This document shows, in pieces, positions 1 through 64,000 of a DNA stretch of 64,000 nucleotides. Within the stretch, counting starts at the first letter, position 1. The number at the start of each line of letters is the position of its first letter. Origin of the DNA: an uncultured Dehalococcoidia bacterium (GTDB taxonomy: Bacteria > Chloroflexota > Dehalococcoidia > Lucifugimonadales > JADFKI01); NCBI GenBank assembly GCA_964595285.1, contig CAZQPS010000042.1, positions 2,030 through 66,029 on the forward strand, in the 5' to 3' direction. Under the pieces are notes generated by a model. The model had not been told where the DNA came from. It worked only from the letters and a program-made list of their open reading frames with translations, and ran no database searches. A program made the translations under genes and the position numbers.

Positions 1-902
1 TCTTTATTATCTTGTGAAATCAACTCGATCAGCTCCTTTTCAAGCTCTTTCACAGCTGGTATATCAGACTTGTTTATTGCAACCACTTGCCGCTTATCTA
101 CAAGTGAGCTATCAAATTTCTCTAATTCAAGATTAACTTTCCTGTAATCCTCCAGAGGGTCTAACGCGGATCCATCCACAACATGAAGGAGAAGTTGGGT
201 TCTTTCTATATGCCTAAGGAACTCGTGCCCAAGTCCTACTCCTTCATGGGCTCCTTCAATCAGGCCAGGAATATCAACCATTACGATTCGGTCGTTATGT
301 TTCTCAACTACTCCCAAAACAGGCTCAAGAGTAGTGAATGGGTAATCTGCAATCTTTGGACTTGCCTCGCTTACTGTTGATAGAAAACTAGATTTGCCCG
401 CATTTGGTAACCCAATTATGCCGACGTCCGCCAAAAGCTTCAACTCCAAATGTAATTGTAGTTGTTGGCCTTTCTCTCCCGCCTCCGATAATAGAGGAAA
501 TTGGTTGGTTGATGATGCGAAATGTGTGTTGCCTCGACCGCCATCTCCACCTCTCGCAGCAACGAACAACTGTCCCTCACCAGCCATATCTGCCAATTTC
601 TCCCCAGTAGACACAAGTGAAATGTTAGTACCTATAGGGACAGGTATTAAAATATCATTCCCGTCTCTTCCATGCTTCTTTGCCCTAGAGCCATGGGCAC
701 CATCTTCAGCAGTAAAAAGCCGCTTATACCGGAAACTCAGTAGCGTCGTAACGTTGGGGTCTGCTACAAATAAAACACTTCCACCTCGACCGCCATCTCC
801 TCCATCTGGACCTCCATAAGGCACAAACTTTTCTCTTCTCCCGCTAACTATTCCATTACCCCCGTTACCGCTGGTAATATTAATTATGGATTGATCTATC
901 AT
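1..902 (-). CDS. obg: GTPase Obg/CgtA (C-terminal end runs off the window)
   Basis: Reverse translation from the ATG at 902 gives MIDQSIINITSGNGGNGIVSGRREKFVPYGGPDGGDGGRGGSV, the Obg glycine-rich fold. It is followed by the G1 motif GLPNAGKSS and the G3 motif DIPGLIEGA. The + strand ORFs 394-819 and 404-610 are antisense shadows of this gene. Confidence 0.93.
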   Translation of the reverse strand, partial: MIDQSIINITSGNGGNGIVSGRREKFVPYGGPDGGDGGRGGSVLFVADPNVTTLLSFRYKRLFTAEDGAHGSRAKKHGRDGNDILIPVPIGTNISLVSTGEKLADMAGEGQLFVAARGGDGGRGNTHFASSTNQFPLLSEAGEKGQQLQLHLELKLLADVGIIGLPNAGKSSFLSTVSEASPKIADYPFTTLEPVLGVVEKHNDRIVMVDIPGLIEGAHEGVGLGHEFLRHIERTQLLLHVVDGSALDPLEDYRKVNLELEKFDSSLVDKRQVVAINKSDIPAVKELEKELIELISQDNK

Positions 903-1204
903 ATTTTTTCTTTATTATTTAATAATAATCTCTAATAAGGGTGTGTATATCGTGTATTAATATGTATTAAGTCTTTTTTACATGATTATACACCTGTTAG
1001 ATGGTCGGTCTATATTTGTGCATACATAGTTAATAAGTACTAAAGTATCGGTAGATATGGATAGACGATTTAGGCCTTTTGGGGAAAAGTTGACGACTAT
1101 TTGGAAGTCTTGGGAATTTGTGTAGATTAGAATGCGAAGTATTCACAAATTTTGGGGATTATCCTTTGATATTCAAGATTAATAATTTCATTTGTGGATA
1201 ACTT
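901..1204. other. Putative chromosomal replication origin (oriC): DnaA-box cluster plus AT-rich tract
   Basis: This is a 302-bp non-coding gap between the dnaA stop and the obg start. It contains a perfect DnaA box TGTGGATAA at 1193-1201. Boxes with one mismatch to TTATNCACA/TGTGNATAA lie at 942-950, 986-994, 1017-1025 and 1139-1147. An AT-rich tract spans 901-938. Confidence 0.55.
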
Positions 1205-2605
1205 TTATGAATCCGGATTCTGCGAGTCAAAGGATTCTCTAATTTTAAGAATTGCACGTTTTATTTCACCATCTTGATCTTTGCGGCGCTCAATAACTTT
1301 CCACCCGTGAAGTACCGTGCTGTGGTCTTTTCCGCCTAGAACACGCCCTATGGCTGAGGCGCCTAAGTGGGCCTCCTCTCGTAGGAGATACATCGCGACG
1401 TGCCGTGCCAAGGCGGTTCGTTTATCCCTGGCTCTTCCTCTCAAGGTTTCAATATTTGTGTCAAAGAAAGAGGAAACACCGTTTAAGATTTCTTTTTCAG
1501 TTAAGTCGTTACGCCTAAGTGATTCCGCGTGACTACAAGCAACACGCTCTGCGAGTGCAAGATCTATGGGTTCTCGTGTCAAATTAGAAAATGCCGCCAA
1601 TTTGTTTAGTGCGCCTTCAAGTTCCCTGACATTCTTATATGCACATCTAGCGATTAGCTCCAAAACGTCTTCGGGAAACGTCAGCATCAAGTGTTCTGCT
1701 TTACTTTTTAAAATTGCCAGTCGTGTCTCAATGTCAGGAGCTTGAATATCTACTACGAGTCCCCCTGACAACCTAGAACTAATCCGGCTTTCAAGAACGG
1801 TTAGCGCCTCAGGAGGTCTATCACTCGTGATAACTATTTGCTTGTTCAAAACATGCAGTGCGTTAAATGTGTGAAAGAATCCTTCTTGTGTCTGTTCTTT
1901 CCCAATTAAGAATTGTATGTCGTCAATTAAGAGTGCGTCGACGTTCCTGTACCTATCGCGAAAATCGTCTGTTTGTCCGGTTCTTATTGCCTTGATATAT
2001 TCATTCGTGAACTCCTCAGATGTAACATATATCAAGGAACGGCCCTGATTGACAAATGAGTGACCTACTGCGTGTAAAAGATGGGTCTTCCCTAGGCCGA
2101 CGCCTGAATAGATGACAAGAGGGTTATAAATTGATCCGAGGTTGCTGGAAATTGCTGTGGCGGCGGCGTGGGCTAGCTCATTCGCTTTTCCTACAACGAA
2201 ATTATTGAACGAATATCGGTTATTGAGAGGCGTTCCTTGCCGGGGATATATTTGTACTGTTGGTGATTCATAAATATGATCTGAGTTATCGTCATCTGTG
2301 CTGCTATTGCGAATTGGTTCGCTCTGATTAGATTGCGACGGCTCATTTATAAAAACTTGGAATTTTATATCTGCTTGCTCATTGGTGGTTTGCTCTAAAG
2401 CATTAGATATCATTGAATACATTCGTTTTTCCAACATTTCTGCAATGAAGGCGTTTGGAGTACCGATAACGAATTCTTGGTTGTTGAAGGAGATGCCGAT
2501 TGTGTCCTTCAACCAGGTGTCATAGCTAGGTTTGGTTATTTGCACCTGGAGAGCGCCAAGTGTAGCGTCCCAAATTTGACGGGCGCTCTGGGCAGAAGTT
2601 GTCAT
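1205..2605 (-). CDS. dnaA: Chromosomal replication initiator protein DnaA
   Basis: The N-terminus MTTSAQSARQIWDATLGALQVQITKPSYDTWLKDT is typical of DnaA. Walker A is GVGLGKTHL and Walker B is LLIDDIQF. The C-terminal DNA-binding region reads RHVAMYLLRE...KDHSTVLHG. The ATG at 2605 is preferred over the TTG at 2620. Confidence 0.96.
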   Translation of the reverse strand: MTTSAQSARQIWDATLGALQVQITKPSYDTWLKDTIGISFNNQEFVIGTPNAFIAEMLEKRMYSMISNALEQTTNEQADIKFQVFINEPSQSNQSEPIRNSSTDDDNSDHIYESPTVQIYPRQGTPLNNRYSFNNFVVGKANELAHAAATAISSNLGSIYNPLVIYSGVGLGKTHLLHAVGHSFVNQGRSLIYVTSEEFTNEYIKAIRTGQTDDFRDRYRNVDALLIDDIQFLIGKEQTQEGFFHTFNALHVLNKQIVITSDRPPEALTVLESRISSRLSGGLVVDIQAPDIETRLAILKSKAEHLMLTFPEDVLELIARCAYKNVRELEGALNKLAAFSNLTREPIDLALAERVACSHAESLRRNDLTEKEILNGVSSFFDTNIETLRGRARDKRTALARHVAMYLLREEAHLGASAIGRVLGGKDHSTVLHGWKVIERRKDQDGEIKRAILKIRESFDSQNPDS

Positions 2606-2800
2606 TAAGCATGGCCTCAAGAAAAATGCTAAAGCATTTGAAAAAATGTATGAGAACTAAATTCTATGCTTGACGTGTCAAGCAATCAATGCCTCAGATG
2701 TTCCGAACAAGTGATAGGTTTTATGTAATTAATAAACTAGAAAAGTATGGATAATAAATTAAGGCCTTTGTAGACGGACAGGCAGAAATAATTAAAGATG

Positions 2801-2834
2801 TACAATAAAAAACATAGGAATTACGTTGCTTGAA
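2801..2834. repeat. Direct repeat copy 1 (TACAATAAAAAACATAGGAATTACGTTGCTTGAA) in the dnaA upstream region
   Basis: 31 of 34 nt are identical to 2927-2960. The two copies are 126 bp apart. Confidence 0.8.
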
Positions 2835-2926
2835 TTGCGCTGTTTGAGGCTTTGGTGAGAAGAGTGTCTATTAGCTAGTTACAAGCAGATTTTGTTGTAT
2901 TTTGGAGCAAAAAGTTTTGGTCGAGG

Positions 2927-2960
2927 TATAATAAAAAACATAGGAATTGTGTTGCTTGAA
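2927..2960. repeat. Direct repeat copy 2 (TATAATAAAAAACATAGGAATTGTGTTGCTTGAA)
   Basis: This is the second copy of the 34-nt element. It begins with a consensus TATAAT hexamer. Confidence 0.8.
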
Positions 2961-3045
2961 AAAGTCGGCATTGATCGCCGACTATGAATATGGTAATTCC
3001 TTGATATATATGCATTATGTAAGTTGGGTATGGTTGGGGGAAGAG

Positions 3046-3792
3046 CTATTTTACTAGGAAATCACGTATTTGTTTAAGTAGGAAAATAGGGTTATCGGAA
3101 GAAATAGAGTGACCAGAATCTGGAACTTCAGTCAATTGCATGGTAGGTTGGCTGTGCCTCATTTTCGATATAATTTCTGGTGATAGGAAGTCACTGTCCT
3201 GACCTTTCAGCTCGAGAATCGGGCAGCTTATCTTGGCCCATTTATCCCAAAGTGAAGGGACTTCTCTGGCGCCGAAACTACCATTGATCCAGAACATTTC
3301 TGGATCATGCTTAGGTACGTATTTTCCTGCGTAGTTAAGTCGCAGATTATTACGGGCCTGATTCGCATAATAGTCTAGGCCTGGTCTTGCGTTGGCTGAC
3401 ATAGAAGACTCCACAAATTCCTGCATGCTTCGGAAACCAAGCCTCCTGTCATTCATACCATTTATTTGATTTTTAGCTGATGACACGCTCATCTCCGGTC
3501 CGTAATCTAGACATATTAGATGCGTCAAATGATTTGAACAATCGCCTGCATGATATATTCCATTACGTGCGCCTAAGGAGGCCCCGACTAGCGCATATGT
3601 GTTGAAAGATATCGCACTGGTAAATTTTTGGATATCACTAGCGAATGCATCTACAGCATAACCGTCCCGTGTGTGGTCAGATTCTCCGTGTCCTCGTTGG
3701 TCCAGAGCTATGATATGAAACTCATCCTTGAGTTCAGCAGCAATGTGGTCCCAATTATGAGCGCTGCCATTTTGTCCATGAAGGAGAAGCAA
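3046..3792 (-). CDS. Alpha/beta-fold hydrolase
   Basis: The oxyanion motif is LLLHGQNGS, the nucleophile elbow is GASLG and a C-terminal His lies in DSGHS. The frame stays open upstream to 3915 and encodes conserved-looking N-terminal strands (RFIVVDGIRLHYLDWGG) with no ATG, GTG or TTG. The true start may therefore be non-canonical (see findings). Confidence 0.85.
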   Translation of the reverse strand: MLLLHGQNGSAHNWDHIAAELKDEFHIIALDQRGHGESDHTRDGYAVDAFASDIQKFTSAISFNTYALVGASLGARNGIYHAGDCSNHLTHLICLDYGPEMSVSSAKNQINGMNDRRLGFRSMQEFVESSMSANARPGLDYYANQARNNLRLNYAGKYVPKHDPEMFWINGSFGAREVPSLWDKWAKISCPILELKGQDSDFLSPEIISKMRHSQPTMQLTEVPDSGHSISSDNPIFLLKQIRDFLVK

Positions 3793-3894
3793 ATTATGGG
3801 ATGACGTCCCTCCCCAATCTAGATAATGCAGACGAATACCGTCAACTACTATAAAGCGGCTCTGTGGTCGTTTAATTGCAATCTCTCCTGCACT

Positions 3895-3940
3895 ATAAAG
3901 ACAAATGGCCGCTGACTAAGCAGCGGCCATTTGTCTTTAT
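3895..3940 (-). terminator. Perfect 20-bp-stem hairpin downstream of rpsU
   Basis: ATAAAGACAAATGGCCGCTG (3895-3914) pairs with CAGCGGCCATTTGTCTTTAT (3921-3940) around a 6-nt loop. The hairpin is symmetric and U-containing in both directions. Confidence 0.65.
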
Positions 3941-3979
3941 ACATTCAAATTCCTAAATTTCTAGGACGACTAATTAAAA

Positions 3980-4168
3980 TTACCGATTGCGCCGCCTTCG
4001 CATTCGTCTTAAGCTTCTCTGCTTGTCGAGTCTGGTTTGCTCGCCTTTGGAACGGAAGAAACGCCTGTTCCTCAGTTCTCTCAGGATACCAGATCGCTGC
4101 ATAGAGGTTTGGAATCGCTTGAGAAGAACCTCAGGATCTTCTCCCTCACGAAGAGTTACTTGTGACAA
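3980..4168 (-). CDS. rpsU: 30S ribosomal protein S21
   Basis: The protein reads VTLREGEDPEVLLKRFQTSMQRSGILRELRNRRFFRSKGEQTRLDKQRS and ends in a basic tail. The TTG at 4168 follows AAGGAG by 9 nt. The longest ORF, from the GTG at 4210, would add 14 non-conserved residues. Confidence 0.88.
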   Translation of the reverse strand: MSQVTLREGEDPEVLLKRFQTSMQRSGILRELRNRRFFRSKGEQTRLDKQRSLRRMRRRRNR

Positions 4169-4290
4169 TAAAAGACGCTCCTTCTTATTTACTGCGCTGC
4201 CGTAATTCACTCAGCACATAAAATTATAACATACTGGATTTTCGGGAACAATATGAATCGGAAGAGTATGGTAATCGTTGACTAACAAAT

Positions 4291-5079
4291 CTAAATATAT
4301 GGCCAAGGTACGTCTCTGGAAGGATCCATTATTGGGATCTCGCGCTTGTCAACAATGATTTCTACGCGCTTTAAAAGCGCGTCAATCTCACCAGTTGAGA
4401 GTAATGTAGAGAAGGTCTCTCTTAAATTGTTATGAGGCAATGTGTCTTTCTGTATTAAACTTTTTAGATCATTGGCTATATTTTCTGAGATAGTTTTACC
4501 CCAATATTCTAACATTACTGTTCTCATCTTAAACGCTCGATGGAATGTCAGCCCATGATCAATGCTCCAGAGACTTCCGTCGTTATCTAATAAACAGTGT
4601 CCACCTTTTCTGTCTCCGTTATTTGCTATCACGTCAAAAACAGCAAATGTTTCGAACTCTGCCAACATATTTTCCCGCAGATCAAAGTATGTTATTTCCG
4701 GATTTGATTCTATAAAAAGTTGCATTGAACCAAGACCATAGGGACCATCTCTAACTATGGTATGCGGTATGTTGGGCCATCCCAAGATACTGCTCAGTAG
4801 GAAAGCAGCACGTTCGCGGCGATAGAGAGTCCCTGTGGGATAGTCATGTAGGGGACGTTCCCCATCCCGCGGCTTATAAATTGCTTTAATGTGCTGGTCT
4901 TCCCCTGCGTCTAAATGCACTAAAAAAGTGTAATTGGAGCCCCAGGGGAGTCTATATCCGCCAATAACCTCGCCTCTCTCCAAAACTGAAATCGCGTCTG
5001 AGCCTGATAGAGTTATCTCCGTGCTGGGTGCACTTTCGCGATTGTTGTCCTTTTTCGTTTGCTTTCTTTTTGATGTCAA
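4291..5079 (-). CDS. SCO1664-family protein (PI3/PI4-kinase-like fold), function unknown
   Basis: A kinase-like catalytic loop GDRKGGHCLL and a DFG-like SIDHG are present. I recognise the overall sequence pattern as the partner of DUF3090. Confidence 0.75.
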   Translation of the reverse strand: MTSKRKQTKKDNNRESAPSTEITLSGSDAISVLERGEVIGGYRLPWGSNYTFLVHLDAGEDQHIKAIYKPRDGERPLHDYPTGTLYRRERAAFLLSSILGWPNIPHTIVRDGPYGLGSMQLFIESNPEITYFDLRENMLAEFETFAVFDVIANNGDRKGGHCLLDNDGSLWSIDHGLTFHRAFKMRTVMLEYWGKTISENIANDLKSLIQKDTLPHNNLRETFSTLLSTGEIDALLKRVEIIVDKREIPIMDPSRDVPWPYI

Positions 5080-5120
5080 AGTATATCTAGGCGGGATAGT
5101 CGATTATACAATCAACTATC

Positions 5121-5648
5121 CTAGTCCTCCTCCAGGTATGTGATACGCTTAGCGTGCCCATTCATACGAGGACATTCGTGCCCATTTGGGTCTATAGCTC
5201 TGCCACAGAGCGGACATAGTGGTCGACCAGCTGCGCATACGTTTATTGCTTCCTCGGCAAAGGCTTCAACTTGACCCCTATTGACCCAGATCCGAAGTGT
5301 CGCTTCTGTTTCATTGGCATCTTCAAGATCGTAGGCATCAATTAGAAAGAGGCCGTTGTTGCTATCATGTCCCAGTACGAGCTTGCCTAATTTAAAGTCT
5401 AATTTAGTAAGCCCGGGTGCCTCTCTATCCATGGGTATAGTGTGTGGTAGTTCTTCTCCAAGCGTAAGCGATCCGGTGAGTCTCTGAATACCGAGGGCAA
5501 GCTGAAACAACTGCTCTTTTTCGAGCCAAATGTTTGCGGTGCTGCTTTCGCTGTCGGCGATGATTCTAAAAGTTCTTTGGCCTGGTTGTCCCAAGGCCTC
5601 AGCTAGCAGCCTAAATATTCTGGTGAATTCGATATTTGCCTCTGCCAT
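5121..5648 (-). CDS. DUF3090-family protein (C-terminal Cys3-His zinc knuckle)
   Basis: The protein begins FRIIADSESSTANIWLEKEQL and ends CPLCGRAIDPNGHECPRMNGH. It lies 41 nt upstream of the SCO1664-family gene on the same strand. Confidence 0.75.
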   Translation of the reverse strand: MAEANIEFTRIFRLLAEALGQPGQRTFRIIADSESSTANIWLEKEQLFQLALGIQRLTGSLTLGEELPHTIPMDREAPGLTKLDFKLGKLVLGHDSNNGLFLIDAYDLEDANETEATLRIWVNRGQVEAFAEEAINVCAAGRPLCPLCGRAIDPNGHECPRMNGHAKRITYLEED

Positions 5649-5959
5649 GGTCTACTATTCATGATAGTCTCTCATGTAACGCAACGCAAGCCCTAAGTGA
5701 GGCTTGGAGGCAATGTAAGAATAGAAGTATTTGGCCGAGGTTTCTTTAAGAGAAAAAGGTAATTACAGGGGTCACGTGCTTTTAAAATAACCATATGCTA
5801 AAATTGACAACTTCGCCGTCGAGGTGGGCTGCATCCTGTGCAATTTCTACTATGTCGTTGAAAAATCGCCAGCGGAAGAAACAAATAAAATTCTTTGTTC
5901 TGAAAGGTACCCAGCAGAGAATTAATCAGCAAATAGGGATTCTGAGGAGTATTTAGACG

Positions 5960-7054
5960 ATGCTAGAGCGATTCAAAGTGCCTAAAAAAGATGAAGTAAG
6001 GATATCTCATGAGTCACTTCATCTGGTAGTTAAAGCCATATTTGAGAACCTAGGAAATTCTAGTGAAGACGCGGAAGAGGCTGCTGATGTATTAGCGATG
6101 ACGGATCTCAGAGGCGTAGAAACTCATGGGGTATCCAACATGCTGCGATCCTACATTGATCAGTATACCAGCGGCCAAGTGAACCCTGACCCACGCTGGT
6201 CTATCGAGAAAGAAACGCCCGCCATTGCGGTGGTGAACGCTGATAGAGGCTTAGGTGTTGTTCTTGGGCGACGCGCCATGGATATTGCGATTGAGAAAGC
6301 CAAAACTGTTGGGGTAGGAATCGTAACAATGAATAATGGTGCACATCTTGGAGCAGTCGGACATTTCTCTATGTATGCCGCTCAGCAGGGCATGGTTGGT
6401 ATGTGTGCCACGTCTGCCGGTCGAGGAGTACTCCCAACTTTCGGATCTGAAGGAAGATTTGGAACAAACCCCATATCCATAGCTGCACCTGCTGGCACGG
6501 AAGCACCGTTACTATTTGATGCAGCGACGTCGCAGATAGCTGGCAATAAATTCTCTCTTGCTAGAAGAGTGGGTTCTGACCTTCTAGGAGGATGGATAGC
6601 AGACGATTTGGGAAATCCTATAATGGACGAAACAGAAGTTCCCGAGGACTATGGTGGATTGCTGCCTATTGGGGGCACTCGTGAGAATGGATCTCACAAG
6701 GGTTACGGATTTCTCATGATGGTCGAAGTGTTGGCAGCTATGCTTTCAGGGTCCGTGCCAGGCATGTTTGACGAAGAATTATTTGAGAGTGGTTATAAGC
6801 ACTATTTCGCTGCTTATAATATTGAGTCTTTTACGGACTTGGAACTGTTCAAGCGGAATATGGATGAAATGTTGCAGAAATTGAGATCAACACCTCCAGC
6901 ACCTGGGCAAGCACGTGTTCTTTATCCTGGACTTGCAGAGTTTGAGGAAGAGCTTGATCGGCGTGCTAATGGAATTCCTTTGCACGTAGAAGTGGTGGAA
7001 TGGTTCAAAAATATATCGGAAGAAATGAGCGTGCCTTCACTAGAAATCCTGTAA
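5960..7054 (+). CDS. Ldh_2-family (malate/L-lactate/sulfolactate-type) NAD(P)H oxidoreductase
   Basis: Motifs seen are TDLRGVETHGV, FGTNPISIAAP and GSHKGYGF. Confidence 0.85.
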   Translation: MLERFKVPKKDEVRISHESLHLVVKAIFENLGNSSEDAEEAADVLAMTDLRGVETHGVSNMLRSYIDQYTSGQVNPDPRWSIEKETPAIAVVNADRGLGVVLGRRAMDIAIEKAKTVGVGIVTMNNGAHLGAVGHFSMYAAQQGMVGMCATSAGRGVLPTFGSEGRFGTNPISIAAPAGTEAPLLFDAATSQIAGNKFSLARRVGSDLLGGWIADDLGNPIMDETEVPEDYGGLLPIGGTRENGSHKGYGFLMMVEVLAAMLSGSVPGMFDEELFESGYKHYFAAYNIESFTDLELFKRNMDEMLQKLRSTPPAPGQARVLYPGLAEFEEELDRRANGIPLHVEVVEWFKNISEEMSVPSLEIL

Positions 7055-7142
7055 CTAGGTAGGGGAAAGACAGGTCCATTTGGGCCGTAGGACTCGCACA
7101 TTGAGTGAGAAAGAATTAGTTGATTTCGAAGGGAGAAAAGAA

Positions 7143-7901
7143 ATGGGGAAACTAGATGGCAAAGTAGCCTTTATAAGTGGAGGTGCACGCGGTCAAGGCG
7201 CGGCGGAAGCCAAATTATTTGTTCAAGAGGGTGCCAGAGTGGTAATAGGCGATATTCTTGACGAAGAGGGAAGGAAAATCGAGGCTGAGATACAGGAACT
7301 TGGGGGTGAGGCCACATATGTGCATTTAGATGTCACCAATGAGTCAAATTGGGAAAAAGCTATTCACGAAACAGTGGAGCGTTATGGCAAACTTGACATT
7401 CTAGTTAACAACGCTGCGATAGTAATTCCGAAAACATCTATCGAAGAGCGAACGGGAGAGGAATGGGATCGTATATTTGAAGTCAATACTAAGGGCGTAT
7501 TTTTAGGCACAAAGCATGCCCTACCGGTTCTCCGTGAATCAGGAGGCGGGTCCATTGTAAATATTTCATCGGTGGCAGGCATAGCTCAAAGTATGCACCA
7601 AGAGCCAGCATACGCATCTAGTAAGGCTGCGGTGAGAATTTTCACCAAAGTCACTGCTGCCCAACACGCGAAGGACCATATCAGGTGTAATTCGGTTCAT
7701 CCTGGTCCGATAGATACTGATATGCTCATGGCTTCCATGGGCAGCCCTGAGAATATGGCCAACCGTCTTACCCGTGTTCCTATGGAAAGGAAAGGGACTG
7801 CGGAAGAAATCGCAAAGGGTGTGCTCTATTTGGCATCGGATGATTCTTCATATGTAACGGGTTCGGAATTGGTTATTGATGGCGGCGCTATAGTAATGTA
7901 G
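7143..7901 (+). CDS. Short-chain dehydrogenase/reductase
   Basis: The cofactor motif is GKVAFISGGARGQG, NNAA is present and the catalytic motif is YASSK. The ATG at 7143 follows GAAGGGAG. The GTG-type start at 7080 would add 21 non-conserved residues. Confidence 0.9.
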   Translation: MGKLDGKVAFISGGARGQGAAEAKLFVQEGARVVIGDILDEEGRKIEAEIQELGGEATYVHLDVTNESNWEKAIHETVERYGKLDILVNNAAIVIPKTSIEERTGEEWDRIFEVNTKGVFLGTKHALPVLRESGGGSIVNISSVAGIAQSMHQEPAYASSKAAVRIFTKVTAAQHAKDHIRCNSVHPGPIDTDMLMASMGSPENMANRLTRVPMERKGTAEEIAKGVLYLASDDSSYVTGSELVIDGGAIVM

Positions 7902-7926
7902 TTATAGAACTGATGAGAGGAAGTTT

Positions 7927-8400
7927 ATGCCGAGAGCGCCCTTTCAGGTATTAGTTTTTCCTTTTCGCAGGTTGGCGTCTGCCGATGAACATAGAGTAGA
8001 ATTTGCTCTGTTCAAGCGTCGTTCTGAAGGGTATTGGCAGCCAATAGCAGGTGGTGGCGAGGATGAAGAATTCCCTCTGGAATCTGCACGCAGGGAAGCA
8101 GATGAGGAAGGTGGAATTCTACCTTCCAAAAAATTCTTCATGTTAGATACGGTGACGAGAATACCTGCGTATTTTTTTCGGGACAGAAGTATATGGCCCC
8201 AAAGTGTTTACGTAATACCAAACTACTGCTTTGCAGTTGAACTGGATACTGATTGCCTCACACTCTCAGTGGAACATACAGAATTTTTGTGGTGTGGTTT
8301 TGAGCGAGCATATAGACTGCTTTACTGGGAGGATAACCGGACCGCTCTGTGGGAGCTGAATGAGAGATTGATAAACGACGATCTCCCCCAACCTCTGTAG
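7927..8400 (+). CDS. NUDIX hydrolase (NudB-like)
   Basis: The Nudix box reads GGGEDEEFPLESARREADEEGGI. Confidence 0.8.
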   Translation: MPRAPFQVLVFPFRRLASADEHRVEFALFKRRSEGYWQPIAGGGEDEEFPLESARREADEEGGILPSKKFFMLDTVTRIPAYFFRDRSIWPQSVYVIPNYCFAVELDTDCLTLSVEHTEFLWCGFERAYRLLYWEDNRTALWELNERLINDDLPQPL

Positions 8401-8409
8401 TTTATTAGT

Positions 8410-10137
8410 TTAAGTAATCGACGTGTCGGCATATTGCCTTAGAAACATTTCCATCTCACAGGAGAACCAAAGTGCTAGTGCACCACCTCGATCGTCCATA
8501 CCGCAGAGTGCTGGACGATCCAAATAATCGCGCAAATTCTGTTGCACGCCGGTTCCTGTGCAGACATCAATAAGCCCTCCGTCGTCGTCAATTCGTTCGT
8601 TAACAAAGCTCCATGCAGACGCGAGGGAAGATATGAAGGATTCATCCAGAATTCCTGTACGAATCCCGTGAGCCATTGTATAGCCAATCATGCATGTCGC
8701 AGTCATTTCTTCGTAAGACCCTGAGAAATCAAGCACTTGGCGCCATCCTCCAGAGGGAGTCTGGATCTTTCTCAATGAATTTAGATGTTGTCGGTGTGTT
8801 TCACAGATTACTTGATAGTCTCTATGGTCCTCTGGCATATACTTTATGGTTTCGGAGTAGCCGAGAGCAGCAAAGCCATTTCCCCTACCCCAGTAATACG
8901 GAGCATTATTACAGTGCCAAAATAATCCATCCTTTTGCTGGACATTTGCATCAAGGAGAAATCGTGCTTGAACATCTATATAACTGCTATCACCGGTTAG
9001 TTTCGTGGCTCTTCCAAGCATCGCTGCACCGAAGAACATGTCTTCGACCCGGTAGTCTTCACTGGATGGTGGAGGCACTAAACCCGGCCCTTTAGGCCGA
9101 TAGGTTTCCGCAATTTCAATTAACTGATTCGCGTATTGTTCATCTTTAGTGATCTCGGAAAGTTCGTCTGCCCAGACATATCCAGCAAGATTCGCCCCTT
9201 GGCTGTTTTCCTGGAAAACTTGATCAATTTTCAATGAGGCGTAACCACGTGTTAGCCTTATAATGTCATCCGTGGGATCTGGACCTTCAGGGTCTAGTTG
9301 CTTAAGGCGTAGCCTTCCACTTATTGCAACGCCCTGTGTGTAGACTACGGGGTTTAATTTATTTCCATAAACACTGCCCAAAATTCTAGCAACTTCTAGG
9401 GGTGTTCGCGATCGTCGATCGTCTAGGAGTTTTCTAGCGGGTGAACGCAGAAGCGCAGATTCTTGAGAGAAGAAATTCCATAATTTAACTAGCTGCTCTT
9501 CAACTTGTTCTTGCGGGCAAATAAGTAGCAGACTTGGGACGCTGGATAAACCACTGTGCGTGCCTTCCGAGATTGCCTGCAAAAGAGAATGGTCGTCTGA
9601 TATGGGATATGCTCCTACTGCTTCTCCTAATCTTGAATTAGGCTGTGATGATTCCCACCTGACTGATAAGCCGGAGCGCACTTCTAGTACCAGATCCGGG
9701 CCATAGAAATTAGTCCATCGCCATAAATACCGGGTTTCCGGGTTATTCTTGTCACCGTAGTAGTTTTCTTCAGAAGGTGGATATGGACCTGATGGGTTCC
9801 CACCAGATCCGTTTGAGTAAGGGCTTCCTCTTGATAGTCCATCAGGATTACCACATGGAATAGCGCTTAGACTGAATTTCTTAGGTAATGTTTTCAGGTT
9901 CCTTAAATAGGATTTTAAGACCTCCAATCCACGGCGCACATCATCAGTGGTTCCAGAAGTACCAGACAAGAGTAATAGATTAAATTGACCCTCTACTCTC
10001 GGATATGCATTCTGATGGAGTAAGACAGGTATATTAGTCTGTGAGCGAGTGACTCCACAAGATGTCAGGGTGAAATTACTGTCACAGTCAACTATTTTCT
10101 CTAGTTCTTCTTCTAAATTATATCTAGGAGTTACCAT
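8410..10137 (-). CDS. Two-domain protein: degenerate M14-carboxypeptidase-like N-domain fused to a GH88/GH105-like (unsaturated glycuronyl hydrolase) domain
   Basis: The C-terminal half has WGRGNGFAALGYSE and EDMFFGAAMLGRA, typical of the (alpha/alpha)6 GH88/105 fold. The N-terminal half has the M14 NPDG motif (IPCGNPDGL), but SGTSGTTDD stands where H-x-x-E is expected. Confidence 0.6.
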   Translation of the reverse strand: MVTPRYNLEEELEKIVDCDSNFTLTSCGVTRSQTNIPVLLHQNAYPRVEGQFNLLLLSGTSGTTDDVRRGLEVLKSYLRNLKTLPKKFSLSAIPCGNPDGLSRGSPYSNGSGGNPSGPYPPSEENYYGDKNNPETRYLWRWTNFYGPDLVLEVRSGLSVRWESSQPNSRLGEAVGAYPISDDHSLLQAISEGTHSGLSSVPSLLLICPQEQVEEQLVKLWNFFSQESALLRSPARKLLDDRRSRTPLEVARILGSVYGNKLNPVVYTQGVAISGRLRLKQLDPEGPDPTDDIIRLTRGYASLKIDQVFQENSQGANLAGYVWADELSEITKDEQYANQLIEIAETYRPKGPGLVPPPSSEDYRVEDMFFGAAMLGRATKLTGDSSYIDVQARFLLDANVQQKDGLFWHCNNAPYYWGRGNGFAALGYSETIKYMPEDHRDYQVICETHRQHLNSLRKIQTPSGGWRQVLDFSGSYEEMTATCMIGYTMAHGIRTGILDESFISSLASAWSFVNERIDDDGGLIDVCTGTGVQQNLRDYLDRPALCGMDDRGGALALWFSCEMEMFLRQYADTSIT

Positions 10138-10186
10138 GTCTAATCCTACTGCTCTTATCTTACGGCTTGTAAAGTGAGTGGTGAGT

Positions 10187-10996
10187 TTATGGGTTTCCAG
10201 TCAGTCCGGGCAGATGCACTATAAGGGATGCTAGATAACCGGCTCCAAAACCATTGTCTATATTGACCACACCTATGCCAGTGGCACAACTATTCAACAT
10301 CGCTAGCAAGGCTGCTAAGCCTTCAAAGCTAGCGCCGTAACCAACACTAGTTGGGACAGCAATAACAGGTACCTGAACAAGTCCCCCAATTACTGATGGT
10401 AGAGCTCCCTCCATCCCAGCCACGGCGATTATGACACGTGCCTCAAGCAAAGCAGGTAGTTGGTCGAACAGGCGGTGAAGGCCGGCGACTCCGATATCAA
10501 AGGCTCGTTCTACAACGCAATCCATCATTTCGGCTGTGGTTACTGCCTCAAGAGCCACAGGTAAATCGGCTGTTCCTGCACATACGACCAATACACCAGA
10601 GGATGGTTTCGTGACTTCAGAATCACGTCGGTCAACTGTGATCGTCTTGGCCAAGTCGTTATAAATTGCGTCAGGAATGGAATTTTTTAATGTTTGGAAA
10701 GCTTCAGAAGAAGCGCGCGTAACTAGTAGTCTATCGGACTGTCTCAATAATGATTCGCTAATGGATGTAATTTGATCAGGGGTTTTGCTTTGACCAAATA
10801 TTACCTCTGGGAACCCCTTGCGAAGACTCCTATGATGGTCCACTTTTGCAAAATCTAGATCTTCATACGGCAAATCTCGTAGCTTTGATATGGCTTCGTC
10901 CTCTGAAACATTTTCAGTCTTGTAGTTTCTCAGCAGGTCGCGTAGTTTAGCTTCGTCTATGATGTTCTCCTTAATCTGGCTAGTGATTCCGTTCAA
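10187..10996 (-). CDS. larB: Nickel-pincer cofactor biosynthesis protein LarB (PurE-like carboxylase/hydrolase)
   Basis: Motifs seen are DLDFAKVDHHRSLRKGFPEVIFG, VVCAGTADLPVALEA, AVAGMEGALPSVIGG and VIAVPTSVGYG. The start is uncertain: TTG at 10996, or SD-proximal ATC 10963 / ATA 10960. The ORF extension up to 11185 is implausible. Confidence 0.8.
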   Translation of the reverse strand: MNGITSQIKENIIDEAKLRDLLRNYKTENVSEDEAISKLRDLPYEDLDFAKVDHHRSLRKGFPEVIFGQSKTPDQITSISESLLRQSDRLLVTRASSEAFQTLKNSIPDAIYNDLAKTITVDRRDSEVTKPSSGVLVVCAGTADLPVALEAVTTAEMMDCVVERAFDIGVAGLHRLFDQLPALLEARVIIAVAGMEGALPSVIGGLVQVPVIAVPTSVGYGASFEGLAALLAMLNSCATGIGVVNIDNGFGAGYLASLIVHLPGLTGNP

Positions 10997-11175
10997 CTTT
11001 AAATTACCGTCCGAACACTGCGGCGGATTGTAATCAAATGAAAAAAATGACCTGTTGAGTATAAAGCTTGCGAAAAAGCTCGTAAAGTGTTCAGTTATTG
11101 AATTTAATGTGTACCCTCTCCCCAAACACGTTTTTGGACGGTAATATAGTTCGTAGTCTACGGAGGAGCCGAGAT

Positions 11176-13185
11176 GTGAAAACAACTTCCCAGTGGAACT
11201 ACCTGCTGTATTTAGCGGTTTTATTAGTTGTTGCCTGTGGTCAAATTGCTGAGGTTTCCGAGCCAGTGCAGCCTGAATCGGAAACCAACATGATCGAAGA
11301 AAGGCAAAGTCAAGTCCAACAGTTGTCTGTCGGTAAGTTGATTACTCGGAAAGAAGAAAGGCCATCTGGTGAAAAACTTGCAGGCTGTAACGGGGCTTCA
11401 AGCCCTCCCGAGGTTGATCCCTTCAAGTTAGCTGAAAACTATGGGAAAGTGTCTACAGAAATGAAACAATCTTTTCAGAGAGCGAGAAAGGAACCACCCA
11501 GCGTTTATGGCCAATTGAAGGAATTCTATGTAACGGATATTGCCCAAAATCACACTTACTCGATTCAAGCTAGACTAGAACGAATAACTCCCCACGCATA
11601 CTGGTATTTTGATGAAAACGAAGCTTTTTCTAAGGAAGCCTTAGAGTCTGTAGCTAAGGTGTTTGAGAACGAAATACAACCTCAGGCAACCAAATATTTT
11701 GGCGATGTTTGGAATCCTGGCATAGATAATGATTCACGTATAACTATTCTCAACACTGATCTGAGGGGTGGTGTCGCGGGTTATTTTGGATCGCATGATG
11801 AACTTCCTAGATACATTAATCCATACAGTAATGAGAGGGAGATGCTATATATGAACACTGGAAGTCTGCATGCGGATGGTAAAAACTATCAAAGCATTTT
11901 GGCTCATGAACTTCAGCATGCTATACATTGGAATAGTGATGCCAGCGAAGACGCATGGGTAAATGAAGGCATGTCGGAAGTTCTTGTAGCACTTTTGGGA
12001 TATGGATCGTATTTTGAAAGGGAATTCCTAAACAATCCTGACATTCAACTTAATTATTGGCCGTCAAGTGTAGAATTTACTGCTCCTCATTACGGGGCCT
12101 CTGCACTATTTTTTCAGTTTTTGACACATCATTATGGAGGCAAAGAAGCATTGAAAGAAATCCTCCTGGAGAAGGAGGATGGAATTCGAGGAATTTGTGA
12201 ATTCCTTAAGCCATTTAATAAGAGCTTTGCTGAGGTCTTTGCAGATTGGGTGATTGCTAACTATATAGGCGCAGGCGATGGGCAATATAGCTATGGAGAT
12301 CGTCGGGTCAAAATAACAACTGATGTGCCAATTTTTGCTGACTTTGACAGAAAAGACAAAATCCCACAGTTTTCCGCAAAGTACTACAAAGTGTGGCCTG
12401 ATAACTTCCCGAACGATATCGAACTGGAATTTAAAGGGTCTGTTACAGTCAACCAAGTCTCTACAGAATGCGATAACAGTAATACTTGTCTGTGGAGTGG
12501 TTTAGGTGACTCAATCGACTCAAGTGTAATATATGAATTTGACCTTTCTGGAATGGATTTAGCAGTCCTGGAATTTCGCACATGGTATAAAATTGAAGAA
12601 GACTGGGACTATGCGTATGTAAGTGTCTCTGATGACGCAGGCCTTTCTTGGGATGTGTTGGAAGGCACGACTTCTACCAGGACTAATCCGGTAGGTAATA
12701 ATCTCGCCGTAGGCTACACTGGTGAAAGTGGAGGCTGGATTAAAGAATCGATAGACTTATCCCCCTATACCGGAGGCAGAATTCAAATAAGATTTCAATA
12801 TGTTACGGATGCGGCCGTAAATCTTGACGGTTTTCTGATCGATGATGTGATTATTAGGGAGGTTGATATTCTTCTAGATGAACACAAAGACGAAACTTAT
12901 AAGTCTGCTTTCAAGAGCGTGGGAAAAGAAATAATAAGCAAGGAGGGATTTCGGCCGCTAGTTGTTCCTTTGTATCAAAAATTCATAGTACAATTGATCG
13001 AAGAAAATTTGGATGGGACAAGCAATATTTATAGTGTGCCGCTAAGAGAAGATATGTCGGGTAGAATGATTATTAAAGGGCATGAAAATAGAATAAAAAA
13101 TATCGTAATAGTTGTGTCTCCAGTGACTGAGAATACCTATCAAGAAGCCACTTATCAATTATCTGTTAAAGGCTATGAGAACTAG
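11176..13185 (+). CDS. Secreted lipoprotein zinc metalloprotease (gluzincin HExxH...NEG; InhA/M6-like C-terminal beta-domain)
   Basis: The GTG at 11176 lies 7 nt after GGAGGAG. The lipobox is LLVVAC. The zinc site reads HELQHAIHW...WVNEGMSE. The C-terminal domain reads DWDYAYVSVSDDAGLSWDVL. Confidence 0.8.
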   Translation: MKTTSQWNYLLYLAVLLVVACGQIAEVSEPVQPESETNMIEERQSQVQQLSVGKLITRKEERPSGEKLAGCNGASSPPEVDPFKLAENYGKVSTEMKQSFQRARKEPPSVYGQLKEFYVTDIAQNHTYSIQARLERITPHAYWYFDENEAFSKEALESVAKVFENEIQPQATKYFGDVWNPGIDNDSRITILNTDLRGGVAGYFGSHDELPRYINPYSNEREMLYMNTGSLHADGKNYQSILAHELQHAIHWNSDASEDAWVNEGMSEVLVALLGYGSYFEREFLNNPDIQLNYWPSSVEFTAPHYGASALFFQFLTHHYGGKEALKEILLEKEDGIRGICEFLKPFNKSFAEVFADWVIANYIGAGDGQYSYGDRRVKITTDVPIFADFDRKDKIPQFSAKYYKVWPDNFPNDIELEFKGSVTVNQVSTECDNSNTCLWSGLGDSIDSSVIYEFDLSGMDLAVLEFRTWYKIEEDWDYAYVSVSDDAGLSWDVLEGTTSTRTNPVGNNLAVGYTGESGGWIKESIDLSPYTGGRIQIRFQYVTDAAVNLDGFLIDDVIIREVDILLDEHKDETYKSAFKSVGKEIISKEGFRPLVVPLYQKFIVQLIEENLDGTSNIYSVPLREDMSGRMIIKGHENRIKNIVIVVSPVTENTYQEATYQLSVKGYEN

Positions 13186-13409
13186 GTTTTCTGGTCACTT
13201 GGGATGTAATCTGGCTGGAAGATATGAAAATGGGTGGGAGTTCGAAATGATTTGGTCATGTACTATATGGTCTTTGGTCCCACTTGACGTTATAATGTGT
13301 TAGGAATCATCTAAAGACCACAGCGGCGTCGCACGCTGCTAAAGGCAGTCGACTAGAAGAGTGAATTGGTATTGTTGTGCATGGTAAGGATTCAAGCAGG
13401 GGGAGCATA

Positions 13410-14228
13410 ATGTCAGAGCAAGATTTTTCTTTTTCTAAATTTTCACGCAACGCTTTTTACGAAGGCCTTAATTCACACTTGGTCGGGATGGCTGTGAAAG
13501 ACACGGATAAAAGAATAGTAGACTTGGCCTGTGGGACAGGTGGTGTGACGAAATTAATAATTGAGCATATGAAGGATGCCCGAGAGTCAGTCGTAATCGC
13601 GGTAGACCATTCAGCCTCTGCCTTGAAGCAAGCTATGGAGGATATGAAAGGTCGTAGTGACCTTGCCGTTCAGTTTGTACAAAGTCAGGTAGAGCAGTTG
13701 TCAGATTCACTTAAAGAGTCCGTGGATACCATTGTGTTTTGCAATGCGATTCATTACATACCTGATAAGGATGCGTTGCTGGCTGATATTTTTAGGTCAC
13801 TCAAGCCCGGTGGCAAATTTGCGTTTAACACTTCGTTTTTTGAGGGGAGTCATCCTCCTGAAACTTTAGACTACTATCGTAAGTGGATGTTTAAAGCAAT
13901 GAGGCTGCTACGCAAGGAATATGGCCTTTCGCCAGTTAGGGCCCAAAAAGTACAATCACGCCAACACCTGACTCCGGAACAATACGGTGAACTTCTGGAG
14001 AATCACGGGTTGAGCATCGTGAAACAGGAAATAGAGACAGTTGATGTTCCAATAGATGGTTGGCTGGATATATCAGCTTTCTCTGATTTTGTAGAAGGCG
14101 TTATGCCTGGCGTTCCATTGGAAAAAGCTAGTTCCGCGCTCCAAGAAGGTGTGCGTCAGACATTCGAAGAAATGAACTTGAGGTATGTGGCTAGAAGTTG
14201 GTTGGATGTTGTCGCGGTGCGCAGTTAA
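13410..14228 (+). CDS. Class I SAM-dependent methyltransferase
   Basis: SAM motif I is VDLACGTGG and the post-I/II motifs are present (LKPGGKFAF). The ATG at 13410 follows GGGGGAG. Confidence 0.85.
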   Translation: MSEQDFSFSKFSRNAFYEGLNSHLVGMAVKDTDKRIVDLACGTGGVTKLIIEHMKDARESVVIAVDHSASALKQAMEDMKGRSDLAVQFVQSQVEQLSDSLKESVDTIVFCNAIHYIPDKDALLADIFRSLKPGGKFAFNTSFFEGSHPPETLDYYRKWMFKAMRLLRKEYGLSPVRAQKVQSRQHLTPEQYGELLENHGLSIVKQEIETVDVPIDGWLDISAFSDFVEGVMPGVPLEKASSALQEGVRQTFEEMNLRYVARSWLDVVAVRS

Positions 14229-14364
14229 AGTTCTGGGGATAGCGGCAATTAGAAATTCCTTTCTTAGCTTTTCATGTGGTGCGGGTGAGGACGCTCATAA
14301 CTGTTAGAAATTCGCTCTAGAAACTCGCACAATGCGATAATGTGAATTTGAATGAGGCGTATTT

Positions 14365-15729
14365 ATGGGTATTCGCGCAATAACTCCTTTAGATGGTCGT
14401 TATGCCAGTCAAATCGGTTCTCTTAGTGACTATTTTTCCGAGTGGGCTTTGATAAAGCATCGTGTGAAGATAGAAATCGAATGGCTGATTGAAATGAGTG
14501 AGTCTGCTGAGATACGCGATCTGCGAATTTTGTCAACTTCGGAAAAGGCAATGCTAGCCAAGCTGATTGATGAATTTGACGATGACGATGCTTCAAGAGT
14601 AAAAGATATAGAAGAAACTACCCGGCATGATGTTAAGGCTGTTGAATATTTCATCAGAGAAAAATTGAATGAGACATCATTATCTGATGTAAAAGAATGG
14701 GTCCATTTTTGTTGTACGTCCGAAGATATAAATAATTTGGCCTATGCCCTAATGCTAAAAGGTTCAATAGAGCATGAGTGGATTCCAAGTGCGCTCGGAC
14801 TAGTAGAGGAAATAGATCAGCTAGCTGAGCAAACGAGAAACATGCCACTGCTTGCCCGCACCCATGGGCAAGCAGCGTCTCCGACCACCTTAGGCAAAGA
14901 ATTGTCTGTGTTCGAATACAGATTCCGTCGACAACTAGAACAACTAAAAACATTGGAATATCTGGGGAAATTTAATGGGGCGGTAGGCAGCTACAATGCT
15001 CATATGATGGCTTATCCTGAGGCTAATTGGGATAAAATGTCGAGGCTGTTTGTAGAGCGATTAGGATTAACTCATAATCCGCTTACCACACAAATTGAAC
15101 CACATGATTACCTGGCTGAACTTTTTCATGTCCTAATGCGATTTAATACTATTGAACTTGATTTTGATAGAGATATGTGGGCATATATATCTGCCGGAGT
15201 GTTTAAACAGACTACTCTGAAAGGGCAAGTGGGTTCGTCCACTATGCCTCATAAAGTAAATCCGATAAACTTCGAAAATTCTGAGGCCAACGTAGGGATT
15301 AGTAATGCACTTCTTGAGCACTTGTCTTCAAAATTGCAAGTTTCAAGATTGCAGAGGGACCTTACAGACTCTTCAGCGTTACGTAATATTGGTGCTGCAA
15401 TAGGACATTCTATCGTTGCCTTGAAAGCATCTTGCAGAGGGCTTAGCTCTATCCAGGCAGATGAAGAGGTGATGTTAGAGGAATTAGACAGTGCATGGGA
15501 GGTTCTGGGGGAGGCTGTGCAAACTGTCTTGAGAAAGAATGGGGAGCCGGATGCCTACGAGAAGCTGAAAGATTTTACGCAGGGCCGTATTATTGATCGC
15601 ACGTCAATACGCCAATTCATATCTTCTCTAGTCATTCCTAGTGAGGATAAAGCGAGATTGCTTGCATTGACACCGTCCACATACACAGGTATCTCCGCAA
15701 AATTGGTTGATTGGGGCAAACCTGTTTGA
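14365..15729 (+). CDS. purB: Adenylosuccinate lyase
   Basis: The N-terminus is ITPLDGRYASQ, the fumarate-lyase signature is GSSTMPHKVNP and the length of 454 aa matches the E. coli-type PurB. Confidence 0.93.
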   Translation: MGIRAITPLDGRYASQIGSLSDYFSEWALIKHRVKIEIEWLIEMSESAEIRDLRILSTSEKAMLAKLIDEFDDDDASRVKDIEETTRHDVKAVEYFIREKLNETSLSDVKEWVHFCCTSEDINNLAYALMLKGSIEHEWIPSALGLVEEIDQLAEQTRNMPLLARTHGQAASPTTLGKELSVFEYRFRRQLEQLKTLEYLGKFNGAVGSYNAHMMAYPEANWDKMSRLFVERLGLTHNPLTTQIEPHDYLAELFHVLMRFNTIELDFDRDMWAYISAGVFKQTTLKGQVGSSTMPHKVNPINFENSEANVGISNALLEHLSSKLQVSRLQRDLTDSSALRNIGAAIGHSIVALKASCRGLSSIQADEEVMLEELDSAWEVLGEAVQTVLRKNGEPDAYEKLKDFTQGRIIDRTSIRQFISSLVIPSEDKARLLALTPSTYTGISAKLVDWGKPV

Positions 15730-15863
15730 ACTCTCTTTAGGGGACTTCTAGCAGCTAGTCGGTAGCCTTTTATAAGCCTATTTCTGTAAACAGTATAATT
15801 TTGGTTCTGGTCATGCGATGTGTAGTTAGCTGTGATAGGTTGTGTAAAACAGTAGTGGCACTG

Positions 15864-16445
15864 CTACCGCTGTTTTCGTGCCTCGTCCCATATTAAGGAA
15901 CGCCTCGTTGGATCTTCTATGCCCTTTTGCATGCCTCGCACATAGGCCATTTGGCCGCCATGCTGATTCATCTCCCATATTATTTGGAGATAAACGGTGG
16001 ATAGCGTGAATTTTCCTCCTGCAGGACTATCCACCCAAGTGGTAGATAAGCTGTTATCGTCTAAAGATTGAAGATGTAGAAACATATTTTTGAAAACTGC
16101 TTCAGTATAGTCTAATAATGTGGATAGTGAGGGGGTTTCGAAATTGTTTAAATCTTCAATGCTAAACCCGAATCCTCTGTCTTGAGGATCAGCTGGGGCT
16201 CTATGAAAAGCGGTGGCCCAATTCTGTGTGAGCCATAGTTCTGGTTCGTTTTTCATGACTGACTGTACTAAGAAGTCGTGTACTCTCGCACAATGCCATG
16301 CGATAAATCCGATTGACATGGATTCCGATCCTGGCCTGAAAGCCAGTTCTTCCGGAGTAAGATTGTCTAGTGCTTCCAAGTGTGATTTCTTATATTGTCT
16401 TATGGATGTATCTATAAATGTTCCCAGTGATTGTGAAGGGCTCAT
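15864..16445 (-). CDS. DinB-family (DinB_2-like) metal-dependent protein
   Basis: The His-containing helices WHCARVHD and WEMNQHGGQMAYVRG are typical of the DinB four-helix bundle. Confidence 0.65.
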   Translation of the reverse strand: MSPSQSLGTFIDTSIRQYKKSHLEALDNLTPEELAFRPGSESMSIGFIAWHCARVHDFLVQSVMKNEPELWLTQNWATAFHRAPADPQDRGFGFSIEDLNNFETPSLSTLLDYTEAVFKNMFLHLQSLDDNSLSTTWVDSPAGGKFTLSTVYLQIIWEMNQHGGQMAYVRGMQKGIEDPTRRSLIWDEARKQR

Positions 16446-16612
16446 TTTTCTCCCCCTTGCATTTCTTTCGATACGTGACGTGCATTGTAAAACTAATTGC
16501 TTAAAAAGTGTAAATTTGGGTATTAAACTGCAGTCCGAGGTCTGGGCTTTCTTCTGAGAACGGTACTTCGTATAATATCGACTATCGCGGGTCCTTTCAG
16601 GAGAGTGCTGAG

Positions 16613-17326
16613 TTGCCTATAAACAAGATATTCGATTCATTTGAAGACGCCGTTGCGGATATACCCAATGATGCTATTCTAATGATTGATGGTTTTGCTG
16701 GGCCTGGTGGCACCTCTCAGAATCTTATTCGTGCGCTCCGTGAACACGGCGCTAAAAACCTTACAATTATCAGCAACACCGCTGGTCTTGCAAGTGTTAT
16801 TGGATTTGGAACCCTAGCAGGAGACCGTCCGATTGATATAGGGATACTGGTTGATAATCAGCAAGTACGAAAGGTTATAGCGTCGTTTCCCGTTTCGCCG
16901 TCACCTTCACGCCCCACATCGTTTGAGAAAGCATATAAAGATGGCCAAATAGATTTGGAATTGGTTCCACAAGGGACCTTAGCCGAACGCATCCGCGCAG
17001 GCGGCGCAGGCATTGCCGGGTTTTATACTCCGACAGCGGTGGGAACTCATTTAGCGGAGGGCAAGGAGATTCGCCAATTTGAAAATAAAGAATATGTGTT
17101 GGAGCTACCATTAAGAGCCGATTTTGCTCTTCTACGTGGCCATAAAGCGGATAATATAGGAAATGTAGTTTATAGAGGAACATCGCAAAATTTTAATGGA
17201 ATAATGGCCACTGCAGCGAGAGTGACTATCATGGAAGTCGACCAAGTGGTCGATGTGGGCGCTATAAATCCTCATGAGGTACATACGCCCGGTATTTATG
17301 TGAACAGAGTCGTAGAAATAAATTAG
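16613..17326 (+). CDS. 3-oxoacid CoA-transferase, subunit A
   Basis: The protein reads FDSFEDAVADIPNDAILMIDGFAGPGGTSQNLI...VPQGTLAERIRAGGAGI. The TTG start lies 7 nt after AGGAGAG. Confidence 0.9.
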   Translation: MPINKIFDSFEDAVADIPNDAILMIDGFAGPGGTSQNLIRALREHGAKNLTIISNTAGLASVIGFGTLAGDRPIDIGILVDNQQVRKVIASFPVSPSPSRPTSFEKAYKDGQIDLELVPQGTLAERIRAGGAGIAGFYTPTAVGTHLAEGKEIRQFENKEYVLELPLRADFALLRGHKADNIGNVVYRGTSQNFNGIMATAARVTIMEVDQVVDVGAINPHEVHTPGIYVNRVVEIN

Positions 17327-17342
17327 TGAAAGTGAGTTAGAA

Positions 17343-18254
17343 ATGAAAATAGCGTTCTTCAACAATTTCGCCTTGGGAGTAGTGAAAGGGGATCAGATTG
17401 TTGATGTTTCAGGTGTTGTTGCGGAAATTCCGAGAATTACACCTCAAGACATATTAGTCGGCTTGATTAATCAATACAGTGTTTTCAAAGATAAACTTAA
17501 TGAGGCTACAGACAAGGGACCATATATTCCTTTGTCTCAAGTTCAACTACGTTCTCCAGTGCCAAAGCCGTACAACATAGATTGCATGGCGGTGAATTAT
17601 ATGGAGAGCGGAACACTATCGGAGCGACCTCCCAAGAATGGCTTTAATAAATCCCCAAATTCTGTAATAGGCAACGAAGGAACCATTATCCTTCCTGATG
17701 TTGCAGCAACTATATTTGAACATGAAGCAGAACTTGCTTTGGTTATTGGTAAGACAGCTTCTAATGTCAAGGCTGAAGAGGCCTTTGACTATATATTCGG
17801 CTACATGAATTTTATTGATGTCTCCGCGAGAGGGGTTCCTGCCTTTTATCAAATGAAGGCGAGAGAAACGTTTGCCCCTATGGGGCCATGGATTTGTACG
17901 GCTGATGAAGTAGCAGATCCTCAGAATCTGGACGTAAAACTGTGGGTTAATGGGAACTTGATGCAGGATTTTAACACGGACGATATGGCGCACCAAATCC
18001 CCCAAATCGTCGAATGGGTTAGTTCTATACATACCCTAGAACCTGGAGATGTCATTGCGACCGGGACAAACCATAGGGGGCTAAGCCCGTTACATGATGG
18101 GGACAAAATAGAAATAGAATCGGAAGGACTCGGGAGACTGAATGTCTCTGTCAGAGATGATTTGAAGAGGACATGGGCAAGAGAAACGAGATTCGATAGA
18201 GAGGAAAAGGGGTTGCAAGGTCCAACGCCTCAACTAACCGGAAAATATGCTTGA
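17343..18254 (+). CDS. Fumarylacetoacetate hydrolase (FAH) family protein
   Basis: Motifs seen are FEHEAELALVIGK, DVSARG and PGDVIATGT. Confidence 0.88.
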   Translation: MKIAFFNNFALGVVKGDQIVDVSGVVAEIPRITPQDILVGLINQYSVFKDKLNEATDKGPYIPLSQVQLRSPVPKPYNIDCMAVNYMESGTLSERPPKNGFNKSPNSVIGNEGTIILPDVAATIFEHEAELALVIGKTASNVKAEEAFDYIFGYMNFIDVSARGVPAFYQMKARETFAPMGPWICTADEVADPQNLDVKLWVNGNLMQDFNTDDMAHQIPQIVEWVSSIHTLEPGDVIATGTNHRGLSPLHDGDKIEIESEGLGRLNVSVRDDLKRTWARETRFDREEKGLQGPTPQLTGKYA

Positions 18255-19489
18255 ATAGTAGTGAAGAGAATATGAGCGTGAACACCTCATTGAGAGGTTG
18301 GTTTGTGCTGTTGGCAAATCGTCTTCAGCTCAGCGGTGCTCAATTATCTTCCTTCGTGCTAGGAATTTTTTTACCATCATTGACGGAAGAATTTGGCCTT
18401 ACACCACTAGAGGCAGGACTTCTACAAGGGGTTTGGTGGTTTACTTGGGCATTAACCTTGGTGCCATTTGCAATAGTATTCTCCAAGTTTAGACCTGTTA
18501 ATCTAGTACAACTATCGCTGATTTTGCTTATCCCATTCATTATTTTGCAAGGCATGTCTCAAAGCTTTTATGTACTAATTGGGATGCGGTTCTTCACGAT
18601 ATTATTTCATTCAATGGGCGTGCCGGCGAGGCCATTATTGTTTCGACAATGGGCCGCACCTAAAGACTACGGGGTGATAAATGCCGTTGGCCTGTCTCTG
18701 CATAGTATTTTGCTGGGGGTAGCTATAAGCACAAGTGCACTATTGATAGGTATGATAGGCAGCTGGAGAATGGCGTTTTTCCTGCATGCGGCGGTAATGC
18801 TTGTGCATGCAGGACTTTGGCCAATAGTCACAAAAAGTGGGTTTGAAGGTCAAGGGGTACGTGAAATTACTAAAGACCTAAAAGGCGCATTACCCGCGTC
18901 GGCTTTAAAAGATTATCCTCAAGGTTGGGTTGTTGCTGTGGTGATGTTCGCTCTAGCCTCTATGTATTCTGCGGTTGTAACTTTTCTTCCGTCACTATTA
19001 CTCGAAGCCAGAGAATTGTCCTTGTCTGTGGGGGGTATCTTAATATCTTTAATATATCTAGGACTCATTCCTGGGGGTGTATTAGGTAGTTTCATAACCC
19101 GCAAAATAAAGGACGGGAGAGTTTTGTTAAGTATTCCTGCTGCGCTCAGTACTCTCATAGGCTTGAGTATTTCAAGTTTGCCTGGGATTTTTCTTTTAGG
19201 TATATTGACCTTTGCATTAGGTGTAGTTTGGATAGTGACTCCTGCGATCGAACTGCTACCCTTTGAATTCCCCGATATTAAGGCAAGAGAGGTAGCTGTA
19301 ATGACGTGTCTCTGGCAAACATTTTCAGGTATAGGATTTGCTTCTGGACCTGTCATTGTTGGTTGTGTGGCGCAAATGACCGGTTCACTTCAGTTTGGAC
19401 TTGTAGTTATGTCTTGTCTAACTGTCGTAGGCGTTATGGCTGGATTGTTGTATCCTAGGCCTAGGATACACGCGAAAACAGGGGAGTGA
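18251..19489 (+). CDS. MFS transporter
   Basis: The protein has about 12 hydrophobic helices and is 412 aa long. The start overlaps the FAH stop (TTGA); the ATG at 18272 is an alternative start. Confidence 0.8.
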   Translation: MNSSEENMSVNTSLRGWFVLLANRLQLSGAQLSSFVLGIFLPSLTEEFGLTPLEAGLLQGVWWFTWALTLVPFAIVFSKFRPVNLVQLSLILLIPFIILQGMSQSFYVLIGMRFFTILFHSMGVPARPLLFRQWAAPKDYGVINAVGLSLHSILLGVAISTSALLIGMIGSWRMAFFLHAAVMLVHAGLWPIVTKSGFEGQGVREITKDLKGALPASALKDYPQGWVVAVVMFALASMYSAVVTFLPSLLLEARELSLSVGGILISLIYLGLIPGGVLGSFITRKIKDGRVLLSIPAALSTLIGLSISSLPGIFLLGILTFALGVVWIVTPAIELLPFEFPDIKAREVAVMTCLWQTFSGIGFASGPVIVGCVAQMTGSLQFGLVVMSCLTVVGVMAGLLYPRPRIHAKTGE

Positions 19490-19507
19490 TTTTAAGAGAG
19501 GAAATGA

Positions 19508-20176
19508 ATGGAAGATAAGCTGAGACTTGATAGAGAAATTATCGCGATGCGAGCCGCTAGAGAGTTCTCGCATGGAGATGTTGTAAATTTGGGCATCGGC
19601 ATCCCCTCTCTATGTTCACAGTTTGTCCCAGAGGGCAAGAGCGTTCTGTATCATAGTGAGAGTGGGGTTCTTAATTTCGGCCCTCTTGCGGAAGAGGGAG
19701 AAGAAGATGTTGACCTTATCAATGCCAGTGGTAACTTTCTCTCTTGGTCGCCTGGAATGTCTTTTTTCCACTCAGCAGACGCGTTTGCAATGATTCGTGG
19801 CGGACATATCGACGTTACGGTTTTAGGCGCTCTACAAGTTTCGTCGAGAGGGGATTTGGCGAACTGGATGTTGCCGGACAGGGGCGTTGGTAATGTAGGT
19901 GGAGCTATGGACTTAGCCGTTGGGGCTAAACGGGTTATTGTGACAATGGAACACAAAGATCGCCAAGGAAGGCCTAAAATAGTAAGTGAATGTGACTATC
20001 CACTTACCGGTATTCAATGTGTTAACACTATTGTCACGGATATAGCTGTTATAGAAGTGCTTCGTGAAGGATTGCTATTAAGTGAAGTTGCTCCAGGGTG
20101 GAGCCCACATGAGGTGCAAGCTGAGACAGATGCTGAATTAATAATCCCTCTGTCAGTGGGTGAAATCAGTTTGTAA
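19508..20176 (+). CDS. 3-oxoacid CoA-transferase, subunit B
   Basis: The protein reads REIIAMRAAREFSHGDVVNLGIGIP. The active-site Glu context is HSESGVL, and GGAMDL is present. Confidence 0.9.
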   Translation: MEDKLRLDREIIAMRAAREFSHGDVVNLGIGIPSLCSQFVPEGKSVLYHSESGVLNFGPLAEEGEEDVDLINASGNFLSWSPGMSFFHSADAFAMIRGGHIDVTVLGALQVSSRGDLANWMLPDRGVGNVGGAMDLAVGAKRVIVTMEHKDRQGRPKIVSECDYPLTGIQCVNTIVTDIAVIEVLREGLLLSEVAPGWSPHEVQAETDAELIIPLSVGEISL

Positions 20177-20212
20177 AAATGCCCTGCAAATCGAGTAATT
20201 TAGGAATTTGTG

Positions 20213-20890
20213 ATGCGAGCCCGAATATTTAGAAATGTGAAATGGCTGTTTTTTGATCTTGGGTCTACAATCATTGATGAGAATCAGGCAGGGCAACAAA
20301 GGCTTACAGAAGTTTCTGACACACTAGGAGAATTGGGTGTAAATGTTTCTCCCAGTGAATTGCGAGTGAGTATTGAAAATGCGAATGCTAACTTTCTCCC
20401 CAATGCTCTTTCAGCCATTCTGGATGTTTATTTAGATTCTGATGGCGAGAAGGAGAAGGTGAGGAATTCTGGAAGATATCCGAAAGAATTGGAATATTTA
20501 TTTCCAGGAGTCAGGCCGATGTTGGAAAAACTGTGCGATAGTTATACGCTTGCAGTAGTGGCAAATCAACCACATGGTACTGAACAGCGGTTAAAAGATT
20601 TTGGCATACTGGAATATTTTTCCTTTTGTTTATCATCTTCAGAGGAAGGTATGGCTAAACCCGACCCGAAAATATTCCATAAAGCGTTGGAACTAGCGTC
20701 GTGCGCTCCTGGAGAGGCAATTATGGTGGGTGACAGAATAGATAATGACGTACGACCGGCCAAAGAATTAGGTATATTGACTATACGTGTTCGACAAGGA
20801 AGTCATAGGTTTCAAAATCCCAGAAACCGACTAGAAAGCGCTGATGCAACGGTAGACATAATTACTGAGTTAGAAAACCTCTTAGTCTAA
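20213..20890 (+). CDS. HAD-superfamily hydrolase
   Basis: Motif I is FFDLGSTII and motif IV is VGDRIDNDV. Confidence 0.8.
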   Translation: MRARIFRNVKWLFFDLGSTIIDENQAGQQRLTEVSDTLGELGVNVSPSELRVSIENANANFLPNALSAILDVYLDSDGEKEKVRNSGRYPKELEYLFPGVRPMLEKLCDSYTLAVVANQPHGTEQRLKDFGILEYFSFCLSSSEEGMAKPDPKIFHKALELASCAPGEAIMVGDRIDNDVRPAKELGILTIRVRQGSHRFQNPRNRLESADATVDIITELENLLV

Positions 20891-21074
20891 GTTTATGTTT
20901 CTCATCGTATGTGTCTTTATAGATGTTTAGCCCTGTAGAAGCGTGTTTACATCCTGCAGGTGGGAGGGCTTAAATCTTCTCAAAAGTCTAAAATTGATAT
21001 ATCCTAGTCTCCGGTTATTTAGGGACAAGCTTATCGAATACAATTCAGTGCCTATGTGTAGAGGAAGTTAGTGT

Positions 21075-22106
21075 ATGGATATTAGTTTACTGAGAGATAC
21101 TGCTGGGGCTATGGTCGCCGATGGCAAGGGTATTTTGGCAGCGGATGAAAGCACCCGAACGATCAGCGCCAGATTTGAGTCTTTGGGGATAAAATCTACT
21201 GAGGACAGTAGGCGTGATTACAGAGAGTTACTTTTCCGTACGGAGGGTGTAGGGGAATTCATTAGTGGTGCCATTCTATATGATGAAACCATAAGGCAAA
21301 CGGCATCTGATGGAATGTCAATGGTGGACGTTCTTCAAGGGCAGAATATGTTGCCTGGTATTAAAGTTGATACAGGAACAACTCAGTTGGCAGGTGCCCC
21401 AGGTGAGCTTGTAACGGAAGGATTAGACGGCTTGCGCCAGCGTCTTCACGAATATTTTGACATAGGAGCGCGGTTTGCTAAGTGGAGGGCTGTAATAACC
21501 ATTGGCGACTCCATACCAAGTGAATACTGTATTAAGGCAAACGCACATCTCTTGGCGAGATATGCTGCTCTCTGTCAAGAAGCAAACCTAGTTCCGATAG
21601 TAGAACCCGAAGTATTGATGGAGGGTGGGCATGATATAGTTCACTGCTTTGAGGCTACCTCAATGTCCTTAAGCACTGTATTTAATGAGCTAGTTGAACA
21701 ACGTGTAGATCTCACCGGTATAATTTTAAAGCCGAATATGGTTTTATCGGGAAAGGACTCAAGTACCAAGGCTGGGCCTGACGAAGTCGCCGAAAAAACG
21801 ATTGATTGTTTCCTGAAGACAATACCTGTGGCTGTGGCGGGGATCGCCTTTCTTTCCGGTGGTCAGTCCGATACAGATGCTACAACTAACTTGAATGCTA
21901 TAACCAATAGGGCCTCTCAATTGAATGTTCCATGGCCAATTACATTTTCCTATGGTAGAGGGCTTCAGTCTTTGCCATTGAGTACATGGCTAGGGGAAAA
22001 GGCCAATGCCGGTGATGCGCAAAAGGCCTTTTATCAGAGAGCTAGACTGACGAGTGCCGCTAGATGTGGGTCTTACTCTTCAGAAATGGAGAAAGGGGAT
22101 CTTTAA
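21075..22106 (+). CDS. Class I fructose-bisphosphate aldolase
   Basis: Motifs seen are GKGILAADESTRT, the Schiff-base Lys context ILKPNMV and FSYGRGLQ. Confidence 0.92.
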   Translation: MDISLLRDTAGAMVADGKGILAADESTRTISARFESLGIKSTEDSRRDYRELLFRTEGVGEFISGAILYDETIRQTASDGMSMVDVLQGQNMLPGIKVDTGTTQLAGAPGELVTEGLDGLRQRLHEYFDIGARFAKWRAVITIGDSIPSEYCIKANAHLLARYAALCQEANLVPIVEPEVLMEGGHDIVHCFEATSMSLSTVFNELVEQRVDLTGIILKPNMVLSGKDSSTKAGPDEVAEKTIDCFLKTIPVAVAGIAFLSGGQSDTDATTNLNAITNRASQLNVPWPITFSYGRGLQSLPLSTWLGEKANAGDAQKAFYQRARLTSAARCGSYSSEMEKGDL

Positions 22107-22699
22107 TCAGTAGCCTTCTTGTAGCGACACATAATCCGGGCAAATTAAAAGAGTTACGCTATTTGTTTAGCGACTTATCAGTTAAAATCCTTTCTCTCTC
22201 GGAAGTGGGAATAAATTCGGATGTTGAGGAAACTGGTGCTACTTTGGAGGAGAATGCTGAACTGAAGGCTCGAACATATGGTGATTTGAGTGGATTATGT
22301 ACAGTGGCGGACGATTCGGGACTAGAGGTCGCAGCGTTAAATGGTGCGCCTGGTGTATTGTCAGCAAGATATGCAGGGGAACATGCGACTGATATGCAGC
22401 GTATAGCCAAGCTCCATCAAAATTTGAGGAAAGAAGGCAAGCCCTGGCGAGCTAGATTTAGATGTGTTATGGCGGTAAATTTGCCCGGGACTGAATTAAG
22501 CTCCTTTGAGGGGATCTGTGATGGAGAAATTATTGATGAGCTACGGGGTGGTGGGGGATTTGGGTATGATCCGATTTTTGTTCCGAAATGTATGGACAGG
22601 ACTATGTCAGAAATTACTGAAATAGAAAAGAACGAAATTAGTCATAGAGCCAAAGCGGCGAGAAAAGTTGTAGAGCACTTAAGGAATTACTATAAGTAG
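22064..22699 (+). CDS. rdgB: Non-canonical purine NTP pyrophosphatase (RdgB/HAM1)
   Basis: Motifs seen are VATHNPGKLKE, FGYDPIF and ISHRAKA. The only canonical start, ATG 22064, overlaps fba by 43 nt. The conserved N-terminus begins at ATC 22106 (see findings). Confidence 0.88.
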   Translation: MWVLLFRNGERGSLISSLLVATHNPGKLKELRYLFSDLSVKILSLSEVGINSDVEETGATLEENAELKARTYGDLSGLCTVADDSGLEVAALNGAPGVLSARYAGEHATDMQRIAKLHQNLRKEGKPWRARFRCVMAVNLPGTELSSFEGICDGEIIDELRGGGGFGYDPIFVPKCMDRTMSEITEIEKNEISHRAKAARKVVEHLRNYYK

Positions 22700-22818
22700 T
22701 GGCATCTCTGCCGCTGATTTACAGGAATATGGGATATAATATGCTTAAATAAGTGTACTATTAGGTTTTGCCGCGAAGATTTTTCATGATGGCTGTATGG
22801 AGTTTGGAAACTAGTTAA

Positions 22819-23853
22819 ATGACTGTCGATACATTGAGTCCTGTAGATACTATTGGTCGTCGAATGAGAGATTTAAGGATCTCCGTTACGGATCGATGCA
22901 ATTTTAGGTGCACGTATTGCATGCCCGCAGAAATTTTTGGAGACAGGTATGAGTTCCTGCCCAGAGATGAACTGCTGTCATTTGAAGAAATTGCTAGACT
23001 TGCGGAAATTTTTGTCTCTATGGGAGTAGAGAAAGTTCGAATCACTGGCGGAGAGCCTTTGGTCCGTAATGAAATAGAATCGCTTGTTGGGATGCTATCG
23101 TCTATCCAAGGCTTGGATGACTTAACAATGACGACGAATGCCTATCTTTTGGCCCAGAAAGCCACTACATTAAGGTCTGCCGGACTAGATCGTATCACAG
23201 TAAGTCTTGATACTTTGGATGACCAGATATTCAAGGAAATGAACGGAGTAGGTTTTGGCACTGAGCGGGTATTAGATGGTATAGAAGCGGCGTCTGGTGC
23301 AGGTTTTATACCCATAAAGATAAATTCCGTGGTCCAAAGGGGCGTTAACGATCATAAACTTGTTGATTTGGTCAGATATGCTAAAGAACGTGGTCATATT
23401 GTTCGCTTTATAGAGTATATGGATGTGGGTAATCTCAATGATTGGAAGCTTGATGAAGTGGTTTCAGCCGATGAGATTCTCGAGAGAATCGACTCTGAAT
23501 TCCAGCTCCAACGGGTGGAGGCTAATTATCCTGGGGAAGTAGCCACTCGGTATCAATTCAAGGATGGTAGCGGTGAAATTGGTGTAATAGCATCTGTTAC
23601 AAAGCCGTTCTGTGGGAATTGCACTCGACTCAGACTTTCGCCAGAGGGGCGTATGTTTACTTGCCTTTTTGGTGTTAAGGGTATTGATTTACGGGAACCT
23701 ATGCGGCTAGGGGCGACTGATCAGGAACTGAAGGCTTTAATATCAGGTACGTGGCAGTTGCGTACAGATCGTTACTCTGAAGAGAGATCATCTTTAACCA
23801 ACAAGTTACGCCAGTCGATTAAGAAAGTGGAAATGTATCACATCGGGGGATAA
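22819..23853 (+). CDS. moaA: GTP 3',8-cyclase MoaA (radical SAM)
   Basis: The radical SAM cluster motif is CNFRCTYCMP. The C-terminal cluster is CGNCTRLRLSPEG. The protein ends in GG. Confidence 0.94.
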   Translation: MTVDTLSPVDTIGRRMRDLRISVTDRCNFRCTYCMPAEIFGDRYEFLPRDELLSFEEIARLAEIFVSMGVEKVRITGGEPLVRNEIESLVGMLSSIQGLDDLTMTTNAYLLAQKATTLRSAGLDRITVSLDTLDDQIFKEMNGVGFGTERVLDGIEAASGAGFIPIKINSVVQRGVNDHKLVDLVRYAKERGHIVRFIEYMDVGNLNDWKLDEVVSADEILERIDSEFQLQRVEANYPGEVATRYQFKDGSGEIGVIASVTKPFCGNCTRLRLSPEGRMFTCLFGVKGIDLREPMRLGATDQELKALISGTWQLRTDRYSEERSSLTNKLRQSIKKVEMYHIGG

Positions 23854-23892
23854 TCTGGTTCGTTTCTGTAGATTGGATGTAAAAATTAGCCA

Positions 23893-24780
23893 ATGATTGA
23901 GATTTATACAGATGGTGCATGTATCGGCAATCCTGGCCCGGGGGGATGGGCAGCCATTGTTGTAGTTGATGGAGACGATGCTGAAAAACAATCTCTTTCA
24001 GGTGGTCACATGCAGACCACAAACAACAGGATGGAAATTAAAGCCGTGGTTGAGGGATTAAAGTCCGTTCCGGAGAAATCAAATGTGACAGTATTTAGCG
24101 ATAGTCAGTACGTTGTGAACACGATGACGCGCTCGTGGAAAAGGAATACCAACAAAGATTTATGGGAAGATTTGGATGGGGAGGTCACTTCACGATCCGT
24201 GAGCTGGAAGTGGGTTCGGGGACATAATGGGCATCCTTTAAATGAAATGGCAGATCGCCTGGCAGTTAGGGAGGCTAAAAGCATGTCTAAGGATGGACGA
24301 CCTGATAACAAGCTGACTCATGTTGATGATTCCGGCAAAGCAGGCATGGTAGATGTAGGTTCAAAGCCAGATACTGATAGAATTGCTGTCGCCAAAGGTT
24401 CTGTGGCTATGAAGGAAGAAACTTTCTCTCTTGTTCAAACCAATGGATTTGAAAAGGGTGATGTTATAGGAGTGGCTAGAATAGCAGGGATCATGGGAGC
24501 CAAGAATACTGCCCAGCTTATTCCTCTATGCCATCCGTTGTCGTTGAATCATATTACGGTTGAGTTTGAATTTAACCAAGAGCAATGCATTATAGATATA
24601 ACTGCAACTGCAAGCACCAATGGTAAAACAGGGGTGGAAATGGAAGCACTGACTGCAGTTAGTATTGCCGCGTTGACAATTTATGACATGTGCAAGTCAG
24701 TCGATAAAACGATGCGGATTGAGGGTGTTCGTCTGGTTGAAAAGAGTGGCGGCCTCAGTGGAGATGTGCGTCTAAAATGA
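23893..24780 (+). CDS. Fusion protein: RNase HI (N-terminal, about aa 1-135) + cyclic pyranopterin monophosphate synthase MoaC (C-terminal, about aa 142-295)
   Basis: The RNase H DEDD residues are in context: [20 protein letters not shown] and NEMADRLA. MoaC motifs follow: [19 protein letters not shown] and [24 protein letters not shown]. The single uninterrupted ORF is 295 aa. Confidence 0.85.
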
Positions 24781-25153
24781 ACTCCTTCACGATTCGCTAG
24801 ACTGCTTTTCTAATAATGGTGTCTTTACTGACGCTGGCGGGTTCAGATGTTGACGAAAAAGGTAATTTACAAGCCAAGTATGCCATTTCTTGGACTAAAC
24901 CGAGCCACTAATAGTAGCTTAGTTGATCTCGGGCCTGTTTTAGGTCATTTAACACCCGTTTTTGTGGGGTTATCTACATATATAATTTATTAACATGCAG
25001 ATGGAAAGACCTAGTTGTCAAATTTTTGATTCCAAGACACTACAGATAAGCATTATTTGTATGGGACCACTTGTTTAAGGATTTCAAGAACTAATGTAGC
25101 CATGTTGATGTTTACTTGGTTGGCACCACCTCACTTCAAATAGGGAGGCTTTT

Positions 25154-27085
25154 ATGCATTGTCTGCATTGTGGATCAATAGTAGAAGAGGGGAATAACTA
25201 CTGCATCTCATGCGGCCACTCACTCATAGATGATTCTGTTGGGTATGAAGGGTTTGAGGTAACTGCAACGCAAAACGTAGAGCCTTCTAACTACGATGAA
25301 TCACCGTCACAGATTGTGGATATTTGGAATACGTTGAAGCTTCAGGACGCGAGGATTTCTACGTTGGAGGATAGATTGTTGGGCCGAGGGACTGTGATGA
25401 ATCCGATGGGAGGCATGTCACAGGATGGGAACCCTGTGATAGGTATTGAGGGTCCCGCATATGCAGTATCTCAGAAGGATCAATTTGCTTCTAGGCGTGG
25501 ATTGCAACAGTGGGAACAAATTTTGGCGGGGAATTGGTTTGCGATAATTGGTGGTCTTGCGTTATTTATTGGCTTTGCACTTTTCCTTAAACTGGCTTTT
25601 GATAATGATTGGATTGGGGGACGAACTCGTATAATTATAGGTGCATTGGCAGGCCTACTGCTTTTAGGCCTGGGAGAGTACCTATCACCAAAGCGCTACG
25701 GATATTGGTCACAATCCGTGACGGCTTCCGGATTTGCCATATTGTATGTTGTGATTTTTGCCGCTTTTAATATCTATGGTCTTATCGGAGAATACCCAAC
25801 ATTAGCCCTCTTCATACTAAATACTATTATGTTTTCGTTGGCTTCCGTAAGATACAATGCACCGATCTTAGCAGCCTTAACAGTTGGAGGTGGTGTTTTT
25901 ACCCCATTCTTGCTTGGGGCTGGTGTGGATAGTGATAAGAACATATACATATTGGTAGCGTATATCGCTTTTCTGGATCTAGGCGTCATAATGCTCGCGG
26001 TCGTTAAAAATTGGCGCTCATTGATTCTTTTAGGGCTTACTGGATCGGTTGCTCTTTTAGTCTATTGGCATGAATCATCCGGCGCTACATCTGTTGTCTC
26101 GTTCGGAATTTTAACGGGTCAATTTATTATGTTTTTGGGTGCGACAGTATTTTTTCATGTGGTGAAGAAATATTCTGTATCTTCGTCGGATCTTGGTCTC
26201 ATGATTTCAAATGCGGTCGTATATGTGGTGGCTGGCTGCGGAATACTTGACGATGCAGGACAGGAAGACTGGATGGGTATCTTCGCTTTCTCTGTTGCGG
26301 GGTTATATGGGATCTTCTCGACCGTTGCGAACTGGCTCAGGTTAGTCGAAATACGTACTGTACTTTTTCTATATGGGATAGGACTGATATTGGCAACAGC
26401 TGCTTTTGCATTGCAGTTTGAAGGCCCGGCAATACCCATTGCATGGGCAGCAGAGGCAGTTATTCTCATGTATATTTCTTCAAGAATTCGTGAACCGAAA
26501 TTAAAATTATGGAGTTTATGTGTACTCGCTATCTCATTTATTTGGTTACTTATATTCGAAATAGAGACGGAGTGGCAAAATTCTTTACCACTCATGAATG
26601 ATCGCTTTTACGGTTTCTCAACTGCCATTGTCGCATGTTATTTAATTGCTTATTTCTTGAAAAATATGTCGACGACTAATGTCTTGTATCGTTCCGAAAA
26701 ATATGCTCTTCCAGCGATCCTAGGCGTAGCAAACTTTGCTACTTTGTTCGTTCTCAGTCTGGAATTGTGGGGATATGCAGATTTCCTGGAGCAAGGAGGC
26801 TATATGGATAATGCAGATAATCTTCAGGGATTTGGATTGTCCATACTGTGGTGTGGATATGCATTTGTGTTGATCGTTATAGGACTGTTTACAGGGATAA
26901 GACCGATTAGAATAGCGGGGGTATCTCTTTTGGCGGTGACTGTTGTGAAAGTGTTTTTGCTGGATTCCTTTGGTCTCACTCAAGGCTACCGCGTAGCGTC
27001 CTTTATGAGTTTAGGAGTTCTTTTGTTAATTGTTGGTTTCGTCTACCACAAATACCGCCGAGTAATACATGGATTGCTTATGTGA
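25154..27085 (+). CDS. Polytopic membrane protein (DUF2339-like) with N-terminal zinc ribbon
   Basis: The N-terminus is MHCLHCGSIVEEGNNYCISCGH. More than 15 predicted TM helices follow. Confidence 0.7.
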   Translation: MHCLHCGSIVEEGNNYCISCGHSLIDDSVGYEGFEVTATQNVEPSNYDESPSQIVDIWNTLKLQDARISTLEDRLLGRGTVMNPMGGMSQDGNPVIGIEGPAYAVSQKDQFASRRGLQQWEQILAGNWFAIIGGLALFIGFALFLKLAFDNDWIGGRTRIIIGALAGLLLLGLGEYLSPKRYGYWSQSVTASGFAILYVVIFAAFNIYGLIGEYPTLALFILNTIMFSLASVRYNAPILAALTVGGGVFTPFLLGAGVDSDKNIYILVAYIAFLDLGVIMLAVVKNWRSLILLGLTGSVALLVYWHESSGATSVVSFGILTGQFIMFLGATVFFHVVKKYSVSSSDLGLMISNAVVYVVAGCGILDDAGQEDWMGIFAFSVAGLYGIFSTVANWLRLVEIRTVLFLYGIGLILATAAFALQFEGPAIPIAWAAEAVILMYISSRIREPKLKLWSLCVLAISFIWLLIFEIETEWQNSLPLMNDRFYGFSTAIVACYLIAYFLKNMSTTNVLYRSEKYALPAILGVANFATLFVLSLELWGYADFLEQGGYMDNADNLQGFGLSILWCGYAFVLIVIGLFTGIRPIRIAGVSLLAVTVVKVFLLDSFGLTQGYRVASFMSLGVLLLIVGFVYHKYRRVIHGLLM

Positions 27086-27231
27086 AACTGCATGATTATG
27101 CAGCATGATTAGTGAGCTTGTTTGGGGGTAACCCCTATAATTCTATGATATCCTGATTCAAAACCAGTCTCCTGATTTGTGAGACGTCTTTCGGGTGGAG
27201 ATTGTAGAAACCGTCATGTGAAAGAGGAGAT

Positions 27232-28068
27232 ATGACTGACAGAATCTTTGTCGGTAATGCAGAAATTGTATTTGTACTGGATATGGTGCCGCCACCCCGT
27301 CCAGCGGATGTGTTCTTTGAAGGAATTAGTTCTAGCGACGTAGAGTCCTACAAGGATATTTTTGAGGGTGGTGACATTCAGCTCTATTATGGACACTTTT
27401 TCATTCATTCCATGGGTAAGACAATACTGATAGATACAGGGATGGGCCCCGGGCCGCATCCAGACAGGGGCAACATCAGGGGAGATCTGCTTAATCAGTT
27501 GGTTGCACAAGGCGTGAAGCCGGATGATATCGACATAGTAGCGCACACTCATTTACATTTTGATCATGTAGGATGGAATCTGGATCTGTCTGGTAAGGTC
27601 CCTAAGCCCAACTTTCCAAATGCTAGATACTTGGTGCCGGAGGCAGATTGGGCTCACTTTACACAGCCGGAAATACTTAGCGAATCTCCTCAGGTTAAGC
27701 AATATGTATTGCCTTTAGAAAAATTAGGTGTAATGGATCTTGTCAATGAAGGCCATACCATAACGCAAGAAATTACGACTCTAGATACACCTGGACACAC
27801 TCCTGGACATCAAGTGATATTAGTCAGTTCTCAGGGAGAAAAGGCGATGATTGTGGGAGATGCATTTCATAGTAGGGTGCAGATAGAGAAACCAGATTGG
27901 TCTGCACGTGTTGATACTAATAAGTTTGACAGCACGAGAAGTAGGTACAACTTGTTAGAGCGGGCTGAGGCGGAAGATTACACTATAGCGGCAGGACATT
28001 TTCATCCAACCGACCACATTGGTAAAGTAATTCGCAAAAATGGACGTCGGTATTGGTCTGTAATTTAA
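27232..28068 (+). CDS. MBL-fold metallo-hydrolase (lactonase-like)
   Basis: The HxHxDH motif reads HTHLHFDHVG, and a downstream His lies in PGHTPGH. Confidence 0.85.
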   Translation: MTDRIFVGNAEIVFVLDMVPPPRPADVFFEGISSSDVESYKDIFEGGDIQLYYGHFFIHSMGKTILIDTGMGPGPHPDRGNIRGDLLNQLVAQGVKPDDIDIVAHTHLHFDHVGWNLDLSGKVPKPNFPNARYLVPEADWAHFTQPEILSESPQVKQYVLPLEKLGVMDLVNEGHTITQEITTLDTPGHTPGHQVILVSSQGEKAMIVGDAFHSRVQIEKPDWSARVDTNKFDSTRSRYNLLERAEAEDYTIAAGHFHPTDHIGKVIRKNGRRYWSVI

Positions 28069-28132
28069 GAAAAACATGAAATCGGGAGCTCTCTCCCATT
28101 ATCTCAATCAGCGAGTATTTGAAGGATTCATA

Positions 28133-29053
28133 ATGTCTATATTAGTTACTGGAGGTAACGGCTTTATTGGCTGGAGAATTGTTAGAGAATTACTCTCTCA
28201 AGGGGAGAAAGTTGTCAGCTTTGATTCTGCGCCTATAAGGCGTAATCTGGAACAATATGTTGACCGTTTTTCTTATTATAGAGGTGACATCACAGAAATT
28301 TCCCAGTTATGGGAGGCCGTTAAGGAATTCGGGGTTACCCGAATAATTCATATGGCGGCCTTACTTCCTCCCGATACAGAGGTTCGACCGGCCCACGGTA
28401 TAAAAGTGAATGTTGAAGGGACTAATAATGTTTTTGAAGTGGCACGCCTGAGTGGGCTAGAAAAGGTTGTTTATGCCAGTTCGATTGCAGTGTACGGTGT
28501 ACAAGAGCATTTTGGTGATCGGCTTATTACTGAGAACGATATATCGAATCCTATAAATATGTATGGCATGACTAAAGCAATGAACGATTTCACTGCTTCA
28601 GTATATATAGATCAGTATGGGTTAGATCTAGTAGGTATAAGAATATGTACGGTATTTGGTCATGGTCGAGTTACTGGGATGACAGGTATGATAGGCGGCC
28701 TCATGATTTCTCTTCCCGCTATAGGCCAGCCTGTTGATTTGCCTTTTGATCCAGGAGAACCGTCCCCACTGATTCATGCGGAAGACGCCGCCCAGATTTT
28801 CGTAATCGCTGCACTCTCGAAAGGGTTAAGTCACAGCGTATATATCACTGGAGGTCATTTAGCGACTGTTGGTGAAGTTGCCGATGTTGTTCGTAGCAAT
28901 ATTCCCGAAGCGAAAATAACCTTAGGAATTGAAAGAGTTCCACATGTATACTTGGTTGATAATAGTCGAATGCTTTCGGACCTAGGGTACGAAATGCCAT
29001 CTTTGGAGACTCGCATTACGGAACATATCGAAGATGCGAGAGCTGAAATGTAA
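28133..29053 (+). CDS. NAD-dependent epimerase/dehydratase family protein
   Basis: The Rossmann motif is ILVTGGNGFIG and the catalytic motif is YGMTK. The ATG at 28133 follows GAAGGA. Confidence 0.88.
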   Translation: MSILVTGGNGFIGWRIVRELLSQGEKVVSFDSAPIRRNLEQYVDRFSYYRGDITEISQLWEAVKEFGVTRIIHMAALLPPDTEVRPAHGIKVNVEGTNNVFEVARLSGLEKVVYASSIAVYGVQEHFGDRLITENDISNPINMYGMTKAMNDFTASVYIDQYGLDLVGIRICTVFGHGRVTGMTGMIGGLMISLPAIGQPVDLPFDPGEPSPLIHAEDAAQIFVIAALSKGLSHSVYITGGHLATVGEVADVVRSNIPEAKITLGIERVPHVYLVDNSRMLSDLGYEMPSLETRITEHIEDARAEM

Positions 29054-29081
29054 AATCCAGAATACCTTAGCCATTTTATGA

Positions 29082-30275
29082 ATGGGAATTTATGTATGTG
29101 AGGTAATTGCTTTGCCAACATTGGATTATTTTCAAATTCTTGACATGCTATCACCAGAAGAAAAACAGGTGCAGACGACGGCTAGAGAGTTTTTAGAAGC
29201 CGAGGCGCAGCCTCGCGTCCGGGATTACTGGGACAGATCGGAGTTTCCTGTAGAGTTAATACCCAAGCTGGGCGAAATGGGGTTTCTAGGGGCAAACCTG
29301 CCAGTGAAATATGGGGCAAGCGGGATTAGTAATCTTTCATATGGTTTGATTATGTATGAACTTGAAAGAATTGATTCAGGGCTCAGGAGTTTTGTCAGTG
29401 TTCAGGGTGCCCTTGTTATGTATCCAATTTTTCGATATGGCTCTGAAGAACAGAGACGTAGGTACCTTCCTAAGTTGGCATCGGGAGAGCTTGTAGGTTG
29501 TTTTGGACTTACTGAACACAATGGAGGCTCCGATCCCGGAGGCATGGAAACGAGGGTGCGCAAAGACGGTGAAACTTATGTAATTAATGGCACTAAGATG
29601 TGGATAACCAATGGTGGTATATCTGATATTGCAGTAGTCTGGGCCAAAGATGAAGAAGACATCGTAAGGGGCTTTATTGTTCATACTGACACACCTGGAT
29701 TTCAAGCCAATAATATAAAACAGAAAATGAGCATGCGGGCGTCTGTAACTAGTGAATTAGTATTTGATGAGTTGCGAATTCCGGAATCTCAGATGTTACC
29801 TGAAACTCGTGGATTATCATCGCCATTATCTTGTCTTACGCAAGCTCGATTTGGCATAGCTTGGGGTGCATTGGGTGCTCTTGAAGCGGTCTATAATGAG
29901 GCTTTATCTTTTTCAAAGGCTCGTTTCACCTTTGGGAAACCTATTGCTTCCCGTCAAATTGTGCAAAGCAAGCTGGTTGATATGGTGGCCGACCATACTA
30001 AGGGGTTGTTACTGGCTTGGCGGCTAGCTGTTCACAAAGATGCTGGAACAATGGATTATTCACATGTGTCTTTGGCAAAACGCGAGAATGTAAGGGCCGC
30101 GTTAAGGGCTGCTCGCACTGCTAGGGAGATGCTGGGTGCCAGCGGTATTACACTGGATTATGGGATAATAAGGCATATGCTAAACTTGGAGACGGTGGAT
30201 ACATACGAAGGTACGTATGATGTTCATTCACTGGTGATAGGCCGAGATATAACAGGGTACAATGCCCTCACGTGA
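29082..30275 (+). CDS. Acyl-CoA dehydrogenase (glutaryl-CoA dehydrogenase-like)
   Basis: Motifs seen are GCFGLTEHNGGSDPGGM, KMWITNG and YEGTYDVHSLVIGRDITG. The start could instead be the TTG at 29112. Confidence 0.88.
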   Translation: MGIYVCEVIALPTLDYFQILDMLSPEEKQVQTTAREFLEAEAQPRVRDYWDRSEFPVELIPKLGEMGFLGANLPVKYGASGISNLSYGLIMYELERIDSGLRSFVSVQGALVMYPIFRYGSEEQRRRYLPKLASGELVGCFGLTEHNGGSDPGGMETRVRKDGETYVINGTKMWITNGGISDIAVVWAKDEEDIVRGFIVHTDTPGFQANNIKQKMSMRASVTSELVFDELRIPESQMLPETRGLSSPLSCLTQARFGIAWGALGALEAVYNEALSFSKARFTFGKPIASRQIVQSKLVDMVADHTKGLLLAWRLAVHKDAGTMDYSHVSLAKRENVRAALRAARTAREMLGASGITLDYGIIRHMLNLETVDTYEGTYDVHSLVIGRDITGYNALT

Positions 30276-30380
30276 GTATTTCTATTAAGACGAGAACAGC
30301 AGCTATAGTAGTATCGGAAAATTCGAAAGCCCGTGTACTGTAGCTTTAAAAAGATGTTACTTTCTAGGAGGTAGGGTTCT

Positions 30381-31457
30381 ATGAGATTTGGAATGTTTGA
30401 CACTATACGCTGGCATCATGAAATGGAGGGTGACAGGGTGTTTAACGAAGCACTTGACCAAATAGAGCTTGCAGATCGGCTAGGTGTGCAAGACATTTGG
30501 CTTGGCGAGCATCATTTTTCAAGGCACGGTATCTTGTCAGGAATTTTTTCATTTATGGGAGCTGTAGCTGCGCGGACTAAAAATGCCAGAATAGGGACTG
30601 CAATAATTGTTTTGCCTTTTCATAATCCGATCCAGGTTGCTGAGGAAGCAGCAACCATTGACATTATGTCTGGTGGAAGATTTACACTTGGCATAGGAGC
30701 AGGGTATCAAGCACAGGAATTCCATGGAATGGGAGTAGAAATATCTGAGTCTCGTGAGATATTTAATGAATATTTAGATGTAGTTACGAAAGCCTGGCAA
30801 GAAGGTTCTCTTACATATAGTGGGAAGTACGTAAATGTTGAAGATATCTGGGTTATTCCAAAACCTGTGCAAAAGCCTGGTCCACCTATATATGTTGCGG
30901 TGAGTACTAGCCCAGAAAGTGTTGATAATGCAGCGAAGAAGGGCTTGCCAATACTTGTTGGCGGACCAACTACCACCTTGGGCCAGACGCCTGCAGTGGT
31001 TAAATTATGGCACGAACGTATGGAATATTATGGCAATCGGCATGAAGATATAGATATTCCTGTGAGCGCTAATGTATATGTTGCTCCAACTATGGAAGAA
31101 GCTGAGAATGATATAAAGGGGCTAGAGGATAAAATTGATGAAGAGTTCCATAGGATAGGTAATCCTGCAGACAAAGATGGGAAGATTCCCGATAATTACA
31201 AGCATTGGTTACACCGTGACAGGGATAGAGTTGAGGCTGGGGTGGCTGCGCGTAAAGAGGGCATTTTACCGCTAGTGGGCACGCCTGAAGTGATTTGTGA
31301 GAGGATAGAAGCTTTGAGGGAAAAGGGAATCAATAGGATATTCGGTAAGTTTGGTGCTGCTGGCCTTGATCAAGATAAAACGTTGCGCTGTATCGAGATG
31401 TTTGCAAGCAAAGTTATGCCAGAATTTATTGATGATAAAGAGTTAGTTACAAATTAG
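30381..31457 (+). CDS. LLM-class (luciferase-like) flavin-dependent oxidoreductase
   Basis: Motifs seen are WLGEHHF and SGGRFTLGIGAGY. Confidence 0.88.
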   Translation: MRFGMFDTIRWHHEMEGDRVFNEALDQIELADRLGVQDIWLGEHHFSRHGILSGIFSFMGAVAARTKNARIGTAIIVLPFHNPIQVAEEAATIDIMSGGRFTLGIGAGYQAQEFHGMGVEISESREIFNEYLDVVTKAWQEGSLTYSGKYVNVEDIWVIPKPVQKPGPPIYVAVSTSPESVDNAAKKGLPILVGGPTTTLGQTPAVVKLWHERMEYYGNRHEDIDIPVSANVYVAPTMEEAENDIKGLEDKIDEEFHRIGNPADKDGKIPDNYKHWLHRDRDRVEAGVAARKEGILPLVGTPEVICERIEALREKGINRIFGKFGAAGLDQDKTLRCIEMFASKVMPEFIDDKELVTN

Positions 31458-31765
31458 CTAGAATGGCAAACGTCTTTGTGTTGTGACAAAACAGACGACT
31501 TTAGTTGATGCAAATGTGTACTATTGTCAATGTTAGATGGCTATAAGCATTGTCAATAGTGCCAAAAATAAGACCACCGTACCGATGGGTGCAAGACAAC
31601 CCAATGGTTTGTTTCTTATTGAGAAGCCCAACAGATGTAATACTTTCCTAAATACGTTTCCCGACTTGTGGGAATTAAGTATTTTCAAAATAGACTGTGC
31701 TCTCATATTTTACATACCTATTACAATTGGTTTAAGTCATGATGTGTGATTGTTGTGTGCCACCA

Positions 31766-32869
31766 CTATGAAGCAGTTTGAACGGTATCACGTTTTACCA
31801 GTTCCCAATCAATTTCGTAGCTTAATCCAGGGCCCTTAGGAGCATACACCATTCCCTTGTCGTCTACCTCAATATCTTCAACCAATCCGTACTTGTTGGC
31901 TCCCGTGCAAGGAAAGACTTCATAAAAATCACAATTTCGAACAGCCATAGTGACATGAAGGTTGGCTACATTGTTAAGGGAGTTACCTCCGTGGTGGATT
32001 TCTGATTTCATTCCAAATGCTTCTGCAAGATGGCATGTTTTAATCAGGGGTGTTATGCCCCCTGTTGTAGCGACGTCGCCACGCAATATGTCAGTTGCGT
32101 AGCTTTGAATCCAATGGGCCATTCCATAGAATCTCCCCGGCGCATACTCTGTAGACATTATAGGGATATCGAGTTTACTTTTAAGTTTCACGTAGTTGTA
32201 AATATCTTCCTCTACTAGAGGGTCTTCATACCAAAAATAGTTCAGGTCTTCTATTGCTTTTCCGACACGTAGTGCATCCTCGTAGCCATATGCCCACATC
32301 GAGTCTAACATGAGTATCATGTCGTCTCCAACAGCCTTTCGAACAGCAGTGGCGATTTCTATATCTTTTATGGGGTCACCTTCGGGGTGTACCTTGTGTG
32401 CAGTCCATCCCATGCTTTGGAAGTATTTGGCTTCTTCAGCAAATTCTTCCACAGTGGGATGCCAGGCTGTGCTTGAATAAGCTGGGACCTCTGACCGACA
32501 GTTGCCAAGTAGCTGGTGAATTGGAAGTCCTGCTACTTTTCCTGCTATATCCCAGAGTGCAACGTCTATTGCACCAATAGCTTCTGTTGAGACATTGCGG
32601 TTTTGTTTCCACATCTTCCACCAAATGTCACCTATCTCCAAAGGATCTTTGCCGAGAAGCCACGGTTTAATAAATTTCATCATTGCGCCAGCAAAGTAAT
32701 CAGCCCCCTGTCTTGAGGTTCCAAGAAAGGAATGGCCTGTTATTCCTTCATCAGTAGTAATATTGGTTACCCCGAGGAGTGTTTCACCTCCGAACGTCAT
32801 CCCTACCCCAGTTTTCCACTCATCAAAGTTCCATTTAAACATCGTTACGGTAACATCCGTGATTTTCAT
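31766..32869 (-). CDS. Enolase-superfamily enzyme (mandelate racemase/muconate lactonizing family)
   Basis: The N-terminal capping domain begins MKITDVTV. The metal-ligand contexts are ILMLDSMWAY and WYEDPL. Confidence 0.85.
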   Translation of the reverse strand: MKITDVTVTMFKWNFDEWKTGVGMTFGGETLLGVTNITTDEGITGHSFLGTSRQGADYFAGAMMKFIKPWLLGKDPLEIGDIWWKMWKQNRNVSTEAIGAIDVALWDIAGKVAGLPIHQLLGNCRSEVPAYSSTAWHPTVEEFAEEAKYFQSMGWTAHKVHPEGDPIKDIEIATAVRKAVGDDMILMLDSMWAYGYEDALRVGKAIEDLNYFWYEDPLVEEDIYNYVKLKSKLDIPIMSTEYAPGRFYGMAHWIQSYATDILRGDVATTGGITPLIKTCHLAEAFGMKSEIHHGGNSLNNVANLHVTMAVRNCDFYEVFPCTGANKYGLVEDIEVDDKGMVYAPKGPGLSYEIDWELVKRDTVQTAS

Positions 32870-33089
32870 ATCATTACCTTTCTAAACTCAGGAATTCTCA
32901 AGTAATTTTAAGAGCATTGCAATAATCTTATCAGAGAATTGTGTTACTTTGCGCGTCTCTGTTCCCATTGATGACGCGTACATAAGGTTGTTGTAACTGG
33001 GGGGTATTGATGGTATATTTGCATGAAGTTCAGATATAGCAGCGATATTTTTGTGGGATTTACAGTGTGGACCAGCTAGGAACAATTTG

Positions 33090-33449
33090 ATGATCAATTT
33101 TCTTTGTTATGTGCAAGAAGGTATTGTTTCCGAGGAGCAGAAGCCCAAATTAGCATCTGGTCTCTCGGAGATTAGCACCTCTATATTGGGAGGAACAGCA
33201 GACGATGTGGAAGTGAAATTTGTTGTTATTCCTAAAGGCTCTGGATTCAGAGGCGGGGAGCTTTCTACGACGTCTACCGTTCGTGGCACTATACCTGATG
33301 GATGTGACAAAGAAACACGCGAGAAATTATTAGCAAGTCTGTGTGATATGTGGGTGGAGGAGTTAGGCTGTGATGAAGATGAGGTAATTGTATCTGCAAG
33401 AGATGAGGGACATTTTACTGACCCGATCAAGAAATTTTATCTACAATAG
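33090..33449 (+). CDS. Tautomerase-superfamily paralog lacking N-terminal Pro
   Basis: The protein begins MINFLCYVQEGIVSEEQKPKLASGLSEISTSILGG. It is alignable by eye to the downstream gene, but position 2 is Ile rather than Pro. Confidence 0.6.
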   Translation: MINFLCYVQEGIVSEEQKPKLASGLSEISTSILGGTADDVEVKFVVIPKGSGFRGGELSTTSTVRGTIPDGCDKETREKLLASLCDMWVEELGCDEDEVIVSARDEGHFTDPIKKFYLQ

Positions 33450-33512
33450 CCAAATAGCCATTTCAAGTTGAATTTTACGTAGTGCTACAGAGTAAGTTTT
33501 GGAGGTACTGAG

Positions 33513-33914
33513 ATGCCAGTATATGAATGTATAATACCTGAGGGTTCAGTCGCAATGGAGCTTAGACCTAAGATAGCCACAGCCTTTACTGATATTCATT
33601 GTAATACTACGGGTGCGCCGCGAAGCTTTGTACATGTCATTTTCTGGGACGTTCCTGACGGTACAGACTCAGGATATCCCGATAAGTACTATATCGATGG
33701 ACATAATCGGGCTGGACGTACACTTGAGGTTAAGGAGACAATACGGCAGTCGCTGGTGGATGCTTTCTGTAAGATAAGCGGCATTGATCACACCAAGGTA
33801 GGTTCCCGTATCAATGAAGCACCTGGTGGTTGGACGATGGAAGCCGGACATATTTTACCAAATCCAGGTGAAGAAGGCCCAGAATATTATCTTAAGGAAC
33901 ACGCGGCTGACTAG
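33513..33914 (+). CDS. Tautomerase-superfamily protein (Tautomerase_3-like) with catalytic Pro-1
   Basis: The protein begins MPVYECIIPEGSVAMELRPKIATAFTDIHCNTTGAPRSFVHVIF. The start MP and the beta-alpha-beta pattern fit the family. Confidence 0.7.
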   Translation: MPVYECIIPEGSVAMELRPKIATAFTDIHCNTTGAPRSFVHVIFWDVPDGTDSGYPDKYYIDGHNRAGRTLEVKETIRQSLVDAFCKISGIDHTKVGSRINEAPGGWTMEAGHILPNPGEEGPEYYLKEHAAD

Positions 33915-33945
33915 ATAAGAGATTTCGGAAATAAGTTAGAGAATG

Positions 33946-33987
33946 AAGCTCGATCCCTTTTTTGGGGATCGAGCTTTTTCTTTTTTT
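33946..33987 (+). terminator. Rho-independent terminator
   Basis: AAGCTCGATCCC (33946-33957) pairs with GGGATCGAGCTT (33965-33976). TTTTCTTTTTTT follows. Confidence 0.85.
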
Positions 33988-34131
33988 AGGAAAAGTAAAA
34001 ATTTGGTAATTTCTGTCACAAGGGTACTAGTATTGTCATATCTTGGCTTGGAATAATATGTGGATTGTACGCACCAATGGGGTGTGACATAGGATTTTGA
34101 CTCATATCTACTAAAAAAAGGAGGGTAAGCT

Positions 34132-34773
34132 ATGGGAACGTTAACGGTAAACAAGCTTGGAGGACTTTCGCTAATTATTGGTCCTATTTTAGCGGTGGTT
34201 TTTTATATGCTTCAGCCTGGCGTCATGTTGACAGCTCAGGTGAATCCCGCAGACGTGGGTGCGGCTACAACTGCCTTGGCATCGAATTCAATGATGGCTC
34301 ATTTATCAGGCTTCATAATAGCATTGGGTCTTATCATGATGCTGTATGGATTGCATGTACTTCAGGGCCCGGTAAGGGATGATGGTAATGGTTATGGGTT
34401 GACCTTATATGGAGGACTCCTGATCATGGTGGCCATCATAGGCTGGATTTTTGCTCAGGGATTAGTTCATCAGATTGCTAACTCGGGTTCGGAAGCCGTA
34501 TATTCTGTGTCTTTGGGTCTTAACGGTGTTTCCCATCTGGCAGGGAGTCTAGGATTCCTCGCTCTTAGCTTGGGGCTTTCTACACGAGATGACTTCAACA
34601 AACCTGCTGCACTAGTAGTAGCTGTTGTGTCTGCAATATCACTTATTTTAGGGATTGTTGGAGCTGCAGATTCTTCTCAACTTGAGATGACTAGTCAGGT
34701 TGGTGGCATTGCATATATCGTTTGGACAATTTGGGGCATAATGCTCGGAAGAAGCATACTTCAGAGGGGCTAG
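34132..34773 (+). CDS. Integral membrane protein, unknown function
   Basis: The 213-aa protein has about 6 hydrophobic helices. An RBS GGAGGG lies upstream. Confidence 0.7.
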   Translation: MGTLTVNKLGGLSLIIGPILAVVFYMLQPGVMLTAQVNPADVGAATTALASNSMMAHLSGFIIALGLIMMLYGLHVLQGPVRDDGNGYGLTLYGGLLIMVAIIGWIFAQGLVHQIANSGSEAVYSVSLGLNGVSHLAGSLGFLALSLGLSTRDDFNKPAALVVAVVSAISLILGIVGAADSSQLEMTSQVGGIAYIVWTIWGIMLGRSILQRG

Positions 34774-34918
34774 TTTCTAGCAGCGGTTGTACATCTTACA
34801 AACCGAATTAGGAATTTTGGGAGAGGTCCGCACTAATCACCTATAAGGTGGTGCGGACCTGGACCTCTTTGAGTTTAGGATCCCGAATACCTCAAATAGT
34901 ATCTAAAGAGATTTATTA

Positions 34919-36592
34919 TCAATTAAGGAATTCGTCAGAAAGGATTTCCAGGAATGCGATTCCGATACATCCCAAAGGACTTGAACCCTGCCTGAGGCCA
35001 CCCTTGGAGCGGTCTGCGCACGTACCTATTGTGTGACTAATTTCCGTATTAGCTTGTATAGAAATCGCAACATCTAGCGAGGGTACATAATAAAGCAAGG
35101 AGGAATACCCAGATCCTCCTCCAGGGTGTCCATAGGTAAGAATTAATCTCCCATCATCCAGTTCATATTCTGTCGAGACTAGGTGGTATCCATATTGTTG
35201 TCTGGGTTCGTTCAGTGAGATCCATTCGTCTACGAACGATTCCGAAAGGTCGGATAGCGCTTGTTTGCCTATAGCTGTTCCATGTGGACTTAGGAGTTCA
35301 TAGGCCCAACGTGCTGTTGTTGCAGAAGTAGATATAATCCCTGCTCCTGCCCAAGATAGCCTCCCGTCTGATTGCTGGAAATCTAGTCCGTATGATGTGT
35401 ACATTTTGATTTTAGAAAGATCGCCAAATCCCTGTGGCCCCCCGTATTTGGATCTTTCAGCAAATGGGGCTGCTAAATCTTTGGGGGTCTCAGTTATGGG
35501 TAGGAGACCTACATTTATATTGAGAGGGTCAAGCAAAGTTGTTTGGTATAGAGTAAGCAGATCGTTGTTGCCTTTTTCTTCAGCAACGATTCCAAGCAAG
35601 TACGAATTTGCGATAGGAGAATATTTGTATGTCCCAGGGGGCTCAGCAAGCGTCTGGGCTAGCTTTAAGCTATCAATGGGGTCCCACGTTGGGTACATCA
35701 TTGTCTTGCCAGTTGCTACTTTCCCACTGTCACGGTGTGTTCCAAGGACTCCCGATCTCATCGTAAGTAGCTGTCTTATGGTGACATCTGGAATGATATT
35801 CTTATTGAGCGTTTGATACTTTTTGTGAGTTCCTAATAGTACTGACACTTGATCGTCGAGAGAATATAAACCCTCTGCAATTTGTGTCATCACTAGCGCA
35901 GCAAGAAACGTCTTGGAGGTACTCATGAGACGCGTGGGGGTAGTTGTGGTCATAGGGATTCCTACATCTGCGAATCCACTAGCGTCTGACCAGGCCATAC
36001 CCTGTTTATAAACGGCAGCGGATATGCCCATCTTTTGAGTATGGGATTCAAATTCACTATGTAGGGCATTAGAGAGACTTTCAGTTACAGCCTCCGGGAA
36101 TGTTTCTTCAATATCATCATAGGTGAATTGTGGCACGGGAGCTGGTGGTAATTCGGGCAATGTGGTCCGACGTTCCAGCGTCTCTTTAGGTTGAACAGAG
36201 GTTATTTCATCCTTAGGGTTTTGAAGAACACCTGGGGTAGGTAATGGTTTCGCTACCACTGTAGGGCCTGATGCCACATCAACAGTTGGAGAAATAATTA
36301 CTGTTGATTTCACAATTGGTTCGGGCGATTTTGTTGGGTTACTTGATTTCGAGGACTGTACATTTGGTATCTCAGTGGGTGAAGTCGGGATCGTAACTGC
36401 TGCGGTTGGGACTGATCGAGGTTTACTTGTAGGTGAAGCATTAGCTGTCTTCTTGGTACTAGTTTCCGTGGTGGGGGTGGGCGCAGCGGGGTTCTCTTCG
36501 TTAACAGAAGATGAACATGCCATAGTGACTGATAATAATGAAAGTGCCAGTAGAAACAATACGAAACAGGAATTTTTGCGATCTTGAGCCAT
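34919..36592 (-). CDS. Lipoprotein, serine hydrolase / beta-lactamase (class C, DD-peptidase) family, with a long Pro/Thr/Ser linker
   Basis: The ATG at 36592 follows AGAGG. The lipobox is SVTMAC. A low-complexity PTS-rich linker of about 170 aa follows. The SxxK motif lies in LMSTSKTF. The ORF-track extension to 36691 overlaps the tRNA and is rejected. Confidence 0.85.
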   Translation of the reverse strand: MAQDRKNSCFVLFLLALSLLSVTMACSSSVNEENPAAPTPTTETSTKKTANASPTSKPRSVPTAAVTIPTSPTEIPNVQSSKSSNPTKSPEPIVKSTVIISPTVDVASGPTVVAKPLPTPGVLQNPKDEITSVQPKETLERRTTLPELPPAPVPQFTYDDIEETFPEAVTESLSNALHSEFESHTQKMGISAAVYKQGMAWSDASGFADVGIPMTTTTPTRLMSTSKTFLAALVMTQIAEGLYSLDDQVSVLLGTHKKYQTLNKNIIPDVTIRQLLTMRSGVLGTHRDSGKVATGKTMMYPTWDPIDSLKLAQTLAEPPGTYKYSPIANSYLLGIVAEEKGNNDLLTLYQTTLLDPLNINVGLLPITETPKDLAAPFAERSKYGGPQGFGDLSKIKMYTSYGLDFQQSDGRLSWAGAGIISTSATTARWAYELLSPHGTAIGKQALSDLSESFVDEWISLNEPRQQYGYHLVSTEYELDDGRLILTYGHPGGGSGYSSLLYYVPSLDVAISIQANTEISHTIGTCADRSKGGLRQGSSPLGCIGIAFLEILSDEFLN

Positions 36593-36646
36593 TAAATACC
36601 TCTTGCAAAAATGGATACATTTGTGAGTTCTGAGGACTAAGGGATA

Positions 36647-36722
36647 TGGTGGAGCTGAGGGGACTCGAACCCCTTGCCTCCTCAATGCCATTGAGGCGCT
36701 CTCCCAGATGAGCTACAGCCCC
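36647..36722 (-). tRNA. tRNA-Ala (anticodon GGC), CCA encoded
   Basis: A hand-folded 76-nt cloverleaf reads GGGGCTG-TA-GCTC-ATCTGGGA-GAGC-G-CCTCA-ATGGCAT-TGAGG-AGGCA-AGGGG-TTCGAGT-CCCCT-CAGCTCC-A-CCA. The G3:U70 alanine identity pair is present. Confidence 0.93.
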
Positions 36723-36903
36723 ACGCTCGATATGGACTATGTCAGCGCCATTGGGTTTTGCATAACAGAATTGCGCGGTACATATCACTAAAATAGACGC
36801 TACGTGAGTTCATAAGAGTAATCTTCGTTATCCAATTAATATAGCAAATACCCTCTGCTGAACGCAACAAAGGCGTTTAGGTGACAGAGTACTTGCTAAC
36901 ATT

Positions 36904-37551
36904 CTAATTAAATCGGCTCATTGCCACGTCCAAACCCTCAAACAGTATAGATTCTACAATGTCTGAAATGTTGTCGATAGTAATGGCGATTAATTTGTGC
37001 TCGGAACGGGGTAAATTCCCAATGACATATTCAACTTGATCTACGCCCTCACGAGGTTTCCCCACGCCGATACGCAATCTGGGAAAATCCTGGCTTCCTA
37101 AAGTCTCTATTATTGATTTTACGCCATTATGGCCACCAGCACTACCTCCGTTTCTAAGCCGCAATTTTGCTATTGGTAAATTGATATCGTCGTAAAGGAT
37201 CAAGATATTGTCTCTTCGTGATTTATATCTATTTAGGAGGTAATTAACTGAGTCTCCACTCCGGTTTACATAAGTTCGTGGTTTGGCAAGGATAACTCGG
37301 TGGGTACCTATTTGGCATTCTCCAATCATTGTTGTATTGTGTTTGCGATCCAACTTAACAGAGTATTTTTCAGCAAGTGCATCAATGCACCAAAAGCCTA
37401 CATTATGACGAGTTTGGGCGTACTTTGGGCCAGGATTGCCAAGGCCGACAACTATGAGATCAGGGGTAGACTTTGATTTGTGATTGTCGCCCCGTCCGCC
37501 TAGTATGTTTTCAAATGATGGAATTCTTAATTTTGGCATTATTTCTGTCAC
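36904..37551 (-). CDS. pth: Peptidyl-tRNA hydrolase
   Basis: Motifs seen are LIVVGLGNPGPKYAQTRHNVGF and GHNGVKS. A non-conserved N-terminal extension of about 30 aa leaves the start uncertain (GTG 37551 or ATG 37539). Confidence 0.9.
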   Translation of the reverse strand: MTEIMPKLRIPSFENILGGRGDNHKSKSTPDLIVVGLGNPGPKYAQTRHNVGFWCIDALAEKYSVKLDRKHNTTMIGECQIGTHRVILAKPRTYVNRSGDSVNYLLNRYKSRRDNILILYDDINLPIAKLRLRNGGSAGGHNGVKSIIETLGSQDFPRLRIGVGKPREGVDQVEYVIGNLPRSEHKLIAITIDNISDIVESILFEGLDVAMSRFN

Positions 37552-37578
37552 ATTGTCTTCAATGGTTGAGCAAGAAGC

Positions 37579-37618
37579 TACTATAATATTAATAATTTAA
37601 ATTATTAATATTATAGTA
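37579..37618. repeat. Perfect 40-bp A/T-only palindrome
   Basis: TACTATAATATTAATAATTTAAATTATTAATATTATAGTA is its own reverse complement; I checked this base by base. It contains TATAAT hexamers on both strands. Confidence 0.95.
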
Positions 37619-38016
37619 CGCCGTTTGATGCAAGAACATGCGTGATGAGATTTCGAATATCTCCACATTTAGTAAATATCCCCTGACTCTCATGGACAAA
37701 GGACAATAGTTCATGACTTTTTCTTATTGTATGCACAGCTTGGTGAGCATCGAAATAATCCGTCTTAGGATGTAGTGCATGATATGAGGTTTGGGAAACT
37801 TCATTGAAGGCGTGTATTAACAAGCTACATACATCCGATTTTGGACGGATGATCAAGGTTATCTATTCAGGGATAGTTTGCATTGCTAAGAAAATAGAAA
37901 CAAATAGGGCAATAGATAAATTCATTAACAAGAAATCGACTGAAATCTGTGTAAATAGTTGTATTGGTACTTATATTTACCTGTGTGTAGACGGACAAAA
38001 GCAGAATCGTTACCCA

Positions 38017-38046
38017 TTGACATACTTTTATAATTTAACGTAGAAT
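38017..38046 (+). promoter_or_regulatory. Candidate sigma70-type promoter for the aro leader
   Basis: TTGACA (38017-38022) is separated by 18 nt from TAGAAT (38041-38046). A TATAAT hexamer also lies at 38029-38034. The predicted TSS is at or just before the leader ATG at 38055. Confidence 0.4.
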
Positions 38047-38054
38047 TGGTAATC

Positions 38055-38144
38055 ATGAAGATACTTAGTTTTACATATTCTAACTATTATTATTTTATCG
38101 GCCTAAATACGGTCGGTGGGCAGTCTGCGTCGGTTACGATGTAA
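38055..38144 (+). CDS. Tyr/Phe-rich leader peptide (29 aa) of a transcription attenuator
   Basis: The peptide is MKILSFTYSNYYYFIGLNTVGGQSASVTM. It has 4 Tyr and 2 Phe within 9 consecutive codons (38070-38096). It lies immediately upstream of an intrinsic terminator and the DAHP synthase gene. Confidence 0.6.
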   Translation: MKILSFTYSNYYYFIGLNTVGGQSASVTM

Positions 38145-38172
38145 GCTTAAATAAATAATACGGAAGACTTTG

Positions 38173-38199
38173 ACCCAGCCGACCAGAGGCTGGGTTTTT
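38173..38199 (+). terminator. Attenuator terminator in the DAHP synthase leader
   Basis: ACCCAGCC (38173-38180) pairs with GGCTGGGT (38188-38195) and is followed by TTTTT. An alternative antiterminator pairs 38111-38120 with 38174-38184. Confidence 0.7.
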
Positions 38200-38229
38200 A
38201 ATTTCTCAAGAAGGGGAGTAGTGACTATA

Positions 38230-39303
38230 ATGCAACCATCACCAGCAAGAGATGTAAACATAATGAAAACGGAACCACTAATAAGTCCTGTCGAACTCAT
38301 CAAAGAGATGCCCCTAACGACAGAAACTGAAGCTGCTGTTCTTAGTGGGAGACGCCAAATACAGGCTGTATTGAGGGGAGACGACCCGAGATTTCTCGTG
38401 ATTACAGGGCCATGTTCTGTCCATGATGAAGATGCGGCTCTAGATTATGCTAGCAGGCTCAAGGCTCTTTCAGATGAGTTGAGTGAACGGATACTCATCG
38501 TGATGAGAGTGTATTTTGAGAAACCCCGAACGACTGTAGGTTGGAAGGGGCTCATTTATGATCCTCATTTGGACGATACTTTCGATATTAATGAGGGAAT
38601 TAGAAAAGCGCGATCACTACTTATGAAAGTCTCAGAGTTGGGGCTGCCCACCGGAACGGAGTTTCTGGATCCGATTGTTCCTCAATACTTGGCTGGTTTA
38701 GTTTCTTGGGCTGCTATTGGGGCCAGGACTACTGAAAGTCAAACTCATAGACAGATGGCTAGTGGGCTAAGCATGCCTGTGGGATTCAAAAACGGCACTG
38801 ATGGAAGCGCGCAAGTCGCTGTTGACGCCATGATTTCTGCAAGAGCGGAGCATGCTTTTCTTGGGATAGATCATTTTGGACAGACGTGTATTGTACACAC
38901 AAACGGCAACCCTTATGGCCATCTCGTTTTGAGGGGAGGTAATAGTGGGCCTAATTTTGGGTCAGATGCTATTCTTCAAGCTAATGAGTTGCTAAGTAAA
39001 TCAGGAGTACCCTCGCAATTATTGGTTGATTGCAGTCATGGGAATTCTAATAAAGACCATAAAAGACAATCTATAGCTCTTCAAGATATTATCGAACAAA
39101 GGGTAGCTGGGAATAGTAATGTGATTGGTTGCATGTTGGAAAGTAATATAAATGCAGGTAATCAGAAGCTAGGCAACAATCTTTCGGAACTTCAGTATGG
39201 AGTGTCAGTTACTGACGCTTGTATAGACTGGTCAGAGACCGAGGAATTGTTGCGTTGGGCATATGACAGGATGCAGGGTGTTATTAAGCAACCAGTAGCT
39301 TGA
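38230..39303 (+). CDS. 3-deoxy-7-phosphoheptulonate (DAHP) synthase, class I (AroF/G/H type)
   Basis: Motifs seen are RFLVITGPCSVHD, KPRTTVGWKGLIYDP and VDCSHGNS. The ATG at 38230 aligns with the AroG N-terminus. Confidence 0.93.
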   Translation: MQPSPARDVNIMKTEPLISPVELIKEMPLTTETEAAVLSGRRQIQAVLRGDDPRFLVITGPCSVHDEDAALDYASRLKALSDELSERILIVMRVYFEKPRTTVGWKGLIYDPHLDDTFDINEGIRKARSLLMKVSELGLPTGTEFLDPIVPQYLAGLVSWAAIGARTTESQTHRQMASGLSMPVGFKNGTDGSAQVAVDAMISARAEHAFLGIDHFGQTCIVHTNGNPYGHLVLRGGNSGPNFGSDAILQANELLSKSGVPSQLLVDCSHGNSNKDHKRQSIALQDIIEQRVAGNSNVIGCMLESNINAGNQKLGNNLSELQYGVSVTDACIDWSETEELLRWAYDRMQGVIKQPVA

Positions 39304-39534
39304 TGAGTGCGCAGTTCCCTGGCCTTAGGGGTTGTCTCCTTTATGGCTTTGGATAGAGAAGCTTATTTGAAGTCGTTGATCTTATTGACATGTCTTCGAT
39401 CGCGATGCTAAATTGCTTGAAAGAGGGCATGCAGCAGCAGGATACGACTAAGTTTTAAGTCGTGTCACGCTATGTAGTCAGTTGTTATGATAGCTGCTAG
39501 TCTTAAGTATAAGAGTTCGTTAACAATTGAAGAA

Positions 39535-39772
39535 ATACGTATAGGATTTAAGGGAAGACGGTTAAAGTCCGTCGCGGTCGCGCCACTGTAAACGAGGAAA
39601 TTCCAACATATGTCACTGCGTTAAACGTATAACCGTGGGAAGACGTTGGTAAAGTACTGATACGTAAGCCAGAACACCTTAAATAATGTACGAGACGTTT
39701 ATATCTGCGCGTAACGGAGAGTCTTGTTCACTGGAATTTTGAGGCCTCACAGTTTTGTTGTGGGGCCTTTTT
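39535..39772 (+). promoter_or_regulatory. Cobalamin (B12) riboswitch with terminator expression platform
   Basis: The conserved core reads AAGGGAAGACGGTTAAAGTCCGTCGCGGTCGCGCCACTGTAAAC and GTGGGAAGACGTTGG. A B12-box-like AAGCCAGAACACCT is present. The terminator pairs AGGCCTCACA (39742-39751) with TGTGGGGCCT (39759-39768) and is followed by TTTT. Confidence 0.8.
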
Positions 39773-39793
39773 AATTGATTAGTTATTAAAACA

Positions 39794-40732
39794 TTGAGGT
39801 TTACAATATTGAAAAACATTTTAATCCTAAAATTTATAATAGTTTGTATATTTTTTATTATTGGCTGTGCTGATGATTCAAATGCTGGTTTACAAGTTGA
39901 CACGGATGCAAACAGTTCTGGTTCGTCCACATTCCCCTTAGAAATAACGGACGGATTTGGGAAACTGATTGCTTTGAAAGACCCACCGCAGAATATTGTT
40001 GTTATAGATTCTGCAGCAGTGGAAATTTTGTACGATCTAGGTGCACAAGATCGCATCCTGGCTACTCATGAATTTGTTAGTTATCCCCCTTCGACAGTTG
40101 ATATTCCGAGAATTGGAAACGCTTTCACATTAGATTATGAAAAAATTGTTTCCCTTGAGCCCGATTTGATTTATGTTTTTTTTGATGGACCTTACCAGGA
40201 CTTGGTCGCATTAGATATCCCGGTATTGTATCTAAAATCACCCACATCTCTTGAAGGTGTAGCTGAACGGATAAAGCTTTGGGGGAAGATAGTAAATAAA
40301 GAGAATACTGGAGAGAAGATTGCTAAAGAATTTCTCCAGTCTGTGAGTGAAATCGAGTCAAAAGTGTCTGATATCCAGTCCTCTGTGAAAATTTATCATG
40401 ATGTCTCACCGGATTGGTGGACAAGTGGCTCCGGAACTTTGTCCAATGAAATTATGACTAGATTGAAGGCTGAGAATATTTTCAATGATACTGACGGTTG
40501 GCCTCAGGTCAGTGTTGAACAAATTGTTGATAGAAATCCTGAGTTTATTATTAGTGTTTATCCTGAAGGTCGTGAAATGTTGCTTAACAGCGGTGCTCTG
40601 GAATCCGTTGATGCTATTCGTAATCAAAAGATATTGACAATGGATGGTGACCTTATAGCTATTGAAGGACCACGTTTGATTCAAGGAATGACTCTAATAG
40701 CAGAGTTTCTTTATGAAGATCGCTTCAGGTAA
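39794..40732 (+). CDS. ABC transporter substrate-binding lipoprotein (BtuF/FhuD-type, Peripla_BP_2)
   Basis: The lipobox is FIIGC. The family pattern is visible in IVVIDSAAVEILYDLGAQDRI and EPDLIYVF. The gene lies directly downstream of the B12 riboswitch. Confidence 0.85.
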   Translation: MRFTILKNILILKFIIVCIFFIIGCADDSNAGLQVDTDANSSGSSTFPLEITDGFGKLIALKDPPQNIVVIDSAAVEILYDLGAQDRILATHEFVSYPPSTVDIPRIGNAFTLDYEKIVSLEPDLIYVFFDGPYQDLVALDIPVLYLKSPTSLEGVAERIKLWGKIVNKENTGEKIAKEFLQSVSEIESKVSDIQSSVKIYHDVSPDWWTSGSGTLSNEIMTRLKAENIFNDTDGWPQVSVEQIVDRNPEFIISVYPEGREMLLNSGALESVDAIRNQKILTMDGDLIAIEGPRLIQGMTLIAEFLYEDRFR

Positions 40733-40749
40733 TATTATGCTGATCTGAT

Positions 40750-41805
40750 TTGGCGGTGGTTAAAATGCCAAAAATAAATGGCCTAGGTGGTGCACCCACG
40801 GTTATTGTTTCTATTGGCATTTTACTTGCAATTTCAATCTTGGCTGTTGGTGTTGGGTCGGTTCAAATCCCCCCTTTGTCAGTCATTCAAATTGTAAGTT
40901 CTCAACTGCAATTTTCTTCACTGGGGCAGGAGATACCTCAATCATGGATTACGATAGTTTGGGATATTAGGGTTCCAAGAATAATTGCGGCTGTAATTGC
41001 AGGATACTCGCTAGCTGTATCTGGAGCTGTGTACCAAGGATTATTTCGAAATCCTTTAGCTGATCCTTACCTAATCGGGGTTGCTTCAGGTGCGGGATTA
41101 GGTGCAACTATAGTATTGGTAACGGATATTCCGATTATGTGGTTGAGTGTTCCTGTTTTATCAATTGCAGCTTTTATTGGTGGAACTGGAGCAGTTTTGT
41201 GTGGATATTTAATATCACGTACAGGAAGTAGAGTTTCCTTAGGAACATTAATACTCGCTGGTGTTGCAGTTGGTTCTTTCTCTGGTGCAATGATCTATTT
41301 TCTTATGATTACTGCCGATCCTGATGTTAAACCACTTCTTGTCTGGCTTATGGGAGGATTGTCAGGTATCGAGTGGAATGATGTATTCATGATAACGCCG
41401 TATATATTGATTTTTGCATCTGTGCTTCTTTTTTATGGTAGAACATTAAACATTTTGCAATTCGGAGAACGGGACGCATCTACTTTGGGGGTTGATGTTG
41501 AACGAACTAAAATCATTTTGATTATATCTGCCACCGTTCTCACCTCTTTTGTAGTTTCGATAAGCGGCCTAATCGGCTTTATTGGTTTGGTAGCACCTCA
41601 TATTGTTAGATTAATTTGGGGACCGGACAATAGATTTCTCATTCCTATGGCGGGGATTACAGGCGCAATATTTCTTTTAATTGCGGACTTATTTGCTCGA
41701 ACTGTTGCCAGCCCTACAGAAATACCTGTAGGGCTAGTAACTGCTTTTTTGGGGGCCCCGTTTTTTTTGTATATATTATTCCGTAATCGTTCTCAGATGC
41801 TTTGA
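40750..41805 (+). CDS. ABC transporter permease (FecCD/BtuC family)
   Basis: The protein has about 10 TM helices. Motifs seen are RIIAAVIAGYSLAVSGAVYQGLFRNPLADPYLIG and GLIGFIGLVAPHIVR. Confidence 0.9.
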   Translation: MAVVKMPKINGLGGAPTVIVSIGILLAISILAVGVGSVQIPPLSVIQIVSSQLQFSSLGQEIPQSWITIVWDIRVPRIIAAVIAGYSLAVSGAVYQGLFRNPLADPYLIGVASGAGLGATIVLVTDIPIMWLSVPVLSIAAFIGGTGAVLCGYLISRTGSRVSLGTLILAGVAVGSFSGAMIYFLMITADPDVKPLLVWLMGGLSGIEWNDVFMITPYILIFASVLLFYGRTLNILQFGERDASTLGVDVERTKIILIISATVLTSFVVSISGLIGFIGLVAPHIVRLIWGPDNRFLIPMAGITGAIFLLIADLFARTVASPTEIPVGLVTAFLGAPFFLYILFRNRSQML

Positions 41806-41806
41806 T

Positions 41807-42589
41807 ATGAATAAAGTTCAAATTCGGGATGTTAGAGTTGTTCTTAATGGGTTGAATATAATTAATAATATTTCCGTAGATATTCAAAAGGGAGAAATTT
41901 TCGGTGTCATTGGGCCAAATGGATCCGGGAAAACCACCTTAGCCAGGCTTCTCTCAGGGCAATTAAGGCCAGATTCAGGTAGAGTGAATGTGGATAATTC
42001 AAGCATATTAAAATTGTCTGCGAAAGATAGAGGAAAGCTTGTAGCAATGGTTTCACAAAATCCGGAATATTCTCCTGGATTCAGGGTTTGGGATATTGTA
42101 ATTGCCGGAAGAAATCCACATCTTGGTATGATTCAAAGAGAGTCATGCGAAGACGTTATGATCGTGAAAAACGCTATGGAGCGGGTCGATGTATTGCATT
42201 TGGCAGATCGCTTTATTGAGACTCTTTCTGGTGGCGAAAGGCAGCGCGTTTTTCTTGCAAGAGCACTAGCACAAGACACCTCGCTATTAATTTTGGATGA
42301 ACCTACTTCCAATCTCGATATTGGATACCAAACCGCCATAATGGAGTACATTAAGGAAATTAATAGAAGTTCTGAAGTAACGGTTTTTATAACTATTCAC
42401 GATTTAGCTGTAGCCGGGCATTATTGTGACAGATTAGTTCTCATCAATAGTGGAGAAATTGTTAGTATTGGCAAGCCTGAGTCAGTACTTAAGGCAGACT
42501 TGTTGTCGATGGTATATGGAACCGATCTTATTGTAGTTTCTCACCCCAGTGATGGATCCCCAATGATTATACCCAAATTTCTTGCATAG
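41807..42589 (+). CDS. ABC transporter ATP-binding protein (BtuD/FepC-like)
   Basis: Walker A is GPNGSGKTT, the ABC signature is LSGGERQR and Walker B is LLILDEPTS. Confidence 0.92.
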   Translation: MNKVQIRDVRVVLNGLNIINNISVDIQKGEIFGVIGPNGSGKTTLARLLSGQLRPDSGRVNVDNSSILKLSAKDRGKLVAMVSQNPEYSPGFRVWDIVIAGRNPHLGMIQRESCEDVMIVKNAMERVDVLHLADRFIETLSGGERQRVFLARALAQDTSLLILDEPTSNLDIGYQTAIMEYIKEINRSSEVTVFITIHDLAVAGHYCDRLVLINSGEIVSIGKPESVLKADLLSMVYGTDLIVVSHPSDGSPMIIPKFLA

Positions 42590-42811
42590 AAATTGGACCT
42601 AAATTATTTGTCCAAGCCCGTTGTCTCTTTGAAATGCATATGTGGATCTGTTGACCGAAAATAAAAGACCCGAAAGCGTTTACTTAGATAAGGCTAGATA
42701 TAAAATGAGATGGTTTCGTTACAAATGCAAAAGATAGTCATTTTTTTGGCATGATTGATGAAAAACTGGAGCCGTGCGATAATAACTACGATTAAACAAA
42801 GGGGGCCCGAC

Positions 42812-43939
42812 ATGGTAACGCAAGGTCAAAAGAATTTGGTGATTGTGGAACTCTCAGGCGGCAATGATGCGTTGAATACGGTGATACCTTATAACAACGA
42901 ACTGTACTATGATAATCGTCCATTTGTGAATATTTCCCAAGAAGATGTAATTAGACTGGACGATGAATTAGGGTTGAATCCCAATATAGAGCCAATGAAA
43001 AGACTTTGGGATGAAGGGAAAATGGCAATTATAAATGGAGTGGGATATGCAAGTCCTAATCGGTCTCATTTTCGCTCCATGGACATCTGGCATACAGCTG
43101 AGACGGTGGAAATTGGTCCAGAAGGCTGGTTAGGCCGGGCGGTGAGGGATTTGGATCCTAGGTCCGATAATGTCCTAACAGGGGTTAATTTTGGTCGAGG
43201 ATTGCCTAGAGCGATGTATGCTCAAGGTGTGCCGGTGGCGTCTGTGGGTAATCTGGAGACGTACGGTCTATTTCCCGATATCAAGGACGAAGCTGCTAGG
43301 AATATGGCTCTAGAAGCTTTTTCTCAGATGTATGGAGCGTCTGGCAAGGACATGGTGGCCCAATTCATATCTCAAACTGGAATCGATGCGCTGAAAGGTG
43401 CGGATGTCTTGAGGGTTGCCCCACAGCGTTATTCTTCAAACATTGAATATGCAGATAATCCGATAGCCCAAAGTATGAAAGCTATAGCGCAAACCCTGAC
43501 GGCGAATCTGGGCACGCGCATATTTTACACTCGTCACGGGAGTTTCGATACTCACGCTGCGGAATTACCCGCCCACAGCAAATTATGGAGTGAAGTATCG
43601 GGAGCTGTAAGGGATTTTATGGACGACTTGAAAGAACATGGCAAGGATGAAGAGACCATGGTCCTTTTGTTTTCGGAATTTGGTCGCAGGATCAAGGATA
43701 ACGGCGCGGGTAGTGACCACGGTTCTGGAGGCGTTAGTTTTGTTGTAGGTGGTTCAGTAAATGGGGGTATGTACGGAGAGTACCCTTCTCTTGCTGACGA
43801 AAAACAGTTGGAAGGCGATTTACATTTCAACAATGATTTTAGAAGTATCTATTCAACAATTATAGATCGGTGGCTCGGACTGGACCCTGTTTCAATAACT
43901 GGCGGCGCATACGAACAATTTGAATTTGTTGATAAATAA
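42812..43939 (+). CDS. DUF1501-domain protein (sulfatase/alkaline-phosphatase-like fold)
   Basis: Motifs seen are LVIVELSGGNDALNTVIPY, NRSHFRSMDIWHTA and GSDHGSGG. The ATG at 42812 lies 6 nt after AAGGGGG. No Tat or Sec signal is visible. Confidence 0.8.
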   Translation: MVTQGQKNLVIVELSGGNDALNTVIPYNNELYYDNRPFVNISQEDVIRLDDELGLNPNIEPMKRLWDEGKMAIINGVGYASPNRSHFRSMDIWHTAETVEIGPEGWLGRAVRDLDPRSDNVLTGVNFGRGLPRAMYAQGVPVASVGNLETYGLFPDIKDEAARNMALEAFSQMYGASGKDMVAQFISQTGIDALKGADVLRVAPQRYSSNIEYADNPIAQSMKAIAQTLTANLGTRIFYTRHGSFDTHAAELPAHSKLWSEVSGAVRDFMDDLKEHGKDEETMVLLFSEFGRRIKDNGAGSDHGSGGVSFVVGGSVNGGMYGEYPSLADEKQLEGDLHFNNDFRSIYSTIIDRWLGLDPVSITGGAYEQFEFVDK

Positions 43940-44007
43940 GCTATGAGTTAGGCAACAGAATGCAACCAATATGAAGGCTGTTTATGTCGTAGGGATTAGC
44001 GCATTGA

Positions 44008-44418
44008 TCAAGACCACAGCGAAAGCTGCAGTTGTGTTTGACTCTCGAGATACTTTTCTGACGAATGATGAGGGGGCTTGATTTCCTTGGGTTTCTCTGC
44101 TGTGTCAATGTGTTTTGAGTGAGGATGATTTGCTTTGAGTGTATTGCGAATTAAAGTAGCGTTGTGTTCTTTATCCTCTGGGTCACCCCACATAGCGACA
44201 GCCTGAATGGCGTCATGGCCAATCAAGTTTTCCAGACCTTTGAATCCCCATCTATTCTGTAGTCTCTTGTATTTGTTCAACTTAAATAATATATAGTTAT
44301 ATTCAGTTTCAGCGAGTTGCCCCACCCAGCCTGGCTCCAATATGTTTTCTTCGTAAAAATCCCATAATTCGGGATCTTTACGTCTTTTCCAATCCGGCCA
44401 TTCAGATAGTTTTCCCAT
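44008..44418 (-). CDS. Hypothetical protein (136 aa), no recognisable family
   Basis: This is an ATG-initiated ORF of plausible composition, divergent from nrdR. I recognised no motif. Confidence 0.5.
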   Translation of the reverse strand: MGKLSEWPDWKRRKDPELWDFYEENILEPGWVGQLAETEYNYILFKLNKYKRLQNRWGFKGLENLIGHDAIQAVAMWGDPEDKEHNATLIRNTLKANHPHSKHIDTAEKPKEIKPPHHSSEKYLESQTQLQLSLWS

Positions 44419-44509
44419 GTAGAACCTCTTAAAAGTAGCCTATACCGGGATCATAAGTGACGTAAAATTTAATGCCCAAATTTGGCCCTGAAAAACGTAA
44501 CATATCGCG

Positions 44510-44538
44510 TTGACATTCTCAATATATGGTGCTAGTTT
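44510..44538 (+). promoter_or_regulatory. Candidate nrdR-nrdJ promoter with an embedded NrdR-box-like palindrome
   Basis: TTGACA (44510-44515) is separated by 17 nt from TAGTTT (44533-44538). The spacer contains TCTCAATATATGGTGC (44517-44532). That sequence matches 12 of 16 positions of the NrdR-box consensus acaCwAtATaTwGtgt. Confidence 0.4.
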
Positions 44539-44596
44539 AAGTAAACACTCCCATAGGTTGTGGTTTTGTCGTATAACCACAGTAACGGTTAATTGG

Positions 44597-45151
44597 ATGC
44601 TATGTCCCTTCTGCAACAATGAAGAATCCAAAGTTATAGACTCCAGAGATTCTGGAGAAGGAATAAGACGCAGAAGAGAGTGTATTCGATGCGGTTTGAG
44701 ATTTACGACGTACGAGAGAGTTCAGACCAAGGCGTTGATGGTTATTAAGCGCGATGGTCGCAGGGAAGAATTCAATCGAGATAAACTCTGGGCAAGCATG
44801 AACAGTGCCTGTGCAAAACGCCCGCTCCCTATCGGCAGTATAGATAAAGCGATAGAAGCCATTGAGTTTTCCTTGTCTAATGCTGGTAAAGCAGAGATAC
44901 CTGCTAAGGCGATAGGTGAGCTTGTAATGGAAAAGCTTCGTGCAATGGATAGGGTGGCCTATATTCGGTTCGCGAGTATATATAGAGATTTTCGTGATAT
45001 AGAGAGCTTCAAGGTAGAGATTGAGGCTCTTCTGGAGCCTCGGAGTGGTGAAGTTAACAAGGAAAGTAGCGCTCAGCTCTCTTTCCTTGAAGAAGAGGGA
45101 CCTCCTAGAAAACGACGTCGGGGGCGTCCTAGGAAGCCTAGTAATGCTTGA
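44597..45151 (+). CDS. nrdR: Transcriptional repressor NrdR with C-terminal AT-hook-like tail
   Basis: The Zn ribbon is CPFCNNEESKVIDSR...CIRCGLRFTTYE. The ATP-cone is VIKRDGRREEFNRDKL. The tail is PPRKRRRGRPRKPSNA. Confidence 0.93.
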   Translation: MLCPFCNNEESKVIDSRDSGEGIRRRRECIRCGLRFTTYERVQTKALMVIKRDGRREEFNRDKLWASMNSACAKRPLPIGSIDKAIEAIEFSLSNAGKAEIPAKAIGELVMEKLRAMDRVAYIRFASIYRDFRDIESFKVEIEALLEPRSGEVNKESSAQLSFLEEEGPPRKRRRGRPRKPSNA

Positions 45152-45338
45152 CGTAGTACGTGTGCTGTGTCGAGGATATGCTGATTGTAACGACGACTAG
45201 TTGAATTTTAGCGCCTACCAGCATTGAACATTTGTTCTGTAATGTGCTACCTTCAATAAAGGCTTTGGGTTGGCGGAGTGACACAGCAAATTGATTGTGA
45301 GTCAGCAGGACAAAAAATAATTTTATAGGAGAGCGTTA

Positions 45339-47900
45339 ATGTTGGAGGGGGAAGGCTTACAGACTGGATCTGATTTTCGTACACAGGAAAATGCTTCTGT
45401 TTCAGAGATACTGGATGCTATGGAGAAAGATTTGACGGAGAAACTATCACAGAACCAATTGTCGTTGCTATCTGACAGGCTGTCAAATAAAGCAATAACC
45501 GCCGTGGGTAAAGAAAACGAGGACTCCCCTTTAAGCGATGTAATGTCCAAAGGGGATGTTAGTTTAAAAGGCAAATTACCAATTAGAAATAAGAATATTG
45601 CACTTTCTAAGAATGCAGAAGTTATTCTCGCTCAGAGATACTTCATGAAGGATGATGAAGGACAGCCTATAGAGGATCCTAGGAAATTGTTCAGTCGGGT
45701 TTCGAAAGCCGTGGCTAAGGGAGAAAAGTCGCCGGTAAGGAAAGAATGGGAAGTTAGATTCTATAATCTTATGACATCATTAAAATTTCTTCCCAATTCG
45801 CCGACACTGGTCAATGCAGGGACTGCCGGCCGAGGATGTTTGTCGGCCTGTTTTGTTGTTTCACCAGAAGATGATATGGCGTCCATAATGAAGGTGGCCA
45901 GTGATGCGGCTATGATAGAAAAGTGGGGTGGAGGGATAGGATTTGGCTTCTCGCGACTGCGTCCCCGAAACGATCGTATAGCGACTACTCATGGGGAAGC
46001 CTGCGGTCCGGTTTCGGTGATGAAATTGTACTCCGCGGTCGGATCCACTCTTACGCAGGGGTCCTTCCGGCTAGGCGCACATATGGGCCAACTGCATATA
46101 AGTCATCCTGATATTAGAGAATTCATTCATTGTAAAGATCAAGATGATACATTACAGAATTTTAATATCTCGGTTCAGATTTCAGACGCGTTCATGGACG
46201 CGGTTTATAATGATGATAGTTGGGACTTGATAAACCCAAGAAATTCTGGCGATGGTCCTGTCAACGAAGTCGTTGAAACGGTATCCGCACGGGATCTCTG
46301 GAACGAAATATGTGAGTCTGCCCATAAAACAGGAGACCCAGGGGTAGTTTTCATGGATAGAGTTCTGGAAACCCAGCCCAATCCGCAGATGGGTGATATT
46401 CAGACATCTAATCCCTGTGGGGAGGAATTTTTAGAGAATTATGGAAATTGTTGCTTAGGGTCAATCAATTTAGATAAGCATATTCTACCGGATGGGTTTG
46501 ATTGGGAAAACCTTGAAGACACTGTTCGTGTGGCTGTCCGCTTTTTAGACGATGTTATTGAGGTAAACCAATTCCCGCTTCCAAAACTTCGGGAAGTTAA
46601 TTTGGATACGCGGCGGATTGGTTTAGGTATTATGGGATGGGCGGATGCGCTAATTAGGCTGGGGTTACCGTATGATTCTTCGGAGGCCTTGGCGCTTGCC
46701 GATGAGGTAGGGAAATTTATTTATGATACTGCTTGGGATGAGTCGGCTAATCTGGCGGAAGAACGAGGTCCGTTTCCCCAATATGAGGATTCAGCCCTAA
46801 AAGCAAAAGGGATGCCGCCGGTTAGGAATGCGAGTGTTGTAACAATAGCACCTACAGGGACGATTAGTCGTCTGGCTGATTGCTCGTCAGGCATTGAGCC
46901 ACATTTTGCTAACGCTTGGTGGTCAAATGTGCTTTGGAAAGACCATGAAGGTACCAGTGAGCGACTTTTGGATGCCCCAAAGTCTGTATGGGAAATATTG
47001 AGGGATAGCTTGGGCAATGAGGAAGAAGTACGGGATGTTCTTGGGAAAATTGCTGATAACCCTGATGATGCAGAGGATATTTTTAGTCGATACGGGCTAA
47101 ATGCAGCCCTCTTTAGGACTTCGATGCTTATTGGAGCTGATGCACATGTCAAAATGCAGGCGACTTGGCAAAAACATGTGACTAATTCTGTTTCAAAGAC
47201 GATAAACTTGCCAAATAAAGCGACACTTGATGATGTAAAAGAGGCGTACAGGCTAGCCTGGGAAACGAAATGTAAAGCGGTGACAGTATACAGGGATGGG
47301 TCCAAGTCTATGCAGGTTTTAGAGACAGGTAAAGATGGAGCTAAAGATCTGCCTTCTGAAGAAGACCTTTTGTTTCCAAGGACTAGACCTGATGTGGTAC
47401 GAGGCGTAACAGAGCGGGTACGGACTGGTCATGGAACTATGTTTGTTACCGTTAATTTTGACGGATACGGGAAACCGTTTGAGTTATTTACAACGATTGG
47501 TAAAGCCGGAGGTAGCGAGCCAGCTCATTTGGAAGGCTTGTCTCGTATGGTATCTTTGGGACTACGCTCAGGGATAGCCCCTGAGGAAATCATTGATCAA
47601 CTGAGCGGGATCACATCGGAACCTGTTTGGGATAATGGAGTCTTGATACGGTCTGCTGAGGATGGACTTGCTCATGTGATAAGTAGGCATATTGAAGGAT
47701 TGGCTCCGTTAACCCGTGGAAATAACGACGAAAGTGGCGCACAATTGGGCTTATTTGCCGCTAGATCCCCAAAGAATGATAAAGAAGATTTGCAACAAGA
47801 GGCCAAGAGTGAATCTATTTGCATTAAATGTTCGGGACGACTTGTATATCAGGAAGGCTGTAGCCATTGCTTAGAGTGTGGCTACACCAAATGTGAATAA
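45339..47900 (+). CDS. nrdJ: Adenosylcobalamin-dependent (class II) ribonucleotide reductase
   Basis: Motifs seen are LPNSPTLVNAG, the active-site loop SNPCGEEFLENYGNCCLGSINL, ISKTINLP-type SVSKTINLP and a C-terminal CxxC...CxxC finger. The ATG at 45339 lies 5 nt after AGGAGAG. Confidence 0.92.
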   Translation: MLEGEGLQTGSDFRTQENASVSEILDAMEKDLTEKLSQNQLSLLSDRLSNKAITAVGKENEDSPLSDVMSKGDVSLKGKLPIRNKNIALSKNAEVILAQRYFMKDDEGQPIEDPRKLFSRVSKAVAKGEKSPVRKEWEVRFYNLMTSLKFLPNSPTLVNAGTAGRGCLSACFVVSPEDDMASIMKVASDAAMIEKWGGGIGFGFSRLRPRNDRIATTHGEACGPVSVMKLYSAVGSTLTQGSFRLGAHMGQLHISHPDIREFIHCKDQDDTLQNFNISVQISDAFMDAVYNDDSWDLINPRNSGDGPVNEVVETVSARDLWNEICESAHKTGDPGVVFMDRVLETQPNPQMGDIQTSNPCGEEFLENYGNCCLGSINLDKHILPDGFDWENLEDTVRVAVRFLDDVIEVNQFPLPKLREVNLDTRRIGLGIMGWADALIRLGLPYDSSEALALADEVGKFIYDTAWDESANLAEERGPFPQYEDSALKAKGMPPVRNASVVTIAPTGTISRLADCSSGIEPHFANAWWSNVLWKDHEGTSERLLDAPKSVWEILRDSLGNEEEVRDVLGKIADNPDDAEDIFSRYGLNAALFRTSMLIGADAHVKMQATWQKHVTNSVSKTINLPNKATLDDVKEAYRLAWETKCKAVTVYRDGSKSMQVLETGKDGAKDLPSEEDLLFPRTRPDVVRGVTERVRTGHGTMFVTVNFDGYGKPFELFTTIGKAGGSEPAHLEGLSRMVSLGLRSGIAPEEIIDQLSGITSEPVWDNGVLIRSAEDGLAHVISRHIEGLAPLTRGNNDESGAQLGLFAARSPKNDKEDLQQEAKSESICIKCSGRLVYQEGCSHCLECGYTKCE

Positions 47901-48167
47901 CTCTTAACTATATAACATATCTACATTTGTTCAAACACTTAAGGTGTACCTGCTGGTATAGGTCTTTCGCCGTTTGTACTTTGGGGTATATCTGGTGACG
48001 AGTAGACTCATCCTCATACTTCTTGTTTATAAATGACGTGATCTTATACATATGCCCCGGGAGGTTGTTAGCAAAAGTATAAAGTTCGCGACATATATGC
48101 GTATAATAAAAGAGTTCCATTGTTTGGCAGTAAAAGGATCTTAATCCTAACTGATGTGGAGGTAGTC

Positions 48168-49175
48168 ATGAAGAACGCCAAACCCCTTCTTGGTATCACT
48201 ATGGGTGATGCTGCTGGTATTGGTCCAGAAGTCATCGCGAAGGCTCTGAAAGATCGCTGGGTATATGAGAATGTGAGACCATTTGTGATAGGTAATAGTT
48301 CAGCGATGGTTAGTGCAATTGAACTGGCAGGAGGATCTGGAGCTACTAATTTAATACATGATGTAGAAGATGCCAAAGGTTCTCATGGCATTATAGATGT
48401 TCTAGACATGGGGAATCTTGATTACAGTGTGATACAGCCTGGGGTTATTTCTGCAGAATGTGGCAGAGCGTCGGTAGAGTGGATACTGCGGGCTGGCGAA
48501 CTGGCTGCAGCCGGTGTAATCCAAGCAATTGCAACTGCACCTATAAATAAAGAGGCCTGTAAGTCTGCTGGGTATACAGATATTGGACACATGGAAATCT
48601 TTCAAAGACAAACTGGATCTGATCAAGTCGCTACTATGCTTACTGCTAGACACTTGAGAGTAGTTCATTTGACTACTCATAGATCTTTGCGTGTGGCGTG
48701 TGACTACGTGACTAAAGATAATATTCTTGCAAAAATTGAATTGACTCATAGGAGCTTCCGGGAGTGGGGGTTTGATAATCCTAGGATTGGGGTTGCTGCG
48801 CTAAATCCCCATGCAAGTGATGGGGGGCTTATCGGAGATGAAGAGGATGTGCATATAAGGCCAGCTGTTGAGTCAGCCTGTTTATTGGGAATAGATGCTA
48901 CGGGGCCTGTGCCTTCAGATAGTCTTTTCCCACAGGCTATCGATGGGAAATATGATGTGGTGTTGGCTATGTATCATGACCAAGGCCATATCCCTATAAA
49001 AGTGTATGATTTTGCAAGAAGCATTAGCATTAATTTAGGGCTTCCTTTTATTCGAACATCGGTTGACCATGGCACAGCCTTTGATATTGCAGGAAAAGGA
49101 TCCGCCGATTCGGAGAGTATGCTGGAATGTATCAAAGTAGCTGTTTCTCTGGCGAGCGAGAGTAGGCTACCTTAG
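48168..49175 (+). CDS. pdxA: PdxA-family 4-hydroxythreonine-4-phosphate dehydrogenase
   Basis: Motifs seen are LLGITMGDAAGIGPE, MYHDQGHIP and VDHGTAFDIAGKG. The ATG at 48168 follows GGAGG. Confidence 0.88.
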   Translation: MKNAKPLLGITMGDAAGIGPEVIAKALKDRWVYENVRPFVIGNSSAMVSAIELAGGSGATNLIHDVEDAKGSHGIIDVLDMGNLDYSVIQPGVISAECGRASVEWILRAGELAAAGVIQAIATAPINKEACKSAGYTDIGHMEIFQRQTGSDQVATMLTARHLRVVHLTTHRSLRVACDYVTKDNILAKIELTHRSFREWGFDNPRIGVAALNPHASDGGLIGDEEDVHIRPAVESACLLGIDATGPVPSDSLFPQAIDGKYDVVLAMYHDQGHIPIKVYDFARSISINLGLPFIRTSVDHGTAFDIAGKGSADSESMLECIKVAVSLASESRLP

Positions 49176-49235
49176 ACGTTAGAAAAGGTCCGTCATTCTC
49201 TAAATGGGTGAAGACCTAGGAAAGGGCAAAAGACT

Positions 49236-50036
49236 ATGGATATTGCGTTTATAGGCGGCGGAGTGATGGCAGAAGCGCTGATCGGGGGGATAATTAATGG
49301 CGGTATAGCATCTGGAGGGGAAGTTTTTGTCGGTGAGCCGATAAGCAATCGTCGTTCTTATTTGGAAAACACCTATGGATTAAGGGCTAGTAGTAACAAT
49401 TCGGAAGTGATTAATAAAGCAGAATTAATCATACTAGCAGTCAAACCACAGATAATAAGTGGAGTCATGGCGGATATAAAGGACATTATTCAAGGTAATC
49501 AAACCATACTCTCTATTGTAGCGGGAACTAACTCTAGGAGTTTAAGAGAGGGCTTGGATCATGATCTAGTTATCAGGGTAATGCCTAATACACCCGCTCA
49601 GATAGGCAAAGGTATGAGTGTGTGGACCGCTTCGGAAGATGTCTCGGATGAGATAAAAGAAATCACCGGTGCCATATTGAATACTTTGGGCGAAGAAATA
49701 TATGTTTCAGACGAAACATATATAGATATGTCTACGGCGCTGAGTGCTAGTGGCCCGGCCTATGTGTTTCTTTTCATTGAGGCCTTGATAGATGCAGGTA
49801 CTTATCTTGGCATGAATCGTGAGATGACGAGACAGCTTGTACTACAAACCGTGATGGGTAGTGCGGAACTTGTTAAGGAAAGCGGAAGACATCCAGCAGA
49901 ACTCAAAGATATGGTTACCTCTCCCGGAGGGACAACGATTGAAGCTATACGAGCCCTAGAAAGTGCGGGGTTTCGATCAGCCATATTCGATGGCGTTATT
50001 CAGGCATTCCAAAAATCTAAAGCCTTGGGAGGATAA
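49236..50036 (+). CDS. proC: Pyrroline-5-carboxylate reductase
   Basis: Motifs seen are IAFIGGGVMAEA, AVKPQ and MVTSPGGTTIEA. Confidence 0.92.
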   Translation: MDIAFIGGGVMAEALIGGIINGGIASGGEVFVGEPISNRRSYLENTYGLRASSNNSEVINKAELIILAVKPQIISGVMADIKDIIQGNQTILSIVAGTNSRSLREGLDHDLVIRVMPNTPAQIGKGMSVWTASEDVSDEIKEITGAILNTLGEEIYVSDETYIDMSTALSASGPAYVFLFIEALIDAGTYLGMNREMTRQLVLQTVMGSAELVKESGRHPAELKDMVTSPGGTTIEAIRALESAGFRSAIFDGVIQAFQKSKALGG

Positions 50037-50039
50037 TTA

Positions 50040-50303
50040 TTGAATATTTTCTTGTCGGAGTTTGTTCGCATATTGGGAACAGTCCTCTACGTTGCGATGC
50101 TTGGGCGAGTCATATTATCCTGGATTAATTTGGGTCCGAGAAATCCTGTTTCGGTCATTATTTATCAAGTAACGGAGCCAATTCTTCAGCCGATTCGTCG
50201 AGTGATGCCTAAGTTCGGCATGTTGGATTTCTCCCCCATGATCGCCATTGTACTTATAACATTTGTACAGAGAATACTTTACCGAGTGTTGGCAGGAAGC
50301 TAA
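50040..50303 (+). CDS. yggT: YggT-family membrane protein
   Basis: The 87-aa protein has two TM helices and the motif PIRRVMPKFGMLDFSP. Its position after proC is typical. Confidence 0.8.
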   Translation: MNIFLSEFVRILGTVLYVAMLGRVILSWINLGPRNPVSVIIYQVTEPILQPIRRVMPKFGMLDFSPMIAIVLITFVQRILYRVLAGS

Positions 50304-50450
50304 CTTTGGGAGAATGTTCATGTATTTGTGTTAATATGCCTGTTTTAAGGCTGGCTGGTGTTCATCGTGGGGCTCAATCGTCTGATTTAATTCCCTCTCG
50401 TAGAGAGGCAAGATCAGTTTGTATATGTTTGATTCGAATGATGTGCACAT

Positions 50451-51209
50451 TCAGGCATGAGCAAGAGCTCCGCCGTCCATGAAAATAGTTTGGCCAGTGA
50501 CAAAGTCGCAAGAATCAGACGATAGATAAACTAACAAAGCTGCAAGATCTCTTGGATGCCCCTTCCTTTTGGAAGGTAAATATCGTACTAGCAGTTCTCT
50601 TGCTGTTTCTTCCGTAGGTTCTTCTGTCGTAACCCAACCGGCGCCAATTCCATTCACTCGAATACCTTTTCTAGACCATTCAAGTGCGAGAGATTGAGTT
50701 ATTTGGTGTATAGCACCCTGGGCTGCACAGGCGGCAACGGAATTAGAAAGCCCACGAGCGGAAAGTCCGGAGCCTATGTTTACAATGCGCCCTTTTTCTT
50801 GTATAAGCATATGTTTGCCAGCTGCCTGAGAAAACAAATATACGCTTTTAACGTTGAAATCCATTATTGCTTGCCATTCAGACTCCGTTACGTCTTCAAA
50901 AGGTTTCCCGAACTCCACGCTAGCGTTGTTAATGAGTATGTCAAGTCCTCCAAGTAATTCCAGAGTGGTGTCAATGGACTTAGTGACTTCGTAACGGTCA
51001 GTTAAATTAGTTGGGATAGTGACGGCTGTTCCTCCAACCTTTTCAACTGCATTTTTTGCTTTGGCCATATCTTCATGACCTGCGCCTACGATAGCAACAT
51101 TTGCGCCGGCCTCAGCTAAGGCTTCGGCCAATGTTGGTGTCCACCCTCTATTGTCTGAGGTGATAATTGCGACTTTCCCAGTTAGATCCCATTCAATTGG
51201 TATAGGCAT
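50451..51209 (-). CDS. SDR-family oxidoreductase (variant cofactor motif)
   Basis: The protein shows KVAIITSDNRGW in place of TGxxxGIG, and NNAS. The length and C-terminal GQTIFMDGG fit the SDR family. Confidence 0.82.
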   Translation of the reverse strand: MPIPIEWDLTGKVAIITSDNRGWTPTLAEALAEAGANVAIVGAGHEDMAKAKNAVEKVGGTAVTIPTNLTDRYEVTKSIDTTLELLGGLDILINNASVEFGKPFEDVTESEWQAIMDFNVKSVYLFSQAAGKHMLIQEKGRIVNIGSGLSARGLSNSVAACAAQGAIHQITQSLALEWSRKGIRVNGIGAGWVTTEEPTEETARELLVRYLPSKRKGHPRDLAALLVYLSSDSCDFVTGQTIFMDGGALAHA

Positions 51210-51260
51210 TTTTCCCTCACGAGTCGATTTATTCCTGTCTTGCCGTAAAATCGATCCTTT

Positions 51261-52064
51261 TTAGATTTCCAATGGAATTTCAGGTGCATATCCTGTGGGC
51301 GCGAATCCGCCAGCTAATCCTCCGCCATCAATGACAAACATCTCTCCATTCAGGTAATCTGAAGCCTCTGAAGCTAAGAAGACGGCCAAGGGGCCCATTT
51401 CATGTGGATAGCCGACTCGACCTATTGGTATGAATTCTCCCCTGGGTAGAGTGTCATTTGATGCGGCTGTACCTTCCGTAGGTATGTATCCCGGGACTAT
51501 ACATGCGGATACTATGCCGTATCTACTCATACTGGTTGTTATGGTACGTGTTAGTTGAAGGATTCCTCCTTTGCCGCAAGTATACATATAATTGTCCCGT
51601 CCTCCCCGGAATCCGAAGCCTGATGACACATTAATTATTTTGCCTCCGCCACGATCAACCATATGTTTTGCTACTGCTCGTGTACAATAGAATGCCCCTG
51701 TGAGATTGGTATCTATGCCGAGGTGCCACTCGTCATCAGATATGTCCCATATAGGAATGGAGCCTTGCCCCCTTACGATTCCAGCATTGTTAAATAGTAC
51801 GTCAATCTTTCCAAATTGTGATAGTGCTTCTTCAATCAAATGATTAACCGACGATGAATTTGTTACATCGGTCGACACCGCCAACGCTTGTCTTCCTTCC
51901 TTCCGTATGAGATTAGCTGTTTCGTCAATAGGTTCTTGTCTCCTGGAAGCAACAATTACGTCTGCTCCGGCTCTAGCCATTGCTACAGACATCTCTCGTC
52001 CTAGTCCTGTTCCTCCACCAGTGATCACAACAGTTTTGTTTTCTAGGCTTAATTTTTCAAGCAT
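51261..52064 (-). CDS. SDR-family oxidoreductase
   Basis: Motifs seen are VVITGGGTGLG, NNAG, YTCGKGG (YxxxK) and FVIDGG. Confidence 0.88.
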   Translation of the reverse strand: MLEKLSLENKTVVITGGGTGLGREMSVAMARAGADVIVASRRQEPIDETANLIRKEGRQALAVSTDVTNSSSVNHLIEEALSQFGKIDVLFNNAGIVRGQGSIPIWDISDDEWHLGIDTNLTGAFYCTRAVAKHMVDRGGGKIINVSSGFGFRGGRDNYMYTCGKGGILQLTRTITTSMSRYGIVSACIVPGYIPTEGTAASNDTLPRGEFIPIGRVGYPHEMGPLAVFLASEASDYLNGEMFVIDGGGLAGGFAPTGYAPEIPLEI

Positions 52065-52132
52065 TTCTTGTCTCCTATTTTACCAATTCCAGAGTAGAAT
52101 ACTCTGGTCTGGGAAGTGTTCGACATGAGTTA

Positions 52133-52927
52133 TTAGATTTGCGAAGTTACTTCGCCTGCAGCAACTGTTATAGTTTCCCCAGACTTGGTCCTTAATTTCA
52201 AATTCCCAAAGTCATCCACATCCTCAGCCAAGCCATGAAGTATTCTATTCCCCCATGATAGCTGGATTTCTTTGCCTATTGTTTCCAGGTTCATTCTCCA
52301 TTCTGCGGTTAGAGATTTTCCAGATATAACTTTACTATAAAAAAAATCGATATTTTCTAAAAGGCAGCGGAACACTACCTGCCTACTATGCTTTTTACCC
52401 GTTTCGTAAAACAGACTGGTCGCTATTTTTTCTATTTCACTGTGTTCTGAAACATTTAAATTAACGTTTATGCCGATTCCAAGAACTGCGTAATGTAGCA
52501 TTTCGCTTTCCATAGCAGCTTCTATGAGAACACCTGCGATTTTTCGCCCTTTGGCCCTTACATCGTTGGGCCACTTTATAGTGATTTCTGGTACAGAAAA
52601 CTCTCTAACGGTTTTAGCTATTGCCAATGATGCTGCCATGTTCATGTAGGGCAATTGGCCTATGGTAGGCTTGAGCAAAACTGAAAAAGCCAAGTTTTCA
52701 TACTTAGGAGAAATCCATCTCCTATCAAAGCGTCCTCTTGCTGCAGTTTGTTCTTCCGCTAGGATTACCAACCCTTCGGTCTCTGTTGAATCGCCGAACT
52801 TTCGAGCTTCATCCATGGTCGAACTGAGCTGATCATAATGATATATGCGGTGACCAACTATCCTGTTTTGCAGAGCTGACTGAATGAAGCATGAATTGAT
52901 ATCATTTGTTGGGTTGCAGGCTTTCAT
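52133..52927 (-). CDS. birA: Biotin-[acetyl-CoA-carboxylase] ligase (group I, no HTH domain)
   Basis: Motifs seen are QTAARGRFDRRW (GRGRxGRxW-like) and KWPNDV. Confidence 0.88.
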   Translation of the reverse strand: MKACNPTNDINSCFIQSALQNRIVGHRIYHYDQLSSTMDEARKFGDSTETEGLVILAEEQTAARGRFDRRWISPKYENLAFSVLLKPTIGQLPYMNMAASLAIAKTVREFSVPEITIKWPNDVRAKGRKIAGVLIEAAMESEMLHYAVLGIGINVNLNVSEHSEIEKIATSLFYETGKKHSRQVVFRCLLENIDFFYSKVISGKSLTAEWRMNLETIGKEIQLSWGNRILHGLAEDVDDFGNLKLRTKSGETITVAAGEVTSQI

Positions 52928-53004
52928 AAGAGGGATGATACGAATGCCTCTTATTGGGTGTCAAGCGAGTCAATTGTCTGCCGAGGTCATTATCTAATGC
53001 CTTG

Positions 53005-53910
53005 TTATTTCTTGGCAACACGTACCTTGACGTCTCCTGCCCGTTCCTCTTGTAAAAGCATAGTAATCCGGGAATCTTTCTCAGACCAACCGCGATTAAT
53101 AGCTGAAATCATGTCTTGGTATACTAAATTTGCCAAATTCATAGGCACGTCATAGTCTCTACCTAATTCCAAAGCGAGACTAACATCCTTGCGGGCACCC
53201 TTTAAGGTAAATCTGGGTGGATCGAATTTTCCTTGGAGATATGTTTCTGGCAGACTGACTTTCAAAGTGAGCCCCCTGCCTACACTACCATTCATGATAG
53301 CTTCAAGTAAGGTGTCTGGCTCAACACCTGCCTTAACACCTACAGTGAGACATTCTGCTAGGATCGAATTGAATCCGTAGCCTATGCAATTATGCATTAG
53401 TTTACAGATACTACCCGAGCCTATACTTCCTGCATATGTTGGTCTGTCTCCAAATGTCTCAAGAATAGGCTTATATTTGTCGTAAATGGCTTTATCTCCT
53501 CCGACCATAATTGCTAGTTGTCCAGACAAGGCACCGCTTGGTCCGCCACTGACAGGAGCGTCTAATACATGTGAGCCTATTTTGGAGAATTCTGCGAATA
53601 TTTGTCGTATTAAGGAAGGAGAACTTGTGCTTAGGTCTATGTATGTACTCCCCGGTCCGATGCCTTCTATTATGCCTTTCTCTCCTAAAGAGACAGCGGC
53701 TACCTCAGTGGGTCCTGGCAGAGAGGTAAATACAACATCAGACAAGGCCGCTACTGTGGCAGGATCCTCTGCCCAGGTTGCTCCATTTTCAAGTAGTTCC
53801 GCCGCAGCGGCTTGGTTCAAATCATGGACTATGAGATTTTGTCCAGAACTAAGTATATTAGCGGCAATGCCGCTACCCATATTGCCTAGACCAATAAATC
53901 CTATGTTCAA
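53005..53910 (-). CDS. NAD(P)-dependent 3-hydroxyisobutyrate / tartronate-semialdehyde reductase family oxidoreductase
   Basis: Motifs seen are MNIGFIGLGNMGSGIA, DAPVSGG and the catalytic Lys context GSICKLMHN. Confidence 0.88.
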   Translation of the reverse strand: MNIGFIGLGNMGSGIAANILSSGQNLIVHDLNQAAAAELLENGATWAEDPATVAALSDVVFTSLPGPTEVAAVSLGEKGIIEGIGPGSTYIDLSTSSPSLIRQIFAEFSKIGSHVLDAPVSGGPSGALSGQLAIMVGGDKAIYDKYKPILETFGDRPTYAGSIGSGSICKLMHNCIGYGFNSILAECLTVGVKAGVEPDTLLEAIMNGSVGRGLTLKVSLPETYLQGKFDPPRFTLKGARKDVSLALELGRDYDVPMNLANLVYQDMISAINRGWSEKDSRITMLLQEERAGDVKVRVAKK

Positions 53911-54039
53911 TTTAGTCTCTCCTTTCAGGGGAATGCTAAAACTAGCTTCTCTTGGTTATGTGTAGGGCATGGCCACCAATTGTTGACATAGATTAGCGAG
54001 ATAGGGTTGCCATATTTGCGGTGGTTTTTCCATGACTTA

Positions 54040-54969
54040 TCAAAATTGCTCGCGATTGGCCCAAGCTTTAATAAGATGATGAGCAATTGCTATTTTGCCT
54101 GGGACAGTAAGGTTTTTACTTTCCCCTCTCAATGCTAAAAGGACTTCATCACGGTTGAACCATTGGACATCTGTCATTTCTTCATTGTCTATTTTAATGT
54201 TTGTAGAGTCTGCTTCTGCAATGCAACCTATCATCAGAGATGAAGGGAATGGCCATGGCTGAGAAGAATGATATTTCACATTTTTGACTTCTATACCAGC
54301 CTCTTCCATGACTTCTCGAGCGACAGCCTCTTCTATTGTTTCCCCTTGGTCCATGAAGCCGGCAAGAGCAGAATACATGTTCATTCGAGAAAGCCTTCCC
54401 CTCGATTGTCCAAGTAAACATCTGTCATTTTGTTTATCTGTTACCACCATAATCACGACAGGATCCGTTCTTGGGAACTGTTGCGCATTACATTTCGAAC
54501 ACTGGCGTACTTGTCCCCCGCGCTTTTTAATTGATTCTGTCCCACATATAGAGCAATACTGATTTCGTTTGTGCCAATCAATCTGAGCTCTAGCTTGAGC
54601 GATTATCCCTGCTTCGGGTCCACACACGATTTCTCCCGCTGCACGGCATTCTTCAAATTGAAACTGCCCCTCCCGTTTCACGAAGGAGGAAGTTTCTTCG
54701 TAATTAGGCACATCAACCACAAATCGGGTTTCCCCATCTAAAATCCCCAGAAAAATAGGATCAGGTACTTCGTATAATTGTTGTGCCATGTCTTGGCTGA
54801 CCCAAGCCAGTGCGGGATTGGGGTCAGTTGTGAGAAGTACGTTGAGGTTAGACATAATCAGAAACTTAGCTTGTCCATTCTCGCTTTGCTCTTTTATCCA
54901 AGTTTCGTTTCGTCTCTCTCGTTCACCGCGATCTATAGGGTTGTCTGAAAATATATGCGGGTCCTTCAC
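54040..54969 (-). CDS. nudC: NAD+ diphosphatase NudC
   Basis: The zinc ribbon is CSICG...CSKCNAQQFPR. The Nudix box is GFMDQGETIEEAVAREVMEEAGI, and SQPWPFPSS is present. The GTG at 54969 lies 7 nt after AGGAG and 13 nt after the upstream stop. Confidence 0.9.
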   Translation of the reverse strand: MKDPHIFSDNPIDRGERERRNETWIKEQSENGQAKFLIMSNLNVLLTTDPNPALAWVSQDMAQQLYEVPDPIFLGILDGETRFVVDVPNYEETSSFVKREGQFQFEECRAAGEIVCGPEAGIIAQARAQIDWHKRNQYCSICGTESIKKRGGQVRQCSKCNAQQFPRTDPVVIMVVTDKQNDRCLLGQSRGRLSRMNMYSALAGFMDQGETIEEAVAREVMEEAGIEVKNVKYHSSQPWPFPSSLMIGCIAEADSTNIKIDNEEMTDVQWFNRDEVLLALRGESKNLTVPGKIAIAHHLIKAWANREQF

Positions 54970-54982
54970 AATAGCACTCCTG

Positions 54983-57019
54983 TTAATTTTTAGATGCTTG
55001 ATTCTGTATCGCTTTTTGCCCGGCTTCAAGCGTGGCAACAATTTTATCAACATCAAAAACACATCCAGTCCATGTCCCTCCGGAAGCATTCTGAAGAGCA
55101 GCCCAAAGTCTGGAATCATCGGGTAGAGCGGAATGGGATTTAAGATCGTTTCGTAGATTGCGTTTCTTTAGTTCTTGTTCACCCCATTCGGCTCCATAAT
55201 TAATGCTGTCCTTGCCTACAAGGTTTATTTCCCCCTCCAACTCAATCCGATCTACAATGATTTCGATTAAATCTCCGTCGTGAATCTTGCCGATTGGCCC
55301 CCCAGCGAGCGCCTCTGGTCCTACATGTCCAATACAAGCTCCAGTTGATACTCCAGAGAAGCGAGCATCTGTAATCAATGCGATTTCTTTTCCGTACGAA
55401 AGATATTTTAGAGCTACAGTAACTTGGAATACTTCTTCCATGCCGGTACCCATAGGGCCTCCACATATCATCACCATTATGTCGCCGGGTTTGATTTTAC
55501 TACTGTCATCGCGGCTCTTAATTGCTGAGATGGCATCTCGTTCGGAAGTAAAAACTCGAGCCGGTCCTAATTTCCTGTACACTCCGTCATCGCCCACCAC
55601 AGAAGGATCTATGGCTGTACTTTTAATCACGGAACCCTCTGGAGCTATGTTCCCAGACGGGAAGGTGACTGTACTTGTTAGTCCCTTTTCATGTGCTTTA
55701 TGGGGTGACATAATGACATCGTCTGGATTTATGCCGTCAACTTCCCTGAGATGTTTACGAAGTTGACTTCTACGTTCAGAGTTTTCCCACCAGTCCAGAT
55801 TTTCCCCAAGCGATTGCCCTGTAACTGTGAGTGCCGAAGTGTCTAAAAGCCCCATTTTTCTTAAGTGCAACATAACTTCGGGGACTCCGCCTGCTGCGTA
55901 CATTCTGGATGTTGGGAATCCATTAGGTCCGTTCGGAAGTACGTCAACAATTCGGGGTGTTTCTTTATTAGCTCGATTCCAATCTTCTACGTCAATAGGC
56001 TTCCTCTTTGCAGCATGGGCAATAGCAGGCAGATGAAGCAGTAGGTTGGTAGAGCCTCCACAGGCCGCATGAACGAACATAGCATTCTGAAAGGCGGAGT
56101 CGGATAATATATCCTGCGAGGTTATGTTTGCCTGCTCTAGGAATACAAGTGCCCGAGCAGAGCGTTTTGCAATGTCCAACCAGGCTGGTGTACCGGATGG
56201 CGATATAGCCGAATGAGTAATGGCTAATCCCAGGGCTTCACCCACAACTTGGGAAGTACCCGCCGTTCCAAGAAATTGACATCCACCTCCTGGAGATGCA
56301 CATGCCCTGCATCCCATGTCTTGTGCATATTCAAGGCTTACCTCTCCTTGGGCGAAACGAGCGCCTATCGACTGTATCATTGCAGTGTCTTCGCCATCGT
56401 CGTTAGCCAAAGTAGAGCCGCCGGGCATTAAAATCACCGGCTGTGTGTGCAGTCCAGCAAGTGCCATCATCATTGCGGGTAAACCTTTGTCGCATGAGGC
56501 TATTCCCATGACCCCTCTGGCGGTTGGCATAGACCTTGCCAATCTCCGAAGGACTTGTGCCGCATCGTTTCTATATGGCAAAGAATCAAACATGCCCGTG
56601 GTTCCTTGTGTGCGACCATCGCATGGGTCAGTGCAAAACATGGCAAATGGCACGGCGTTTAAATCGTGAAGTTCTAGTGATGCTTCTCTGACTAGAGAGG
56701 CCAATTCAAAATGACCAATGTGCAGGCCTAAAGCAATAGGGGTGCCATCAGGATTTCGCAAACCTCCAGACGTAGAAAGTATAGCGAATTGTTTTCGTAG
56801 TAGTTCGGAAGGATTCCATCCCATGCCGGCGTTTTGGCTCATTCCGAAATGGAATCCACTAGCATCGTTGATTAGAAAGTCTGATGTGTAAGGAAGCTTT
56901 CCTGATGGGCCAGCGGTTGTAGTAATTAACTCCCATGAGTCCGGATTGTTGGGAGAGCCTAGTATGTCATGGATAGAAATTGAGTTAGTTTTTTCGTCCA
57001 TAGAACGGCTACTGGTCAT
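54983..57019 (-). CDS. IlvD/Edd-family dehydratase, YjhG/YagF (D-xylonate dehydratase)-like
   Basis: The N-terminal region reads GMSQNAGMGWNPSELL...TDPCDGRTQGTTGMFDSLPYRNDAAQVLRRLARSMP. By eye this closely parallels E. coli YjhG/YagF. The ATG at 57019 follows GGAGA. Confidence 0.85.
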   Translation of the reverse strand: MTSSRSMDEKTNSISIHDILGSPNNPDSWELITTTAGPSGKLPYTSDFLINDASGFHFGMSQNAGMGWNPSELLRKQFAILSTSGGLRNPDGTPIALGLHIGHFELASLVREASLELHDLNAVPFAMFCTDPCDGRTQGTTGMFDSLPYRNDAAQVLRRLARSMPTARGVMGIASCDKGLPAMMMALAGLHTQPVILMPGGSTLANDDGEDTAMIQSIGARFAQGEVSLEYAQDMGCRACASPGGGCQFLGTAGTSQVVGEALGLAITHSAISPSGTPAWLDIAKRSARALVFLEQANITSQDILSDSAFQNAMFVHAACGGSTNLLLHLPAIAHAAKRKPIDVEDWNRANKETPRIVDVLPNGPNGFPTSRMYAAGGVPEVMLHLRKMGLLDTSALTVTGQSLGENLDWWENSERRSQLRKHLREVDGINPDDVIMSPHKAHEKGLTSTVTFPSGNIAPEGSVIKSTAIDPSVVGDDGVYRKLGPARVFTSERDAISAIKSRDDSSKIKPGDIMVMICGGPMGTGMEEVFQVTVALKYLSYGKEIALITDARFSGVSTGACIGHVGPEALAGGPIGKIHDGDLIEIIVDRIELEGEINLVGKDSINYGAEWGEQELKKRNLRNDLKSHSALPDDSRLWAALQNASGGTWTGCVFDVDKIVATLEAGQKAIQNQASKN

Positions 57020-57342
57020 TTCATTCTCCAAATTAAATTTTTCTTTTGATATTGAGAGACACTGATCAGTCATAGGGCCTATTTAATTGGTCAACAGGCG
57101 ACCACATTATACATATGACGTCAAAGGCACGGGTACAGTGTCTAATAAGGAAAATTTTGATAGAATAAACTTCACATGTTTTCTGGAGGAGCCTTGCGAG
57201 TTATCTGAATTGGGACAGTCGTTGTAACTAGTTCATGCTGACAGGTATCATGAGTAAAATGCCTTCATAGAAAATGCGGTGGAGAAAGTGAACGAAAATA
57301 GGATTTAATTGGATCAATAATACTGATACGGAGCGTTGAGTA

Positions 57343-59904
57343 ATGACAAGTTCCAAAGGGAATTCGACTACACTAATTAATAAAATTTCTTTGACAGCTA
57401 GTCAGACTGGCACAGAGGTGAGCTTGCCGGTCTATGACAAGTCACGATTGGAAGAGGTAGGCTGGCTCACCTCTATGACGCTGGTGTTGCTAGGTAACTA
57501 TGCTCAAACGGGACATTTTGGCGGCCCTCTTGCCTATACACCGTTCACTGTAGCTACGCATCTTGCAGGACCGGAAAATGGCGGTCTACGGTTTGACTAC
57601 CGTAGACCTAAACACCCCTATTCGGATAAGTTCATGCTTGCTGGGGGGCACAATGCTCCTGTCACTTATGCTCTATGGATGATTATGGGTGAGGCGATGG
57701 CGAGGAAATATGCCAAGACAGGAGATGAGAAATATAAAGTTGATCCTAATGTGGCCATGCTAGGCATAGATGCTTTAGGTTTCAGGAGAGGACAAGGCGC
57801 CTTAGACACTTTGCTCGCAGACTATGATCTAGAAAATCATCCACTCATGCAGCAGGCAGGCCTCCGTGGAATAAGGGCTCTATCAGGGCACTCTGAGACT
57901 ACGGATGTTACGAACGATGTTAATGGTGGCCCTTCTGGAATTGGTATTGCCACGGCCGCAGGCAAAGCTGCTTTTTGGGATATGATAGGTGCCCCAGATG
58001 ATTTAAAGGTTTTAGCAGTGGAAGGGGAGTTCGCCATGACTAGTGGTCACTCCCAAGAAATGAAGACTCAAGCAGTTGCGAATCAAGTTGGAAAGCGTCT
58101 CAGGATTTTTTTGTCTAACAACAATGCTGGAATTGACGATGAACTGATTGGTGGAGTGATTGGAGAACAATACGATTCCTATAAGCTTGAGGATCAATGG
58201 GCTTCATATGGTTGGAACGTTCTTTCTATCGAGGATGGGAGTGACTACGATCAACTTGTAGGGGCACTTAAAACCATGGAAGATTGGGATTCTCAAGATG
58301 GGAAGCCAATGATTGTAGTAGGTAAAACTGTAAAAGGGTGGTGGCCTGGGGCTATTGAAGGTCGTATTCCAGGATACGGGGATCAAATTGTGAGCTATGC
58401 AAGTCATCCGTACGGATTTTCCATGAACAACGATTATTTTCAGGCTTTAGCGAATACCTTTGAAAGCAAATTCGGAGTGGAGTTTGGTGGCATTAGGGAA
58501 GGCGCGGTTTCAGATTTTAGAGAACGCTTGATTCAATTTAAACAGAATATAGACATCGCTATGTCAGTATTGGAAAGCAATGGCCTCGGTGACTGGTTGG
58601 CAGACAGGCTAGTGGAGATAGGGGACGAAGTATCAGATGACATGCCACTGAGGATAGACCGTACCGTAGATCCTTTCACAGATTCACGGCTTGCAGTGTC
58701 TAATCTTCCTATGGAGCCTCAGGATGTAGTCAGTATAAATCCTGTGACCAAAGAGGAGAAAAATGTCTCTATTAAATTGTTTGAAGAGCCGGGTAATGTG
58801 CGTGGCACCAGAAGAGCTATTTCTGAAATAGTCAAATGGATGAATTATGTTACTGATAATCGATTCGTGATGGTAGCGGCGGATCTTGCTGATTCAATAA
58901 ATGTAGAGCACGGATCTATTTGGGGCCACTACGACCCTATCACTAATCCCGTTGGAACTCGCCTCAAGGCGCCTATACAGGAAGCAGGGAACGCATCCAC
59001 TGCGGTAGGGCTAGTTGGTCAATCAGCCTCTCTTGATCCTAATACACATGTTGGTGTTTGGGCATTAAGTGGAACATATGGAGCTTTCACTCCGCTGATG
59101 TATCTGCCGGCACGCGTTTGGAGTCAGCAGAACCAAGATAGCCCGTTCAGAGTTGGTGTACTGAATATACTAGCGGGCCATTCGGGTCCCGAGACTGCAG
59201 CAGATGCGCGAACACATTTTGGGATATTTTCACCACAAGTATGGAAACTCTTTCCTAGAGACCAGGTTATAACATTGAGTTTTTGGGATTACAATGATGT
59301 ATCACCTGGTTATTTCGCTGCTGCCGAAATCGCGGCAAGGGATCCCAAGGTTGGAGTTATTGTACTTGAGGTTGCGAGACCAGACTTCCCTGTCGCCGAT
59401 AGAAGCACTTTTGCGGATACTGATATCAAGGCTGCTGCGAAAGGGTTTTACGTAATTAGAGATTTTGATCCGAATAAACCCAAGCAAGGATATGTTTTGG
59501 TTCAGGGTTCATCCTCAACTGTGAATCTAGTATCTAAACTGGATGAACTAGAGAAGGTGGGCGTGAACGTAAAAGTAATAGCGACAATTAGTGAAGAGCT
59601 ATTTAGGCGACAATCGAAAGAATATCAGAATTCAGTTTTACCATTGGCGTCCAAATATGACATGATGGTTGTCACCACTGGTACAAGGCGTATGTGGCCA
59701 GTGCAAAACGTTGGCCCATTAACAGATAAATACTCCTTGGTATCCGATTGGGATAATCAATGGCTAACGGGTGGAAGTGAGGCCGATGTCATATCTGAGG
59801 CTCATTTAGACGCGGATTCAATTTTTGAGGGAATTAAGCGATTTGCTGGAGATCATGAACAGAGGATTGCTGATCAGGCAAATGCTTTATCTGATCTGAC
59901 ATAA
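57343..59904 (+). CDS. Atypical transketolase-superfamily ThDP enzyme (853 aa)
   Basis: TK-like motifs are QTGHFGGPL, DKFMLAGGHNAPVTYAL, VEGEFAMTSGHSQE...SNNNAGIDD and the Pyr-domain IQEAGNAS. AGHSGPETAADARTHFG replaces GEDGPTHQ. Confidence 0.75.
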   Translation: MTSSKGNSTTLINKISLTASQTGTEVSLPVYDKSRLEEVGWLTSMTLVLLGNYAQTGHFGGPLAYTPFTVATHLAGPENGGLRFDYRRPKHPYSDKFMLAGGHNAPVTYALWMIMGEAMARKYAKTGDEKYKVDPNVAMLGIDALGFRRGQGALDTLLADYDLENHPLMQQAGLRGIRALSGHSETTDVTNDVNGGPSGIGIATAAGKAAFWDMIGAPDDLKVLAVEGEFAMTSGHSQEMKTQAVANQVGKRLRIFLSNNNAGIDDELIGGVIGEQYDSYKLEDQWASYGWNVLSIEDGSDYDQLVGALKTMEDWDSQDGKPMIVVGKTVKGWWPGAIEGRIPGYGDQIVSYASHPYGFSMNNDYFQALANTFESKFGVEFGGIREGAVSDFRERLIQFKQNIDIAMSVLESNGLGDWLADRLVEIGDEVSDDMPLRIDRTVDPFTDSRLAVSNLPMEPQDVVSINPVTKEEKNVSIKLFEEPGNVRGTRRAISEIVKWMNYVTDNRFVMVAADLADSINVEHGSIWGHYDPITNPVGTRLKAPIQEAGNASTAVGLVGQSASLDPNTHVGVWALSGTYGAFTPLMYLPARVWSQQNQDSPFRVGVLNILAGHSGPETAADARTHFGIFSPQVWKLFPRDQVITLSFWDYNDVSPGYFAAAEIAARDPKVGVIVLEVARPDFPVADRSTFADTDIKAAAKGFYVIRDFDPNKPKQGYVLVQGSSSTVNLVSKLDELEKVGVNVKVIATISEELFRRQSKEYQNSVLPLASKYDMMVVTTGTRRMWPVQNVGPLTDKYSLVSDWDNQWLTGGSEADVISEAHLDADSIFEGIKRFAGDHEQRIADQANALSDLT

Positions 59905-59927
59905 AAAAGTTCTTGGTTGTATATTGA

Positions 59928-59958
59928 CGGGGCCTCTGAAAATCAGAGGCCCCGTTTT
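59928..59958 (+). terminator. Rho-independent terminator after the transketolase-like gene
   Basis: CGGGGCCTCTGA (59928-59939) pairs with TCAGAGGCCCCG (59943-59954) around a 3-nt loop. TTTT follows. Confidence 0.88.
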
Positions 59959-60029
59959 ACGAGAGCCCTCTAAACATTAATTGTTCTTCAGGATTAATTG
60001 AAATCATAAGAATGGAAGGAGTTAGAAGT

Positions 60030-61685
60030 ATGACTGGGGCTGATCTTATTGCGCGGATACTGAAGCAAGAAGGTGTCGACTTCATGGGAGTTATCCCTTT
60101 CAACACTTTGGAGGAGGCTGCGGCTAAGGCTGGTATAAGACCATTAATATTTCGTCAAGAACGCGTAGGAGTAAACTTGGCGGATGGCTACACCCGGGTA
60201 ACTAATGGGAAGAAAACAGGGGTATTTTCCATGCAGGCAGGACCAGGGGCTGAAAATGCTTTTGCCGGCGTTGCTCATGCATATGCAGACTCGGTACCGA
60301 TCTTACTGATGCCAGCGTCTAACCCGAGAGATCGCTCTGGTGTACATCCTACATTTAGTCCCAGCCGAACCTATGAATCAGTTACAAAGTGGAGTGGGAA
60401 AATTGATCTGATTGAAGATATACCTAACATGATGCGTCGCGCGTTTAGCCAGATAAGGCTTGGTCGGCCGGGGCCAGTTTTACTGGAAACTCCAATGGAC
60501 ATATTGAGAGGAGAGTTACCAGCGAGGAATCTTAACTACATACCAGTTGCGAGTCACAAGGCTCTAGGGGATCCTCAGGACGTAAAAACTGCAGCCAACA
60601 TATTGCTTTCAGCAAAGAGACCAATCATTCAAGTGGGACAAGGGGTGTTATATGCGGAAGCCTGGGAAGAATTAAAAGAACTAGTAGAACTTACCCAAGT
60701 GCCGATTATGTCTACCATGGCGGGGAAAAGCTGTTTTCCTGAAAATCATGAACTATATTTGGGAGCAAGGTCAAGTACTACCACAGGAATGGTGGATCAT
60801 TTTTTGAGGGAATCTGATGTTATTTTTGGAATAGGCTGTAGCTTTACGAGAATACACTATGGTGCCGATCAATTTGATAGCAAAGTGCTTGTACATATTA
60901 CTAATTCGCAAGATGATATATATAAGGATTATTCTCCTGATCATGTCGTAATGGGTGATGCGAAGTTGATTATCTCTCAACTAATCGTGGAGATCAAAAA
61001 AACATTAGCTACTCAAGGTAAATCAAAGGCCGACAGGCAAGATTTTGCTTTAGAAATAAAATCTGTGAAAGCTGAATGGATGAAAGAATGGTTACCAAAA
61101 CTGAACTCTGATAAAACTCCGATAAATCCTTATCGGGCCATTGCTGACCTTATGAAAGCCGTTGATAGAGAGAATACTGTAGTGGTGCATGATTCTGGAA
61201 GCCCTAGGGATCAGATGATGCCTTTTTATGAAAGCCTTACTCCTCATGGATTCATAGGCTGGGGGAAGTCCACTCAGTTAGGCTACAGCTTGGGGGTTTC
61301 CATGGGTGCAAAATTCGCGTCACCGGAAAAACTGTCCATTGCAGTTATTGGTGATTATGGCTTTGGCATGGTGGGTATGGATGTTGAGACTGCTGTTAGA
61401 GAGGAAATTCCCACACTTACTATCATTCTTAACAATGCCACTATGGGTATATATAGGCCCGAGCATTTTGCTACTGCACATGACTTATTTGGGACCAAGA
61501 ACACAAGTGGTGATTATGTTAAGATGGCGGAGGCCATGGGTGCTCACGGGGAGCGAATTGTAGATCCTTCCGACATTATACCTGCCATTAAGAGGTGTGC
61601 AGGTATCACCATGCAGGGACAAGCCGCAGTATTAGAAATAGTGACTGATCCTAAGGAAAAAGACATGCCGTATAGGGGGTTTTGA
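60030..61685 (+). CDS. ThDP-dependent enzyme, acetolactate-synthase/benzoylformate-decarboxylase superfamily (paralog 1)
   Basis: The N-terminus is MTGADLIARILKQEGVDF. The catalytic Glu context is FRQERVGVNLADGY. The ThDP motif is GDYGFGM...LNNATMG. The ATG at 60030 follows GGAAGGAG. Confidence 0.85.
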   Translation: MTGADLIARILKQEGVDFMGVIPFNTLEEAAAKAGIRPLIFRQERVGVNLADGYTRVTNGKKTGVFSMQAGPGAENAFAGVAHAYADSVPILLMPASNPRDRSGVHPTFSPSRTYESVTKWSGKIDLIEDIPNMMRRAFSQIRLGRPGPVLLETPMDILRGELPARNLNYIPVASHKALGDPQDVKTAANILLSAKRPIIQVGQGVLYAEAWEELKELVELTQVPIMSTMAGKSCFPENHELYLGARSSTTTGMVDHFLRESDVIFGIGCSFTRIHYGADQFDSKVLVHITNSQDDIYKDYSPDHVVMGDAKLIISQLIVEIKKTLATQGKSKADRQDFALEIKSVKAEWMKEWLPKLNSDKTPINPYRAIADLMKAVDRENTVVVHDSGSPRDQMMPFYESLTPHGFIGWGKSTQLGYSLGVSMGAKFASPEKLSIAVIGDYGFGMVGMDVETAVREEIPTLTIILNNATMGIYRPEHFATAHDLFGTKNTSGDYVKMAEAMGAHGERIVDPSDIIPAIKRCAGITMQGQAAVLEIVTDPKEKDMPYRGF

Positions 61686-61811
61686 GAGGTGATATGAATG
61701 CTCAGGGAGGTGCAATTATTTGCTGCAGATCGTCCTTTAGGGTATCCTTATCGACTGGATTAGTTCACGGTAGTTTTATCACTTTAGTTTAAAAATGGTG
61801 GAGGATTTTGT

Positions 61812-63452
61812 ATGAACGCAATGCAAGCACTGGCAAGAATTTTAAAGGAAGAAGGGGTTGAATGGATCGCCTGCTTTCCTTCAAATGAGTTAATTGAGGA
61901 GGTCTCTAAGGTCGGGATCCGCACAATTATGTTCAGGCAAGAGCGCGGTGCGCTTATGGCGGCAGATGCGTATAGCAGGCTTAATCATAGGCAAAAATTT
62001 GGAGTCGTTATAACACAAGGAGGACCAGGCTCTGAAAATTCAATGGGAGGACTTGCTCAAGCTTTTGCAGACAATATACCTATATTGTATTTGCCAGCTG
62101 GTCCTGCACTAGGAGCACGATCTGTAAGGCCTAATTTCTCACCCGCGAGAACATATGATTCGGTGTCAAAATATTCTGAGGTTGTTTTTGATCCGAATTC
62201 GATAGCCAGTGTGATGAGAAGAGCTTTTCATAACCTTCGAAATGGAAGAGGTGGTCCCGTTACAATAGAATTACCGATGGATGTCGGAACGAAAGAAGTA
62301 TCAGAAAATGCTTTGAATTACCAATCTCCAAAGAGGCATATACAGTCGCCTGCACCTAGTGATGTAAGCGACGCAGTTAGAATTTTGTTGGATGCAAAAA
62401 AGCCAGTTATCTGGTCTGGAATGGGCGTATTGATGGGTGATGCTTCCGAGGAACTCAGGGAATTTGCTGAACTAACAGAGATCCCAGTGTACTGTAGCAT
62501 GCCAGGTAAATCGGGATTTGATGATCGGCATCCTCTGGCTTTGGGTTCTGGTAGCTCGGCGACGTCCCAGCAGGCTAGAACATGGCTACAAGAATCTGAT
62601 GTTCTTTTCGGAATAGGCACCAGTTTAAGCAGGACTAACTATGGACAGCCAATTCCCGATGGGAAAATAATTGTACATAATACAGAGAGTATAGAGGATA
62701 TAAATAAGGATTTTGGTGCTGATGTTGGGTTGCCTGGAGATGCGAAGGTCACCTTGCTAATGATGATCGAGGAAGTTAAGAGCCAAATTGGTGAAAATGG
62801 CCGTAGAGGCCAGACCGGTATTGCCGCTGAAATAGCCAAGATCAATGAAGGTTGGATGGCTAATTGGACTGAGTTACTTAATTCTGATGAAGTGCCAATT
62901 AACACTTATAGAGTGATAGGCGAGCTAGAAAAGATATTGGACCATGAAAACAGTATAGTTACACATGATGCTGGAGCTCCACGGGATACGATAATGCCGT
63001 TTTATAAGGGCACAACTCCACACAGTTATATAGGCTGGGGTAAAACAACTCATCTCGGATATGGAATTCCTCTAATGATAGGTGCTAAGTTGGCTAGGCC
63101 AGATAAATTCTGCCTTAATTTTATGGGTGATGGCGCATTTGGGATGTCTGGATTAGATATAGAAACCTCGGTACGTTCTGGAGCACCCATAACAACTATC
63201 GTTTTAAATAATGGTGCTATGGCTACTTATCCTGGTGGATATATGACTGCAAAAGAGCTTTCTGGGACTACATATATGACTGGAGATTACGCGAAAATAG
63301 CAGAAGGTATGGGTGCTGTAGGTATTACGGTCACTGATCCTTCGCAGATTGCGGACGCACTTAGAGATGCACAGAAACTCAATGCCGATGGGAAGACCGT
63401 TCTGATAGATGTGCATTCAAATACTGAGTCGAAGCGATCGAATTACAGTTAA
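61812..63452 (+). CDS. ThDP-dependent enzyme, same superfamily (paralog 2)
   Basis: Motifs seen are MNAMQALARILKEEGVEW, FRQERGALMAADAY and GDGAFGM...LNNGAMA. Confidence 0.85.
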   Translation: MNAMQALARILKEEGVEWIACFPSNELIEEVSKVGIRTIMFRQERGALMAADAYSRLNHRQKFGVVITQGGPGSENSMGGLAQAFADNIPILYLPAGPALGARSVRPNFSPARTYDSVSKYSEVVFDPNSIASVMRRAFHNLRNGRGGPVTIELPMDVGTKEVSENALNYQSPKRHIQSPAPSDVSDAVRILLDAKKPVIWSGMGVLMGDASEELREFAELTEIPVYCSMPGKSGFDDRHPLALGSGSSATSQQARTWLQESDVLFGIGTSLSRTNYGQPIPDGKIIVHNTESIEDINKDFGADVGLPGDAKVTLLMMIEEVKSQIGENGRRGQTGIAAEIAKINEGWMANWTELLNSDEVPINTYRVIGELEKILDHENSIVTHDAGAPRDTIMPFYKGTTPHSYIGWGKTTHLGYGIPLMIGAKLARPDKFCLNFMGDGAFGMSGLDIETSVRSGAPITTIVLNNGAMATYPGGYMTAKELSGTTYMTGDYAKIAEGMGAVGITVTDPSQIADALRDAQKLNADGKTVLIDVHSNTESKRSNYS

Positions 63453-63529
63453 AAAACATCTTAATTTTATTTGGAGCCGTTCAAAATTAGTTGGACGGCT
63501 TAGTGTTTTACATACGGGTTGGGAATGTC

Positions 63530-64000
63530 TTAGTTAATTAATTCGTTTAGCCTCTTGGCCATATCTTCCTTGCGGATAGCTCCTACCCATCTTTGTTTAA
63601 TAATTCCTTCCTCTGTAATAAAGAAAGTAACCGGAATTCCAATGACGCCGTAATCTATTGTTATTGATCCCGTTGTGTCCGCACCATTTGGGTAGGTTAT
63701 CGCAAATTCACGAAGATGATTTATTGAATCGGTTTCTGAATCTTGTATGGCCACTCCCACGAATTCCACTTTGTCCTGATAAGTTTTCCACATTTCCTGT
63801 AAAATCAATGCTTCTTGTTTGCAAGGCGCACACCAAGAAGCCCAGAAATTCACGACTACAGGTTTCCCATTAATATCCAATAAATCGAATTCATGTCCGG
63901 AGAATAATGTCATATTGAAAGGTGGAGCAGTGTTTCCGACCCGAGTTATCCCACTTCTAGATGTGACCGAAGACTCATTACAAAGCCCAATTCCGAATAA
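63530..64000 (-). CDS. TlpA/ResA-like thiol-disulfide oxidoreductase (N-terminus beyond the window)
   Basis: The active site lies in VVVNFWASWCAPCKQE. The frame remains open from 63913 to the window edge (LFGIGLCNESSVTSRSGITRVGNTAPPFN...). Confidence 0.85.
   Translation of the reverse strand, partial: LFGIGLCNESSVTSRSGITRVGNTAPPFNMTLFSGHEFDLLDINGKPVVVNFWASWCAPCKQEALILQEMWKTYQDKVEFVGVAIQDSETDSINHLREFAITYPNGADTTGSITIDYGVIGIPVTFFITEEGIIKQRWVGAIRKEDMAKRLNELIN

What the first reader, a model, noticed from the sequence alone, without database searches (positions are those of the whole stretch)
38017..38229. Tyr/Phe-codon leader-peptide attenuator controlling a DAHP synthase
- A 29-codon ORF (38055-38144) encodes MKILSFTYSNYYYFIGLNTVGGQSASVTM. 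Six of nine consecutive codons (38070-38096) are Tyr or Phe, including a YYYF run.
- Downstream lies an intrinsic terminator: an 8-bp GC-rich stem (38173-38180 with 38188-38195) followed by T5.
- GGTCGGTGGG (38111-38120) is complementary to CCCAGCCGACC (38174-38184), giving 10 bp with one bulge. This antiterminator would sequester the 5' arm of the terminator.
- TCGGCC (38098-38103), directly behind the YYYF codons, can pair with GGTCGG (38111-38116). A ribosome stalled on Tyr/Phe codons would mask this anti-antiterminator.
- This is the full logic of trp/phe/his-type attenuation, placed in front of the first enzyme of the common aromatic pathway. In E. coli the DAHP synthase genes are controlled by the TyrR and TrpR repressors, and I know of no described DAHP-synthase leader peptide.
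- The -35/-10 pair (TTGACA 38017, TAGAAT 38041) would put the TSS at about the ATG. The leader ORF may therefore be leaderless, which would explain the lack of an SD.
Basis: partly seen in the sequence, partly recalled or inferred. Interest (0 to 1): 0.8.

Follow-up and report, generated by a model that had tools for sequence, protein, structure and literature searches.

The report
Tyr/Phe leader-peptide attenuator before DAHP synthase
A tiny tyrosine/phenylalanine-rich gene and a switchable RNA terminator sit in front of the first enzyme of aromatic amino-acid synthesis in a marine Chloroflexota genome; this is classic attenuation, conserved across the clade, new for this phylum but not a new kind of mechanism.

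Summary
The window holds a promoter, a 29-codon ORF (38055-38144) with YYYF, three competing helices and an intrinsic terminator, all upstream of a type I-alpha DAHP synthase whose ATG is at 38230, not 38231.

The element is not a chance feature. The upstream 300 nt give P about 0.003 against shuffles. A homologous leader precedes the orthologous DAHP synthase in every Chloroflexota relative examined down to about 63% protein identity. In all of them the aromatic codons stay in frame, and the 1:2 hairpin and terminator show compensatory changes. The antiterminator complementarity is conserved. The -10 box always ends 5-9 nt before the ATG and there is no Shine-Dalgarno, so the leader mRNA is leaderless.

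Masking the RNA under a ribosome stalled on Y11-F14 flips the predicted fold from terminator to antiterminator.

Its novelty claim is not. A Phe-Tyr-Phe leader (aroR) attenuates the DAHP synthase gene aroF in Corynebacterium glutamicum, an aroF uORF motif is predicted in Acholeplasma, and leaderless leader peptides are common in Actinobacteria.

This is a new RNA family, with no Rfam match, in a new phylum, but of a known kind.

The parts
38017..38046 (+). Sigma-70-type promoter: -35 TTGACA (38017-38022), 18-nt spacer, -10 TAGAAT (38041-38046). The predicted transcription start is about 38051-38055, at or within 0-4 nt of the leader ATG.
   Evidence: scores it 11 of 12. All 15 leaders compared have a perfect TTGACA, a 16-18 nt spacer, and a -10 box ending 5-9 nt before the leader ATG.
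38055..38144 (+). Leader ORF of 29 codons plus TAA: MKILSFTYSNYYYFIGLNTVGGQSASVTM. It has no Shine-Dalgarno and is inferred to be leaderless.
   Evidence: Homologous ORFs occur in relatives. No SD-like motif lies within 20 nt upstream, whereas every DAHP synthase start has one.
38070..38096 (+). Regulatory codons F6, Y8, Y11, Y12, Y13 and F14. The core YYYF is at 38085-38096.
   Evidence: The run is kept in frame in relatives (YYYF, AYYF, WYYF, YYWLF, YYFY), with TAT/TAC synonymous changes.
38094..38103 (+). Region 1, UUUAUCGGCC: the 5' arm of the anti-antiterminator. It overlaps the Phe14 codon, so a ribosome stalled on Y12-F14 covers it.
   Evidence: MFE folds. RNAalifold consensus. Helix 96.8% paired with 3 compensatory pairs.
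38111..38126 (+). Region 2, GGUCGGUGGG plus the extension CAGUCU. It pairs with either region 1 or region 3. It encodes the conserved ..TVGG.. part of the peptide.
   Evidence: The 2:3 duplex is -18.5 kcal/mol against a shuffle mean of -12.4. Alignment column 129 covaries with both partners.
38122..38147 (+). Spacer hairpin that contains the leader stop codon. Its role is unknown; it may be a pause site or a spacer.
   Evidence: A hairpin at or near the stop codon also appears in relatives, but with different sequence.
38165..38184 (+). Region 3: AGAC..UG plus CCCAGCCGACC. This is the terminator 5' arm and part of its loop. It is the 3' arm of the antiterminator.
   Evidence: The masked MFE fold pairs 38111-38126 with 38165-38184 and leaves 0 of 7 terminator pairs.
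38172..38199 (+). Intrinsic terminator: stem 38174-38180 with 38188-38194 (up to 9 pairs from 38172-38196), 7-nt loop, and U tract 38195-38199.
   Evidence: -13.8 to -14.3 kcal/mol. Conserved in relatives, 92.8-97.5% paired with compensatory pairs.
38210..38218 (+). Shine-Dalgarno GAAGGGGAG of the DAHP synthase gene.
38230..39303 (+). Type I-alpha (AroF/G/H family) 3-deoxy-7-phosphoheptulonate synthase, 357 aa: the regulated gene.
   Evidence: NCBIfam NF009395 at 516 bits and TIGR00034 at 482 bits. Pfam PF00793. Homologues are named Chloroflexi/Chloroflexota bacterium.

Best explanation
This is a ribosome-mediated (leader-peptide) transcription attenuator. It adjusts expression of the DAHP synthase gene to the supply of charged tRNA-Tyr and tRNA-Phe.

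Proposed steps:
1. Transcription starts at or a few bases before the leader AUG, so the leader is translated as a leaderless mRNA.
2. When Tyr and Phe are plentiful, the ribosome runs through YYYF and over region 2 to the stop codon. Behind it, region 1 (38094-38103) pairs with region 2 (38111-38120).
3. Region 3 is then free to form the terminator with region 4 (38174-38180 with 38188-38194, plus the U tract). RNA polymerase stops near 38199, 30 nt before the DAHP synthase ATG.
4. When charged tRNA-Tyr or tRNA-Phe is scarce, the ribosome stalls on Y11-F14 and covers region 1.
5. Region 2 stays free and pairs with region 3 as soon as region 3 emerges (38111-38126 with 38165-38184). The terminator cannot form and the DAHP synthase gene is transcribed.

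Shown here: the sequence elements, their conservation, covariation in 1:2 and 3:4, conserved 2:3 complementarity, and the predicted fold switch.

Inferred: translation of the ORF, the transcription start, termination at the U tract, the amino-acid response, and the kinetic ordering of folding.
For: (1) Anatomy is confirmed in the window.

(2) The unmasked leader folds into 1:2 plus the terminator (-39.7 kcal/mol, 7 of 7 terminator pairs). Masking the RNA up to 13 nt from the A-site codon of Y11, Y12, Y13 or F14 gives an MFE with the antiterminator and 0 of 7 terminator pairs.

(3) A homologous leader lies upstream of the orthologous DAHP synthase in all relatives fetched at 63-82% protein identity: L081, L085, L088, L090-L092, L094-L100, L001-L003.
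- A covariance model built from 14 of them finds L002 (E = 2.5e-7) and L003 (E = 2e-4), which were not in the model.
- It finds only one copy in the window.

(4) The aromatic run is kept in frame. Tyr codons change only TAT to TAC or to Trp, while the N-terminal part of the peptide varies freely.

(5) RNAalifold independently predicts the 1:2 hairpin and the terminator.
- They are 94.7% paired on the MAFFT alignment, with 5 pairs changed on both sides. 0 of 500 shuffles reach the covariation score, and slid controls reach at most 66%.
- On the model-fitted alignment they are 97% paired with 12 such pairs.

(6) The antiterminator core is paired in about 84% of cells, against at most 49% when slid. 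Alignment column 129 changes U to C together with its region-1 partner (A/G to G) and, in 3 of 5 cases, with its region-3 partner (A to G).

(7) In transcripts cut before the terminator 3' arm and masked for a stalled ribosome, the terminator 5' arm pairs with region 2 in all 15 leaders tested. These are 14 of this family plus the analogous Polyangiaceae leader L072.

(8) Region 2 always lies about 11-32 nt after the last aromatic codon, and region 1 overlaps or abuts that codon.

(9) All 15 leaders have TTGACA, a 16-18 nt spacer, and a -10 box ending 5-9 nt before the ATG. None has an SD, while every DAHP synthase start has one.

(10) In a metagenome pattern scan, the 7 true family members all sit next to a DAHP synthase wherever enough sequence is present.

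(11) Among 80 DAHP synthase loci, aromatic-run ORFs with at least 5 of 9 aromatic codons occur 7 times on the sense strand upstream and 0 times antisense. They occur in 1.5% of shuffles.

(12) There is precedent: aroR-aroF in C. glutamicum.
Against: - There are no experimental data. The organism is an uncultured Chloroflexota lineage, and translation, transcription start and 3' ends are all inferred.
- Covariation in the antiterminator is thin: one pair. The column-shuffle control does not separate it from chance because the columns are nearly invariant. Its support is conserved complementarity plus the slid controls.
- At equilibrium, many relatives keep the terminator even when masked.
- In the window and 6 of the other 14 leaders, the transcript cut before region 4 prefers 2:3 even without a stalled ribosome. 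Termination under repletion must therefore rely on co-transcriptional kinetics, or on the ribosome sitting on region 2.
- A ribosome at the window's stop codon (38142) would not cover region 2.
- The U tract is only 5 T.
- The individual 2:3 duplex z-scores are modest, from -0.9 to -3.
Confidence: 0.8

Rival explanations
1. A structured cis-regulatory RNA switches the same terminator and antiterminator by binding a protein or a small ligand, like a riboswitch or a TRAP/PyrR-type attenuator. The overlapping ORF would be incidental.
For: The most conserved nucleotides are regions 2-4 rather than the peptide N-terminus. The ..NTVGG.. conservation is explained by RNA pairing.
Against: - No Rfam family matches, even at E up to 10.
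- There is no conserved ligand-pocket-like element beyond simple hairpins.
- An ATG fixed at the predicted transcription start in all 15 leaders compared, and an in-frame aromatic run with third-position-only changes, have no use without translation.
- Region 1 always overlaps or abuts the last aromatic codon.
Confidence: 0.06
2. The nascent peptide itself arrests the ribosome, as TnaC or SecM do. Arrest would respond to a free aromatic amino acid or another signal rather than to tRNA charging, with the same RNA switch downstream.
For: The motif around the run is fairly constant (Y-Y-F-[TI]-x-x-[NH]-[TA]-[VA]-G-G). Other DAHP synthase clades carry conserved upstream peptides without an obvious terminator, such as ...YRWxYICRRRA in L016 and L017.
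Against: - Conservation after the run coincides with regions 1 and 2 of the RNA and covaries as RNA.
- The run varies in composition (YYYF, AYYF, AYCF, WYYF, YYWLF, YYFY) while remaining aromatic. That fits codon counting better than a specific arrest sequence.
- The N-terminal residues, which would lie in the exit tunnel, are not conserved.
Confidence: 0.06
3. The mini-ORF is an independent small gene, or a small RNA, with its own terminator. The DAHP synthase gene would be transcribed from a separate promoter and not regulated by it.
For: In relatives, 100-190 nt separate the terminator from the DAHP synthase start, which is room for a promoter. A weak promoter-like match, TTCTCA-17-TATAAT, lies at 38203-38231 in the window.
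Against: - That -10 box overlaps the DAHP synthase ATG and is not conserved in relatives.
- Only 30 nt separate the U tract from the ATG in the window.
- The leader is strictly linked to DAHP synthase across changing gene neighbourhoods.
- The conserved 2:3 complementarity has no purpose in a simple terminator.
Confidence: 0.05
4. The pattern is a chance product of AT-rich sequence (TAT/TTT repeats) next to an ordinary hairpin.
For: Local GC is low (0.39), and TATTATTATTTT is low-complexity sequence.
Against: P is about 0.003 in shuffles. The element is conserved and covaries in relatives with up to 0.56 GC.
Confidence: 0.01

Closest known systems
aroR leader peptide and attenuator upstream of aroF (DAHP synthase, cg1129) in Corynebacterium glutamicum (Neshat et al. 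2014; Mentz et al. 2013)
   Same: Both have a short leader peptide with Phe/Tyr regulatory codons (F-Y-F in aroR), placed directly upstream of a DAHP synthase gene. Ribosome stalling increases transcription of the downstream gene. Other C. glutamicum and Streptomyces leader peptides are likewise translated without an RBS, from leaderless transcripts.
   Different: - The phylum differs: Actinomycetota versus Chloroflexota.
- The run here is longer and Tyr-dominated (YYYF plus F and Y upstream, and Trp in some relatives).
- No sequence comparison was possible because the C. glutamicum sequence is not in the collections on hand. Homology is untested and unlikely.
- In C. glutamicum only Phe limitation, not Tyr, had an effect. 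Specificity here is unknown.
Escherichia coli pheA leader (pheL) and pheST leader (pheM); Rfam Phe_leader RF01859; the trp, his, leu and thr leaders
   Same: The logic is the same, with four regions: 1:2 anti-antiterminator, 2:3 antiterminator, and 3:4 intrinsic terminator. Regulatory codons sit at or just before region 1. (Established textbook mechanism; pheL and trpL are cited in PMC11802643.)
   Different: - The E. coli leaders have a Shine-Dalgarno and a 5' UTR. This one is leaderless.
- They control terminal-branch genes or tRNA synthetases, not DAHP synthase, which in E. coli is repressed by TyrR and TrpR.
- The leader ORF here reads through region 2 and stops 22 nt beyond it.
- No Rfam leader model matches.
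uORFC-13-1 motif upstream of aroF in Acholeplasma (Breaker laboratory 2021, PMC8632094)
   Same: It is a predicted uORF with Phe codons followed by an intrinsic terminator, found exclusively upstream of the DAHP synthase gene.
   Different: It has an RBS and a U run coding for at least one Phe. It occurs in Mollicutes. It is a computational prediction only. The element here is leaderless, Tyr-rich and unrelated in sequence, with no Rfam hit.

Membership tests
Ribosome-mediated (leader-peptide) transcription attenuators, trp/phe/his type | A short ORF in the 5' leader carries a run of codons for the end-product amino acids of the regulated pathway. | tested here: met
   6 of 9 codons are Tyr or Phe (38070-38096), upstream of DAHP synthase. 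P is about 0.003. The run is conserved in frame in relatives.
Ribosome-mediated (leader-peptide) transcription attenuators, trp/phe/his type | An intrinsic terminator lies between the leader ORF and the structural gene. | tested here: met
   Stem 38172-38196 plus T5. It is conserved, with compensatory pairs.
Ribosome-mediated (leader-peptide) transcription attenuators, trp/phe/his type | An antiterminator helix is mutually exclusive with the terminator. | tested here: met
   38111-38126 pairs with 38165-38184 in the masked MFE. The core is paired in about 84% of cells, against at most 49% when slid. It forms in all 15 masked, truncated leaders. Covariation is limited to one pair.
Ribosome-mediated (leader-peptide) transcription attenuators, trp/phe/his type | An anti-antiterminator (1:2) has its 5' arm positioned so that a ribosome stalled on the regulatory codons covers it. 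| tested here: met
   Region 1 (38094-38103) starts with the Phe14 codon. The helix is 96.8% paired with 3 compensatory pairs. Region 1 overlaps or abuts the last aromatic codon in all leaders.
Ribosome-mediated (leader-peptide) transcription attenuators, trp/phe/his type | The leader is translated, and read-through responds to charged-tRNA supply. | not testable with these tools
   This needs Term-seq, reporter assays or ribosome profiling. Only indirect support exists: the ATG is fixed at the predicted transcription start.
Rfam leader families (Phe_leader RF01859, Trp_leader, His_leader, Leu_leader, Thr_leader and others) | The sequence matches the family covariance model. | tested here: not met
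   No leader family appears at gathering threshold in the window or in 18 related loci. None appears at E up to 10 in 37600-38400. The only hit there is a terminator-like match to anti-hemB at E = 0.53.
T-box leaders | A specifier loop and the conserved T-box sequence are present, detected as a match to the Rfam T-box model. | tested here: not met
   There is no T-box hit.
C. glutamicum aroR-aroF attenuator | A leader peptide with Phe/Tyr codons lies directly upstream of a DAHP synthase gene. | tested here: met
   compared with the description. This is functional analogy only.
C. glutamicum aroR-aroF attenuator | The leader RNA or peptide is homologous in sequence. | not testable with these tools
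   The C. glutamicum sequence is not in the collections available.

The most novel reading that the evidence does not exclude
This would be the first leader-peptide attenuator family documented for the phylum Chloroflexota.
- It is a clade-wide, leaderless, tyrosine-dominated sensor, with Trp codons added in some lineages, that gates entry into the shikimate pathway.
- It is unrelated in sequence to any curated RNA family.
- Analogous elements have arisen independently in front of DAHP synthase in other phyla: Polyangiaceae L072, Corynebacterium and Acholeplasma.

If so, translation-coupled attenuation on leaderless mRNAs is an old and recurrent solution outside Proteobacteria and Actinobacteria.
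Probability: 0.6. Interest if true: 0.45.

Novelty: new member of a known kind. Interest (0 to 1): 0.4.

Why it matters
- Gene regulation in marine Chloroflexota is almost unknown because these organisms are uncultured. This gives a concrete, testable example, with a covariance model (R1), of how they sense aromatic amino-acid supply.
- It extends classic attenuation, and the use of leaderless leader peptides, to another phylum.
- It adds a third independent case of DAHP synthase under leader-peptide control. That suggests control at the pathway entry point by tRNA charging is more common than the E. coli TyrR/TrpR picture implies.
- It introduces no new mechanism.

Tried and rejected
- **Rfam.** Gathering and permissive scans gave no leader family.
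- **Plasmid collection.** A blastn search gave only distant DAHP synthase coding matches and no help with taxonomy.
- **Equilibrium folding of full-length masked leaders.** This switches in the window, L098 (only for a stall at Y16 or F18), L100, L003 and L072, and L001 shows the antiterminator even unmasked. It does not switch in L081, L085, L088, L091, L092, L094, L095, L097, L005 or L080. L002 is uninformative there because a wrong terminator was picked. I rejected this as a family-wide test and used transcripts cut before the 3' arm instead.
- **Column-shuffle control for the antiterminator.** It is uninformative because the columns are nearly invariant.
- **Metagenome pattern scan.** 15 of 22 hits were chance matches. 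The covariance model was needed to sort them.
- **L005 and L080.** Both have aromatic leaders plus terminators, but their antiterminator pairing is weak (z = -1.0 and -0.3). I do not count them as solid analogues.
- **The promoter-like site at 38203-38231.** I rejected it as an internal promoter because its -10 box overlaps the ATG and is not conserved.
- **The ORFs at 37614-37856 (-) and 37804-38040 (+).** Neither has a Pfam match.
- **Literature.** Searches found no paper on leader-peptide attenuation in Chloroflexi. Older comparative-genomics papers on attenuators that I recall (Vitreschak 2004, Panina 2001, Seliverstov 2005) could not be retrieved.
Full report
**1. What is in the window**

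Reading 37700-38500 confirms each element of the finding.
- A near-consensus promoter lies at 38017-38046: TTGACA, 18 nt, TAGAAT. It scores 11 of 12 and is the best promoter-like site in the region.
- Eight bases later, an ATG at 38055 opens a 29-codon ORF that ends with TAA at 38142-38144. It encodes MKILSFTYSNYYYFIGLNTVGGQSASVTM.
- A terminator-like hairpin spans 38172-38196, followed by a T run.
- The gene that follows is a type I-alpha DAHP synthase (NCBIfam NF009395 at 516 bits, TIGR00034 at 482 bits; Pfam PF00793).
- Its start is ATG 38230, one base earlier than the finding implies. It is preceded by the Shine-Dalgarno GAAGGGGAG at 38210-38218.

Neighbouring genes:
- Upstream on the minus strand are peptidyl-tRNA hydrolase (36904-37551) and tRNA-Ala (36647-36722).
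- Downstream are a cobalamin riboswitch (39510-39699) and a btuFCD-like transporter.
- No plus-strand gene lies upstream whose terminator this hairpin could be. The roughly 500 nt before the promoter hold nothing recognisable.

**2. Is it more than chance?**

- The 156-nt leader folds better than all 200 dinucleotide shuffles, z = -3.3.
- An ATG ORF of 10-60 codons with at least 6 aromatic residues in 9 appeared in 15 of 5000 shuffles of the upstream 300 nt.
- Only one other such ORF exists on either strand of the 64-kb window, and it lies antisense inside a gene.

**3. Organism and relatives**

- The closest DAHP synthases are 70-82% identical. Where named, they come from 'Chloroflexi/Chloroflexota bacterium' metagenome-assembled genomes with contigs up to 3.9 Mb.
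- The next tier, at 63-66% identity, is Dehalococcoidia and sponge or marine Chloroflexota.
- Window GC is 0.41-0.46.
- The contigs that carry the leader come largely from marine metagenomes.

I fetched the DNA around 12 of these proteins and 80 more distant loci from the GTDB genome collection.

**4. Conservation of the leader**

Every relative down to about 63% identity has a homologous mini-ORF upstream of the DAHP synthase, although the flanking genes differ. Examples:
- L081: MSSTHTFGYWSYYYFTKENTVGGGVVSSKN
- L085: MNNAGAVWFYDYYYFTDTNTVGRGDAS
- L095: MTSASSLWFYGYYYFIDVNKVGRGDAS
- L094: MCNSTASQTYAYYFTGAHTAGGGLASLLN
- L097: MININAFRFYAYYFTGSNAIGGGLAS
- L100: MSDSTMHQAFGVYFYWYYFTGCNAAGEVVVPES
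- L001: MMISSHRFYGYYWLFTGSSAAGRGLVPENR
- L002: MRELPANRYFGYYFYRTDCEVVG

The pattern of conservation fits a translated sensor.
- The N-terminus is free to vary.
- The aromatic run is always in frame. Among close relatives it changes only at third codon positions (TAT to TAC) or to other aromatic codons.
- The conserved ..N-T-V-G-G.. stretch coincides with RNA region 2.

A covariance model built from 14 leaders (R1) gave these results.
- It recovers L002 (E = 2.5e-7) and L003 (E = 2e-4), which were not used to build it.
- It finds a single copy in the window.
- It finds nothing at the other 77 GTDB DAHP synthase loci.

A degenerate DNA pattern scan of metagenomes returned 22 hits. Seven are true family members by the model. 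All of these sit next to a DAHP synthase wherever enough downstream sequence exists.

**5. RNA structure**

RNAalifold on the MAFFT alignment predicts exactly the 1:2 hairpin and the terminator.
- On that alignment they are 94.7% paired. Five pairs change on both sides, no shuffle reaches the covariation score, and slid controls reach at most 66%.
- On the model-fitted alignment of 16 leaders they are 97% paired, with 12 such pairs. That alignment leans towards the structure.

The antiterminator is supported mainly by conserved complementarity. The test pairs were A1 columns 126-136 with 198-210, and A3 columns 60-66 and 70 with 136-145.
- About 71% of cells are paired over the 11 pairs tested on A1, and about 84% over the 8 pairs tested on A3. 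Slid controls reach at most 49%.
- One position is informative. Column 129 is U in nine leaders and C in five. Its region-1 partner is then always G, and its region-3 partner is G in three of the five.
- The shuffle control is uninformative here because the columns hardly vary.
- L003 and the analogous Polyangiaceae leader L072 (section 9) keep the same architecture with different sequence. Their 2:3 duplexes score z = -2.8 and -4.6.

**6. The switch**

For the window:
- The unmasked leader (38055-38194) folds into 1:2 (38094-38103 with 38111-38120), a spacer hairpin over the stop codon, and the terminator. The energy is -39.7 kcal/mol.
- Forbidding pairing up to 13 nt from the A-site codon of Y11, Y12, Y13 or F14 changes the fold. 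The minimum-energy structure then pairs 38111-38126 with 38165-38184 and contains none of the seven terminator pairs.

For the set of 15 leaders (14 of this family plus L072):
- In transcripts cut before the terminator 3' arm and masked in the same way, the terminator 5' arm pairs with region 2 in all 15 leaders.
- Without the mask, region 2 is held by region 1 in 8 of the 15.
- In the window and six others, the cut transcript prefers 2:3 even without a mask. In these, termination under repletion must depend on the order of co-transcriptional folding or on the ribosome occupying region 2. This step is inferred, not shown.
- Region 2 lies about 11-32 nt after the last aromatic codon in every leader, and region 1 overlaps or abuts that codon.

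**7. Leaderless start**

In all 15 leaders compared:
- The -35 box is a perfect TTGACA and the spacer is 16-18 nt.
- The -10 box ends 5-9 nt before the ATG, mostly 7-9 nt.
- No Shine-Dalgarno-like motif precedes the leader ATG. The single AGGA, in L003, lies inside the -10 box.
- Each DAHP synthase start has a strong Shine-Dalgarno.

The transcription start itself has not been measured.

**8. Comparison with what is known**

The mechanism is classic attenuation of the trp, phe and his type. Membership of the curated Rfam leader families and of the T-box family was tested and not met, so this is a separate RNA family.

The statement that no DAHP synthase leader peptide is known is incorrect.
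- In Corynebacterium glutamicum the aroR leader peptide (Phe-Tyr-Phe) lies upstream of aroF (cg1129, a DAHP synthase). Transcription of the operon rises on Phe limitation (PMC11802643 citing Neshat et al. 2014; PMC4046766).
- A uORF motif with Phe codons and a terminator, uORFC-13-1, is predicted upstream of aroF in Acholeplasma (PMC8632094).
- Leaderless leader peptides are documented for C. glutamicum ilvB (Morbach et al. 2000, cited) and for several Streptomyces lividans attenuators (PMC8079986).
- In E. coli the DAHP synthase genes are indeed under TyrR and TrpR control.

I found no paper describing leader-peptide attenuation in Chloroflexi. Older comparative papers that I recall could not be retrieved, so an earlier prediction cannot be excluded.

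**9. Related observations**

- One other lineage among the 80 loci shows an independent aromatic leader with a terminator and a strong antiterminator: L072, Polyangiaceae, MRSPRFHFWFGYWPAVNAASGPSLLF.
- L005 and L080 have aromatic leaders and terminators, but the alternative pairing is weak.
- Over the 80 loci, aromatic-run ORFs with at least 5 of 9 aromatic codons occur 7 times on the sense strand upstream of DAHP synthase. They never occur antisense, and they occur in 1.5% of shuffles.
- Two further Dehalococcoidia clades carry different conserved upstream ORFs without an obvious terminator. I did not pursue these.

**10. Verdict**

- It is a new RNA family in a phylum where such regulation had not been reported in the literature I could search. 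It is also a clean case of a leaderless, Tyr-dominated sensor at the entry to the shikimate pathway.
- It is not a new mechanism, and DAHP synthase leader peptides already have precedents. I rate interest at 0.4 and novelty as a new member of a known kind.

Noticed in passing
L016:100-260 and L017:2200-2360 (upstream of DAHP synthase in two Dehalococcoidia/Chloroflexi MAGs): A different conserved upstream ORF ends in ...YRW[TF]YICRRRA*. It is followed by GC-rich conserved sequence with no T-run terminator. It may be another leader or arrest-peptide type for the same enzyme.
   Followed up: partly
L010, L019, L020, L023: about 320 to 60 nt upstream of the DAHP synthase start (locus positions about 2180-2440): A conserved ORF of 45-55 codons, ...YFGY[ST]YTGGLFTYG.SYRS*, lies between an AroH-type chorismate mutase gene and the DAHP synthase. 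A conserved non-coding block follows it (CACAGCATGCAACTGTGCCGGTCCGACCGAATGAATCA). No intrinsic terminator was seen.
   Followed up: partly
L072:2351-2490 (Polyangiaceae MAG): An independent aromatic leader, MRSPRFHFWFGYWPAVNAASGPSLLF, has a terminator and a strong antiterminator (2:3 duplex -25.4 kcal/mol, z = -4.6) in front of a DAHP synthase. It is not detected by model R1, so it is analogous rather than homologous.
   Followed up: partly
window 39510-39699 and 39794-42589: A cobalamin riboswitch (70 bits) is followed by a btuF/btuC/btuD-like ABC transporter. Relatives keep the order DAHP synthase, then a Pyridox_ox_2 (PF12900) gene, then a cobalamin riboswitch, then cobN. The window lacks the Pyridox_ox_2 gene.
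   Followed up: partly
window 38221-38232: Public gene calls give this DAHP synthase 360 aa, starting at GTG 38221. Relatives (357 aa) and the Shine-Dalgarno spacing favour ATG 38230.
   Followed up: yes
window 37552-38016: There are about 465 nt between the peptidyl-tRNA hydrolase ORF and the leader promoter, and more if that gene starts at its first conserved residue. This stretch has no Pfam-recognisable ORF and no Rfam hit, which is long for a genome of about 3 Mb.
   Followed up: partly
L081, L085, L092 and others: between the leader terminator and the DAHP synthase start: Relatives have 100-190 nt between the terminator and the DAHP synthase ATG, whereas the window has only 30 nt. Whether that spacer holds a second regulatory element or promoter is unknown.
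   Followed up: no
window 36647-36722 (-) and 34919-36691 (-): The tRNA-Ala (GGC) gene overlaps the first 45 nt of the mechanically listed 590-aa ORF. That gene's true start must lie further downstream.
   Followed up: no
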